A stretch of DNA of 63,929 nt, counting the filler, from Aduncisulcus paluster (taxonomy: Eukaryota), in the NCBI GenBank assembly GCA_024181965.1. It is 9 parts of 9 records of this genome, joined end to end, with 100 filler letters (N's around TTAATTAATTAA, not from the genome) between each part and the next. Parts side by side here need not be neighbours in the genome. Positions count along the whole stretch, not along the records: positions 48,597 to 57,788 come from BQXS01010073.1; 8 more parts are not named here. One strand, given 5' to 3'. The translations under genes and the position numbers were made by a program. Of the stretch, positions 1 through 63,929 are shown one piece after another (positions within the stretch are counted from its first letter, which is position 1; each line of letters opens with the position of its first letter). The notes under the pieces are model-generated. The model did no database searches and was not told the DNA's origin. It worked only from the letters and a program-made list of their open reading frames with translations.

Positions 1-23
1 ACAGGGACAATCCATGGCTTTTA

Positions 24-61
24 AGCAGTAGCAGTAGCAGTAGCAGTAGCAGTAGCAGTAG
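24..61. repeat. (GCAGTA)n hexanucleotide microsatellite
   Basis: About six tandem GCAGTA units, read directly. Confidence 0.9.
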
Positions 62-1946
62 CCGTGTGAAATAAGGAGTTGATAAAGATGTGCTCTAGTT
101 GGTGAAGTGTGTAATCTCCCAGCTCTCACAAAAAAATCTCACACTTTCACTGTTCTATTCTATTTTCTGTTGATCTCGTTAACGGGATTCTCGTTAGACT
201 CCAATCAGTTCCAATATACTTCTTCCTTCACAAATGACTCGTACATTCCTCTAAAATGTGCTTTATTCCCTTCTTTTTTTTTCTTTGTAGTCTTATAATT
301 ATATTCTAACTCAGTAAAACATGAACAACAATTATAACTACACAAACACAAACTGTTGCTATAATTAGATCATTTCTTTCTCACTCTCATTCTCACTCTC
401 ACTCCCTATCTCTTTTGAGAAGAATGGTGGTATTCTAGAGGAGATGATATTAATGTGGAATGTGATATACAACTTGTATACAAGTATTGTGGGGTGGGTA
501 TTATGTATAGTGCTTGTGAATATCCTTCTCTCTGAATATCCTTCTCTCTGAATGACATGCCAATCTGTAGGCATATCCCTACAAATCATTGGATATCTGC
601 TGAATGTAGTGTAGAGTGGGTGAGCAATGTATGGACATAGGTACAGCACTGAGGTAGTCATTTCTAATATCAAACAGTATTATATTGTTATAGATGATGA
701 TGTTATAGGTGAGTAACCGGCAAATACCGACTACCAATCCTCGGAAGATTTCAATCTTATTGATAGATTATCTATCAATTAATTTGCTAGTCATCCTTTA
801 TAGGATAATATATATCTAGATCCATTTCGCTACAACCACATTGAATAGAAGTTTTAATAGGAATAGAAACAGATCGTGACGGGCTTCATGGGCAGACTTC
901 CACAAACTTCTTCGTCCAGTCCAGGAACTCCCCTCTTGGCATGGACGAGGGAACGCTGACCCTCAAGGAGTTTATCAACCAGGGGGACGGGGTCAAGATA
1001 TTTCCATTTGGGCTTCCAGGCACAAATCTCAGTATCAAATGTATCAGATGATCAGGATCTGGTATTAGAGTTGGAGATTTGTGTCTGGTAATGGTTTCTA
1101 AGGCAGGGATCCTAATAGAATCACTTCTTACTTGTTGACTGTTTCAAGTTCATAGATGACTCTTTACCTCCATCAAGAGACATATGTATTGGATCACAGG
1201 AAAAAGAAGAATAGGAATAGAAACAGATCTAAAGAAGGAAATACTTATCTATCCTGCAATAAACTCAATGTTTGATTTTAAGTCAGGGAGACAGTCAATA
1301 GTGCAGCATTACAGTTGAAATGAGATGATAGAACCATGCAATGAGAGGGTTGAATTCCAATATGATGTTCTCCTTCCAGAGTGTAGTATAGTAAAGTATA
1401 GTATAGTATAGAAACATTAGTTCATGTTGTTATACAGAATAGACCGTGTTGTGTGAGACAATAGAATCGATTCGTGGATCTCTAATTATTGACAGTTTAA
1501 ACACAAACAAAAAGTTGAGAAATATAAATAGAAATTAGAAATTATCACATTTTTATATGGATATACTTTGATAATTGTCTGTTAAACATCAATATTAATT
1601 CCAAACAGAAAAATAAATAAATAAAATATAATTAAAAAAATCCAACATTATTCATTATATATTTTAATACCATTATTATTATTTTAATACCATTGTATAT
1701 TAATAAATAAATTTAAGGGTAGATAATTTAGATAAATACTACATCTGAAACATATAATAGCTTATCGTAGACATAAAAGAAGATAATAGTAGAAACAACC
1801 AACCAGAAAAATATTATTATTATATAAATCCAAAATTTACGGTGAAAACAACATAAAAAAAGTAGAGAAAAATCATTAAAATTCATAATATAATGGCTAA
1901 CATATGAGAAAAATATATATATCATAAAAAAAAAATAAAAAAAACA

Positions 1947-3019
1947 TTATCGTGTTCCAAATTTGGCTCGTCCTTTATCAATTTGAGAAACAATATCGAC
2001 ACTGTCTTCACTACTATCCTCACTCACACTGCTATCATCAGTGTAATAATCTCTATCTCTAATTTTAGAAACAGAATCTCTAATTTTAGAAACAGAATGA
2101 GATTCCACAAATGGAGATCCTTCTCCCTTAACGGGGGATTTCTTTCTTTTCTCTTTTCCTCGCTCCTTTTTCTTCTTCTCCCCTTTCTTCTCCCCTTTCT
2201 TCTCCCCTTTCTTCTTTTCTTTCTTCTTTTCTTTCTTCTTTTCTTTCTTCTTTTCTTTCTTAATAACCTTGGACTGGATAATGTCAGACTTCATTGATAA
2301 TGAAGTTAAGGAAGGAAGGCCTACTGAACAAGAAGATGTTGGACACAAACCTAATGAGGGAAGAAGAAGAGGAAGAAGCAGAGGAAGAAGAAGTTGAGGA
2401 AGTGGAAGAAGCTGAGGAAGAAAGGGGAGAAATACAATACATTTTAGACACCCTTTCTCCAGCCTCAGTAGAAGTAGTAGTAATAGTAGTAGATATAGTA
2501 GTAATAGCCAAAGTAGCTTCTTTTCCCTTCCCTTCCTTGCTCTCTCCTTTCTTTCCACCAACAACAGCTCTACTATGACCCATGTGACCTTCATAACCCT
2601 TGGGAATGATCACACACACATGAGAACATGGAGAGAAGAAAGAGGAGTACATAGGTCTCAAACGCAGCGGATACGGATAGCCAGTGTCTCTATCTTCATC
2701 TATCGGAGGAACAAATGGGAATGAGGAATAAGATGATCTAAAAATAGAACATAAATCATCGGTTGTGGGACCCTTTGATCTTGATGTTCTTGATGTTGTT
2801 CCAGATATTATTCCAGTGTCACCGTGACAGTACTGACTACTCAATGTAGGTGACATTAGGGGTGTTGATAAGAGTGTAGGTGATATAAGTGTAGGTGAGC
2901 CTGGAATTTCCCTTGGAGAGCCAAGCATTGAGGAAGAGGAGGAAGAAGAAGAGGAAGAGGAAGAAGAAGAGGAAGAGGAGGAAGAAGAAGAGGAAGAGGA
3001 GGAAGAAGAAGAGGAAGAG

Positions 3020-3051
<32 letters not shown>

Positions 3052-4624
3052 GGCAAAAGGATCTAAATGAGATGGTTTGAGTGGTCGTGGATAGTCATGT
3101 TGCTGTTGAGATCCATTCATTCGAACAAAATGCATGGTTATGGAATATCCTGGTGGGAAATATTTATCCTTCTTATCTTTATGANNNNNNNNNNNNNNNN
3201 NNNNACCGTGACAGTACTGACTACTCAATGTAGGTGACATTAGGGGTGTTGATAAGAGTGTAGGTGATATAAGTGTAGGTGAGCCTGGAATTTCCCTTGG
3301 AGAGCCAAGCATTGAGGAAGAGGAGGAAGAAGAAGAGGAAGAGGAAGAAGAAGAAGAGGAAGAGGAGGAAGAAGAAGAGGAAGAGGAGGAAGAAGAAGAG
3401 GAAGAGGAGGAAGAAGAAGAGGAGAAGAAGAAGAAGAGGCAAAAGGATCTAAATGAGATGGTTTGAGTGGTCGTGGATAGTCATGTTGCTGTTGAGATCC
3501 ATTCATTCGAACAAAATGCATGGTTATGGAATATCCTGGTGGGAAATATTTATCCTTCTTATCTTTATGAACGGTATCAATTTCAAACTTACCAAGAGTC
3601 ATAACATTATCTACAAAGGCCGTATGTATCCAGAAATGTCCTAATTTTTTAGGAGTTTTTTTACCTCCAAATCCAAATTTACGTTTATGGACACTGATCT
3701 TAAAATAAACATCACCGCAAAGCATGGCTGCAATTCCCTTGGGGTAGAATTCTACATACTTATCTGGACAAATGGGAAGGACAAACGATCTTTCTGACCC
3801 TTTGCCATAATAATGAACCGGTTCAAGTTGAAAAGTACAATAGTTCACGATTAATAAACTCACACTCTTGACATCTTTCGAAAAGGGACCAATACGAAGC
3901 ATGTTAAGCTTTACAGCAGAATTATCGAGCTCCATTGATTTAAACTTTTGAGAATCACGAAGAAATTTCTCATAGTAATGAATATAACGTTGCTGACTGG
4001 GGATTGTAACTCCTTTGCCGTTGAAGGTACGAGCAGAACCGTAATACTTGAGACAGGGGACTGAATCGGTTATAAATCGAGAGTGCATGAGAAAAGCACA
4101 TATCATGGTTCCTGTTCTACCTTTTCCGGCTTTACAGTGAATAGCAGCAATATTACGGGAATCAGAACTTAAAAATCTTTCTAAATCCTCACAAAATGAG
4201 CGAATCATAGCAAAGGGGGGAGCATTATGATCTGGAAATGGGTAAGATACGAATTTCCCATCAAAACACCATTCTGGGTATTGTCGATCTTCTTCGATAC
4301 ATAAATTATATACTTTATAGAATCCTCTATGTTTCTTATCCAGAAAAGCTTTTGTATCTTTGTAAGAATTACGATATAGGGACTCGGCCCCCATAGATGG
4401 GAATCCCATTGCAATAATACGGGTAGTAATGTCTAAAATGAGGAAATTAGAAAGTAAAAATCATAATAATTAAATAAATAACGATATTATTAATCTGGAA
4501 AGGGTGTGGAAATGGGAATTGATGACGTATGGAAATTAAGGAACATACATGAAAGATCTAGGTCAAATTCTTCATCGGAATATCTTTTCTTTTTCTTAGA
4601 TACTACCCTCTTTAAAGAAAACAT
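1947..4624 (-). CDS. PTEN: PTEN-like phosphoinositide phosphatase (PTP + C2 domains) with a long Ser-rich and Lys-rich C-terminal tail
   Basis: Exon 1 starts at ATG 4624 (MFSLKRVVSKKKKRYSDEEFDLDLS). Intron 4548-4433 (GTATGT...TTTTAG), then YITTRIIAMGFPS, PFPDHNAP, HCKAGKGRTG and GVTIPSQQRY. The tail crosses a duplicated 20-N gap. It ends at 2284, or at 1947 if there is an indel near 2358. Confidence 0.93.
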
Positions 4625-5395
4625 TCTATATCCAACGAAAATGATGTCTAAAAAAGAAATTTTGAATGAATCATATATCCAACATTTCCTTTCATAAAAT
4701 ACATTAAAAGGTATAATATCCGTGATATTTTTAAATATTTTAAAATAATTATCAAGCCATCAAGAATACTCGAGACATTTCAAAAAAAAATGCGTCCTTA
4801 TGTTCGAAATACAATAAATTTACTATTAGTGTCGAGAAAATAACAACCCCATTTACATGTTAACAGAGAAAATACAACTAGATTTTTAAAAAATTAATGA
4901 ATTCCATCAAGAAAGAAAAAACGGCTAAAAATCAAGGTAATATAATAATTATTATTGATCTTGTCAAAAAATCATAACCTTTTTACAGTAATAATATAGA
5001 ACTGTTATTTATAACAGCATAAATGTTCATATATAAAGACAAAATAATATATGGTTGTTATGTTAAGTTAGCCTTTCAGAGGTTAGGGCAAACAAGCCTA
5101 GAACTTACTACTGAAATACTTGGAATAATTCGATACTTTTTACCTCGATATTGGCATAGAATAAGAATACAATAAGAAAGAGTTGAATAACTTACTATAA
5201 AACAGTTACAAGTACCTACAAAGCATCCCAAACAAGCAGACTGAGAAATATAAAGAGATTGAGGCAGATAGAACATATACAAAAGTTTCTCATTGTTCTA
5301 AATTTGGATAGAAGATCCATATGATTGGTGCTAAGATGAACATATGTTATAATATACCAAGATAACCAGAATACCCAGTCACTATAACATGAATC

Positions 5396-5457
5396 CATAC
5401 TATACTATACTATACTGTACTATACTATACTGTACTATACTATACTGTACTATACTG
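5396..5457. repeat. (TATAC/TGTAC)n pentanucleotide tract
   Basis: Tandem ctata/ctgta units. Similar short tracts occur near 1385-1411, 50640-50680 and 56860-56890. Confidence 0.8.
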
Positions 5458-5798
5458 GTCACAATGACATAATAATATACTATAGTATACTGTTGGCAAA
5501 CAAATGAATAAAAATCATTATCAATCTATCAATATACAGTTCTCCTCTCTTCCTCTCTTCTCGATTTGTTCATAAATCTAACTACAACATATATAGTTAT
5601 TGTAATACAATATGGTAACAATATTACGTAAACCATTCTTTCTTAGCACTCTTACTCTTATACAATTACTCTATTACTGTACTATTACAAGTGATACAGA
5701 ATATAGATATACAACTATTATATTATTCATTCTCTTGATCTATTTGTAATATTTAATATGCCATGATGATCAGATATCTATATCAGTATATCTCTTTT

Positions 5799-5834
<36 letters not shown>

Positions 5835-5891
5835 ATTGCAAACCATACCTTTTCTTTCTTTCTCATTATTATTATTATTATTATTCTATTT

Positions 5892-7787
5892 TTAGCACAC
5901 GAATACTCCATCATTCCCTCCAACTCTGAAACTCTTCGAGCCACTCTCTACTCCAACTCTTCCATATTTAGCTGGACCTGGTGTAATAGTCTTTGCACCG
6001 AGAGGTTTTGAAGGGCGGGCAGGAGTTAAAAAGGAAGAAGTGGAGACTGGTAAAGGCATTGGATGGGGTTTATCAAGGTTAAAATCACCTGGTCCAGCAG
6101 TAACAGCCTTCTTACGCTTCATTTGAACAGCTTTAACACCAATGGGGAGATGGTTAGCATATGCCGACTGTAGTTTAACCATCTTGGAACGATCATCCGC
6201 TTGTTTCTGCCTTGCAAACTCTACAGATCTGGAGGGTGCTGCAGCCATGTGAAGATGATATGATGATGATGATGATGTTGTCGTTGATGATGTTCTATAT
6301 ATAGAATCTTGAGAATATGGGGCAGCGGTGGCTGAAGAAGAAGAAGAAGAGGATTGGGATGAAGCGAATGGTACAGTAGTGGGTTTTTTCTGTTGTACAA
6401 ACCGTTTCGAACGAGAACCAAACCCAAAACTTTCCTGAGTTCCTTCCATCGAGTCTTTCATTTGCTTCAATTGTCTATGAACATCTGCAACCACATCACA
6501 TTGTAACGTTGCCTTTTCTTTCTTTTCCATGGCTCTCCTACGAGATAACTTCATTTTACGTGCAATTTCATCTATACCTGATCCAATTTCATGAACTTCA
6601 AACTTATTATTACAGCTATCCTCCACATCATAAAATCCTCGCCTTGATCTAATAATAGAAGCTGAGAAAGAGGAAGAGGAAGAGGAAGAGGAGGAAGAAG
6701 GACCTCCTGATGTTCTGCTGCCTCCTCTTCGATATACACCAGATGAACGAGAACGTTGGGATCGTTGTGCTCGTTGTGATCTTCGTGTGCTTCTTGTACA
6801 TGGTTTTCCACCAAGAAGTTCTTTGTGAACATCGCTATAGGGCATTATTCGACGGCCAAACTCATCAAATACTTCACCAGTCCCGATGGCACCACTAGCA
6901 CTGATGGCACCACCAGCACTGATGGCGGCACTTCTCCTACCGGCAATTTTACCGGGACTTCTACCGGAATCAATCAAATCGGTATCGGTATGATGTCTAT
7001 CGGTGAATAAGGTTTGACGATCGTGTTCATCATGCATGCGTTTCAAAAATGCTTCTTTGGAGTACTGTGCTTGTAGAGTGGCTTTAATAGTGCGATCTGG
7101 AGCATTTGACTGAGATAAAGTCAGATCAAGATGACCCATACCTTTTAAATCGTCATAATGCACTTCGGGATCCTTATCTCTTCTCAATCCAAGACGACTT
7201 CCACCACTCCCGCGTGAAAATGACCCCGATTTAGCACGGATATCGGCACCAAAACTGGTTGAACTAGTATGGTTGAATGGAACTGGACGACGAGAGACTT
7301 CTTTTACAGAACGGACTATAATGTCACCTGTATATGCACCAGGGCCAAGATGGGACGTGGATATGGCTGATTTTCTCGACTTTGATGTTGGCAAACTGAA
7401 ACATTGCGATTGAACAGGATCTTGGACTCGTTTCATTGTTCGTGGTACAATATCGTGACTAGATGAATCGTACGCACCTACAGCAGGCATTGAAGTGTAT
7501 TTATAATCAAATCTAGGTTTTGTTGACGCTCCTAAACTAGAAGAACCATAAGGTGAGAATGATCCATAATTTCTTTTTGGCCGTGGATTATATGTTCCCG
7601 GTCCTGGTGTTGTATTTGCTCTTATCGGTACTGAGGGAGAAGGACTATAATTAAAGGCACGAGATGGAGTTTTACGACGAGAAGGTTTTACCAAGTGGAC
7701 ACGGCCAGACATTGGTTTAGAATTTAAAAATATTGTTTGTTTTGACCTTGGAAGATATCCTTCAATGATACCATCATCTAAATCCAT
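5892..7787 (-). CDS. STPG/SHIPPO (PGP-Y) repeat axonemal protein, ODF3/STPG-like
   Basis: Repeats TPGPGTYNP, PAVGAYD, LGPGAY, AGPGDFN and TPGPAKY in a basic S/R-rich protein. First ATG is 7787 (MDLDDG). Confidence 0.7.
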   Translation of the reverse strand: MDLDDGIIEGYLPRSKQTIFLNSKPMSGRVHLVKPSRRKTPSRAFNYSPSPSVPIRANTTPGPGTYNPRPKRNYGSFSPYGSSSLGASTKPRFDYKYTSMPAVGAYDSSSHDIVPRTMKRVQDPVQSQCFSLPTSKSRKSAISTSHLGPGAYTGDIIVRSVKEVSRRPVPFNHTSSTSFGADIRAKSGSFSRGSGGSRLGLRRDKDPEVHYDDLKGMGHLDLTLSQSNAPDRTIKATLQAQYSKEAFLKRMHDEHDRQTLFTDRHHTDTDLIDSGRSPGKIAGRRSAAISAGGAISASGAIGTGEVFDEFGRRIMPYSDVHKELLGGKPCTRSTRRSQRAQRSQRSRSSGVYRRGGSRTSGGPSSSSSSSSSSFSASIIRSRRGFYDVEDSCNNKFEVHEIGSGIDEIARKMKLSRRRAMEKKEKATLQCDVVADVHRQLKQMKDSMEGTQESFGFGSRSKRFVQQKKPTTVPFASSQSSSSSSSATAAPYSQDSIYRTSSTTTSSSSSYHLHMAAAPSRSVEFARQKQADDRSKMVKLQSAYANHLPIGVKAVQMKRKKAVTAGPGDFNLDKPHPMPLPVSTSSFLTPARPSKPLGAKTITPGPAKYGRVGVESGSKSFRVGGNDGVFVC

Positions 7788-7984
7788 TTTATGTGACGAA
7801 AAATGAAAAATCGGGGAAATAGTTTGCAAAACATAATATGATGGCTAATATTTATTAAGATTTTATGACAATATAAATTTTTTAAATAGAAATCTTTGTA
7901 ATAAGGGTAGAAAGAGCGACAATGAGAATAAACCTTGTAATTATGGCTATATTTGAAAAAAAATCATTGAAATGTGAGAATATA

Positions 7985-8255
7985 TTATTTCACTTTCCTT
8001 GTTTTTTGTTTTCTTGTTATCATTTGAGTCACTATACTTTGAATCTCTTCGTAACACTCTGGTTTAATCATGATATGGGAATCATCTAATTCTTTAATTA
8101 TGGCATCAGGATTATGTTTTTTAATATAACACACAATAGAAGGATCTCTAAAATCAATAAATATTAGAAAGAGAACGAGTAATGTAAATTGATATTTAAC
8201 TCCAAAAATAAACATACGACTCAATATATGACCCACGAATAATCGGATAATCCAT
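7985..8255 (-). CDS. GTF2H5: TFIIH subunit Tfb5/p8 (two exons)
   Basis: Exon 1 8255-8218, intron 8217-8148 (GTATGT...CTAAT...TTTTAG). Spliced product MDYPIIRGSYIESDPSIVCYIKKHNPDAIIKELDDSHIMIKPE... matches the Tfb5 pattern G-x-L-I-E-C-DPS...I-x-E-LDD-T-H. Confidence 0.75.
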
Positions 8256-8782
8256 AAATTACACAAAAAGATTAAACTCAAAGTGTTAAATAGTAAGCAA
8301 GATTCCGATAAATACGGAATTGAGGTTCCTCATTGAATGTAGAAATTAATGAGGCAATTTTTTTTTTCATTTTGGTCATATTATTCAAAATAAATGCATT
8401 ATCATTGGAACTATTTTCCAGAATGCAATATTGCAGAATCTAGAAACAATAGTCCATTTTGATACGAAACTAATATGACAGAGAAAACTTCATCAATTGA
8501 AATGANNNNNNNNNNNNNNNNNNNNCGACTCAATATATGACCCACGAATAATCGGATAATCCATAAATTACACAAAAAGATTAAACTCAAAGTGTTAAAT
8601 AGTAAGCAAGATTCCGATAAATACGGAATTGAGGTTCCTCATTGAATGTAGAAATTAATGAGGCAATTTTTTTTTCATTTTGGTCATATTATTCAAAATA
8701 AATGCATTATCATTGGAACTATTTTCCAGAATGCAATATTGCAGAATCTAGAAACAATAGTCCATTTTGATACGAAACTAAT

Positions 8783-9237
8783 ATGACAGAGAAAACTTCA
8801 TCAATTGAAATGATTTTGGATAACCTTGAAAAATCCTCGGCGTCCATTTATAAAGAATATGAAAAACTTTGTTCCAACTTAAAATCATTTTTATCAACTG
8901 TACGTATTCTTTGTGATTATGAATGTCTTATTTTATAAATTTTGGCACTTATTATTTTTTATTTTCCCTTATTTCCCTTTTTTGGTAATCCAATTAGTCT
9001 ATTGAACGTTCTGGGAAAATTCAAGATGTAGAGGTAAAAGCTGCGGAAGAACTAAAAACAGCCGTTGAAACATGTTTAACTGAAACAAAAGAATTGAAAG
9101 AAACAGCATATACCTTATTTGGAACTCTTCAAAAGAAAGTATCACCCCTCTTGAAACAGAGTGATAAGCTTCATGAACTTCTTGGAATCCTTTCAGATGA
9201 AGTGACAAGAACGTTAGAAGCTTCGTTTGCGAAATAA
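8783..9237 (+). CDS. Small coiled-coil protein (118 aa, two exons), possibly BORCS6-like; absent from the ORF track
   Basis: ATG 8783, phase-0 intron 8900-8997 (GTACGT...TTAG), TAA 9235-9237. Product MTEKTSSIEMILDNLEKSS...LEASFAK is all-helical heptad sequence. Confidence 0.6.
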
Positions 9238-9377
9238 TGATAATAAACGAAAGCGGGAATGGGTTTACTCAATAAATTACCTCCATTTTCCAAGTCCAAT
9301 TGGAATTCCACTGACGGTGGCACCATGAGAGCTGGGAGATTACACTTCACCAACTAGAGCACATCTTTATCAACTCC

Positions 9378-10499
9378 TTATTTCACACGGCTACTGCTAC
9401 TGCTACTGATACTGCTATGGATTGTCCCTGTACACCCATCATACTCTTCAAGCTGACGGGCAATGTACTCCTCAATGGATGGACATTCCCACCCTTCTCC
9501 AAGACGCGGCAGTAAATATTTGATATCATTCGTCAGAGAGCGGGCTTGGTGGATCGTCATTCGTTTCAGACGGTCAGGGTTCAACAGACCATCGAACACG
9601 GCAAGAAACACTTGATACACGGCATTGTATTTCCCACCTTCAATCGTCTCAAGGGAACAGAAGATCTCACTGTCTGTCAGCTGTGGGAGGCTGACTTTAT
9701 CATGGGTTAATTCTCGAAGTGCTGACAGTAAATTTACATTATAATCTTTGGACTGCTCCAGGATTGTCACTCTAGGATGAGTCATGAAAGGCTGCTTCAT
9801 ATCATTGAAGAGAGACCATATTGTCAGCACAACTCCCCATGCATCACTACGTTGGCAGTAAAACCCACTGGCAAGACTCTCGGGTGCATTGTAACACAGA
9901 GTGCCCACGATCGATGTCTTGAATACAAACGGACGATCTTCGGAGGAGGATGAAGAAGAACTTGAAGATCTTGAAGAAGTTGAAGAAGTTGAAGAAGAAG
10001 AGGAATCTGTGGTAATGAAAGAACTGCGAGACATAGAGTCACGGATCTCAACAAAACCCAAATCTCCAAGAAGAACATGACACTGTTTCTTCAAAGCATC
10101 ATACCGAACAAGGAAGTTATCGGGTTTAATGTCGCGATGAACAAGCTTCTTCTTCGCAACACACAAGGTAGCAACACACTCGATGATAGCCACACACAGA
10201 GCAGCGATCTTCACAGGATCATACACAAGGTCCTCTTCATCATCTTCACAAGGATCACATTCGTCGAGATCAACAGCCCAGCTCTTGGCAAACTCAATCA
10301 CATTCCCACCTTGACAGAACTCCATCGCCATCCCGAACGTTCCTTTCAGATCACCATCGAGAAGATCAAGCATATGCAGAGGACGAGGGATACAGCTTTG
10401 TAACGACGCCTTGGAATACAACTTACATTGACGAGAGAATTCTTTCTTCATTCGCTCCACACAACGCACATTCTCTTCATGCGTGCACGCGTTCTTCAT
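9378..10499 (-). CDS. Ser/Thr protein kinase, 5'-truncated at the contig edge
   Basis: Motifs MEFCQGG, HRDIKPDNFL, GDLG, GTLCYNAPE and SDAWG. The Gly-rich loop is missing because the contig ends. Confidence 0.85.
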   Translation of the reverse strand: MKNACTHEENVRCVERMKKEFSRQCKLYSKASLQSCIPRPLHMLDLLDGDLKGTFGMAMEFCQGGNVIEFAKSWAVDLDECDPCEDDEEDLVYDPVKIAALCVAIIECVATLCVAKKKLVHRDIKPDNFLVRYDALKKQCHVLLGDLGFVEIRDSMSRSSFITTDSSSSSTSSTSSRSSSSSSSSSEDRPFVFKTSIVGTLCYNAPESLASGFYCQRSDAWGVVLTIWSLFNDMKQPFMTHPRVTILEQSKDYNVNLLSALRELTHDKVSLPQLTDSEIFCSLETIEGGKYNAVYQVFLAVFDGLLNPDRLKRMTIHQARSLTNDIKYLLPRLGEGWECPSIEEYIARQLEEYDGCTGTIHSSISSSSSSRVK

Positions 10500-10500
10500 G

Positions 10501-10600
10501 NNNNNNNNNNNNNNNNNNNNNNNNNNNNNNNNNNNNNNNNNNNNTTAATTAATTAANNNNNNNNNNNNNNNNNNNNNNNNNNNNNNNNNNNNNNNNNNNN
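10501..10600. other. Artificial contig linker (N44-TTAATTAATTAA-N44); also at 20425, 26083, 33845, 41634, 48497, 57789 and 62583
   Basis: Identical 100-nt spacer with stop codons in all six frames. Genes are truncated at its edges. Confidence 0.97.
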
Positions 10601-10614
10601 GAGATCTTGGTACT

Positions 10615-11246
10615 ATGTTTAAAAAGTATGTATATTTGACCCTCATTTTCCCATTTTAATTTCAATATTCCTTTTCTGACCGTTTTCTCTCTTTATTCAT
10701 AGATTTACCCGTGATGATTTGGGCATGAGAACTCAAATCAAAAAAAAGCAAATTAAGGAATTAAGAACATTTCTTCTTGATAAATATCCAAAAATAGAAG
10801 AACATCTTGATGAAGTTGTCCCGTTAAAGAAGGGTTCTATTATATGTACTGTCAAATGTTCCAATCGTGTTGGCTTATTAACCGTAAACGATTCAATATT
10901 ATTTTTTTCGTTGATGGGAAGTGAAAAGAAAGCATATTGGTATCCAACTCTCCGCCTAATTCACAAATACCCCGATATCCTTCCAAAAGTTTACGTTCAT
11001 GAAGGTGCATTAAAGCGGGTTTTGAGGGGCTCAAATGTTTTTTCTCCCGGAATTGAACATACAGAAACTTTATCCAAAATATCCAAAGGTGAAACTGTTG
11101 CAGTATATGGTATTGGCAAAGAACATGCAGTATTGATGGGAGTAACTGAAAAAAGTGGCAAAGATATTATTAAAGTCCCAGAAGATACTGGTGTATCATC
11201 ATTGCATCATCTTAGTGATGGATTGTGGTACGTTCCTACCTTGTAG
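10615..11246 (+). CDS. MCTS1: MCTS1/Tma20 translation reinitiation factor (pre-PUA + PUA)
   Basis: Exon 1 10615-10625, intron 10626-10702 (GTATGT...CATAG). Product MFKKFTRDD..., PTLRLIHKYP, GALKRVLRGSNVFSPG, HHLSDGLW. Confidence 0.9.
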
Positions 11247-11433
11247 GCACACCTGATTAATAATATTTATATTTGGTTATCCATCAGTAAAATATCATTA
11301 TAATTAGTTTCAAATAATATATCTGATAACGATTTTACCCATCAATTCAGCAATTGCAGAAAAAATTGTATTTTTGCTTAACTCAACTGCACAAGTTCTT
11401 TTCAATTACATAAAATAGAACCATATATATATT

Positions 11434-12327
11434 ATGCTTAAAAAACTATTCGAGAAAATTGTTAGAGGTAAGTGTCCTGAGGCATCAGAAATAATTATGC
11501 TTATGATGAAGGGTGCTGAAATAATCGCCCCCCTTGATAATGTTGTTAATATACAAGCTCCTGTTACAGTTGTTGGAGATCTTCATGGACAATTATTCGA
11601 TGTTTTAGAAATGTTTGAAATAACAGGTGAACCCCCTGCCACTAATTTTGTATTTTTGGGTGATTACGTTGATAGAGGAATGTATTCGTTAGAAACATTA
11701 TGTTTACTAATCGTATTAAAAGTATTATACCCATCTAGAATAGTCCTTATTAGAGGAAATCATGAATGTCGAAGAATTAGCAGCACATATGGTTTTCTAG
11801 AGGAAACAAAAAAGAAATTTTCTGAAATTAAAGGCGTGCAAATATATCGTGCATGTATGACCTTGTTGGATACTTTGCCTTTGGCTGCCATTATTTCTGG
11901 CACTTTTTTCTGTGTCCACGGTGGGTTATCGCCGGGATTTTCAGCTGTTGATGAGCTTGCATTAATATATAGATTTAAAGAACCCCCCTCAGATGGGATT
12001 GTGGCTGATTTGTTGTGGAGTGATCCTCGATCGGATATTGATGAAGGTTGGATGGTGAGTGAAAGAGGATCAGGACATATTTTTGGAAGGCAAGTGACAA
12101 AAAAATTCCTTCATGTCAATAATTTTGCTCATATTCTTCGAGCTCATCAAATGTGTAAAGATGGATTTGAAATTATGTTTGAAGACCGTCTCTCAACTGT
12201 GTGGAGTGCGCCAAATTACATGTACAGATCTGGCAATGTCGCTTCCGCATTAGATATTTCACAGAATCTCAGAAGAGAATTCAAAATATTTGGGCCAAGA
12301 CCAGAAGATGAGAGAATAATAATCTAA
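11434..12327 (+). CDS. PPP-family Ser/Thr phosphatase catalytic subunit (PP2A/PP4/PP6/PPG1-like)
   Basis: Motifs GDLHGQ, GDYVDRG, RGNHE, HGGLSP, DLLWSDP, RAHQ and WSAPNY. Confidence 0.95.
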   Translation: MLKKLFEKIVRGKCPEASEIIMLMMKGAEIIAPLDNVVNIQAPVTVVGDLHGQLFDVLEMFEITGEPPATNFVFLGDYVDRGMYSLETLCLLIVLKVLYPSRIVLIRGNHECRRISSTYGFLEETKKKFSEIKGVQIYRACMTLLDTLPLAAIISGTFFCVHGGLSPGFSAVDELALIYRFKEPPSDGIVADLLWSDPRSDIDEGWMVSERGSGHIFGRQVTKKFLHVNNFAHILRAHQMCKDGFEIMFEDRLSTVWSAPNYMYRSGNVASALDISQNLRREFKIFGPRPEDERIII

Positions 12328-12400
12328 TTCTATTTTTAGAAATTCTATTTTTAGAAATAAAAATTTCCAAATTAGTAAATATTTATTGAATGATCTAAAA

Positions 12401-15016
12401 TTACAATTTTTTCTCGATTCCTCGTAGAATAACGGCACAGACGGTATGATTGTTTTTGCTTGCCAATTGAGAAGGAAATTCTATTCCCTTTTCCTTTTGT
12501 TGTTTTATAAATTGGGATTCATATTTAGCCAACAAAGCAGCACATCCGTGCTTGCCCTTCAACGCTGCGCAATGGATTGCTAAGTGCCCATCCTTATTCA
12601 CCAGTCCAGCCTCTTGAGTTGCCAAAATTCCAACCACATTATCATTCCCTTGTGTTGCCGCATACATCAGAGCTGACCAACCATCAGAATCCTGCATTCG
12701 GTAGAGTGACGAATCCAGGAGAGAAATTCCCTTGAGATTGCCTCGGAAAGCGACGTACATCAGAGGAGTTCTTCCCTTTTTATCTTTGATTAATAACAAC
12801 TCATTCAGGGCATCCAATCCTTTCTTTTCAATGAGATCAGAACACATGTATGAAAATAAGGGTGTCCTTCCACATTCCGACACTGTAGCAAGTTCTTTCT
12901 TAGATTTTGAAAGTTCGATAATGGAATCAGTGTGACCAAAATAGCAGGCGAAAGCGAGAGCAGAAAAAGGTTTACAATTGAATGATACATCTTCAGAAGC
13001 ATCACTCTTAGAATCATCGCTTGATCGTAAAATCATTCCACCAAACTTATGTACCAATTTCCTGATGTTCACCACATCTCCCCGTGCGGCAGCCTTCATC
13101 AAAGGAGTTTCTTCTCTTGTATATGGATATTCTGAGGTGAGTTTTTCAGGATCTACAGTGGATAAGAATTCCACAATGTCTTGATGTCCTGAAGCCTTCG
13201 CCATATCCAATGCAGTCTTGCCCTCATCGTCTTTGTGCCCAGCCTCTCCATATTTACCATGTGCCCAATGTATATCCTTTGGTCTTGCATCATCAAGATC
13301 CTTGCCTTCCTCTCCCTCTTCTCCTTTCTTCTCTCCCTCTCCCAGATCTGAACATAAAAGTTCAGCAATGACACATCTATTNNNNNNNNNNNNNNNNNNN
13401 NTCCAATGCAGTCTTGCCCTCATCGTCTTTGTGCCCAGCCTCTCCATATTTACCATGTGCCCAATGTATATCCTTTGGTCTTGCATCATCAAGATCCTTG
13501 CCTTCCTCTCCCTCTTCTCCTTTCTTCTCTCCCTCTCCCAGATCTGAACATAAAAGTTCAGCAATGACACATCTATTCTCATCATTGTATGAAAGAGCAG
13601 TGTGGATAAGAGCTGATCTTCCCATGCCATCTATCCTGCCCCGTTCACATAAGAGACAAGCAACACTCGAAATATACCCAAGATAACTGCTCCACATCAA
13701 AGCAGTCATACCAGAACTATCAAAGAGAAACTTCTCAGATGAAACGAGGAGAGAAAGACATTCAGCGTGAGCCAATGATGCGGATATAATTAGAGCGGTC
13801 TGAGAAAGAGGACCGAGTAACCGAGATTCATATGGAAGAAGAGCACACACAACCTCCGTATGATTATTTGATGCTGCGAAAGATAGAGCAGAGAATGGTT
13901 GCAAAACATCATCTTTCAAACTCTGTCTCAGAACAGAAGATTGTTGATGCCCATCTCCGAAAGAAGAAGGAACGAGAACATTACCTAATTCAACAGAGCC
14001 AATGCTTATTAATGCCTGAATAGTCTTTAAATCACCGATCTTGGCGGCCTGCATTAATGTTGTAAGATTCGTAACTTCTTTGGAAGGGCGACGAATTATG
14101 ACATTCTCTCCGGTCATAGGATCATTAACATAGCCAATACGAGTCATTTGATCACAATCAGGTCCATTTTTATGTGCGGAAGAATCATTTCCGGTTAAAA
14201 ACGGCAATTTCCGTCTCCGGACGGAAGGAGAAGTCATTACAATTGGTTTGGACACTTTTCTGATTGGAGATTCTGCAACAGGAGATAGAGATGGTCTCCT
14301 TGGGAGTTTTTTTGGAGTAGTTACAACTGGAGGATTGGTTACAACTGGAGGATTGGAATGATTGTCACTAGAGGTGGTTGGAGAGATTGTATCTGGCTCA
14401 GAACTGGCAGAAATAGCCTCTTTTTCTTGTTTTTTTGGTTCTTCAATCACCGGAATCTCTTCTTTTTTCTCTTTTGGTGGAGAAACAGTTTTTTTTGATT
14501 CAGATTTCTCATCTTTTGTTTTGTAGAGTTGAATTACTGCCTCAAAAAGCTCATCGACTCCAATATTATCCTTAGAACTAGTCTCATATACTTTAGAGGG
14601 GGATATTTCGTTAAGTTTTGCCATATACTCAGGATTCTTAATATCACATTTAGTTGCGACAATAATAGATGGAATATCGACAGATTCAATAATATTTTCA
14701 CTATCTATCTCAACAGAAACATCAACACACTTCGCTATCACATTGAACGAACCAGAAATGGGAACATCAGCAGACTTAATGTGCATTTCGATCTCAAAAT
14801 CACCAACTTTTATCGTTTCAACTGATACTGAAGTAACATCTGTTTCTTCAGATGAAAATGTCCTGTGTTTTGCCTTGTAGAGTCGAATAAAACAAATTTC
14901 TGTGAGCCAAGCAAATTTACCAAGAAAATATCGAGAAATATTCAACATACAAAGTATACCAAACTACTCTTTCCACATCCAGGCTTTCCTATAAATTGAA
15001 TTTTGATTCGATTCAT
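12401..15016 (-). CDS. Ras-like GTPase domain fused to ankyrin repeats
   Basis: Exon 1 from ATG 15016: MNRIKIQFIGKPGCGKSSLVYF. Intron 14950-14874 (GTATGT...AAG). G4 TKCD and G5 ETSSK follow, then a P/S-rich linker and many ankyrin repeats (TLMQAA, GMTALMW, TPLMKAA, GWSALMYAA). The gene spans the duplicated gap at 13382-13401. Confidence 0.8.
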
Positions 15017-15345
15017 GTTTTGTGTTCAAATCATTAATATCCGTTGTTTGGAGAAAAAAAGCTGTATTATTCCTAATGATCTACCTTTATAAGATCAATA
15101 CATCAATAAAAGCACTAATATTTATTATTATGGCACAGCAAACTTCAAGAATGGTAGTAATGAATGAATCTGACTTTGATTAGAGAAAAAGTCGGACTTT
15201 TTCTATTCTTAAATCTCTAAAGTTTACCAACTGATTGAGAAACACGTTAAATAAATTAAATATTGTGAACACAAAACGAGAAAAGACAAAATAAACGACG
15301 AATAAAATAAATTCAAATAAAAAATAATCTTCAAAACAATGATAA

Positions 15346-16902
15346 TCATGGGATTGATTTCCTTTTCTCTTCCATTTCCTTTGTTTTCGACTGAACAGGT
15401 GATGAAAAGACACTTTCTTCATCATCAGCATCAATAATTTCTTCAATCTTAACAATTCGATCAGGATGAGTTTCCTTTATCATTGGAGAAAAGATACACG
15501 AGATTGAAGCGAGAATAGCAAGAGTCATCCACATGTAAGAGTATCCTTCTGGAGTGTAAACAACTTCACCTTCAGAATCATAAGTTTCCCCTCCAAGAGC
15601 AATAATTTTGGACAAAACACTCTGTAAAATAGCCGATCCAAGGAAAGGGAAGACGTTGAATACACCATTGGCGGTCGTAGCTATGTTGGGAGGAAAGAGC
15701 TCTTTTACGTTTGTATAGCAAACGCAAATCACATCACTACATCCTATTGCAAATACAAAGAATAAAACATATAAAAGCCAATCAGGGAGTGAATTACCCC
15801 AAATTGTCATAAACCAGAATGATACAGCGTTCACAAACCCAAATATAATAATGGTGACTTTTCTTGACTTGAGAATGTTGGAACTTATTGAATCGACAAT
15901 AGGTGTCCCAATAAGCATTCCAATTGGGAGCATTAAGAGTAAAGACGCTGACTGACTCGTTGAAAATCCATATACATCTTCGGCAAAAGGTTTCCCCCAT
16001 AAAGAAGAAAGAGCAAAATAATTGCAATTCGTAAAGAAAATAAATATCACAACAGGCCAGAAAAACTTTGACGAAAGAATAGTTTTCAATGCAATAGGAA
16101 GGTTTTTAGCACTTCTTTTAATGGAGGCCACCCAAGCTTTATGAACAATTTCTTTGGATATCGTTGGAGATTCAATTTGAAGCATCTTTCTCATCGAAGT
16201 CTCTTCATTGACGGGTTTCCAATTCATTTGCTCAGGATAATCACGAGCAAGAACGAATAAGAGAACTGCAGCAATCACATCTGCAAAACCAATTATCCAA
16301 AATGTCCAACGATATCCAACGGCATCTACAAGAGCTTTGAGGGGAACAGTGGCCAAAATACCACCTAAACCACCACAAGCAAGCATCACAGAGGTCATAA
16401 GACCGAATTTTTTCTTGGGCCACCAAACGACATTGAAACGAGAAATTGGAACAAACACAAATGAAACTCCAATTCCAACAAACACCCGACCAACGACTAA
16501 CATTCCATAACTGTTTGAAAACCCCATAACAATGGCCCCCAAAGCTGTTACAAATGCAGCCATGGCAACACAGAGTCGAGATCCAAGAATATCAGCAACC
16601 ATCCCACCCGGAATCTGGAAAAGAGAATAAAGCCAGAAATAAACAGAAGAAAGAATTCCAAGTTTATCCAACGTAACACCCTCGACTTTCTCAGTTAGTT
16701 CATCACTCAAAACAGCTAAACACACACGATGAAAGAAAACAATGATATATATCAGACAACAGAGGACAAGAATTGAAAACCGCTGGATCTGAAACACAGA
16801 ATTGTGATCTTTTAATTCCTCCATCCTCGAATTGAACTGGCGAAAGAGTATATTTTTTTCTTCTTCATGTGGCATCAATGAGAAACGTACCCAAAAAGAC
16901 AT
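15346..16902 (-). CDS. Major facilitator superfamily transporter (about 12 TM, OPA/sugar-phosphate-like)
   Basis: YIIVFFHR, motif A-like QIPGGMVADILGSR, GRVFVGIG and ATANGVFN. Alternative start at 16824. Confidence 0.9.
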   Translation of the reverse strand: MSFWVRFSLMPHEEEKNILFRQFNSRMEELKDHNSVFQIQRFSILVLCCLIYIIVFFHRVCLAVLSDELTEKVEGVTLDKLGILSSVYFWLYSLFQIPGGMVADILGSRLCVAMAAFVTALGAIVMGFSNSYGMLVVGRVFVGIGVSFVFVPISRFNVVWWPKKKFGLMTSVMLACGGLGGILATVPLKALVDAVGYRWTFWIIGFADVIAAVLLFVLARDYPEQMNWKPVNEETSMRKMLQIESPTISKEIVHKAWVASIKRSAKNLPIALKTILSSKFFWPVVIFIFFTNCNYFALSSLWGKPFAEDVYGFSTSQSASLLLMLPIGMLIGTPIVDSISSNILKSRKVTIIIFGFVNAVSFWFMTIWGNSLPDWLLYVLFFVFAIGCSDVICVCYTNVKELFPPNIATTANGVFNVFPFLGSAILQSVLSKIIALGGETYDSEGEVVYTPEGYSYMWMTLAILASISCIFSPMIKETHPDRIVKIEEIIDADDEESVFSSPVQSKTKEMEEKRKSIP

Positions 16903-17134
16903 AAAATTAACGAAAAATGTATAATTTGAAAGATTTTATTTTAATATTATATTATAGGGATTCGTCGCCGACAATAGTTGGATATCCGTGAATATCAACA
17001 ATGTAAGAAATATAAATATTTCTATTACCAGATTTCTGCAAAAAATTACAAAATAGTATAACCATGGAGTCTATGAGTTGGGAAGATTTCTTTAACGAAT
17101 CAGAGTTGTCATTTGTATAACATCTAAATTAAAT

Positions 17135-17740
17135 ATGAATATAGAAACAAGTTTTTGTGATATTCCATCTATTCAAGATAGAGTTATGGGCGTTGAAACA
17201 GATTTTCTTCAAAGAGAGAAGGTTCTTCTCGGGCATTTGAATCAACGTGAATTCCTCAAAGGAATTCACAGCTCTCTGATCGGTTCTTATTCTGGACTTC
17301 CTTTGATTGAGAAAAAGAGTTTGGAAGTTGAAAATGTTTGTATTATGGAGTTGGATCGTATTAGAAGCTCAAAGCCTGGATTCTCTCCTGAGTCAATGGT
17401 TGCAGGATTTGGTTTAGAAATAACACCCATTGCTGCCGACAAAGATGATTTTACTTCTAGTGTTGTCGAATTGCTTGAGAAGTTAAATAATTTATATAAT
17501 CTTATGATTCTCGGTGGAGATACGATAGCTACATATGAGAAGATATTGTTTGACGTTGAAGAAATCATGAAAAGGAGATACTTTGTTAGTTTACGTTCAA
17601 GAGATAGTTTTTTCTCCATGGTTGCCGAACTCAAGTCAATGCCTCCAACCACTATTCTTGATCCTGAGGGAAAACAGCTTATTACATATGATGGAGTGAT
17701 TCAATCTGTTAAAAATGATATCAAAAAATTAAAGAAATAA
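17135..17740 (+). CDS. Hypothetical protein (may have an upstream exon from about 17064)
   Basis: 201-aa ORF with coding-like composition between AT-rich spacers. Confidence 0.5.
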   Translation: MNIETSFCDIPSIQDRVMGVETDFLQREKVLLGHLNQREFLKGIHSSLIGSYSGLPLIEKKSLEVENVCIMELDRIRSSKPGFSPESMVAGFGLEITPIAADKDDFTSSVVELLEKLNNLYNLMILGGDTIATYEKILFDVEEIMKRRYFVSLRSRDSFFSMVAELKSMPPTTILDPEGKQLITYDGVIQSVKNDIKKLKK

Positions 17741-17973
17741 ATATGATTATATTATGTTTTATTTTCAGAATGGAATGTTTGCACTTTTGTAATTCTCGGA
17801 GGAAAATATCTATTTTTAGAATTTTTAAATTTTATTTTTTATTTTAAAAGTAATATATTTAAATTAAATTAATAAAAATAAATTATACATAACAAATATT
17901 TCAATTGTTCTAAAAATAGTTATATTTTGTTGTTTTAAAACTGCATTTAAGATCCAAAATAATTACTTTATTT

Positions 17974-18543
17974 TTATTCTAAATAAGAAAGTACTTCAAG
18001 AAATGTTTTGCAAAAAAAATCAAAATCTTGATAATTAATTGTTTGAAGAGAAGAAAAACGTGATTTTTCATAAAGAGACAAATAGTCTTGACATTTCGGG
18101 GATGGCAATTTCAATTTTCCAATAAACACATTCTCTATCCATTGTCGGACACTTTGACCTTTTTTCCTCGCATAGTCAGGATTTAGCGATTTAACTTTTT
18201 CTTCAATCATAATATGACTTCTTGATATAATTTGTTTGAAATTCACGGCTCCCAATTCACCAGGTTGCCCATATCCATATGTGTCATAATTCTTACCTGG
18301 AGTATCAGTTGGATTATCAATCGACTGAAAATATTTCCTCTTTTGCTCTTTGACAATCTTACTGGCCCAATACCCTCTAGGGTCAGATAATTTTAAATCT
18401 TCCATTTTGAACTGTTGACATGAATTAATATTTCGTTTCTTCAATTGTGGTGATAATATAATGATTATTGTAAAAGATACACAAGCACCAACAAGAATCA
18501 ACACTTGTGTAAGAGCTGACAATACTTCAGAACCTTCTGGCAT
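17974..18543 (-). CDS. Hypothetical protein with an N-terminal transmembrane anchor
   Basis: ATG-initiated 189-aa ORF. Hydrophobic segment VLILVGACVSFTIIIIL is followed by basic residues. Confidence 0.55.
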   Translation of the reverse strand: MPEGSEVLSALTQVLILVGACVSFTIIIILSPQLKKRNINSCQQFKMEDLKLSDPRGYWASKIVKEQKRKYFQSIDNPTDTPGKNYDTYGYGQPGELGAVNFKQIISRSHIMIEEKVKSLNPDYARKKGQSVRQWIENVFIGKLKLPSPKCQDYLSLYEKSRFSSLQTINYQDFDFFCKTFLEVLSYLE

Positions 18544-18685
18544 ATGATTCCTTCTATTTGGAGAAAAAAAATTTGATGATTATATTTAAATAAATTAAAT
18601 AATATGAATGTCGGAGAACTTCAAACGTTTTTGCAATGTTTTTTGGAGTCCCAAAGCGAATTTTATAGAACAATCATTAATCTAA

Positions 18686-20424
18686 ATGAATTGGTTTCTC
18701 TTTTTTATTTTTATTTTTTATACATATTCTTGTGTTTTCTCTAGTTTAGAAGATAATATCCGAAATATTATCTCGACGGGTACTGAGCTTGCAGATGCTC
18801 TTGATACCTTTATTTCTGAAGAATCCATTACTGATTACTCAAGTTCAATAGTTTCATCAGAAAATGAACTTGATTTTTCCGGGTATACAGAAATATTTTC
18901 ATCAGAACTTACTTCTGTCCTTGAAAAAATGGTAACTAATATCAGGACAACATTTTCTGTTATTTATGAAAGTGATTCTTCTGAAACCTCTTCTGATGAC
19001 CTTGTTTCTGTTGTCGACATGACCCAACCCATTACAACCTCTACAAAGAGTTATTCACCCGTTCATGTTTACAACGGAGAGGAATTAGTTATCGATAGAG
19101 ATAATCTAGGTGTTTTTTTGGGAGATTATCTTTCAGATGACGTTAAAGAAGCTGCGACTTCTGTTCCTTCATCCATTCGTGATTCATTCGTCGATCTCAC
19201 AACATTGTCCAATGAAGATAATTTACTCAATGTTCACGATAAAACCTTTAAATCAACGACCGAAACCGTACCAAATCCTCTTTTATTTGCCAAGACAATT
19301 CAACCCGAAGGATCAATGTTTGTATCACCTGCTTCACATTTTCTTGATGCTGATCTTGCTGCATCTGTGGCATCTCGTGCCAATTTTGATCCTCGTTCAA
19401 CGATTGAATACAAAACAGGAATTTCTCTTGGAATGCGTCGAGGGATTGGAATTGTCATTGATACCACTGTTGATTCTGTGTTAAGTTCAGTATTGGAAGA
19501 TGAAGACATAGCAGAATATGCCATACATGCTTTAAAACGTACCACAGATCTTATTTTGAGTCAATTTACAGATAATGACTATTTCACTGTTTTCTCAACA
19601 GATGGTGTTTTTAATGGAGTTCCAATCCAAGATAATGAGAATACATCACTTTCTGGGCTTTACAGAAGTGAATCAGCCACTTTAGATTACATTCGCGACC
19701 AAATGATCGATTACTTTGACAATATCTCTCCATTATCGCTTTGCCAACAAACCTCCATTCCAAGAAGTATGAGAGTTGAAGAACACGCCGATACACCACG
19801 GATGGAAGCCATTGTGAGTGCAAGTAATTATATTTGTGCCGCTCAATCATCTGATGTTACTCTGGAAACAGTAATTGCTGAAAGAGTTGAAAGTTTGATT
19901 GGGTTTTCGACTTCTCAACAAAACATGTCCGATTCTCATCCGTTACCTGCAGGATCTCCACTCTATTTAGTTGTGATCTCCCTTGGTTCGATCTTTCACG
20001 AGTCTTTCCCAACTTCTTTGTCTAAACAACTCACCAGTAACAATTCGAATATAATTCCCATCATTCTGCGTCTAACTCTTGAACAGTTTGATGACACAAA
20101 CCCTTCATGGAGACAGAAGAGTCCATATTTTGCTCGTAAAGCCGCGTGTACCCTGAATGGAATGTACTTTGAGGTGGATGTCCTTCAAATGAAGGAAGGC
20201 CTGGAAGAAGAAGAGGTTTCTGTCGACATTATTCATAGATTTGAATATACACAGGATGCAAAACAACTTATAAAAATAGAAAGAGATCTTGAGAACTTCT
20301 TCTTTGCACACTGTTTCTCTATTTTTAGATATATCGGTCCTCAATGTGACGGATCTATGTGTTCAATCAAAGATTCAGGTTTAAATATTCCTATTTCCAT
20401 GCACATTGGTATTGAACCTTTCCT
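18686..20424 (+). CDS. Secreted VWA-domain protein, alpha2delta/CACHD-like; 3'-truncated
   Basis: Signal peptide. FDPRSTIEY...GIVIDTT, LKRTTDLILSQFTDNDYFTVF and AACTLNGMYFEV parallel the alpha2delta motifs YDxRxRPWY...ILVDxSGS, TLSDDDFVNV and MACxNKGYY. Confidence 0.55.
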
Positions 20425-20524
20425 NNNNNNNNNNNNNNNNNNNNNNNNNNNNNNNNNNNNNNNNNNNNTTAATTAATTAANNNNNNNNNNNNNNNNNNNN
20501 NNNNNNNNNNNNNNNNNNNNNNNN

Positions 20525-22491
20525 CTTCCTCATTTGACTGTTCAGATGTTCAGATATTCAAAGAAATTGAAGTTTCTGGTGTAACAGACACTCCATACTT
20601 CACGATAACACTGGATACAATCAACACGAATACTGGAGATAATATCACTATAGCTGGGACATACCTTTTAGTTGCAACAGTCTCACAGGCTGAAGAATGT
20701 ACCGATTCATGCATGTCATACGAAACTCACTTGCCTGTCGAAATGCGTCTGTCTGCTTCCATTCACAGTGGTCCTTGCGATTCTTTCCAGATAACTCCCC
20801 TGAATTCAACAACCGGTTTACCCAAGGATGAACCTCATCATCACACCGATTTGAGTGATATTGTGATTGTTCCATTCAGTGTGATCCAAATGAGGGTTCG
20901 GTGTGTTGATTCTTACCTCAATGTGGCCAAAGAGGTATCGTTTGATGATGAAACTGAAGCCAACATGGATTGTCGTATCCTTGGCCTCGAAGAAGAAGAC
21001 AAAATCCTCTCCACGTTTACCACATATGATGGGGGATTCTCAGGGACTTGGAACATTATGCCTGCTGTTCTTGATGATTATATTGATATTATGGACCAGT
21101 TGGCCTCCTCGGATATCCTCACACTCAACGGCATTGTTCCTGTTGCTTCTACTTCTATCACTTTTCCCAGTGAGAATGATGTCACTCTTGTTACTCAGAC
21201 GAAAGATACGTCAATATTCGACTCGAATACTCCTCTCGTCAAGGCCAGTGGATACTTTTCCCCTGTTCCTTTTGATGAGGTGATAGCTTCGATGAAGTCT
21301 CTCTCAGAATCTATTTTTGGATGGGTTTATAGTGGGGATGATAGTTTCCTTGAATCAACCTATTCAAGTGAGATATTCTCAACTAGTTTTGCCCAAGGCA
21401 TTCAATCTCAATCAAATTCATCTGAAACTGGAACGATCAAGATTTCAGTTCCCTCCAAAATTGGAGACTCTTCCTTTGGATTCCATCTATTCAAGACCCC
21501 GGACTCATTGGGTACTCCCATCACAGATTCAGCATATTCCAGTGTATATGTATATAACTTTGCTGATACCGATGAGGTCTTTGAGATTCTCGAAGAAGTT
21601 ACACTAACTATTGTTGGATTTACTTCCTACGAGTCTGTGATCATTGTTAAAAATAAGTCAAGCTCTACAAGTAACACCCTTGTGTATGAATTCAAGGGAA
21701 AGCCTGTATGGTGGGTTTATGTTCTCGCCATCCTTCTTATATTATCCGTTATGGCATCCGTTGCATATTGTGTATTGTGGTGTGTCACTGGTTCCCGATT
21801 GAAAGAATTCGAACACGATCTATCCCTGCCATTCTGTGCCTGTAGTATTGTATGGACACTTGGGAAGGCCATCATTGAGCGTCATAAACGTCGTGAAAGG
21901 CGTCGTAACCGTTCCCACTCGTTATATGACAATCAAGAGATGGTTGAACTCGATTATGGGGATGACGAAGAAGAAGAAGAGCATAAGAAGACATTCATTG
22001 TGAAGAGGAGGCGTAAGAAGAAGGTTGCCACGGTCAAACCTGATGCCAGTGGGATTGAAATGGTTGAACAACGTCTCGATATTCCAGACGATGATGCACA
22101 GATCCAATCGAGTGGAATTGTTGGAGGTGATACATCTGTTCAATCGCCCTCATCTGACATTGCTTCGCCCTCTCGTAAAGCTTCTCTTAAGAAAGGGAAG
22201 AAGAAAACCAAGGGAAAGACTCCATCAGCAAAGACATCTCCTACAATTCCAACTGGGGATGATATGGGTCCTTCTGTGGTTCTTCCTAGCATAGAAGAGG
22301 ATGGAGCAGATGGTAACTCAGTATCTTTGCCGATTCCTTCCCCATCGTTGCCCAAGAAAAGGCCCAAGAAGAAGAAGAAACAGAAGGGAAAAGATGTTGA
22401 AATGACTCAATCTGATCTTGAGGCTGGAATCGATTTACCAGCTGTTAAGACCCCAAAGAAAATTAAAAAGAAGAAACTAAAGAAAATTTAG
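20525..22491 (+). CDS. Single-pass membrane/surface protein, 5'-truncated
   Basis: Long S/T/D-rich ectodomain, TM segment WWVYVLAILLILSVMASVAYCVLWC and a Lys-rich cytoplasmic tail. Confidence 0.7.
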
Positions 22492-22735
22492 AGTTTATTC
22501 TGTTTTTTTTTTTTTTTTTTTTTTTTTTTTTCGATTCCTAGTCTCTTTGGCTCGTTTATTTTTATCTTTTTTATTTATTTTCAATATTTTGGATGCGTTG
22601 AAATAATTCACCGATAATTTCTTCCTTTTAGTGTTATACTTGTCATCATATCTCAATAAATAATAATCTATTCATATGTCCTGTTTTTGCGAAGGTAGAA
22701 AGACATCGTGTCAGTGGTACATTCAAAAACAAAAA

Positions 22736-22838
22736 TCCTTCCACCCGGACTCGAACCAGGAACCCTTCGATTACTACTGCTTACGAACAAAGGACTAAAA
22801 GCTACAGTCGAATGCTCTTCCAATTGAGCTATAGAAGG
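22736..22838 (-). tRNA. tRNA-Tyr(GTA) with a 30-nt intron at 37/38
   Basis: Minus strand reads CCTTCTA TAGCTCAATTGGAAGAGC A TTCGA CT GTA G [intron 22801-22772] A TCGAA GGGTT CCTGG TTCGAGT CCGGG TGGAAGG A, followed by a TTTTT Pol III terminator. Mature length is 73 nt. Confidence 0.95.
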
Positions 22839-23383
22839 AAATGACCATTCTAAATGGAGAATTACATACATCAATAAGAAAACAAATACCTTCGAATTTC
22901 TTTCCAACTCTAATCAATTATTTACCATTACAATTATTCTGAAGCAAAGCATTGCTCAATTTATTAAAAAACGCGTTTGTTTATCATGTACATTGTACAC
23001 CTGGTGTAACACCTCAATCAAAGAGTTTCCAAGAAAATATATTTCTCTTTTATCGCCATTATGAGGGGAAGAATAGGAAATCTGTCAAAGGGCGGACCAA
23101 AAGGTTCCCCTCTATTCATACCTGATGTGATAAAATATGGCGAATACCGTATACTTATGTTGTGGAATGAAGGTCATTCTGATGCAACCGAACGAATGCC
23201 ACCAAAATGTACAATACTTATTGGTGCTGATCATAACGACACTTGAGAGTTGAGGAATATGGAAGATGAATCCAAATCTCAGAGAAAGGTCAAAAAGAAA
23301 CGTAAATAGAACACATAAATCTCTATTACTTTCAAAAAGGCACTTTGATTAAAGATTTCAGTCAATCATAACTATTATTATTA

Positions 23384-24621
23384 TTATTTGGATTGGCGTT
23401 TTTGTTGGGCAATTGACATTTCAATACTTTTGATCTCAGAAACATCCTTGGCAATATCTGATAGAATGGGTTGTATCGATTGAGTAACTTTAATACACTC
23501 GACTGCTGCCGAAGCAAGCGCTGTATTACTTCCGGTTTTTAATCCTTTCACACCAAATGCACGCTCGAGTCCTTCCAGGGCATCCTCAGCTTCCCTCAAC
23601 TCTTGGGGGACAGAATAAACATCAATTTCAAGACCAAGGGGAGAATCTCCAGGAGTTTCTATTTTTGATTTCTCAAATGCAATAATATCTTCAAAAGTTT
23701 GACCAGATTCTGTGGTCTCTTCTTCCCGAGTATCATCCTTAAGAGCAACTGGTTGAAATATCGCNNNNNNNNNNNNNNNNNNNNAGAAACATCCTTGGCA
23801 ATATCTGATAGAATGGGTTGTATCGATTGAGTAACTTTAATACACTCGACTGCTGCCGAAGCAAGCGCTGTATTACTTCCGGTTTTTAATCCTTTCACAC
23901 CAAATGCACGCTCGAGTCCTTCCAGGGCATCCTCAGCTTCCCTCAACTCTTGGGGGACAGAATAAACATCAATTTCAAGACCAAGGGGAGAATCTCCAGG
24001 AGTTTCTATTTTTGATTTCTCAAATGCAATAATATCTTCAAAAGTTTGACCAGATTCTGTGGTCTCTTCTTCCCGAGTATCATCCTTAAGAGCAACTGGT
24101 TGAAATATCGCACAATCCATAACTTTGGCCATTTTTTCACAATCTGAGGAAATTTTAGCGATGGTTTCTTCAAGATCTTCATCATCCTGAACCAATTCTC
24201 GCTCACAGAGATGTTTTATCTGATGAACTAATTCTGCATGCTCTTCTAATGATTTTGCTTTCATCGATGTTCCATGTGCAACTGCAGCACTGAAAATATT
24301 CGCATTTGCGGTACAACATCCATCCATTCTTGCTTTTCGAGCAGCACTTTCGGCAGCACCGGCAACATACATCCATCTGGATATTTCAAGCATATTTCCA
24401 ATCCAATCATTTTTAATCATTGATTGATCAAGCGGAAGCGATGATGGTGATGCTGTTGGAACCGATGATAACCTTGAATTGGTCCTAGAAGGTACAATTC
24501 TTGACTTGGTTTTTTTTAACTTTTTTCCATCTATTTGCATTTCTTTTGCATGTTTATGTTTATATTTATCCATGTTGATAACAAAAGAGGGTCCAACTTC
24601 AGGACTTTCAGATGAACTCAT
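23384..24621 (-). CDS. Coiled-coil protein, weakly HAUS8/QWRF-like
   Basis: One gene once the duplicated 20-N gap (23765-23784) is collapsed. Basic/Ser-rich N-terminus followed by a helical region. Confidence 0.6.
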
Positions 24622-25327
24622 ACTAAATTGAATTATTCTTCAAATGATAATTAATAGTGATAATAAAGACACTAAAACAAATATAAGTTAACTAATGTAC
24701 ACAAGGAAAAAATTATGGCCTCTGATAAACTATGCCTTTCCCCCCAAAAGGCACCGTGCCTTTTACAAGTGACTTGTTCATTTCGGAAGTTATATGTCGG
24801 CCGTAGAGGATTCAATATATAATAATCATAAATAAAAACATGATTGCACATACAAAATAGGTTTGATACCTGTTGTGTAAGCAAATATTGAGCCATAAAA
24901 TGACATTTTTTATTCTGGAGCAATGTAAGGTAGGATAACATAATATGCATATTTGAAGGTTTTATTATTTAAGTTAAAAGAAAATTCCATACTTATTTTC
25001 CACTTGGATGCTTATTTATAAGTTCTTGGGAAATCATGATTAATTTATGAAATTCAGCTATAAAATAAAATTGAACACTTTAAATGAAAACGACGCTCAG
25101 GGATTGATGATATTCAAAAATATAAAGAATAGAGTATCTCTATATCAGCAGGAATTGATGATTTAAAAAATATATTTGCTAAGATTCACTATATCCTCGA
25201 TTAAAAATATAAAGTTGTGTATAGAACCATGTGATAAATGTTATTAACCTTAAAAAATGCCAATATTAGAGATGCATAAAAAGATTCAACAATGTTCTCT
25301 ATTTGGCTGATACCTTTTAAAAAAAAA

Positions 25328-26082
25328 ATGTTGGGAGCCGGTGGTAAAGGTAAAACCTCTTTGGGTGGTAAAGGTGGTATCACATTAGGTGGAAAGGGAG
25401 GTTTATCATTAGGTGGTAAAAAGAGTTCTTCTGCCAATGGTAAAGGTGGTATCTCATTAGGTGGAAAGGGGGGTTTATCGTTAGGAGGTAAAAAAGGACC
25501 ATCCACCAGTGGTAAAGGTGGTATCTCATTAGGTGGAAAGGGAGGTCTCTCTCTGGGTGAACCTGCAACAAAATCTGCTGAAGTTGATTCTTCAGCCCAA
25601 GAAAAAGGAGGTATCACATTGGGTGGTAAAGGAGGCTTGTCGTTAGGTGGTACTCCCGCTTCTACCAAGAAAACTGAAGATAAGGCCCCAATGCCTATGG
25701 GTGATTCTTTGTTGGGAGGATCTGGAAAGAAGAAAAGGAGGAGGATCAGCAAGGAGAAGGAAAAAGAGAAGAAACAAAGAAAAGAAGAGGAGGAGAGATT
25801 AAGGAAAGAAAAGGAGAAGGAGGAAAGAAGAAGGAAGAAAGAAGAACAGAAAAAGAAAGAAGAAGAAGAGAGGTTGAGGAAAGAAGAGGAGAGAAAAAGG
25901 AAGGAAGAGGAGAGGAAGCAACGTGAACTTGAGCGTGAAGCTGAAAGATTGCGTAAGCTAAAAGAAGAAGAAGAGCGTAAACGTGAGGAAGAAAGAAAGC
26001 GTAAGATTAAGGAGGCTCGTAAGCGCCAGTCTGAATACGATAAGAAGAACCAAGTCCATCACAAGGTTAGTGCACGTCAAAG
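25328..26082 (+). CDS. Protein with LGGKGG repeats and an E/K/R charged helix, 3'-truncated
   Basis: ATG 25328. Repeated GGKGG(I/L)(S/T)LGGK units, then an ER/K single-alpha-helix-like tract. Confidence 0.7.
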
Positions 26083-26182
26083 NNNNNNNNNNNNNNNNNN
26101 NNNNNNNNNNNNNNNNNNNNNNNNNNTTAATTAATTAANNNNNNNNNNNNNNNNNNNNNNNNNNNNNNNNNNNNNNNNNNNN

Positions 26183-27273
26183 GCTCGAATAGTATTGTTG
26201 ACATCTCTCCACTTTCAACACTTACCGAGTTGATTACCCTAAATCTTAGTTCCAATGGTATCATTGACATTTCTTCACTCACAACTCTCCCCTCACTAAC
26301 AAGCATCGATGTCCATTCCAACCAGATCTCTGATGTTTCTGTTCTGATCAACGAGAACGAAACGACACTCTTGCCCACCGATGTGTTGGAGTACCTCGAT
26401 ATCAGTGACAATCTGATCTGTGACATTGCTGATGTGAACACTATCCTGTCTTCATACTTCACGAACTCATCCTTCTCCCTTGTGTCCACTGAGTCCGAGC
26501 AAACGTGCATGTGTTCCCCAGTGCCTGATTTCACTCGTAATGAGATATGTTTTGAAGTTGCTGGATTTGATGATTTCTGGAGCATGGATTGTTGGCATGG
26601 TTCTTATTATAATGAAAAATTGGCTTATTGTGTTGAAGCTACTTCTGAATCTGAACTTGAGATCTGTTACGAGTGTCAACAAAACGATCGAATGATTCCA
26701 GTGTTGGAGGAATCAGCTTCAACCATTACTTGTAAATGTATTAATGGTCTAACAGGAGATGATTGTTCCGTTCAGATTTTACCCTCAATGGAGACTTGGG
26801 TTCTCGTTTTGATCATTTGTGGTAGTGTTGCAGTTGTTTGTGTTGTAGTTGTGATAATTGTGAAGTGTTCATGTTCTTCTAAATCTTCAAAGAAAAAGAG
26901 TGCTCATAAGAGAAAGAATGTATCTGGTCAGAATAGCCGTGATCTCCCTGAGATGGAAATGGTTAGTAATCCCATGTTTAGGAAATCACCTATTCCTCCC
27001 CATCAACAAGTTCCTCCACCCCGTCCAGTCATTGAAACTCAACAACAACCAATTCATCCCCAACCTGTCGATATTCCCATTATTCCCACAGGCTCTGGTA
27101 CATTGTCTGGGGATATGATTGTTTCAGACCCATCAATGCCACCCACCCCAATGCCAACAGGACTCGTTGGATCTACTCCCATTCCTGGACATCATGATAC
27201 GACACATGTCCAAGAATATGATCATATGGAGCCTATCATGAGTGGGGAGATTGAGACCATTGAACAAGTTTAG
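26183..27273 (+). CDS. LRR + Cys-rich/EGF + TM surface protein, 5'-truncated
   Basis: LNLSSNGIIDIS and LDISDNLICD repeats, EGF-like CKCINGLTGDDC, a TM helix and a Pro-rich tail. Confidence 0.85.
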
Positions 27274-28059
27274 GCTCACCAAACTCTACATATCCATGTA
27301 TTACCGTGTTTATTTGTATATACTTGCAGTGACTATTAGATTTACACTTATTTTAAATATATCCGATTCATAGATTTCACATGAATGGATTTTTCAATTG
27401 AATATTTCTATCATTAATCTGTTATTAATTAATGTCACTGAAAATATTATCAGATTCGTATTATTTTCAAAATAATATTTCATATAATTTCAACTGTTTA
27501 CATAAACTTTATCTCTGTCAATTTAAGGTATCAACTTTGATAAATCAAAGTGTTTTGTATTTTTGTAAAGGTGAGAAATTTGAAATTTCAAATTTCTATC
27601 GTTGTTTTTTGTACCCATTTCTATTTGAAATTGACTATTGGTCACAATATCATTAATCTTGCACAAACAAAGGTTCAAATTCATTGAAGATTCTTCAATA
27701 AACTTTACTTTTTTCCTGAACGTCGTTCACCGAACGTGCTGCGAAATATTTTTCTGGGCATTAACATTCATAGAACTTTCATTCCAAATCCATGTGAATT
27801 TAGAGTCTAAATTTTAGGACCTGTCCTCTAAGTTGTGACTCAACAGGAGATGAAAATTGGTAAATTCAAGCAAATAAAATACTATTTAAAATTGGAAAAT
27901 TGAACTGGTGATATGAAAAACGGAGAAAAACAACAAAATAATTCAATTCTTTCCTATCCTAATAGGATATATCCTATTAATTCGTAAAATATCAGATATT
28001 TATCGATATTAACCTATATAAATTCCACCAATGATTACTCAATAATCACTTCACCTATC

Positions 28060-29880
28060 TTATTCAAGATCACCTCTCCAAACGCATATTTTGTTATCCC
28101 TACCAGCACTTATGATAGTGTCTCCCTCGTAGCTAAAAGAAGCACAAAACACTTGTTTCCCATCGTGACCTGAGCAAGTAGCTATTAATCTGCCCATATC
28201 GATATAATTAGTGCTCCACACGCATATATCCCCGTCATTACTGCTAGTACACACAAGGTTATCGTGTCCATTGAAAGATATTGAGGTGATTTCTTGTGTA
28301 TGATGTATTAATTGTGACTGCAGTGACCCATCTTCAATAGAATATACAATAGCTGACCCATCGGCACACCCTATTGCAAGTAAAGATCCTGAGAAGGAGA
28401 ATGAAAGGCACGAGATCTCATCGTCCTGTCTTTCTAGGGAATACAACAATTTAATATCGGCGGCTGGGTCAGAAAGGGTTATTTTTCTCTCATATCGTAT
28501 ATATTTAATTGAAGAAATCGAGGAAGAAGAGGAAATCGAAGAAGCCGAGGAAGAGGAATGGAGGATATCAGAACCATCTTTCTCAAATGTTCTAAATTTA
28601 GCACCATGGTGATGTTGAGAAGAAAGATGTGAATCAATATTGAGTAATTTCCATACATGTACGTTATTATCAATACCCCCAGTGGCCACAAGAAAAGATG
28701 GTTCAGCTGATGATCCAATAACACCTGGTGTGATATGAGATATGTGAGATGAGGCCATATTGGGAGAGAATGAAGCACACATAACCTCAGACCCATGATC
28801 AATGTCATACAAAAGTTCTGGAATAGTCCTCGAGATATCTTTATAATACTGCACTGAGTATGAGGGAGTCATGGATGATGAAGAAGAAGAAGAAGAAGAA
28901 GAAGAAGAAGAAGGGGAAGAGGAGGATGAGGATGATTTAGACAATGCTTTAAGTATTGAAGGATCATCAGGCAGTTTAGGTACCTTCCACACCCTTACAT
29001 GTCCATCTAATCCAGCGCTAAGCAGTAAAGAATTGTCATCAGAGAATTCGACAGAAATTACGGAATCATCATGCCCTTGAATACTCCAGATGAGAGAAAC
29101 ACACTCCCTTGAGGCCAATGATTCCAAAGATAAGTCTGGGGAACGCGGACTCGTGATTCTACTCCTTGGGGAAGTAGATACAGCTGCACCAAGACACTTC
29201 TCAACATCCACAAGCCACAGACAAACACTTCCATCACATGCGCCACTCGCTATCAATGAGAATGAGCTTGTAATATTGTGAAGAGAAACATTAGCAAAAG
29301 CAACAGTCATAACTTCAGCACTGTGGACAACAGATCCTCCAATGCCATCAAGACCACCCATTGTAGCGAGGCATTCACCGGAATCTACATTATATAGCTT
29401 AATGGATGCGTCAAAGGAACCCGTAGCCACAAGAGAACAATATGGTTGATTGAAAGCAACACAATACGTCACAGAATCATGCCCAGACAGAGTAGTCTGC
29501 TCTTCTCCGGTTTCAATGTCCCATATTTTACAAACTCTATCGTAAGACACGGTGGCTGCATTGGTAGCATGTTTGCTGATGCAAAGATTTGTCATTTCAA
29601 CATCATGGGTTTGAAAGGAGCGAATAAGCTTAAAATTGGTCAATTGAGGTTGTTTAAAACGTTTTAATAATGATTTTATAATGGTTTTGAGATTTTCCTC
29701 GGTTAAATAGGAACAATATTTAGAATGTTGTTTTATATGTAATAGGACTTGTAATTCTTCTGTAATGGAAGAAACAAAATTCAATTCTATAATTTCATAA
29801 AATGTATCGCCGGATCTATGCTGCAGCTCAAAGAGAATTGCAGCTGGGTAGTACCTAAGAAGGATTTTGACAACCCTCAT
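28060..29880 (-). CDS. DAW1: ODA16/DAW1 outer dynein arm assembly WD40 protein
   Basis: N-terminus KILLRYYP is characteristic of ODA16. WD repeats SYDRVCKIWD, AFNQPY and ATGSFD, C-terminal FSYEGDTII. Contains Ser-rich insertions. Confidence 0.85.
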   Translation of the reverse strand: MRVVKILLRYYPAAILFELQHRSGDTFYEIIELNFVSSITEELQVLLHIKQHSKYCSYLTEENLKTIIKSLLKRFKQPQLTNFKLIRSFQTHDVEMTNLCISKHATNAATVSYDRVCKIWDIETGEEQTTLSGHDSVTYCVAFNQPYCSLVATGSFDASIKLYNVDSGECLATMGGLDGIGGSVVHSAEVMTVAFANVSLHNITSSFSLIASGACDGSVCLWLVDVEKCLGAAVSTSPRSRITSPRSPDLSLESLASRECVSLIWSIQGHDDSVISVEFSDDNSLLLSAGLDGHVRVWKVPKLPDDPSILKALSKSSSSSSSPSSSSSSSSSSSSSMTPSYSVQYYKDISRTIPELLYDIDHGSEVMCASFSPNMASSHISHITPGVIGSSAEPSFLVATGGIDNNVHVWKLLNIDSHLSSQHHHGAKFRTFEKDGSDILHSSSSASSISSSSSISSIKYIRYERKITLSDPAADIKLLYSLERQDDEISCLSFSFSGSLLAIGCADGSAIVYSIEDGSLQSQLIHHTQEITSISFNGHDNLVCTSSNDGDICVWSTNYIDMGRLIATCSGHDGKQVFCASFSYEGDTIISAGRDNKICVWRGDLE

Positions 29881-30376
29881 GAATTATGAATGCAAAAGAT
29901 GGGACTTGGAAGAATATTATTTCTATGGCAAGTAAAATGAAATAATTTATGCCGAGGCACCAAAATAAATGCGGGTAACACTGTCAAAATCGTGAAAAAT
30001 CGACAAGATCACTTTTCAAGGAGCAAAGTGGGATCATGGAACCTCAAAAGTGAATGTAATTTATTAAAATGGACTGTAATCCTATAATTTCATAACAAGG
30101 GCATCTTTCCACATGTTACAACCAAGGATCAACATCTCACCGGTTGCAAACGATGAAACAAATGGAGAAAGCTATGGAATCATGGGAATTTGGTAATGAA
30201 AATGTGATTTGGTGGAGCAATCTATAGATTTGAAAGTGTGATTCCAAGATGAAATAAATCATGCTCTTTGGAGTCCAATGTTACAGTTATCATCATTTAT
30301 TGTATGTGTTTTTGCATTTAGTTATTCTATTATTTTAATTTTTTGCCTGTACTTTTAAATTAACATCTCATTTCCC

Positions 30377-31228
30377 TTGATTGTTTTGTTTGTGAAGGCT
30401 AATGGTTCAATAGATGAATCCTCCCAAATATCAGGGATCAATGCAATGATGTTAGATATTAACCACTCAAAAAAGACGCTTGATCAGATTAAAATTGGAA
30501 AGCTTGACGATGATGGAAACATTTATATTTGTGATGTATTTCATCCTATTATTGCCGAAATTAAGAAGGAAAAACATAACGATTGGGACAAAATAATTAA
30601 ATTTATTCAATATGCACAGAAAAAAGCGTCGTCGTCGTTCCCCTTTTATTTATGTGGAATAGTGAATGTCTTCCTTTCGGATCATTCGAAACATATTCCT
30701 AATAATGTCATAACCACTATTATAAATGGAATATGCGATGGCGGAAAGCGTGATATATCGAAAGTATCGACTAGTCCAAGTTCTAGGACGCTCCTTATAC
30801 TTCAAGTTCTTCGTTCAATAATTATAATTCAAGAATCAATCGATATAACACCTTCTCAACGACAACGACTTGAAAACAGTTTTATTGCTCTTGCCAAAAG
30901 TCTAAAACTCATATCTTACCTTGAACAACATAAAATCCTTCATGATATGGCGTCATTCAATCCGCTTCGGAAAGTTGAGAGTGCTCCAGCAAGCTTATCA
31001 AAATGGACTTCCTTATTCGGACCCGTCAAACGTCGTGTTTCTGAAGATAAATCAAAGTTTCGGCATATTCTTGTCAATTCTGTTGAAACTCTCAAGGACC
31101 TTGTTCAGTCACTCGATATCACTGAAGATAAAGAGGAAGATATAGATGAAGGTGTGCATTTTGGTGGATTTCAGGGCGAAGAAGAGGAAGAAGAGGAAGA
31201 AGAGGAAGAAGAAGAGGGAGAGAAATAA
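30377..31228 (+). CDS. Hypothetical protein with an acidic tail; last exon of a probable multi-exon gene starting near 30037
   Basis: 283-aa open frame, GTATGT donor near 30302 and a poly-E C-terminus. Confidence 0.5.
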   Translation: MIVLFVKANGSIDESSQISGINAMMLDINHSKKTLDQIKIGKLDDDGNIYICDVFHPIIAEIKKEKHNDWDKIIKFIQYAQKKASSSFPFYLCGIVNVFLSDHSKHIPNNVITTIINGICDGGKRDISKVSTSPSSRTLLILQVLRSIIIIQESIDITPSQRQRLENSFIALAKSLKLISYLEQHKILHDMASFNPLRKVESAPASLSKWTSLFGPVKRRVSEDKSKFRHILVNSVETLKDLVQSLDITEDKEEDIDEGVHFGGFQGEEEEEEEEEEEEEGEK

Positions 31229-31520
31229 TTGAAATCTGGCGTTTGGGGTTAGTTTTATGCCTTAATTCATAAGATTTATTGAGATGTAAAATGGAGATTG
31301 AACTCTTTTCCGTTCGTTGGATGATGATTTCCTATGTTTGTCTGAATGATCCAATTTGCTGAATAAAATGCATGACCTATTTAATAATATTACTTATATT
31401 GCAATTTAATTAAAATTATTGTTGCGTTCTAAATGACAACTTCATATTTTTTATTTTACTCTTTTTGTACTTGATTCGAGACGATTACCGAATATTTTTA
31501 CTTCGCAAAGATTATATTAG

Positions 31521-33844
31521 ATGGCTATCTCTTCGTTGTCTCACATTTTTGTCGGAAATATATTCCCAATCGTGAAGAATGATACATTTACTGTTTCTCG
31601 GGCTAATTCTTTAGCGTCTTTTGGATTTACTTTGGTAAAATGTCTCTTAATTCTTTTATTATTTATTTTTATATTTGTTTCCATCTGTTTTAATTACTTT
31701 CATGATCTCACCGATCCTTCAGAAATCTGTTTGTGTGTTTTTTCTTCAACTTTTTCACACAAAAACTCTGTTTTATTTATATCTCAAGGTGTATACTCTG
31801 ACTATTATACCGATATCTCTGTTAGAGACGGCCATAATGGTAGTGAACAAATCCCAAGTCATGTTTGCTCAAATAGTGCATTAACATTTCCCCTGTGGCG
31901 CCTTTCTCTCGTTTTTAAAACCTTTTCAAAAGTCCTTACTTCTGTTTCAGGCCTTATTACATCTATTTGCTTGCTGTTTATCTTTTGCTCGAACAAATCG
32001 TCATATAAGACCTATAATTTCTCCCTTCTCCCTTTCATTTTCTTCTTAATCCCCTTCTGTTCAATTATTATTCCCGTTCTCTCACTCTCTTCGTCATTTC
32101 CAACACTCAATGACATTTCAAGTTCAAAATCAACTTCTGGCTACTTTGACTATGAGTTTGAGATGGACGACGATCTTTTCGCCTCTGTTGGATTGAAAGA
32201 CCCTGCTTCTTCATATTTTGAGGTTGATATTCCCGATTCAAATCTGAGAGAATTGATTTGTACAAATGGTCTCGGTGATTCTAATTCTGCATGTATACCC
32301 ACAGAATTCGACATGGCTTCCATCACTTTTGATGATCACCACGATAATATTCTTGCATGTGAGGACTGTTCTATAACAGATCTTGAAGGGTTCCAATATT
32401 TGATTAATATTCCTGCTATTTCGCTGATAAATAATAGCATCACATCTGTGTTACCAGTGTCACAACTTAAACAGCTAGTGCATATAAGGATCTCCGGGGA
32501 TAATGATATTCCAGTTCTGTATGACATCAATTCTTCAGATTTCTACAAATTACATCGATTGAGATTCGCTATTTTGAGAGGAAATCCCAATTTTTATGAC
32601 ATTTCTGTATTTTATCGGAATATCTTAATGTATAATTTTGATATAGCCGCTTCCGCCGATTCTGTATTTTCCCCTCTTTGTAGGGCTGAAGAGGATTCTG
32701 ATTATTGGACGTATTTTACTCAAATATTCCCCATTCATCGTTATTCACCACAGAAAGAGCAATTTTTCCTGCCCAATAATTGTTCCCTTAATGATACTCC
32801 TGGAAGCACTCCCTATAACTGTGATCTTACAACACATCCTGATGATTGTCCTTCCCTAATCCTTAATGAAGTGTACAACAGTGTTGATAATGTCAAACAG
32901 TGTTCATTCATTGCCAAATCTGCGGATGGTAAGTGTTATACGATTCATGATACCGTTCTCCGTGCATATTTATCGACGACCTGTCTTAGTAGTATTGATA
33001 TAAACGATGGAGTGATTAGTATTGCCTCACTAAGGAGTTCTTTCGGTTGCTCCTCCCTTGATCTCTCTGTTATCTTCCCATCTTCTGTGAATTCCCTTAC
33101 GACTCTCCAAGGACTTGAATATGCCCAGGGTGTCGATTCTAGTAACAATTCAAAGGGATTAACAGTCTTGAGCATTAACGGGTATGACTTGAGTGGAGAT
33201 ATCAATGACAATGCTGAGTATGACAAGTTGGTCGTTCAGATCTTATCCAAGACCGTATCATATGGTCCTGCTCAAACAGGTCTCACATCACTTTCTGCAA
33301 GTAGTTGTGGCCTGAGTGAAATCAGTGATGTGCTTGACTTGACTCCCCCTATAGCTAATTATTATGTTGATGGCATGACTATTTCAACCCCTCTTTTTAA
33401 ACTCACATCACTTGATATCTCGGATAATAATATCTCTGATGTATCTGTTCTCATCACATCTGATTTGTTTTCAAGTGCTGTTTTGACAACCCTTGATATC
33501 AGCAACAACTCTATCTGTGATATTGAAGGAATGGTGGGTGAGTTATCAACTTATTTTGGAGCTGGTTTGAGTTCGATCACTTACTCTGACCAAACATGTC
33601 ACTGCACTGCATCTGTGTCTTCTTCTGACCACCAAGTGTGTCGAGAAGTGTATCCCGATCGTTGGGCCGTTGAGTGTTGGAATGGGTACTATCTTGACAA
33701 AGCCAGTGGAGAGTGTCTTGAGGTATGTGCAAGTGGTTATGAGCTTGATTCTCCAACTGGAACCCCGCCATATTCATGCACAACCGCTGCTTCAGATGTT
33801 GATGATTCTATTCGTCTCCAAGTATGTGAAAGACATTCAAACAT
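31521..33844 (+). CDS. LRR/Cys-rich membrane or surface protein, 3'-truncated
   Basis: N-terminal hydrophobic segments, IPDSNLR internalin-like cap, ITDLEGFQYL, LTSLDISDNNISDVS and a Cys-rich tail. Paralogous to the gene at 26183-27273. Confidence 0.85.
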
Positions 33845-33944
33845 NNNNNNNNNNNNNNNNNNNNNNNNNNNNNNNNNNNNNNNNNNNNTTAATTAATTAA
33901 NNNNNNNNNNNNNNNNNNNNNNNNNNNNNNNNNNNNNNNNNNNN

Positions 33945-35603
33945 TCCCACTTCTTGTTCCATTATTGGTCTTTTCGATCTTTCGATCAAATTCTGACGTC
34001 GATTCTGTTCGCCGCCGAGCTTCTTCTTCCTCTTTTTCCATTTGAATTCGTTTCATTTCCAACCTCTCCTTTTCTTTCCTTTCTTTTTCTCTTTGTGCTT
34101 GTTCTCTCCTTCTCCTTTCTTTGTCTCGCCTCTCCTTCTCCCTCCGCTGGGAAGAGGAGGAAGAGGAGGAGACTGTGCTTCTTGGTGCAACAATTGAATC
34201 TGACGTAAAGCCATAGGAATAACTCATTCGGGACACCCTCCCACGACTCATGCTTCGACCTTTCTCACGTCGCACGCGAAGATGCTTCTTGTCCTCTTCT
34301 TCCTTCTTCCGGAGCTCTTCTTCTTGTTTCTTTTGCTTCTTTTCCTCCTGCTCTTGAAGCCAATTATCTTCAAAATCCCATCTCCACTCAGATAAATTTG
34401 ACGCCATTCCTCGAGCAAATCCTCTTTCAAGCAGGGCATCAGACAACCGTTTGGCCTCATCTTCAAGGGTCTCACGAGAATAGTCGAGCTTGATGGAATC
34501 AGAAGAATAGCTTTGGGAAGACGCAACCGAAGAAGCTCTAGAACGCTGACCTGCCCTTTCTCTCTCCTTGGCTTTGTGCTCTCGTTTCATGCGGTCAAGT
34601 TGACCAAGCATTCCTCTCTGGCCTAGCAATTGGATGAGGACTTGCCGACTCCCTGCTCTTCTTACAAAGGGAAGGGAGAGGAGTTCGGCCGCAGAAGGTC
34701 TTGACGAGGGATCTTTCTGCAAACACAATGAGATAACATTCACCAATTCAGGGGAAATGTCATCTACAACAACAATGGGGGAAAGGAGGAGGAGGAGGAG
34801 GAGGAGGATGAGACAGTGTTGTTTGATGTTGAGGAGACGAAAGACATGGAGGTGCCAGCTGAGAGTGTCCCTGAAAAACCTCTTGTTTGGACACTCCCTT
34901 TTGATGAACTTACAGGCGACTTACTGCTCACTCGTGGACAAGGAGCAGTAGGAATAACATCAATCACGCATTGAGGAGGGAGATCGGCATGAGGGACATT
35001 TCCAGTAATCATTTCAAATATTGTAATACCTAAACTCCATATATCAGCTTTTGTATCGTATGAATGACCACCCGCAACTTCTGGAGCCATATAATAAACT
35101 GTACCAACTGGTCCTTTGAGGGGAAGATGTGGACGAAGGAATGTAGAAACTCCCATATCACATATTTTTGCATATCCTTGTGAAGATAACAATATATTAC
35201 TACTTTTTATATCACGATGAACAATTCGATTTGAATGAAGAGCATTGAGCCCAATTAACAAAGATCGGGTAATAACTGCAACTGCAGCTTCTGGAAGAGC
35301 TCCCCCATTGGTTAATAATGTCGTAACTGATCCAGCATCCATATATTCCATAACTAGAGCTAATACATACTCTGATACTGCTGATCCATAATATTCAACA
35401 ATGGAGGGGGACTTTATCTCCAATAAAAAGCTAACTTCTCGAACAATATCGTCACCATCGTCACTAACTTGCCCTGTATCAATCATTTTCAAAGCAACAT
35501 ACTTTCCCGACAATCTATCTTGAGCTAGTTTAACTTTTCCATAGGCTCCTGTACCTAAGTCACCTATAATGAGGAGTTCTCCTCCCTTATATGTTCGAGG
35601 CAT
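33945..35603 (-). CDS. STE20/MST-family kinase with an apparent frameshift near 34790; 3'-truncated
   Basis: GTGAYG, VALK, MEYMDAGS, HRDIKSSN, GTVYYMAPE and DIWSLGIT. Subdomain XI (CLQKDPSSRPSAAELL) lies in a different frame after a (TCC)n tract. Confidence 0.85.
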
Positions 35604-35910
35604 GCAAAACGAAGCAGTTTATGTTTCTTCTTGTATGAAGGCTTTCCCATCATCTTATTCGACTCCAAGGCAATGATGTAAACATAATAACGAATCTCAA
35701 AGATTTATAGTTGTTATAAATATGCTGTTCAAACGGAGATGGGTTTATGCCGAATACTTTGATATCTATTGATTTATATTGCATCAATGTTATTTCATTA
35801 TCATGTTAAAAATGATTTCTGCTTCTAGATATTTGATTGAGGCAGTAGTTTCTTGGATTGAAAAAAACTGAAAAAGGAAGACCATTTTTTGTGTGGTCCA
35901 TTAAAAAGTC

Positions 35911-37392
35911 ATGCTTCCTTCCTTAACAAAAGACTCATTTTCATCACTTTTACGGTGCGCTTCTTCAGGAATTACGGCTTCTTCCTTCAAACACCCATAC
36001 TTGAATCATACTGCTGTCTCAAGGGCTAGAGCTTTCGAAGAAATTGGAATTAAGACAATTGATGAATTATTTGAAGATATTCCAGCTGAATATCGGGTAA
36101 AAGATGACTTGAAACTTGGTGCTCCTATGAAGGAAGCTGATGTCGTTGCTCACATGACTTCTCTCTCCGAGCAAAACCTAACCGCTTCAAAATCTAAAGG
36201 ATTCTTCCTTGGAGCTGGGGCCTATCGCCATTATTTCCCTCTTAATCTTGCTCATATTTTCTCTAGAACTGAATTCTTGACTGCTTACACTCCCTACCAA
36301 CCTGAGGTCTCTCAAGGAACTCTCCAGGGTTTATTCGAGTATCAAACATATATTAAGCGCATTACTGGGCTTGATGTTGCCAATGCTTCCCTCTATGATG
36401 GTGCCACTGCCACCGCTGAGGCTGCTCTCATGGCTTGTCGTTGTACTAGACGTAAGGAGATTCTCTTTGCCCGTAGCAACCTTCACCCCCATTATGCTGA
36501 GGTTGTTGAAACTTATGCCAAGCACAACCCATCTGCGATCACCATCATCGGTGAACAAGGACACGTCGATGGTAAGAAGACTCTTCGTTCCTTATGTGAT
36601 GAAGTTAAGGTTCGTGGAAAGAAGGTGGCTGCCGTTCTTGTTCAGACTCCTGATATCCTTGGAAATGTCCATGATTTCCGTGCTCTTGCCGAATGTTGCC
36701 ACAAGAATAAGTCTCTTTTGATCGTCACCGTTCCTGAGCTTGCCTCTCTGGGTCTCGTTGTATCTCCTGGAGACCTTGGTGCTGATATTTGTGTGGGTGA
36801 TGCTACTTCGCTCGCCTCTGGCCTTGCCTTTGGTGGTGCCACTGTTGGGTTCATTTCTTGTCGTAAAAAATACATGAGACAAATGCCTGGACGTTACATT
36901 GGACAAACCGTTGATGCTGATGGTAAGAGAGCCTTCTGTATTACTCTTGCCACTCGTGAGCAACATATCCGTCGTGAGAAGGCAACTTCAAATATCTGTA
37001 CCGCTTCTTCACTCCTCGCCAACACTTTCTCTGCCCACATGGCTACCCTTGGTGAGCTTGGATTCAGGGAACTCTCCGAGCGTTGCCATGAGAAGGCCAT
37101 GCTCCTTCGAGAGTGTATCGTTGCCGAGTGTCCCCAATGTGAGATCCTCACAGGTAAAGAGTTCTTCTCTGAGCTCTGTGTGCGTCTCCCAGAAGGTGTG
37201 GATGCCGCCTCTTTCGTGGACAGGATGGCCAAGGAAAAAGATATCTTGATCGGAGTTCCTTGTTCAAGACTTTTCGGAAAGGAGTCTTTGGCTGCTTCTG
37301 ACCTTGATGAGAGATGCATGCTCATGTGTACTTCAGAACTTACCACCGAAGAAGAAATTGCCGCCGTTGTGAAGGAGTTGAGTGAACTCTAA
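35911..37392 (+). CDS. gcvPA: Glycine cleavage system P protein subunit 1 with an N-terminal organelle-targeting-like extension
   Basis: FLGAGAYRH, EFLTAYTPYQPEVSQGTLQ, NASLYDGATA and TREQHIRREKATSNIC. The leader MLPSLTKDSFSSLLRCASSGITASSF is S/L-rich with only one acidic residue. Confidence 0.95.
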   Translation: MLPSLTKDSFSSLLRCASSGITASSFKHPYLNHTAVSRARAFEEIGIKTIDELFEDIPAEYRVKDDLKLGAPMKEADVVAHMTSLSEQNLTASKSKGFFLGAGAYRHYFPLNLAHIFSRTEFLTAYTPYQPEVSQGTLQGLFEYQTYIKRITGLDVANASLYDGATATAEAALMACRCTRRKEILFARSNLHPHYAEVVETYAKHNPSAITIIGEQGHVDGKKTLRSLCDEVKVRGKKVAAVLVQTPDILGNVHDFRALAECCHKNKSLLIVTVPELASLGLVVSPGDLGADICVGDATSLASGLAFGGATVGFISCRKKYMRQMPGRYIGQTVDADGKRAFCITLATREQHIRREKATSNICTASSLLANTFSAHMATLGELGFRELSERCHEKAMLLRECIVAECPQCEILTGKEFFSELCVRLPEGVDAASFVDRMAKEKDILIGVPCSRLFGKESLAASDLDERCMLMCTSELTTEEEIAAVVKELSEL

Positions 37393-37590
37393 GAAACCAA
37401 TTATGTTTTTCATTTGTGAATATGCTTTTCTCTTGTCGACCAGTTTTATAATAAAACATTATCTATCTACCAATGATACAATTTTTTTTACTTAAATTGG
37501 AATCTCGAAGAGCTAACCAAGAAATGGTCAATCACTGATTGGGCTGGCAGCTCAGGCTGGAAGATGAGGCTCATCTTGGCCAAAGAAACG

Positions 37591-40101
37591 ATGGATTGCG
37601 AATTAAATGAACAATTTTTGTGCCCCATATGCCATAAAGAGATAAAATCTCTCTTTTCTTTACCTTGTGGACATTGTTTTTGTGACCAATGCATTTTTTC
37701 TGTTAGAGAAGCTAAGTGTTGTATAGAATGTAAGATTCCCATTATTCCATCGAATATAATTAAAATAGATTCTGATCACCTCCAGTATTTAAAAGATACT
37801 CTTGACATTATGCCTTTGGAAGAAGTTGATGTGCCTAAGGAGCAAATATTTGATGAATGTGATGAATTACCTGTTATTTTTGCCATAAAAGCTCAAAAAG
37901 CAAAATATCAACATGAAATGAAACAGTCAGATGATCAGAAAAAGCTCCCAATGAGAGAACTATCTTTATCAGTTAGGAGTGAAATTGAGCCAAAAACTGC
38001 AGATATCAGAACATTAAGTATTGAAAAACTTCTTGAATATTGCATTTCTGCCAATAGTGATATTCGAATCAAAGCCATGGGTGAATTCCTTGATCAGCGT
38101 ATTTCATTGAACAAATTTGGCATTACTGAACAAGCTTTGAGAGATATGCATACAAAAATCAATCCCGCTATCATTGAATCTAAAGCTAATGTACAATCGG
38201 CCATTCCTTTTCTATATCGTCAAGTTGAGTTTATTTCGGCCATTCAACTAAGTGATTTTACTAAAGCTTCTAAATCAAGTATAATAGTTGCTGTGTGTGA
38301 ACTTGTTTATCATATTTTGTATTTCGCCCGTCTGTTTGCAATTCCAATCGCTCACAACGATGAAATGTCGAAAGAGTTTCATTCCAAGGCTGTATTGTTC
38401 TACAATCGACGTGGACAGTTCTCCGAGTCAATTGGTGCCGAGTGTGAAATTGCTTGTGCTCTTTTAATATGTTGCTCGCACGTTTACTGTCTTCCCAATA
38501 CCATTTCTGCCTGTAGAGACATTTTGGTGTATGTGTGGGGAGTATATGATAAAATATTATTCTCTCGGTCGCCCTATATAAATACTATAACTCTTGGTCT
38601 GCTTGGTGCCTGCTGGAGTAATGGAGAAACGGAGTGGAATCGGAGACAGATAAGACCCTCTCAGAAACCATATAGGTATTCCTTTGGAACATCCACAGAA
38701 CAACCGATTGCCGTGAAAGATGAAGATGAAGAACCAAAATGTCATGAAAAGGAAAAAGAAGAGGAGGAGAGTGAGGAAGAACAATCAAAAGAACGTGAAG
38801 ATGTACATCACCAAGGTTCTTATAAGGAAGACATTGATTCATCAATGACTATATCTTTGTCTGCTTCTTCGAAGGATCATCTCCGTGGATTGCCTCCTCG
38901 TTCCTTCTCCTCTAGTGTTCGCTCCAAGTCTGCCGCCTCCTCTCACTCAATTGCCTATTCCTCGTCTTCTTCCTTTGAACATTCAACCGATGCTTTGATT
39001 CGACAGTTCTCTCTTGAGGGTGTTCTCTTTGCGCTGCCCTCCCTGATGTCTTTTATCCTTCCCTCTGTTCCTTCTCCTCCTCTCTCTTGCTCTCTGCCTT
39101 TCATCTCATTCGTCACGAATATGCTAACCGCATGTGATTCATTCACACATCAAGACTTCTGCCTCCGGGGTCAAGTGTGGAAGAAGAGTGTTTCTGGGCT
39201 TGTCGAAGCCGTTAGAGATCCAATCAGTTTCGTTGAACTCCAAGGATTGTGTGGTGGATGTGTAGATTGCAGGAATATGTCGATTAGAGCCAGAGGAGAG
39301 AGGGATAAATGCATATGCGGGAAGGATGTGACTCACCCAGGTACAATGTGTCTGTGTGATGCCGGGAAGAGATGTACGTGTGGGCAAACCGATGGTAGCG
39401 GGAAGGGGCTCGAAAGGATAGCTTATTTGTGTGTTGGTGCAGGTTTGATTGAGTGCCATGCCCAGCTTCAGATGAGAGCAAAAAGAAAGAGAGAAGACGC
39501 TGGTACAAAAGATAAAGATTCTTCGAGTGCTTTGTGTTTCCATGTTGAGCCTAAGTATGAACAGCCCGAGGACCAGTGTGTGTTCTTCCCGGGGTTTGAA
39601 AGCAAAATATTCCATGCTCACCTTGAAACTGATGGATTCCATCCTCCGACATTTGGAGAGAGTGTTGATATTCTTCTGGCTGCTATTGAGGACAATAATG
39701 TACATACTCTAAAGATGGTATTCCACATTCTCTCCCTTTTCTCTTTCACTCCTCTGGTGCAACATTTAGTCTATGTCCTGGTTAAAAGATCTGAGAGGAA
39801 CTTCACCCTCTTTAAACAACTCATTAGTTGCCATTTCATTGAAATACTCAGTGATTGTTGTTCTTTTATGATGGGAGAAGTATCCATGAAGCTTTTATTT
39901 GGACTGAAAAGAATCGTTGAAAAACTGAAATCAATGGAAAAATGGAGCAACATTCTGGAAGTTGAACTCAATCCTTTATTATTCTCTGTAAGGGGATTAT
40001 GGAATATAATAAGCTTCAAAATGCCGGAATTTATAGAGAATGAGAAAGAAATACTCGAATGTTTGAATTATTTGGTACCAAAAATGGAATTGCACGATTA
40101 A
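37591..40101 (+). CDS. C3HC4 RING finger protein
   Basis: CPIC...LPCGHCFCDQC...CIEC near the N-terminus, then a helical and Cys-rich remainder. Start is 37564 or 37591. Confidence 0.8.
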   Translation: MDCELNEQFLCPICHKEIKSLFSLPCGHCFCDQCIFSVREAKCCIECKIPIIPSNIIKIDSDHLQYLKDTLDIMPLEEVDVPKEQIFDECDELPVIFAIKAQKAKYQHEMKQSDDQKKLPMRELSLSVRSEIEPKTADIRTLSIEKLLEYCISANSDIRIKAMGEFLDQRISLNKFGITEQALRDMHTKINPAIIESKANVQSAIPFLYRQVEFISAIQLSDFTKASKSSIIVAVCELVYHILYFARLFAIPIAHNDEMSKEFHSKAVLFYNRRGQFSESIGAECEIACALLICCSHVYCLPNTISACRDILVYVWGVYDKILFSRSPYINTITLGLLGACWSNGETEWNRRQIRPSQKPYRYSFGTSTEQPIAVKDEDEEPKCHEKEKEEEESEEEQSKEREDVHHQGSYKEDIDSSMTISLSASSKDHLRGLPPRSFSSSVRSKSAASSHSIAYSSSSSFEHSTDALIRQFSLEGVLFALPSLMSFILPSVPSPPLSCSLPFISFVTNMLTACDSFTHQDFCLRGQVWKKSVSGLVEAVRDPISFVELQGLCGGCVDCRNMSIRARGERDKCICGKDVTHPGTMCLCDAGKRCTCGQTDGSGKGLERIAYLCVGAGLIECHAQLQMRAKRKREDAGTKDKDSSSALCFHVEPKYEQPEDQCVFFPGFESKIFHAHLETDGFHPPTFGESVDILLAAIEDNNVHTLKMVFHILSLFSFTPLVQHLVYVLVKRSERNFTLFKQLISCHFIEILSDCCSFMMGEVSMKLLFGLKRIVEKLKSMEKWSNILEVELNPLLFSVRGLWNIISFKMPEFIENEKEILECLNYLVPKMELHD

Positions 40102-40186
40102 TGAATAAATATATACATATAATTATATCATCCATTCCAATATTATACATAATTATTTATGAATTTAACTGTAGTGAGACTCAGAT

Positions 40187-40684
40187 TTAATGTATTATTG
40201 ATAAGGTAACTATGAGACCTATTATGGCAACAAAGATCAACAAAGGAATGAATGAGGAGAAGTATCGAAGTTTTCCATCCTTGAATGGTTTCATTCTTAA
40301 GACAAAATGTGTAACGATCTTCGAAACAGTCCAGTTATCTTTACCTTTATATTTAAATGAATTGAGAAAATGGGCAACAAAATGGTGACAATTATTTGAA
40401 AAAAATGAATATCTTTGGCGAGAATAATCACTGATACATTTTGAAAGAACTTCTTGAGCCCGATCCCTTTCAGATAGAGGAATATCAAGAGAAACATAAC
40501 GAGATGGAGATCCAAATAACATATGTCCATTTCCTATATACCCATCACCAGCAAAATCTCTCACAAATCCATCAGCATTAGAAATTCCAATGTGGCCAAC
40601 CCAGGCAACACATAAAAACCATGAAATACACGGAATACCGGTCCATACAATTGAGAATGGAGGAGCTTTATCAATGGGTTGCAT
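40187..40684 (-). CDS. TMEM222: TMEM222/RTE1-like protein
   Basis: PFSIVWT.IP.ISW, GHIGI, DFAG, YSFFSNNCHHFVA and a C-terminal TM helix. Confidence 0.85.
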   Translation of the reverse strand: MQPIDKAPPFSIVWTGIPCISWFLCVAWVGHIGISNADGFVRDFAGDGYIGNGHMLFGSPSRYVSLDIPLSERDRAQEVLSKCISDYSRQRYSFFSNNCHHFVAHFLNSFKYKGKDNWTVSKIVTHFVLRMKPFKDGKLRYFSSFIPLLIFVAIIGLIVTLSIIH

Positions 40685-40805
40685 ATTTTTAATTATTAAA
40701 ATTTATGTAACTTATTGATTGTCAGGAAAACCGAAAATTGAAAACAGGCAAGGAATAACTCGATATTGACTATTAGAAGGGGTTTATGACTATATCCAAT
40801 CAGTT

Positions 40806-40879
40806 GCCTTCGTAGCTCAGTTGGTTAGAGCACCCGGCTGTTAACCGGTAGGTCGTAGGTTCGAGTCCTACCGATGGCG
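40806..40879 (+). tRNA. tRNA-Asn(GTT)
   Basis: GCCTTCG TAGCTCAGTTGGTTAGAGC A CCCGG CT GTT AA CCGGT AGGTC GTAGG TTCGAGT CCTAC CGATGGC G, followed by a TTTT terminator. Confidence 0.95.
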
Positions 40880-41057
40880 CTTTTATATCGTTTATCTTCT
40901 TGTGGCATATGGAACATTGCCGGAACTCGATATGAGTGTATTATATTCAGTAAATTTGTGCGCTATATCCAATAGGGTATCATTAACCCACAGTATTAAT
41001 ACTTGTTTCGTTGTGATATACTATTTTTTTTGTCTTTATTTAGTAATAATTCCTTAA

Positions 41058-41633
41058 ATGATTTCAGTTGAAGTCTCGACCCCAAAACTGGGAAAGCTAG
41101 GTCGCCAGAACTGGGAAGTTCATTTCTGACCTTAAGATTTATAGAAATCGAGGGGGAAAAGAAGAATGGACGTCGTTTGTTGAACCAAAGAGATTAGTGA
41201 GTCTAAGGGCCCTATATCTCGATGATATTAACGAGATGGAACTTGATTTAATATCTCTCGATGAGAAAATCCAAAAACATCAGAAGGAAAAGACAAAAAT
41301 GAGGAAATCGTACGAAGAGTTGGATGAGACTCTTAAAACAACGAAAAAGAAGAGTTTCCAGGATAAAATGGAGGCTATCGATGTAAAAATTGATAAGCTA
41401 ACAGAGGAAAGCTTTGTAATTGCGAAGAACATCGACGAAAAATTATTCACGGAAATGTCGAAGTCATTCGGTTGTACAACAACCAAAGAAGTTATGGATT
41501 CAGTTAAAGAACTGAAGATGACCGATGATAAATGGGAATTATGTAATTTTACTAGCTATGCAACAGATTTCTTTACTATCATCCAAGAGTCATCTGGAGT
41601 GATGCCGGACATTAAAAGGAAGTTTTTATTGGG
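41058..41633 (+). mobile_element. Gag-like ORF of a putative LTR retrotransposon (frameshift near 41115, 3'-truncated)
   Basis: The ATG 41058 frame (MISVEVSTPKLGKLGRQNWE) shifts into the frame open from 41101 (KFISDLKIYRNRGG...). The end, LKM...SYATDFFTII...KFLL(G), resembles the Ty3/gypsy capsid major homology region. Confidence 0.45.
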
Positions 41634-41733
41634 NNNNNNNNNNNNNNNNNNNNNNNNNNNNNNNNNNNNNNNNNNNNTTAATTAATTAANNNNNNNNNNN
41701 NNNNNNNNNNNNNNNNNNNNNNNNNNNNNNNNN

Positions 41734-44700
41734 CCTTTAAAGCGGCCACATAATCCGATTCAGATGGATCAGCCAGAGAAGGGTAATACAACGGGAAACA
41801 TATGGAATTATAACTCAGATCAAGAGATGTCAGAGAGGGAAGGGTTAGAAGAGGACTGACATCTGAGATCTTGTTATGGCTAAGATTGATATAACTGGCC
41901 TTAGAAACATACTCTAATCCACGAACACTCTCAATTCCAAGGTTACTCAGATCAAGAGGCTCTGTTGAAGTTCCTGTCAAACGTCTAAGATGTGAAACGT
42001 TGATGGTATCGCCAAGAGTGAAGGTAAAATTCTCATCATCGGCAGCAATATCCACAAGAAGTTCACCAACCTTAGTTCGTAAATTCTCATCGTGAAGGAC
42101 ATGACATTGCAATAGTTCACCTGTCTCAGAATCATATTCAGGAAGAGCAAGCCATGAACATGCTGCACCTGTGATATATTCTGTTGAAGTTTGAAGATCA
42201 TATGTTCCAATCTCATTCTTAAGAAGTGAGGGCTTAGCGTACGCATACTCAGCGGGAAGCTTACAATAATTTTGATATGCAAGATAACCACGCCTACTTG
42301 CTAATGCAGGCAAAACACCAGGAGCTGTTGTATTGTATCCAGTAATATAGGAATACATTGTAGCATTATCTTTAACACAAATCCTATCTTGTTGAATATG
42401 GAGGAAATAAAAGGTCGATGACATTGTAAATAGAGGAGATATATCATTATAAAGTGAGGAATAACCATATAGGATTTGAAGCTTTTTCAGAGGATGTAAA
42501 GGAACAATGCCTAAAGGTGGAGAGTAATCAGGTTGAGTATCATTGATATACAATTTTACCAAAGTTCTACATTTGGCAATTGGAGTCATATTATCGATCT
42601 TAGTTCCTTCCAGATAGAGAGTCGTTAACTTCGTGAATGTATCCAGGAAAGACATATTGACAGAAATCTTACCTTCAGCTATTGATCTGAAATTCAAGGT
42701 TTGAAGAATTGTTAGAGTTGATAATGTCGATAGATCTGACATTGCAGAATCAACACAAAGAGGATTGCTCGAAATATTCAAGCTGGTGAGTTTCACTAAT
42801 CCGGACATATCAGGAAGATTGATAATCCCACATTCACCAATACCAAGGCTTATGATATTGACAAGGCCGGACAAATTGCCCAGATTATCAGCACTAATAT
42901 CAAGAGGATTACCATTCAAAGATAAGGTGGTGAGAGATGAAATCGTGTTTGCAAGGGGACTTATGTCCTCAATAAGATTATCATTGAGATACATCGTATT
43001 AATCATTTGGTTTTCACTGATTGAACTGATAGATTGGATGGAATTATTATTAAAATTAATATACGTCAACGATGGATTTCCTGCTAAATATGAAATATCT
43101 GATATATTATTGTTTTGCATTTCAAGGTGTTGTAGGTTTGTCAAATTCATAAGTGGTTCAACAGATGTAATACTATTGGAACTCATTCTAAGATCAACTA
43201 TTGGATGCCCATCAACAACAGAAAACGGAGTGAGATCGGAAATAGCAGTATTATTTGAATAAAAAGCTCTAAGACTAACCAAACCTGCCAAAAAAGATCC
43301 ATCTGAAATGTACTCAACAACAGCTGTTTCATCAATAACCGTATAAATTTTAACATCAGTAAAATTGAGCGAGACTAGTCGAGAAAGTCGGCTTAAAGAT
43401 TCAGCAGTTTCAAGGATCTTAGCACCTCGCATATCCATCGAAGTCATAGAAGTACAATTTCCAAGATTAGAGATATCAATATAAGAACTTCGGAGATAAT
43501 ACATGGAAATTGTAGTCATCTTTGAATCTTCAGGATCACAAATATCAGGGAAATAAAACATATTAGAATAATATGCGTAGAAAGTTGTAATTTCATACAG
43601 ACCAGATACTTCACTCCAATCTTGGATTGATCTACATTCATGTAAATACAAACGTGTAAGAGAGGAAGCAGCAGCATTGAGAGGACTAATATTCTGAAGG
43701 GCATAACATCTATAACAATTAAAAGTGGCGAGAGATGTTGCAGTTGATAAACCACTGCTATCTATTAATGAAGTACATGACTGACATCCGAAAGATGTTA
43801 ATGAAGTGGGAAGGGGACTGAGTGTTATAAGAGAAGTACAACCATTGAGACTGAGACTTTGTAAACTCGAAGTATTGGCAAGAACACTTATATCTGTCAC
43901 ATATTGGCAATTAGAACAAACAAAATTCGTGAGAATATCCCAGTTGATGGTATCAGGAAGAGATGTGAAAGGGGTTGTGACTTCATCAATTATCGTATTG
44001 TAAATATACGAAAAAAATAAATGTGTCAACGCTTCACAATCCTGGAATGTCTCGAATCCACTGAGAGTATTCGAATTGGCTTGAAGATCAAGGTATTTCA
44101 GATTAGGAAGAGAGGAACACAAATCATCCCCGATAGAAGAAATGGCACAACTAGAAGCATATATATAGGTCAATGAAGTCATAGTGAGGATGTTTCCCCA
44201 GCCGAGCTGACCAATCTTGGTATTGCTATTAACACGAATCTCAGTCAATTTGGTACAAGTTGTAGGCAAAGTTGTTGGATCAACAGCGGTGCTGTATAAG
44301 TATAAAACTGTAAGATTCGTGCAATTGATCAGTGAGGCATCGACTAAAGAAGTATTTCGATCCAAATACAAATAGGTAATGCTATCAAAATATTGGATTC
44401 CTTCAAGATTCACAATACCTTTAGATCTACAAGAAAGAGAATTGGAGTATGATCGTAATTGCCCCTTTGTAAGGGAGCAATTTGACACCGACTTTCCAAA
44501 ATGTGAGCAAATACACACGTTCAGTGCAGCATCTGGGATCTCGACTATATCATCGTCATCATCACTCTTAACACGGACATAAGGTTCTGAATCAATGTGA
44601 GAACTGGATATATCATGGATGAATTCATCATCAACGGCATCATATGGAGAAAAAGGATCAAAAACACCATCGAGTGAGAGATTTGGATCATCCATAAACA

Positions 44701-45049
44701 GTGGATCGGTATCAGGGGGATAGAAAGCTTCAACATGATTATGGGGCAATTTAAACTCGAAATCCGCATCATTGAAAAAAGGTTGTGATTCGAGAGGGTT
44801 CTCATGATATCCGTCACCAATTCCTTCATATGGATAATTATATTCGTTATAAACATTTGACGAAATGCTAGAAAAGGAGGGCTCGATGAAATCATGACCA
44901 GACGGAGCCAATGGAACACATCCCACTAAGCACGTTATGAAACAAACAACAACAAAGGTACGCCACATCCCCAGTATATGATGGATTTGCATGGAAGGAT
45001 ATGTGGTCTTAAAGGGAAAAAGGGAAGAAAGTAATGGAAGAAAATGCAT
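41734..45049 (-). CDS. Large internalin-like LRR surface protein, 3'-truncated
   Basis: Signal peptide, IPDAAL cap, IVNLEGIQY and more than 20 LRRs (LxxLxLxxNxIxDIxPL). Confidence 0.9.
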
Positions 45050-45986
45050 TTTTTGTTATGGAGCTTGAATCAGAAGTTTAAAAATAGTATAATACAGCAA
45101 ATATATTATTTAAATGGGTTATAAGCTTAGAATAGGAAATACAAAAATATTAGGAGCAGCTGATTGATACAAACAAGAGAAGATGATCATTGTTAAGCCG
45201 ATCACTTCCCATACAGTTTAATATATCATTAAAACATATTTGTATCCCCATATTGCACTGTGTTTTAGAAAATCTCTTGTGTAGATTCTTTGTAGAAACG
45301 GATTTACAGTATGTTCTTGGCAATTTGTCAGGAAAGCTGGATGCAATATAGTGATAAAAATCAATATCAAAGGAAATAATGATTGTTAAAGATGAAATAC
45401 CCATGAGAATAGTCCAATAACATATACACAGGGCAGTAACTCAATGGAACCCAACGAGTGGGAGTAACCCTATTAAATTGGCCATATGAACCTTGCAATG
45501 ACCTTGAAAAGTGAAAGAATGTGTCATTAGCATTGGCAAGTTCATCACTTCTCCACCATATGATAGATAGAAGATTGAATCTTCTCTCCACCATATTTCA
45601 AGAATATTCACCAATAACATTTGAAAAATTATGTAAAAAAAAGATGAAAACTCCGGAATTTACCCCCTTTATTTCTCCACTTGGATCATATATGGTGTTA
45701 TGTGTTTTTCGTTCTGACTTCTTTAAAGGCCGGCCGAAATATTTTTTCTTTCAATTTTTTCAATCTCTAGATCGATAAAAAGAATTTCCCTGTCTTTTGA
45801 GTCCATTTAAAGGATTAACCCTGAGGAACGAATTCATTTCTCAAAATTTTATTATTATAACCCCGTTTTTTCCTTGTCTCAGGAAAAAAATCATATTATT
45901 TTTCAAATCTGAGGTATTATTTCTCAAAAATTGTCTTAATTTTACATTATATTGTGTCATAAGTTTCGAATTAAGTCAGACCTCAA

Positions 45987-48496
45987 ATGTCAGCAATACA
46001 TCAATATACTCGGACTGGAAGCGATACAATTTCGCTTGAACTACCTCACAATATTGTAGTCGATATGCTTCTAAGAAAAAAGATGTTCAGCGTTGATCCT
46101 ACAAAAGGAACTCGGGGAAGCGACGGTATGTCTGGAATGCGCGGGGGAAATGGAAGAACTCCTATTTTACTTGGAAGAGATGGAACTGACGGTGGCCGTG
46201 GAGGTGATGGTCAATGTGGTGGCCGTGGAGGCGATGCATCTGATCTTTGTGTCACTTTGTCTGGTGAATCTCTTGAGGCAATGGGTGTTGAATTGAATGT
46301 TCACATTGAACTTCCTGTCTNNNNNNNNNNNNNNNNNNNNTTTACTTGGAAGAGATGGAACTGACGGTGGCCGTGGAGGTGATGGTCAATGTGGTGGCCG
46401 TGGAGGCGATGCATCTGATCTTTGTGTCACTTTGTCTGGTGAATCTCTTGAGGCAATGGGTGTTGAATTGAATGTTCACATTGAACTTCCTGTCTCACAC
46501 ATCAATGTTCTTGAAACAGGGGACTCAATCATATGTTTTGATGTCTCAGGTGGAAGAGGAGGAGATGGTGGAAGGGGAGGAAACGGAGGGGATGGAGGAA
46601 GAGGAGGAGACGCAGCCCTGTGTCGTTTTCGAGTTACTGATCCTAAATTTTTTATGCTCTGTGGTGTGGATTTACGTGGTGGAGATGGAGGAACAGGTGG
46701 AGATGGAGGATTAGGTGGATATGGAGGAAGAGGTGGACCTGGAGGAAGAGGTGGACCTTCTGGAGAGAATATATCGGCTGGGAGTCGCGGACCACGGGGA
46801 AGTGATGGTTTACGTGGGCTTAATGGGTGTTGTGGAAGTGATGGCAATGATGGAGATTTTGGACAAGTTGAATACCAGTGGGTTGTTCTCACAACTGGTC
46901 AAGTTATTGAACATTCTACAATGCCGCTCGATTTGATGATATCTTCCTTTAATACCGACACGTTCCATCATGATGGTGTGTATGAGCCAGGAGAACAGCT
47001 CTATATCAGTGACACTGTTTTCTACAATCCTAATCCTGGATTATCGGTGCCAGAAGGTTCTGTTCTCTATCTTGAGCAATACCCTGAGATTTGTTCCAAG
47101 ATCCATAGATTCCACGTTCCTAGAATTAATCCACTGATGTCCTATACCCATCCTCAAATTATGGAGGCCGTTATTGCCAAAGAAGATCCCCTTTCGACTC
47201 TTTTTCATCTACCATTTCCTGAAGAAGGTGCTCTTGAGGAGTCTGTCCTAGAAGTACGCGATATCCTTCACAGATCTTATTGTGTTCAACCAACTGTTTC
47301 TCTTATCAATCGAGTTTTTGCAAACGGATTCCTCAAAAGAATGTTGGATGTGTTTTATCCCGTCTGCATACCATACGTTTCCTTGCCTCCAAAGGTCGTC
47401 CCCAACGACAGCTTCAATATTGTAGCCTTGTTGCTAAATCGGTCATGTCAGGCTTATGGTGGAACTGAGGAAGAATTCGCTGCTGATCTCTCAAAGGGTC
47501 ATATTAGCGTTGATATTATCTCAAGCACAAGAATGGAACATCCAAGGCGAGTTTTCCTCAATGCCAAAGCCTTTGGTAAATTCGATGGGGCAGAATACAC
47601 ACAATGTCTCACAACAGTTGGAGATGATGGTGCTATTGAAGAAGTGGAGGAAGAAGATGATTCCTCTGCGCATGACGAGGAGGTTTCTTCCAGTATTTCC
47701 GAGTGGGACGATGGATTAAATCGATTCAAGCATATGTATCCTCCCAATATCGAAAATATGTTATCCTCTCGGGATCCTCCTTTCTTTATGCAAACTGAAG
47801 AGCGAGGCTTGCTCAGAGCTGAAAAGGACAGGATTGCAAGGTGTCTAACATATGGAATCAGAATGACCCCTTTTCTTTGGAAAGATGTGACCAAAGTGAG
47901 CTCTTTCTTCAGTTTGGCCAAGGATACTCCTTTCTATGAACACACTCCAGTTCAATTCCGTCTCAATTTGAGAGGTCTTTTCATTCAAAAAGTAGAGCAA
48001 ACCATCCAATGTGCCCCCAAATACCAGCATACTGGAAACACCTTGCTCATTTTCAACAGCACCACGAACAAAGCGCAGTTTAGTGCTTGGGGACTTTTTT
48101 TCAACTGTGCCAAGATTGAGCACGATGATGGAAGGATTCAATACTCTGGACATCCTCCTCTTGCTATTGCCCATGGTTACACTGAGGACAACTACCTGGT
48201 TGGGGCAGATTATTTCGATTCACAACTCTATCAAGGATTGAGTGACATCAACAATATTCCTTGTGCTGGAAAGCTTCCACATGAAATCGTGGCACCATGG
48301 GTTGGTAGGTACAAAGGTGGAGTTATTGCCGCGACTGTTGATATTCTTCCTGGTCAATCTAAGATGAGAACTCCATATATCCGTGGTCTTGACCCCATTG
48401 ATCTTGTTGACCATTTCTCTGTCTCAAATATGGTGAACCAAAAAAATCTCCATGGCGATGAAGATGAGAAAGATGAGAAAGATGAAGAAGCTGAAG
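45987..48496 (+). CDS. Protein with Gly-rich GGxGGx repeats followed by a globular domain (DGVYEPGE), 3'-truncated
   Basis: Single frame once the duplicated gap 46321-46340 is collapsed. GGRGGDGG blocks alternate with short hydrophobic beta segments. Confidence 0.75.
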
Positions 48497-48597
48497 NNNN
48501 NNNNNNNNNNNNNNNNNNNNNNNNNNNNNNNNNNNNNNNNTTAATTAATTAANNNNNNNNNNNNNNNNNNNNNNNNNNNNNNNNNNNNNNNNNNNNC

Positions 48598-49389
48598 CCT
48601 GGCAGAGCTGTCATTGCCGGCACTGCTCTCGTGTTAAAGGACGAAGCCGGTGGCCCAGCAAGCGAGAAGACCGAATTCTTCGGTATCATTCCAAAGGGAA
48701 TACGAAGAGGAGAGAACAAAAGAAACGAAAAGCAAGCGAGAAACAGGAAGAAGTTGCTTACCCTTTCACTAAATCGGCTAAATCTACCCCAACTGCGAAC
48801 TCCTAATACTGAGGTTTTAAAAGAACGTCTCAGAAAGGAGTTCGCAGTTTGGGATAGTTTTAGACAATTATCTGAAGCAAAATTCTGGCGTCGTCAGCGT
48901 TTCGGACGTGAATTAATGCTGGAAAAGAAAATAATGAAATACACGTCTGACCACATCAAAATGGCACGGAAAATTGGAGCTAATTTTCTTTTGGCATACG
49001 GAGATGCCGGGGAAGGCTATAAAAAGGCCTTTTCAGCTACAGGAAAAGGACATCCAGCAACACCCGCAGTAAGAAAGGTTCCAAGAATAATGTCACATGT
49101 TGTAAAGAATATGGGTGGGATATTTATCAAAGTTGACGAATATCACACTTCCAAATTATGTCCATATTGTTACAAAAAACTTGGCACGATGAATCCGAAA
49201 ACTCGTTTGAGAAAGTGTCCTGGTTGTCATCATGAAGGCCACCGTGATTCTTTAGCTGCATTAAATATTGCTAATCTTGGTTATTATGAGTTTCTAGGTA
49301 TCCCAAGACCTCCAGAATTTTGTTATTCCCACCAAGATCTTCATCATCGTCGGCCTCCTCCAAGACAAAGACTTTCCTTTAGATTATAA
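48598..49389 (+). CDS. Fanzor1-like (eukaryotic TnpB) RNA-guided endonuclease, C-terminal RuvC/zinc-finger part; 5'-truncated
   Basis: The frame is open from the contig start: (..C) CCT GGC AGA = (D)PGR, RuvC-I. Then LAYGDA, VDEYHTSKLCPYC, CPGC, HRDSLAALNI and C-terminal RPPEF. Confidence 0.88.
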   Translation, partial: PGRAVIAGTALVLKDEAGGPASEKTEFFGIIPKGIRRGENKRNEKQARNRKKLLTLSLNRLNLPQLRTPNTEVLKERLRKEFAVWDSFRQLSEAKFWRRQRFGRELMLEKKIMKYTSDHIKMARKIGANFLLAYGDAGEGYKKAFSATGKGHPATPAVRKVPRIMSHVVKNMGGIFIKVDEYHTSKLCPYCYKKLGTMNPKTRLRKCPGCHHEGHRDSLAALNIANLGYYEFLGIPRPPEFCYSHQDLHHRRPPPRQRLSFRL

Positions 49390-49414
49390 TTCTATTTTAC
49401 CAATTTTACTATTT

Positions 49415-49530
49415 TTACTCACCGCGTGTTTTCACGATGGTGAATTTTGAACATTCTTTTTGCTTGCTGTCGCTTTGCGACGCATCGCAAATTGAATTTG
49501 TTCTGATTCACAAAGGTTGTGTTGGAAGAT
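49415..49530 (+). ncRNA. Candidate Fanzor omegaRNA scaffold/guide and element right end
   Basis: Cluster of inverted repeats starting 30 nt after the stop codon: TCACC/GGTGA + CGTG/CACG, TTTGCGA/TCGCAAA, GTCGC/GCGAC, GTGAAT/ATTCAC + GAACA/TGTTC. Confidence 0.55.
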
Positions 49531-51386
49531 ATATTCTTATAAATACCCATGTTTCACTCTTAATGGTTATTATGTGTTCTTTTCTTGTCTAATAGTCCTT
49601 GGTATTAAGTTAGAACGTCCTGTAACAATTTGTTTACGAATTATGTGATTTCTCTGTATCTATGCAAAATATCAATATAAAACAACATTTAATTGGCTTG
49701 AATTTATCATTTATTATGATTAAAATATATAAGGCGTCGTCACCTGTGAAAGAAAGAAAGAAAGGAATTTTGCTCAAGATTTAGCCAGAAACTAACGGTA
49801 GGGACATTCTATCCAAGAAAGAAGGAGAAGATCAAACAAATAATACATTTTCATGCAAAGAAAATGGATAAAAACAAATACATAATTGCAAAAGGGAATA
49901 TAGATTAAAAATATAGAAAATAGAAAAAGATGATTCCTAATTCCAAAATATTATCACTTGTGACAAGATAATAGAATGGAAATTGAAACCATTGTGTATT
50001 ATTTTACCATCAGATTTTTCGCTAAGACATAAAGAAAAAAAAAGTGGAAAGGGGCATTACATTGATGGTAATAATAAAAAAAATATAAATATATTTATAT
50101 ATATATATAAAATAAATAATAATAAAAGAATAACGAAGAAAAAAAGATACGCGGTAATGAATAAATATAGAAAATAATTAAAAATTATAATATAAATAAT
50201 AAAAATCCAAGTATCTTCGAGCAACAAACACCATATCATATATGTTTCTTTCTTGAAGCTCTGTGAAATCAATTGGAACAGTATTGAAATACAACAAAAT
50301 GCTACAGTGGAATTGCTCAATTCAAAAAAAAAAAAAAAAAATTAAAATAAAATAAAAAAATATAATATATAGTAAAACTAATATTAAAAGGGAAAATACC
50401 AATTATAACAGATAAATACAGTAGATTTAAAAAGATATAGAAGATAAAAAAGAGGTGCAAAATTCAAAATGTTAAAAAAGGCAAAAAATATCACAAAAAC
50501 AAAACAAAATAAAAAGATAGAATAGAATAATAAATAAAGATGTATTCAATATCAATTAGAAAAAAGATAGAAACTTCCAAATCATTATATCAAAACAAAA
50601 GAAAAGGAAGATGGTTTGTGTAAAAAAAAAAATACAGAATAGTACTACAAAACTGTACTATCTATACTGTACTATAGATAAATAATATTACGAAAACATA
50701 TTTTTGGATATTACAAAAACCGAAGAATTTAACGATTTGGTTTTGAAATAATAAAAATAGAAAATAAATACTATTTATAGATATAAAATAATTAGATCAT
50801 CTGCCTACCAAATTTTTTTTTAAAAAAAAAAACTTTAAAACTTGATGAAAATTAATGAAAAAATGATCTTGAAAACAAAAAAATAAGAGAGAAGAGAGAG
50901 AAGAGAAAGAAAGAGGTGAATACAGTTGTGTGTCCGGCGAAACATGTCATAAATATCGTAAAAATAAAAAAAGAAAAACTAATTTTTTGTTCCTAAATAT
51001 TATTATTGAAGAATTTTAACTTACATCTTTCCATCATGTTCTACAATCCAAAAGTTAATAAAAATAAAAATATAATATAATAATAAACCTAGAATCGTTG
51101 TTTGATAATAGTAATAGTTTTTGATGATCGAGTTACAAGAATAACAATAATAAATATATATATAAAATATAATATAAATAAATAATATAAAGAGGAGAAA
51201 AATTATAAATGTTTAAAAATAATGATTTATATTTATATAAATATATATATATATCTACATGTGTGTGCTAAAAAAAAAAAAAAAAAAAGAATTTTAGATC
51301 CCTTCAATGACATTTATAAGTCTTCAATCTTCATCACCCATTACTATTCAATGCACTACCTAAAGAATCAATATATTAGAATGGTA

Positions 51387-54300
51387 CTATTCGTCACTGA
51401 GAGAAGATGATGTCATGCTGCTTACGGTGACTCCAGATTCCTCGGTGGTAGCGTGACTTGTGTGAGGGGTTGTCTTAGACCACAGGGGGAGAGAAGGAAG
51501 AGTGAAATCCAATTCCTCACCTTCACGATGATAATGCTGAAAATGATGCGAAGGAAGATGAGGAGGCCAATGTTGTTGTTGGGCAACACGTGACATACCG
51601 GTTGGTTGGGCTGAATCGAGATGGATACCTTCATGGGATACAGATGAATATGAAGATGGAGCAGAGGTAGAGCCATGGGGCGGAGGGCGGTGTGCAGATA
51701 TGGGAGGATAATCTGTCGTATGTGAGGAATCGTGATACATGAAGCTAAAAGCAGGATTTCCTTCAGGGACGGACAGGGAGGTCTGGGAAGAAGCAGAGGA
51801 ATGTGAAGTCTGTGCTTGGTGGGGAGAGACATAGACCTTTCCATGTTGATGTACTGAACTATACTTATCGGGACTTTCAAAGGGTTGCTTACTTATTCCA
51901 GAATGATGAGAATGAGACTGTGCTTGACCGGAAGAGGGATGGAGAGAAGAAGAACCGGCTGAAAGTTGTGAATTACCGACATGTTTTTGGACGGCAGCTG
52001 TGTCTGAAGGAGAGATGGGCTTATGTTGATGATCGGAAGAGATATAGTGATGTTGATGTTGAGCCTCAGACGGATCTGAGGAAGAGAGTGAAGACCCATG
52101 GCCCTGGTGGGGTGGCTGTGGTGCCATAGAATGTGAATAAGCAGACGTGAAGCTGCTTGTGGCGTCACTGCTGAATCGTCGAAGGGCAAAGCCTTGGGAC
52201 GGATGTAAGAGGGCTGGGTTGGATAACGAAGGAGATACAGATCTTGGTTCACACGAGAATGAACCACGGTGTTCGGGATGAATGAGCATATGGCGATTGG
52301 ACACGGCTGAGTGAGTGACGGCTCCAGAGCGATTACCAGCCATGGATCCGGGAGGGGGATTACTGCTAACGCCAATAGATGCAATGTGAAGGGCTAGTTC
52401 GTCCTCATCACAACCAGATGAATCGAAACGTGGGTGAGAGAGATGACTTGGTACATGAAATCCATCAGATGTCAGATCAGCCGAATGAGAGAGAGGAACG
52501 GAGGGTGGGCCATACTCCAGGTGGCCGTGTAACATGGCGGATGGGTGTCCACGCACAGAGGAAGGCGCAGAGCTAAGAGCTGAGGAGGCTATCGACCTTG
52601 TTGAGGCGGGGTTGGATGACCTAGCAGTTAAGGAGGGTGATCTTCGCGACACACCATCGGATTGTTGCATTTGAAGGTCTCTGAAACGACTCAATTGTGC
52701 CATGGAATAAGCTGAAAGATGGGGAATTGAATCATACGAAGTGATATTCATTCCTCCATCAGGAGTGTGCCCAGAAACACTAGATGTGCTGGGTGGCGGG
52801 TGTTGTACAGAGGCAGTTGTTTGCATAGATGAGGAAGATCCGGAGCCTGAAACACGAGCAGATGATACACCGCCAGCAGCACTGCCTGATGAAGGGGAAG
52901 AGGCAGAGGTACTTGTCACATAAGCACCTTGACTCGTGGTGTGTTGCAGAGGCACATTTGTAGCTTGACGCCTCGCAGAGTATATTTCTCGATGAGGTGA
53001 TTGCAGATCAGCGTAAGGAATCCATCCAGTAGGGAGGGAATCCATGGCGATGGGGGGATACCCGTCGAAGGAGAAAGGTTCTTTAAACTCAGGAAACATT
53101 GGCTGCCTGCCATACAGCGCTGGGTGGGGATGGGAACTCATGGAGGAAGAATGGTTCCGAAGCTGTGGAACAGTTGCACCGGACGACAAACCTGAGAATG
53201 TGGGTGTGGACTCCGAATTGGAAGAGCTGTGGACAGACGAGGTGGAAGGAGAGGAAAGGGAATGATGAGACTGTGATTCTTGTTGTTGAGGACAGGAAGA
53301 GATGGGGGTGGGGGCAACAGGTTGAGGATGCATGTGAATACGGACAGAGGGTTGGGGAGCTTGTTGACCACCAGAAGGATATCCACCAGAAGAAGAAGAA
53401 TACGGTGTTTGTTGATAACCATGACTCGAAAAAGAACGACGAATCTCAGACTTCTCAGGCCCGGAGATATGTCGATCTCCAGTTGGTGAAGAATGGTCAT
53501 AATACAGTCGATCAACTGATTCAGAATGAGAAATATGGGCTCTTCCATCCAACGAAGAAGAAGAGTGCATTGGAACTCTGGTTCTAGCAGAGATAGAAGA
53601 TGAATGGATCAAAGAAGGATGTGAAGGCATGTGACTGCGACCATGCTGCTGGAAATGATGATCTAAATGATGATATGACCGAGATCTTATGGATTGGGGG
53701 TCGGAGGAGAAGGATGAGGGAGCAGAAAGAGGATGTTGGATGGAGGGTCTGTCTCCAGACGCATTCACGTGATGTGGGAAGGGTTGGCTGGATAATTCCT
53801 TTTCAATATTCGACGAATACCGCAAAGACTCAGGTTCAACTCTCATCTCACCGCCCTTAGAACTAGTAGAGTGATCTGACTGTCCAGGAGGATGAACAAC
53901 CACAACTGAAGATTCATCAGGATCAATGCAACGGCCTTTATAAATATAGCTATTTTTAGGTTTTGTAGGGAGTGTAAGTTCCAGTGAAATTGGAAGAATT
54001 TCTTTTCTGGGGCCAATTTCAAGGAAAGGGAAAGTATATCCATTTACAAATTTATAACAATCGGTGTTTCTTTCAATTTGCTCTTGGATATGTTTGGAAA
54101 AACGAATGATTCCGAGAGCTTTTGAATGTTGAATCGTATTCACAAAAGAATCGTATAAATGGGGGGCAACACACATCGGAAGATCAAGGATCGGTTCAAA
54201 TTTAAATTCTATCCTCTTTGTATGGTACCAAGAATGATCTGGGACAGCAGTGCGCTTGGCTGATTCACATCCAAGGCGATAAGATTCGAGCATTTGATCG

Positions 54301-54470
54301 TGCAGGAGATATATTGCATTCAATTCTTCCAAAAAACTAAAATAATCAACAAAACAATATCTATCGTATGCATTATATACAACAAGAGCAATCCTTCCAT
54401 ATTGACTAGCTATTGAATATAAGTGAGAATTTGATACCACAGGGGGTAGGTTGTGAATAAAAACAGTCAT
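51387..54470 (-). CDS. RRM protein with a long S/H/P-rich disordered tail
   Basis: RNP2 VFIHNLP and RNP1-like RYCFVDY at the N-terminus of a 1027-aa ORF. Confidence 0.75.
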   Translation of the reverse strand: MTVFIHNLPPVVSNSHLYSIASQYGRIALVVYNAYDRYCFVDYFSFLEELNAIYLLHDQMLESYRLGCESAKRTAVPDHSWYHTKRIEFKFEPILDLPMCVAPHLYDSFVNTIQHSKALGIIRFSKHIQEQIERNTDCYKFVNGYTFPFLEIGPRKEILPISLELTLPTKPKNSYIYKGRCIDPDESSVVVVHPPGQSDHSTSSKGGEMRVEPESLRYSSNIEKELSSQPFPHHVNASGDRPSIQHPLSAPSSFSSDPQSIRSRSYHHLDHHFQQHGRSHMPSHPSLIHSSSISARTRVPMHSSSSLDGRAHISHSESVDRLYYDHSSPTGDRHISGPEKSEIRRSFSSHGYQQTPYSSSSGGYPSGGQQAPQPSVRIHMHPQPVAPTPISSCPQQQESQSHHSLSSPSTSSVHSSSNSESTPTFSGLSSGATVPQLRNHSSSMSSHPHPALYGRQPMFPEFKEPFSFDGYPPIAMDSLPTGWIPYADLQSPHREIYSARRQATNVPLQHTTSQGAYVTSTSASSPSSGSAAGGVSSARVSGSGSSSSMQTTASVQHPPPSTSSVSGHTPDGGMNITSYDSIPHLSAYSMAQLSRFRDLQMQQSDGVSRRSPSLTARSSNPASTRSIASSALSSAPSSVRGHPSAMLHGHLEYGPPSVPLSHSADLTSDGFHVPSHLSHPRFDSSGCDEDELALHIASIGVSSNPPPGSMAGNRSGAVTHSAVSNRHMLIHPEHRGSFSCEPRSVSPSLSNPALLHPSQGFALRRFSSDATSSFTSAYSHSMAPQPPHQGHGSSLSSSDPSEAQHQHHYISSDHQHKPISPSDTAAVQKHVGNSQLSAGSSSLHPSSGQAQSHSHHSGISKQPFESPDKYSSVHQHGKVYVSPHQAQTSHSSASSQTSLSVPEGNPAFSFMYHDSSHTTDYPPISAHRPPPHGSTSAPSSYSSVSHEGIHLDSAQPTGMSRVAQQQHWPPHLPSHHFQHYHREGEELDFTLPSLPLWSKTTPHTSHATTEESGVTVSSMTSSSLSDE

Positions 54471-54801
54471 AAAACCCGAAAGAAAAAGGAATCAAATTTG
54501 AAAACAAGATATCAACAACAAGTTCAGAAATCGACTGAATCGCATCTTGACTTGGGGTGCGTCAAATATAAAATATTGTGTTATTATCGAATATGTATTT
54601 GCTAAACTATTGTCTATTCAACTTTTTACCCTGCAAATTGATGGAATAAGGCCCTAGAAAAAAAGTTTCTCTTTTGTGAATGAATCTGAAACATCCATTA
54701 TTTTGCAAGTTCTATTTTTTACGTAACATATAATTTATTATCTTTTTTGGCCATTTATTTTATCATTACTATTTTGCTCACGAAATTGCTGAGTTTAAAA
54801 A

Positions 54802-56747
54802 ATGCCTGTGTATTCGACAACACAAAAACATTCAAAACATGATACAGTAATATCATCTGCTGCTTTTCAACAACATTTGGCCCTTAAAATGGGTATAAAA
54901 CAAAGGAAATTGGTGAGAAAACCCATCAATGGAATTTCTGTGTCTAAAAAAGGAACCATCATCTCTAGGCTACCAAAATCACAAAAATCTTCCTATTTCT
55001 CTGCCTCTCTTAGGTCAAAGTTACCATCAATATCTGATAAATCTCTTTTGGCTCCTTCAAAATTTGAATCGAGAGAGGTAGCAAGGAAGAAAAGGGAAAT
55101 ATATGAATCAAGCCTTACACTGGCCCAAAAAATGTCCCTTGTACCCCGTCCAGCTCCGCTTCTTACAGCGACTCAATGGGATGCAGTTCTTCTCACCTTC
55201 AAGAAGCGTTGTGATAGATATTGTTCTATTTGTCTGTGTAAATATCGATCTAAGACTCAAATTGTTTTACCTTGCTCACATTCCTTCCATTTAAAATGTC
55301 TTTCTCAGTTTGAACGTATCGTTTCCGTTCGCCAGTGCCCATTGTGTAGAGCCGATTATGCAGAGATGAAAGAAGTCGATATAGGGAGGGAACTGTGGCA
55401 TTCTGAGGCCATTTTAATCGCTCAATCGGCGATTCGGCGACACTTAGCTATCAAGAAGGTCAATGCCATTCGTCGCTTCAGAGCTGATGGAGGCAAAAGT
55501 ACATTTGAAAAAATGTTTCGGATTTGTAAATCAATAACCTCGATGATGGATCAAACCGACAAAGAGGTTCAGAAAGAACTTGATGCTGCTGAAGCTGTTG
55601 GCTTGGGCATTGATACGACCGCGCTTGATATTGAAAGAATGATGGGAGAACGACAACAGGCTTTGAAAGATATGTATGATAGCCGAAAAAGAGCATTTGA
55701 GGAATCTGGGATTCCAATGAGTTCGGAGGAAGAGGAATGGCTTAAAAAATCTGAAGCAGAATGGTGGAAGAAAGAAATGAAACGGAGATCGAAAGAAAGA
55801 GAGAGGAAATCTTTCCAATATTCCTCCTATCCTTCACATTTACATCATTCAACTATCAGTGGAGCAATTCGGGATATTGTCAAACATGGAACATCAGAAA
55901 TGAAAGCAAATGGATCGAGTTTGTTATTGAAAGATGATTCCTCTCTCTCAAAACGATTACTCTCCTCTTCTATTTCAGATATTTCTTTGGCTTTTCCTTT
56001 CTTTTCCCCCTCGAGCAGTTATCCTCTCCCTCACCCTCCGTTCCCTTCGTCTCTCCCACATCCATCATCTTTCATTTCGACTGCTTTGCGTCGAGGTGGG
56101 TGCGATTGTCCTGTGTGTCTTGAAAAGATTGAGTNNNNNNNNNNNNNNNNNNNNAAGCAAATGGATCGAGTTTGTTATTGAAAGATGATTCCTCTCTCTC
56201 AAAACGATTACTCTCCTCTTCTATTTCAGATATTTCTTTGGCTTTTCCTTTCTTTTCCCCCTCGAGCAGTTATCCTCTCCCTCACCCTCCGTTCCCTTCG
56301 TCTCTCCCACATCCATCATCTTTCATTTCGACTGCTTTGCGTCGAGGTGGGTGCGATTGTCCTGTGTGTCTTGAAAAGATTGAGTTGAAACGTGATTGTA
56401 TGTTTATTGGTGGGTGTGTTAGTGGGATGATGCCAACCCTCAAACCCTCATCACATTCATCACAATCATTGACCCAAACCCAAGTAGAAGATACCCCAGA
56501 GCAATCGTCAATCGCTTCAGAACATGTCGTTTATGAAACAATTTATCCTGGAATAGCTCTTGCTCAAAAGTTCCAAATGGGTCTTTCCTCTCGTAATACA
56601 CTTATTATTCTATCGTGTGGGCATTTCCTCCATTCTAAATGTATCGTATCGATTGAAGAATTCATTCGACGAGATGCCAGAGAAATGAACTGTCCAGTTT
56701 GCCGGAAAAAGGATTATTCTGCGATTCTTGTTAAAAATCCCGAATGA
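54802..56747 (+). CDS. RNF32: RNF32-like protein (RING-H2, IQ-like motif, second RING-H2)
   Basis: LTLAQKMSLVP.P..L...W precedes RING1 (CSIC...LPCSHSFHLKCL...CPLCR). IQ-like AQSAIRRHL. RING2 is split by an insertion (CPVC...LSCGHFLHSKC...CPVCR). Spans the duplicated gap 56135-56154. Confidence 0.85.
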
Positions 56748-57308
56748 TGAACGTTTTTCAATTTATTTATTTTGATATTTCCATTATTTCCAGGGGTGGT
56801 GCTCAAGACAATTTGGCAAATACTCTTTGCCTTGTCTGAAGCTCTCGTTTAGAGCTTACTACTGGACTATACTATAGTACAGTAGTACTGTAAATCCTTG
56901 GGACTTTTTTATCTGATTATTCTGTGAAATAACTACGAGATGGATTCCCAAAGTCAGATCTATCATTGGTGAAACATTTTTTACTCATAAATGATGGAAT
57001 CAAATTTGAGGAAATATTCTGAATTGTCGGCTGAAAGAATGATAGAAGAAATATATATATGGGCTGCTAAGAAGTAGAAATCAGTTAATATGTATTAACT
57101 TAATACAAAGCAGAGAAAGGGCAAAAATAATATCGAAATATTTTCGAGTTTTGATTTTTTTTTTCACGAGAAAATAAATGAATCTCAGGATTACAGAAGA
57201 ATTAAAGGGAAAGATAAAATATAAAATCTCAAAAAAAAAAAAAACTTCTATCATGAGGGTATCAATGACAAAAATAAAAAAAGAAAACAAAACATTCGCC
57301 ATTTCTCA

Positions 57309-57788
57309 TTATTCCCGCTTATGATCGGCTGTAATGTCTAAAGAGATTGATACGACGGCATGGTCACTCGCTGGTGGGTATGATACTTCATAACGAACAA
57401 CATCAATGGAAGCGCTACAGGGACACAAGAATGCATAATCAATTCGAGTGTGGAAACGTGACGTATGGCTAACTTTGCCAGGGGTTCTAGCATCCTTCAT
57501 TTCACCTTCCTTGGACTCAACGCAATAATACAGACTGTCTCGGTAACCAGCAGACTCAAGCCAGGACGCCACAGCACTTCTTGGACACTCCCAGTTACCA
57601 ACAGAGCGAACACGCCTGATATCACGCCATTGAACAGGAGTGTAATCACGCTGGGACAAACAATTGAAGTCGCCAATGACCACACCGGGTAAAATATCAA
57701 CGCAATCGCCAGTAATTGAATCTGACACTTTCTCAGCAAGATCACTGACGCCTTCTGCGAATAATTGAGCTTTTAAATCCTCAACTTT
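57309..57788 (-). CDS. Endonuclease/exonuclease/phosphatase (EEP) family protein, C-terminal part
   Basis: Motifs GDFN, RIDY and SDH. The frame runs to the contig edge. Confidence 0.8.
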   Translation of the reverse strand, partial: KVEDLKAQLFAEGVSDLAEKVSDSITGDCVDILPGVVIGDFNCLSQRDYTPVQWRDIRRVRSVGNWECPRSAVASWLESAGYRDSLYYCVESKEGEMKDARTPGKVSHTSRFHTRIDYAFLCPCSASIDVVRYEVSYPPASDHAVVSISLDITADHKRE

Positions 57789-57888
57789 NNNNNNNNNNNN
57801 NNNNNNNNNNNNNNNNNNNNNNNNNNNNNNNNTTAATTAATTAANNNNNNNNNNNNNNNNNNNNNNNNNNNNNNNNNNNNNNNNNNNN

Positions 57889-59271
57889 ACTGCATTCCCG
57901 AATGGATTGGCAAGAACCATCTGGTTCATCTCCAAAATCCCTGTCAACATCTTCTGCCCCTTCCTCAAAAGAACTGCCCTTCTTTCCAATGTTAAAGGAC
58001 TGTTTTGAAGAAGGTCCTGCCGATGCTTTCGATGTATGAGCTTGGTGTGGGCCAGTGACTGGACCAGGTTGATCTTGTGTTATGGATGGAACAGAACCCG
58101 ATGCTGAGCCTGTTGTTCCATGTTCCGATGGGCAAATAATGCGAGGGGCAGTATCATAAACTCTCGGCGTATCGATTCTGTCCTCTCCGCTGTAGTGTTC
58201 GCCAGACTGAGATGAGTGTGATGGTGCAATCTCGAGGGGAGCAGAAGTCATCATCTGCTTGGTTGAAGCAGCAACGAGACTGCAGACCACGCCTGGAATT
58301 GTTGATTGGTGATGGTGTTGTTGCCGATGATGGATGTGCTGATATCTCGAAGAACCAGGTTGAGATGCGAGACGAGGATGATCCTTGATATCAGTGCGAA
58401 TTGGGGCGGATTGATCATGAGAATAAGAAGTATGAGAAGAATGTTGCGGTTGACTCGGAAAAGATGAAGAAGGGCCGATGGAAGTAGGAGAACCACTTCC
58501 AGAGAGAGAAGAAGGAGTGGATGCAGCTTGAGAGCCTGGATATGAATGGATTCCAGAATATTCTCCATGAATAGAGGAGAAATGAGCGGAAGATGAAAAT
58601 GAATCTTGTTTATAATATTTTTGAGGTTTTCTAGATGATTTTCTCCATGAATACTGCGTGTCTTGCCATTTTCGATAAGATTCAGAACCTTTATGTGTCG
58701 AACGAGGATTAGATCTTTGAAAAGATTCAGATTTTATCATCATTGCAGAAATACATGGAGAGCCTGCAAAAGATGTTCCATTGATATTGGATATGCAGTG
58801 AATACATTCTTTTGTTGATGCAAACCTCACAAACATCTTTTTAGAACGTGAATTGGAATCTTGCGGCCCATAGTCAATAACGCTGGAAATTCTAACGCCC
58901 AATCTCATTAAATCCTCACAAAACGCATCTTTTGAAAGTTGAATTGGCAAATTATGAAAAAATGCATCGGTTGAAGGGGGAACAGCTTCAAATGCCCACA
59001 TTAATACAAAATGATTGACTTGATTTGGAATAGTAAATGGAACTGTCCGAAAACTATGATGTACATATTCTAAAGCTCGCCGAGCCTCAGAAGAAGACTG
59101 AAAATTGAGAAAAGCCGAAGAAGTATCAGAATAATGATATCTAGGACTCTTTTTGTTCTTAAACATAGTTATACGATCAATTTCGAATCGACTATCCCGG
59201 AAAGCGGCTCGAATATCTGCTTCAGTAACGCTACAATCAAGTTTATCAATGTATAGGGATTCGGCTGACAT
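57889..59271 (-). CDS. Two-RRM RNA-binding protein, 3'-truncated
   Basis: LYIDKL...SAFLNF and AFFHNLP...MFVRF, then an S/H/Q-rich tail. Confidence 0.75.
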
Positions 59272-59876
59272 ATGATGGAAATATAATATGGGAAAATAAG
59301 GATATGTGAATAAATTATGTTCGAATAGTCGGGTATTTCAACCCAAATGGCAAGAAAAACTCGAATAAAGCACCGATTTTCATTTTGCAAAGATCTATGT
59401 TATTCTTGTGTTTTATATTCCAAAAACTAAAATAGATTAACTTTTTCAAAAATATTTAATTTTATTTTGGTAAGATTTCCGTTGAATATAATCAAACAAC
59501 ATAACTTATGACCTTGAAGGTCAGATCAGCACAAGTATTTTCCAAAAATAAACATAAAGGATATCTAAAATTAAAGNNNNNNNNNNNNNNNNNNNNTTGC
59601 AAAGATCTATGTTATTCTTGTGTTTTATATTCCAAAAACTAAAATAGATTAACTTTTTCAAAAATATTTAATTTTATTTTGGTAAGATTTCCGTTGAATA
59701 TAATCAAACAACATAACTTATGACCTTGAAGGTCAGATCAGCACAAGTATTTTCCAAAAATAAACATAAAGGATATCTAAAATTAAAGCGTTTAGATAAA
59801 ATTGAAAAAAGAAATCGAAAAAGAGCATGGTTCAACAATTGATTTAATGAATTACAGAAGAATCTAAAAAAAATCA

Positions 59877-62582
59877 TTATTCAATTTCAGGAGGAGCTGC
59901 TGCAAGTAAAGAAGGACTATTATGCCTAGACACAATTTTCTTGTATTCTGAAGGAGAAGAGAACACATCTCTATCCTGTTCAACAACTATAACAGCGGGG
60001 GTAACGGTTTGGAGATGGGGCTGGCTACAATTCTCAAGATCTGCAATAATTGAATCAAGATGGGCATTTTCAACGATACTAATGTTTTGGTCACGTGATT
60101 TGCCAACCAAAGAGAAATATAAAACACACATGAGTCCGAGAACCACCATGAGCACAAAGAACAGACCAACAAAAACCACCCAACCATTTTTCTCTTGAAT
60201 CCACAGCCACCAATCACTATTCAAGGAAATATCGCACGTTTCTCCTGCCCATCCATGCTCACAGTAACATAATGCGTCTTCATCCATCCCTTGTGAATAT
60301 AGACATTTTCCATGCTCACAGTTCTGACAAACAGAGAGAGTCATTATACAGGTTTTGGAGATAGGGTTCAAATATTGACTCGATGAATCACAAGAACACT
60401 CCCAAACATCATTATCATTAACCTGACAAGAGCCATTCCCACATCCGATCCCTTCGTTACATTTTGAAGCACAATATTGTGCCCCAGAATCGTCGTAATA
60501 TATTGTCTCACTCTCTTGTGGACACAAACATACGTATGAACTGATATTTGAATTGAAGAGGGAGACTTGAGAAGGAGAGAAGGAAGAATGATGGAAGATG
60601 AAATCTGAAGAGATGGGAAGAGTGGACGAGGTAGAACCAACAGAAGAACTTTCTAAGCATTGGCCTGATCCACCACATTGCTCATCCACACATGCTAATT
60701 CAGAACATGCAGTGCCATCATAACCTAGAGAACACTCACAGCTGTGGGATTCAACATCACATGTTCCCCTCGACTCACCTCCACACTGATATAGCTCGAA
60801 TAACCTCTCCTCTGCAGCATCCAAGGTCTCAGAGGAAGAGTATTCACTCGTCCATGAACTCTCACTCATCCAGATACCACATTCTCGCGTACAGTCATGT
60901 CCATACCACCCATTAATGCAGGAAACAACAAAGGCTGGAGCAATTGGGAGAGAAGAGAGTGACTGAATCGATGAAAAGAAGAGGGAAGAATCCTGGACAG
61001 AAAAGGGGTATTCGCTTGAAATTTGCAGATCATCAACTCGAACACAAATTGTTCTTGGATTGTTTATCTTCTCAGAAAGACACAATGACGCTATACTTTG
61101 CACAAATTCTTTCTTCTCCTCTTCCATTATTGGAAGTGAACTCATTTCATCATCCAAAGCAATGAAAGACATGCAAGAATTTGAAGCATAATCCACAAAT
61201 GTACTATCAGCACAAGTCGATTGCCATTCATTGTCCCAAACTTCAGTACAAACAGTTCCACCAGATATGGATGGTGAATTGGAACAATTTGAACAAGATG
61301 ATGTGTCTTGACTAGAAATATTAATTGTAAACAGATCGGGATCTTCGATAAACACAGAAAATATTGATTTCATAGAAGAAACTTCATCATTATCGTCAAG
61401 TCCACAAATCTGATTTCCAGAGAGATTCAGGGAAAGTAGGGAATCTCTCAGAGCAAAAATGGGCGAAATATCAGAAATAATGTTGGAACTAACATCTAAT
61501 TCTTCAATGTTGAGCAATGAATATGTGTAAATATGACCAAGACTTTTAACATTGTTATTACTTATGTCCACTTTTCTCAGAGAATCACCAGAAAGAGAAA
61601 GATCAGGAATCTCAGTCAATCCAGAATTCCTAAGAGAGATCGATTCAAGAGAACTAAAAAGAGAGAGGTCAGAGATATTAGATTCAGTTAAAGAAACATT
61701 ATTTAAGGAAAGATAAAGGGGAGATGACGATAGAAGGGAAGAACAAGTCAATGAAATAGAAGAACTTCCATCAAGAACAAAAGAGGAGAGGTTACTAAAG
61801 TTTGACAGCGGGGATAGATCATCCAAAGCTGAATTGGAGAGATCAAGAGAAATGATATTTGTCAAATGATGAATTCCAAGCATATTAGATACATATTGAC
61901 ATTCGAATGTTTCGATTGTTTCATTAAGACCAACAAGAGAAGCAACTCCAAAAGTCCCATCATAAATAAAAGAAGATGGCAAGATATCGATCAAACAATC
62001 AAACAATATATCATCTGGGATTATTGTTTCACAAGATCCCTCTGTTTCAAGCCCATTTGATAACAAATTACGACACTCTTCTCCAAACGCACATCCACCA
62101 ACACAATTGGACGTAGCACTTGTCGCTTGTGTGCATGTAAACGTGTCGGCATCCGTGTATGTAGTGTACGAATCACTGGCACAGATGGCATACCAATGTC
62201 CAGAATTGGGTTTAGTCTCGGAACAGACCAGATTCTTGGAAAGCATATCTGTTGTAGAGAATGATGCGTCACACTCACATGAAGAGCCAGCCTTGAAGGA
62301 ATATGAGACAACACCAGAGGTACCACCGAGCTTACCATCAATGGACGTTCCAACATTGGTACCACAAATAAGATTCTCAGTTAGGTCCAGAGAAGTCAGC
62401 GTGCCACTCAATATATAGAGCGGGGAGGGATCGGAAATGGCATTGTTGGAAAGACTCAAGATCTCAAGCGCCGAATGGTTGCGGAGTTCGTATACACTGG
62501 TCCAACTATTATTGTCAGCATAGAGCTCAACAAGGGCAGTATTCGTGGAAAGGAAGGATGGAGAAGGGAGATTCGTACCATT
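59877..62582 (-). CDS. LRR + EGF-like repeats + TM surface protein, 5'-truncated
   Basis: LRRs, EGF-like motifs CINGWYGHDC, CECSLGYDGTAC and CYCEHGWAGETC, and TM segment WVVFVGLFFVLMVVLGLMCVLYF. Confidence 0.88.
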   Translation of the reverse strand, partial: NGTNLPSPSFLSTNTALVELYADNNSWTSVYELRNHSALEILSLSNNAISDPSPLYILSGTLTSLDLTENLICGTNVGTSIDGKLGGTSGVVSYSFKAGSSCECDASFSTTDMLSKNLVCSETKPNSGHWYAICASDSYTTYTDADTFTCTQATSATSNCVGGCAFGEECRNLLSNGLETEGSCETIIPDDILFDCLIDILPSSFIYDGTFGVASLVGLNETIETFECQYVSNMLGIHHLTNIISLDLSNSALDDLSPLSNFSNLSSFVLDGSSSISLTCSSLLSSSPLYLSLNNVSLTESNISDLSLFSSLESISLRNSGLTEIPDLSLSGDSLRKVDISNNNVKSLGHIYTYSLLNIEELDVSSNIISDISPIFALRDSLLSLNLSGNQICGLDDNDEVSSMKSIFSVFIEDPDLFTINISSQDTSSCSNCSNSPSISGGTVCTEVWDNEWQSTCADSTFVDYASNSCMSFIALDDEMSSLPIMEEEKKEFVQSIASLCLSEKINNPRTICVRVDDLQISSEYPFSVQDSSLFFSSIQSLSSLPIAPAFVVSCINGWYGHDCTRECGIWMSESSWTSEYSSSETLDAAEERLFELYQCGGESRGTCDVESHSCECSLGYDGTACSELACVDEQCGGSGQCLESSSVGSTSSTLPISSDFIFHHSSFSPSQVSLFNSNISSYVCLCPQESETIYYDDSGAQYCASKCNEGIGCGNGSCQVNDNDVWECSCDSSSQYLNPISKTCIMTLSVCQNCEHGKCLYSQGMDEDALCYCEHGWAGETCDISLNSDWWLWIQEKNGWVVFVGLFFVLMVVLGLMCVLYFSLVGKSRDQNISIVENAHLDSIIADLENCSQPHLQTVTPAVIVVEQDRDVFSSPSEYKKIVSRHNSPSLLAAAPPEIE

Positions 62583-62683
62583 NNNNNNNNNNNNNNNNNN
62601 NNNNNNNNNNNNNNNNNNNNNNNNNNTTAATTAATTAANNNNNNNNNNNNNNNNNNNNNNNNNNNNNNNNNNNNNNNNNNNNA

Positions 62684-63487
62684 GCAGCAGCGGGGACAGC
62701 GGCAGCGGCAGGAGGTGGTGCGGCAGCTGGCGGCGGAGCGGCATTAGCTGGTGGTGCTGCCGCAGCAGGAGGCGGCGCGGCTGCTGCGGGCGGCGGTGGT
62801 GCAATGGCTGGGATGCTGGGTGCTGGCGGTGGCGTACTTTCTGGCATGGGTGGCGGTGGTGCATTAGCTGGTGGTGGCTTTATGGGAGGCTTAAGCAGCT
62901 TGTTCATGGGGTCTGCGGCTAGTGGTGGTGCTCCTGCTTCTGCGGGGTTGTTTGGTGCTGGTGGCGGATTCAGCATGCTGCAAACTATGGGTACGGGCGG
63001 GATGCTGATGGGCATGCTTGGCGGTGCAAATAGTTCTTCAATGTCGGCGGCTGCAATGGAGTATAACGCTGGAGTTTCCAAGGTTAACGCCGAGATTGCC
63101 AAAGAAAACAGCTTTCGGGATGTTGTTGAGCTGGAAAAAGCTAAGCGGCGAGACAGAAGAATTTTAAGTCAGGATCGGCAGCGCACAGCCGCAGAAAGGC
63201 GGGCGCAGTTGGGTTCTTCCGGTATTGAGTTTTCCGGCAGTGCTGTGGATGTTCTGGACGGCCAGAATTATTTTGACGCGCTGGATGCAATTGTGCTGAT
63301 TGACGACTATGAAACCCGTAAGAAAAACCGGGTATGGTCCGGTATGGTGCAGGAGCGCGGCTTTCAAGCTGAAGCTGGGTTGAGCAGTTACACGGCCAAG
63401 GGAACACAGAACGCAATTGCCGGAAATGCTGTAGGCTCTCTTTTGACGCAGGGTAGCAAGCTTTATGGAAGCAGGGCGGTATCATGA
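62684..63487 (+). CDS. Phage internal virion/ejection-type protein (Gly/Ala-rich), 5'-truncated; prokaryotic contig
   Basis: Much higher GC than the rest of the window. G/A-rich N-terminus, YNA.V...NA motif and RAQLGSSGIEFSGSAVDV, as seen in podovirus-type core proteins. Stop overlaps the next start (ATGA). Confidence 0.6.
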   Translation, partial: AAAGTAAAAGGGAAAGGGAALAGGAAAAGGGAAAAGGGGAMAGMLGAGGGVLSGMGGGGALAGGGFMGGLSSLFMGSAASGGAPASAGLFGAGGGFSMLQTMGTGGMLMGMLGGANSSSMSAAAMEYNAGVSKVNAEIAKENSFRDVVELEKAKRRDRRILSQDRQRTAAERRAQLGSSGIEFSGSAVDVLDGQNYFDALDAIVLIDDYETRKKNRVWSGMVQERGFQAEAGLSSYTAKGTQNAIAGNAVGSLLTQGSKLYGSRAVS

Positions 63488-63929
63488 GAAGTAGTAGAGT
63501 TATTCCGGTTACTGGCCCTCGCGTTGGTACTCCTGCACGTATGCAGCAAGGCGGCTTTTATAGTGTCCGGGCGAATCCCAATGATTGGGCGCGGCAAGGG
63601 CAAGGCATGATGAGCATTGCCGCTGGCATGAGCAACGCCGCAGAAATTTTGCAGGACCGTGAGAACAGGCTTACCGCTGAAAAACGTACTCTTGAAATAG
63701 AAAATTATTTTGCAAACGACTTTGACCCCGCTGAAACCGAAGTGCTTACCAAAGCACAAACTCAGCGGGGCGGTGCTGCTGTTGGTGTCACTGAAAAAAC
63801 AAAAAAATGGTACAAAGAGCAAGAGGACCGTCTGAATAAGTTTACGGCTGAAATGGGGCCGTACATGCAGCGGAGAGCTATAGAAAAATTTCATGCCCGC
63901 AGAAATTCTACTTTGAAAAGTGTTGGCAT
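63484..63929 (+). CDS. Next phage-like structural/ejection protein, 3'-truncated; absent from the ORF track
   Basis: ATG 63484 overlaps TGA 63485-63487. Open to the window end: MRSSRVIPVTGPRVGTPARMQQGG... Confidence 0.6.
   Translation, partial: MRSSRVIPVTGPRVGTPARMQQGGFYSVRANPNDWARQGQGMMSIAAGMSNAAEILQDRENRLTAEKRTLEIENYFANDFDPAETEVLTKAQTQRGGAAVGVTEKTKKWYKEQEDRLNKFTAEMGPYMQRRAIEKFHARRNSTLKSVG

Follow-up and report, generated by a model that had tools for sequence, protein, structure and literature searches.

A Fanzor1-carrying, probably non-autonomous MULE transposon in Aduncisulcus paluster with a predicted omegaRNA scaffold at its right end

Results and discussion

A Fanzor1 gene at a contig join

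The window that we analyzed is a stretch of 63,929 nt from the Aduncisulcus paluster assembly GCA_024181965.1, in which nine parts are joined end to end by fillers. The visible part of the gene under study lies directly behind one of these joins:

48497..48596, no strand: 100-base spacer (N runs around TTAATTAATTAA) between two contigs; window position 48600 is position 4 of contig C10073
48598..49389, + strand: 3′ 263 codons of a Fanzor1 open reading frame (ORF), with RuvC-II (DEYHTS), a C4 zinc finger, RuvC-III (HRD) and the stop codon TAA at 49387–49389

Because the ORF starts at the contig join, its 5′ part including the RuvC-I aspartate is cut off, and the DNA upstream of the spacer need not be adjacent to the Fanzor gene. 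A Pfam search assigned the product to the TnpB-like proteins (PF07282, E = 1e-11), and a profile search returned SpuFz1 (6e-34), PpFz1 (2e-24) and GtFz1 (2e-21) ahead of Fanzor2 (8e-10) and the ISDra2 TnpB (6e-6), thus bearing out a preliminary description of this DNA that had called the ORF a Fanzor. The profile comprised 19 sequences, namely seven DNA references to copies in this genome and 12 of 29 search matches, some from the same genome. By these scores, the protein appears to be nearer Fz1 than Fz2 or TnpB. In a supplementary table of Saito et al. 2023, three proteins of Aduncisulcus paluster appear under FZ1, and for one of them the ORF of sister copy L002 is printed (PMC10432273). The likeness to SpuFz1 emerged by profile only, as a PDB search with the single sequence gave no match. 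An AlphaFold model was weak (pLDDT 48.7) and confident for the RuvC/zinc-finger part only; a fold search with it did not separate Fz1 from Cas12f.

From sister copies in the genome, the full protein measures about 620 aa. Three of them (L002, L003 and L004) keep G[IV]DPG, DEYHTSKLC and HRD intact, with about 182 residues between D and TS. The Fanzor C-terminus has been defined as D-X(125–275)-[TS][TS]-XX-C4 finger-X(5–50)-RD (PMC3627910), a pattern present in L002–L004, while the first D of the window copy falls beyond the contig join.

Several observations concern Fanzor sequences as such. A hairpin inside the window ORF (48778–48863; 18-bp arms, z −7.4) is retained in close copies, but is probably not selected as a structure, since L008 (82% identical) breaks pairs without compensation. 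The genome further holds at least two additional Fanzor families, of YRTSKLSYCC type and NRDCFAAQNI type (L116–L120 and L085/L087), whose 3′ regions lack the scaffold described below in the copies examined. In P0010 (L101, L102), a Fanzor fragment is annotated in one frame with downstream text. This text we take to contain integrase-like and SET-like motifs, which suggests another mobile Fanzor host in the genome.

The right end of the element and its predicted fold

Downstream of the stop codon, the following features were delineated:

49404..49503, + strand: predicted omegaRNA scaffold, 100 nt; 5′ edge from ORF-less copies, 3′ edge at the element end
49404..49418, + strand: U-rich leader TTTTACTATTTTTAC, unpaired in the fold; a similar leader precedes stem-loop 1 in family B
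49419..49443, + strand: stem-loop 1 (SL1), TCACC-GCGTG-TTTT-CACG-AT-GGTGA; base helix CACC/GGTG common to family B
49449..49503, + strand: stem-loop 2 (SL2), long bulged hairpin with closing pair G49449–C49503; its 5′ arm pairs with the terminal inverted repeat (TIR)

When the query was extended to 49800, the right end was spanned by 15 other genomic copies. Their identity to the query stopped at 49503 in ten cases, at 49504 in three, and at 49508 and 49499 in one each. Six compared copies were 93–100% identical over 49404–49503 and 45–52% identical over the next 100 nt; the segment is thus conserved among copies, as had been anticipated, and sits between the ORF stop and the element end, followed by variable flank. 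The preliminary description had placed the scaffold end near TTCAC at 49511, but TTCA occurs within the first 10 flank bases of 0/14 other copies. Since the copies lose identity at 49503 and TTCA is copy-specific, we set the element end at ...GAATTTGTTC (GTTC) at 49503. The guide start formerly proposed, 49512, lies coincidentally within one base of 49513, the start under the second-ranked model discussed below. GC content is 38% over 49404–49503 and 45% in the core, so that the supposed GC-richer island stands out against the downstream flank (23.5%), but not against the upstream ORF (42%).

Folding was far more stable than in shuffled controls (z −5.5 for 49380–49540; z −6.5 for 49404–49503; 0/200 shuffles as stable in both cases). 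The latter segment ranked top of 311 100-nt tiles in the window, on a grid set so that one tile starts at 49404 and with an approximate dinucleotide-block shuffle. All hairpins listed in the preliminary description are present in the sequence where it had located them. Of its six helices, three are populated in the predicted ensemble (SL1, P = 0.80; GTCGC/GCGAC, P = 0.998; GAACA/TGTTC, P = 0.99), while TTTGCGA/TCGCAAA (P = 0.0), GTGAAT/ATTCAC (P = 0.11) and CACAA/TTGTG (P = 0.17) are not; the last two draw on flanking DNA present in 0/14 other copies. When these copies were folded with their own flanks, the base of SL1 reached P ≥ 0.66 in 12/14 and the terminal pair P ≥ 0.72 in 13/14.

The two stems are separated by a linker of 5 nt, and the closing pair of SL2 uses the last base of the element. 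The layout predicted for family A, to which the window copy belongs, is hence SL1 plus SL2 without a terminal pseudoknot, for which inspection shows no room, as both loops contain nothing but U and cannot pair with the final five bases (UGUUC), which are taken up in SL2. The GCGAC/GTCGC palindrome at the apex of SL2 is part of the TIR and recurs mirrored at the left end, so part of SL2 is explained by DNA symmetry; it probably also serves as a DNA binding site. An Rfam scan of 49200–49700 yielded two chance-level matches far under the gathering score and no family, and the SL1 24-mer had 0 matches in viral contigs.

Conservation in ORF-less copies and in a second family

Across 15 family A copies, the nine core pairs of SL1 were constant. 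In SL2, two changes were one-sided but compatible, three pairs were disrupted in at least one copy, and double changes were absent. Variation spared SL1 and was mostly pair-compatible (A-U to G-U, U-G/C-G). As there were no double changes and the copies are 96% identical, family A provides no proof of covariation.

Eight ORF-less copies, which we call ghosts, have a different body; their match to the window starts exactly at 49404 and the full 100 nt are kept. They set the 5′ edge of the scaffold, which may lie a few nt farther upstream, and count as one event because one junction is common to all. SL1 can be lost: L017 has lost its 5′ arm, yet has a perfect target site duplication (TSD), and L172 retains just about 27 nt of the end. 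In the diverged relic L025, SL1 is kept with a G-C to G-U change, and SL2 is different.

A second Fanzor family (B) has 10 matches in the genome and a protein 40% identical over 206 aa. Its layout consists of the leader TTTTACTATTTTT, an SL1 based on CACC/GGTG with a different, longer top and an SL2 of 4–5 bp, which closes at the family's own boundary TTTTGC in 6/10 copies. The predicted SL1 comprises 9–10 pairs and a bulge in family A, against about 17 pairs in family B. The two families were compared by separate folds and inspection, as a joint MAFFT alignment put the stems out of register. In family B, 96% of cells were paired and one double change (A-U to G-C) was found, a number equalled by 49/500 shuffles. 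The covariation analysis called for in the preliminary description was thus not significant in either family. A TSD search at six family B ends gave one near-match (L138, 8/9).

Three side observations concern the traffic of these scaffolds. In L138 (771–877), an insertion of about 90 nt consists of the family B scaffold only and lies between 9-bp direct repeats with one mismatch. A ghost in L068 (450–1700; G000:C9982) combines the ghost body and a family A left end with an SL1 of family B, behind which part of the left end is repeated in inverted orientation. L134, L136 and L139–L141 are family B ghosts with the same body, so one chassis occurs with either scaffold.

Terminal repeats, target site duplications and a transposase partner

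The ends of the element show the features of a cut-and-paste transposon:

49469..49503, − strand: right TIR, about 35 bp, matching the left end GGATGAATTTTTTTTGCGACTATGTCGCACTGCGAC of other copies in degenerate form (score 31, 0/5000 shuffles)
49504..49512, + strand: putative right TSD copy of the window element, 9 bp (or 10 bp), TGATTCACA, assigned by analogy with eight exact TSD pairs

A common left end, (G)GATGAATTTTTTTTGCGACTATGTCGCACTGCGAC, occurs 24 times by pattern, 20 times with 0–1 mismatch. The termini are thus G...C (GGATG.../...GTTC), and MULEs typically have G/C termini and TIRs of 20–95 bp (PMC13359780). The GCGAC motifs in the right TIR are putative transposase sites. Ten elements have both ends on one contig. 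Exact TSDs flank six of them (L005, L006, L007, L011, L015 and L017); among the others, L016 has an exact 9-mer beside a shortened end, L010 matches at 8/9, L014 has none and L018 is unclear. Two further exact pairs join across contigs, giving eight exact 9–10-bp pairs in total. The 35-bp TIRs and 9–10-bp TSDs speak against the IS200/IS605-like right end suggested originally. Imperfect or missing TSDs in two to three otherwise young copies (L014, L010, L064/L002) could stem from chance, inter-copy recombination or post-cutting repair. No left junction with the TSD of the window copy was found among the 24 pattern matches and 28 BLAST matches; we predict it to read TGATTCACA immediately 5′ of GGATGAATT.

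There is no room for a transposase inside the Fanzor element, as only about 500 nt separate the left end from the start of the ORF (C448). Two left ends run into contig C815 (L191), where a C-terminal ORF fragment pointing toward that end reads WAGYSRVNMFTAGIRSTQRIE, with a later Cys cluster. Reference MULE DDE domains finish in WALVYGRNTFSADMSSTQRSE, which resembles this stretch (PMC13359780 supplement). The nearest Atlas clusters of the fragment were SWIM/FAR1 (0.90–0.93), with 119–138 shared features, below the guide value of 170; a Pfam search gave no match and a database homologue search returned the fragment itself only. We regard L191 as a probable C-terminal fragment of a MULE transposase that partners the Fanzor elements, and the element itself as probably a non-autonomous MULE carrying Fanzor1 and served by a Mutator transposase. 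With a Cys-rich tail heading for the shared left end, the fragment (L191 in G000:C815; L055, L053) is a candidate autonomous partner.

Another gene, L105 (G000:C9722), is a single 808-aa MULE + SWIM gene without recognisable TIRs, possibly domesticated; it was rejected as the transposase partner because matching ends are absent nearby and it reached only E = 0.33 to the L191 fragment, and its homologue search likewise returned only itself. Palindrome matches in C8/C11990 were discarded as further copies, being a 1.5-kb duplication without Fanzor similarity. The 5′ interior of L003 (1–400), L005 and L052 resembles by eye a repeated host gene fragment that lies outside an element in L018; judged in this way, it may represent a Pack-MULE-like capture. 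Elsewhere in the window (46166–46495), a 155-nt exact duplication flanking a 20-N gap is an assembly overlap artefact; the surrounding gene has a Gly-rich repeat and matches DUF7932 weakly.

Guide register and insertion-site bias

Fanzor guides measure 14–15 nt (PMC10432273 section 7; PMC10711439 section 27). Two registers were considered for the window copy:

49504..49518, + strand: predicted guide, about 15 nt; preferred model, TSD read as guide
49513..49527, + strand: predicted guide, alternative; TSD absorbed into the scaffold

The alignment of genome copies that the preliminary description had advised delivered the element end, the TSDs and the ORF-less copies, but no fixed TAM 5′ of the TSDs: none appeared in 20 left junctions. 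For this comparison, TSD length was set to 9 where the partner is unknown, and L143 was left out as it has no TSD. Among the bases upstream of the TSD, position −4 was never T (p = 0.0009 before correction for 21 positions). [G/T]G preceded the TSD in 14/20 junctions against 5.9 expected, a motif picked post hoc that we do not claim as a TAM. Within the TSD, positions 4 and 5 were T in 15/20 left junctions each (p < 0.0001). The TSDs were also strand-biased relative to the element, with 14 TTG-only and no CAA-only cases in 26 sites (p = 0.0001), 11 versus 0 in the 22 sites that remain without four similar right-only sites, and 6 versus 0 in the eight exact pairs. This bias could be due to unequal TIRs or to selection by the nuclease.

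On balance, we consider it slightly more likely than not that the guide starts at 49504 and takes in the TSD, the TAM 5′ of the TSD being short or loose. This register is preferred because a TAM inside the TSD would also be present at the filled right junction, i.e., would entail self-cleavage. With a guide from 49504, filled junctions should escape cutting, since the left one matches only 9–10 guide bases and the right one is preceded by GTTC.

A serious though somewhat less probable alternative is that the same omegaRNA is read in another register: the 9–10-bp TSD, or its first part, would form a variable scaffold linker, the guide would begin near 49513 or mid-TSD, and a T-rich TAM (TT/TTG) would reside in the TSD. 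Yoon et al. describe short TSDs within Fanzor1 scaffolds, with RNAs extending about 15 nt past the TSD (PMC10711439 section 27), and the Fz1 TAMs tested in the publications consulted are T/A-rich (TTA; TTAA; ATN), in line with the T-rich positions 4–5 and the TTG bias reported above. The published cases, however, as far as the cited section presents them, have short TSDs of fixed sequence, whereas a length of 9 or 10 would shift the guide register here. Moreover, were the TAM wholly within the TSD, the filled right junction would offer both this TAM and a complete match to the guide, and the element would cut beside itself.

More tentatively, the observations may be joined in one reading, in which the TSD acts as guide seed and the TAM is loose. 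The strong insertion bias (T-rich/TTG within the TSD and G-rich immediately upstream, the orientation to the omegaRNA end being always the same) would then record selection for re-cuttable sites or Fanzor-influenced targeting, and the ghost chassis, having swapped scaffolds between two Fanzor families, would be a shared guide-RNA donor for both nucleases. We think this rather unlikely as a whole; if true, the long-TSD problem would have been solved otherwise than by the published rule of absorbing the TSD into the scaffold.

Alternative explanations of the conserved segment

The omegaRNA/Fanzor pair may be a former one that is now inactive, the conservation being due to the copies' young age. 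Fragments make up most of the 33 Fanzor matches in the genome, of which two are near full length, a whole transposase gene was not recovered, and copies that are 93–100% identical have had little time for decay. Against this stand three copies with long open frames and all catalytic motifs, and an SL1 that is invariant while neighbouring positions vary. We therefore rate inactivity as possible but doubtful.

It is improbable that the hairpins act solely as a DNA-level transposon end (palindromic transposase sites, foldback TIR) or as a 3′-UTR element of the Fanzor mRNA, with no guide RNA involved. GCGAC/GTCGC palindromes do occur at both ends, covariation was not significant, and the minus strand of the region also folds well (z −4.9), so that folding alone does not fix the strand. 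Yet SL1 and the 5′ arm of SL2 are without counterpart at the left end, which shows no equivalent fold on the + strand (z −0.8; − strand, z −2.9). Family B retains the layout despite a different end sequence and a short SL2, the ORF-less ghosts retain the entire 100 nt, and such an RNA accompanies every characterised Fz1 examined in the sources cited here (PMC11423790, PMC10432273).

A right end of IS200/IS605 type (HUH, single-strand) at TTCAC 49511, or else an end of Helitron type, has next to no probability left. In its favour one could invoke the subterminal hairpins, the TTCA at 49507–49510 of the window copy only and the existence of Helitron-borne Fanzor1 with 7–19-bp TSDs (PMC3627910). 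It is refuted by the copy alignment, with TTCA in none of 14 other flanks, fixed ends, TIRs, 9–10-bp TSDs and no fixed tetranucleotide 5′ of the insertion.

Proposed function and mechanism

We thus consider it very probable that 49404–49503 represents the omegaRNA scaffold and at the same time the right end of a non-autonomous MULE DNA transposon carrying a Fanzor1 gene; the RNA and the cleavage are predictions. The assignment builds on the element ends, the TIRs, the 9–10-bp TSDs, the Fanzor1 identity, the two-stem fold and the ghosts with the same 100 nt. The central proposal of the preliminary description, by which the right end of a Fanzor element holds an omegaRNA scaffold and the flank provides the guide, is accordingly supported by the conservation boundary, the ghosts and a two-stem layout like that of SpuFz1 and PpFz1.

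In the mechanism that we propose, a transcript would read through the right end into the flank and be shortened to about 115 nt, of which about 15 nt follow the scaffold. Internal U4–5 runs disfavour Pol III, so the RNA is probably processed from a Fanzor or host Pol II transcript. SL1 would dock on the RuvC/TNB surface as in other Fz1s, and SL2 would join the TIR to a 5′ arm that evolved as its pairing partner. As SL2 is built from the TIR, the last 35 nt could double as transposase-binding DNA and RNA stem. A MULE transposase supplied in trans would excise and insert the element, and by means of the flank-derived guide Fanzor would reach the excision site or empty allele. Repair with a filled homologue or sister as template would restore the element, with ghosts contributing more guides.

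Comparison with known systems

The system is no new class. MULE-borne Fanzor1 has been known since 2013 and the protein family was listed as FZ1 in a 2023 supplement; a description of the scaffold was not found in the literature searched. A search for "Aduncisulcus" with "Fanzor" returned 0 papers, and the supplements of PMC10530073 and PMC10711439, as far as they were covered, hold no such entry. Nor did the openly accessible papers and the supplements that were searched contain any omegaRNA/TAM study of a MULE-borne element. The present case offers a Fanzor1 system from a metamonad in which the scaffold ends are exact, 17 right junctions are available from nature, two ORFs look intact and family B has a minimal SL2. 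Its long and variable TSD provides a clean test of how guide, TAM and self-protection can be compatible with a cut-and-paste host; TSDs of up to 12 nt are raised in PMC10711439, which in the parts consulted tested short TSDs only.

With the IS200/IS605 TnpB omegaRNA (ISDra2), the system shares the right-end RNA, the flank-derived guide and a RuvC nuclease of the same superfamily; it differs in being a TIR/TSD cut-and-paste element with no fixed insertion motif and no room for a terminal pseudoknot. IS200/IS605 elements leave no TSD, insert 3′ of a fixed tetra- or pentanucleotide and have a conserved TTCA-type right end. The absence of TIRs and TSDs from this group is also described in PMC3627910. 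The same source reports Helitron-borne Fanzor1 elements (CRe-1,2,3) with 5′ truncation, a variable 7–19-bp TSD downstream of TTTT and a CTRR 3′ end. A Helitron of this type was rejected here, as the left end is fixed in 20 junctions, the TSD is 9–10 bp, no TTTT lies upstream and the element ends in GTTC.

Similar in transposon architecture are the MuDR-type Fanzor1 elements ROr-4, PBl-3 as well as MCi-4 from the Mucorales (additional file 12 of Bao and Jurka 2013, PMC3627910), which have no transposase in the element, MuDR-like TIRs with a degenerate 3′ copy and 9-bp TSDs. The 5′ end of ROr-4 starts GGATAAAT; the present element starts GGATGAAT. It differs from these elements, which were described before omegaRNAs were known, in its metamonad protist lineage and its TIR sequence.

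Similar in RNA layout are two solved Fz1 systems. The RNAs of SpuFz1 and PpFz1 consist of an SL1 on the RuvC/TNB surface, an SL2 that is free to vary and the guide (Xu et al. 2024, PMC11423790 section 5). PpFz1 of Parasitella parasitica (PDB 9CF0) likewise has SL1 and one SL2; its four-pair SL2 resembles the 4–5 bp of family B, whereas SL2 of family A is 55 nt long. SL1 has seven pairs in the three solved Fz1 RNAs (PMC11423790), compared with 9–10 predicted in family A and about 17 in family B. SpuFz1 of Spizellomyces punctatus (Saito et al. 2023, PMC10432273; PDB 8GKH) shows no direct single-sequence similarity to our protein, only the profile match. Its scaffold has 75 nt against 100 nt here, the inverted repeats of Spu-1 are near-perfect and those described here degenerate, and the CA upstream of the left end of Spu-1 is without counterpart in our element, whose TSD is 9–10 bp and variable. 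The two nevertheless agree in the SL1 + SL2 + guide layout (PMC11423790 section 5) and in the plan of a Fanzor1-only element between inverted repeats. In Spu-1, too, the scaffold reaches from the stop codon to the right inverted repeat and includes it, and ORF-less ghost loci keep the scaffold (PMC10432273 section 7).
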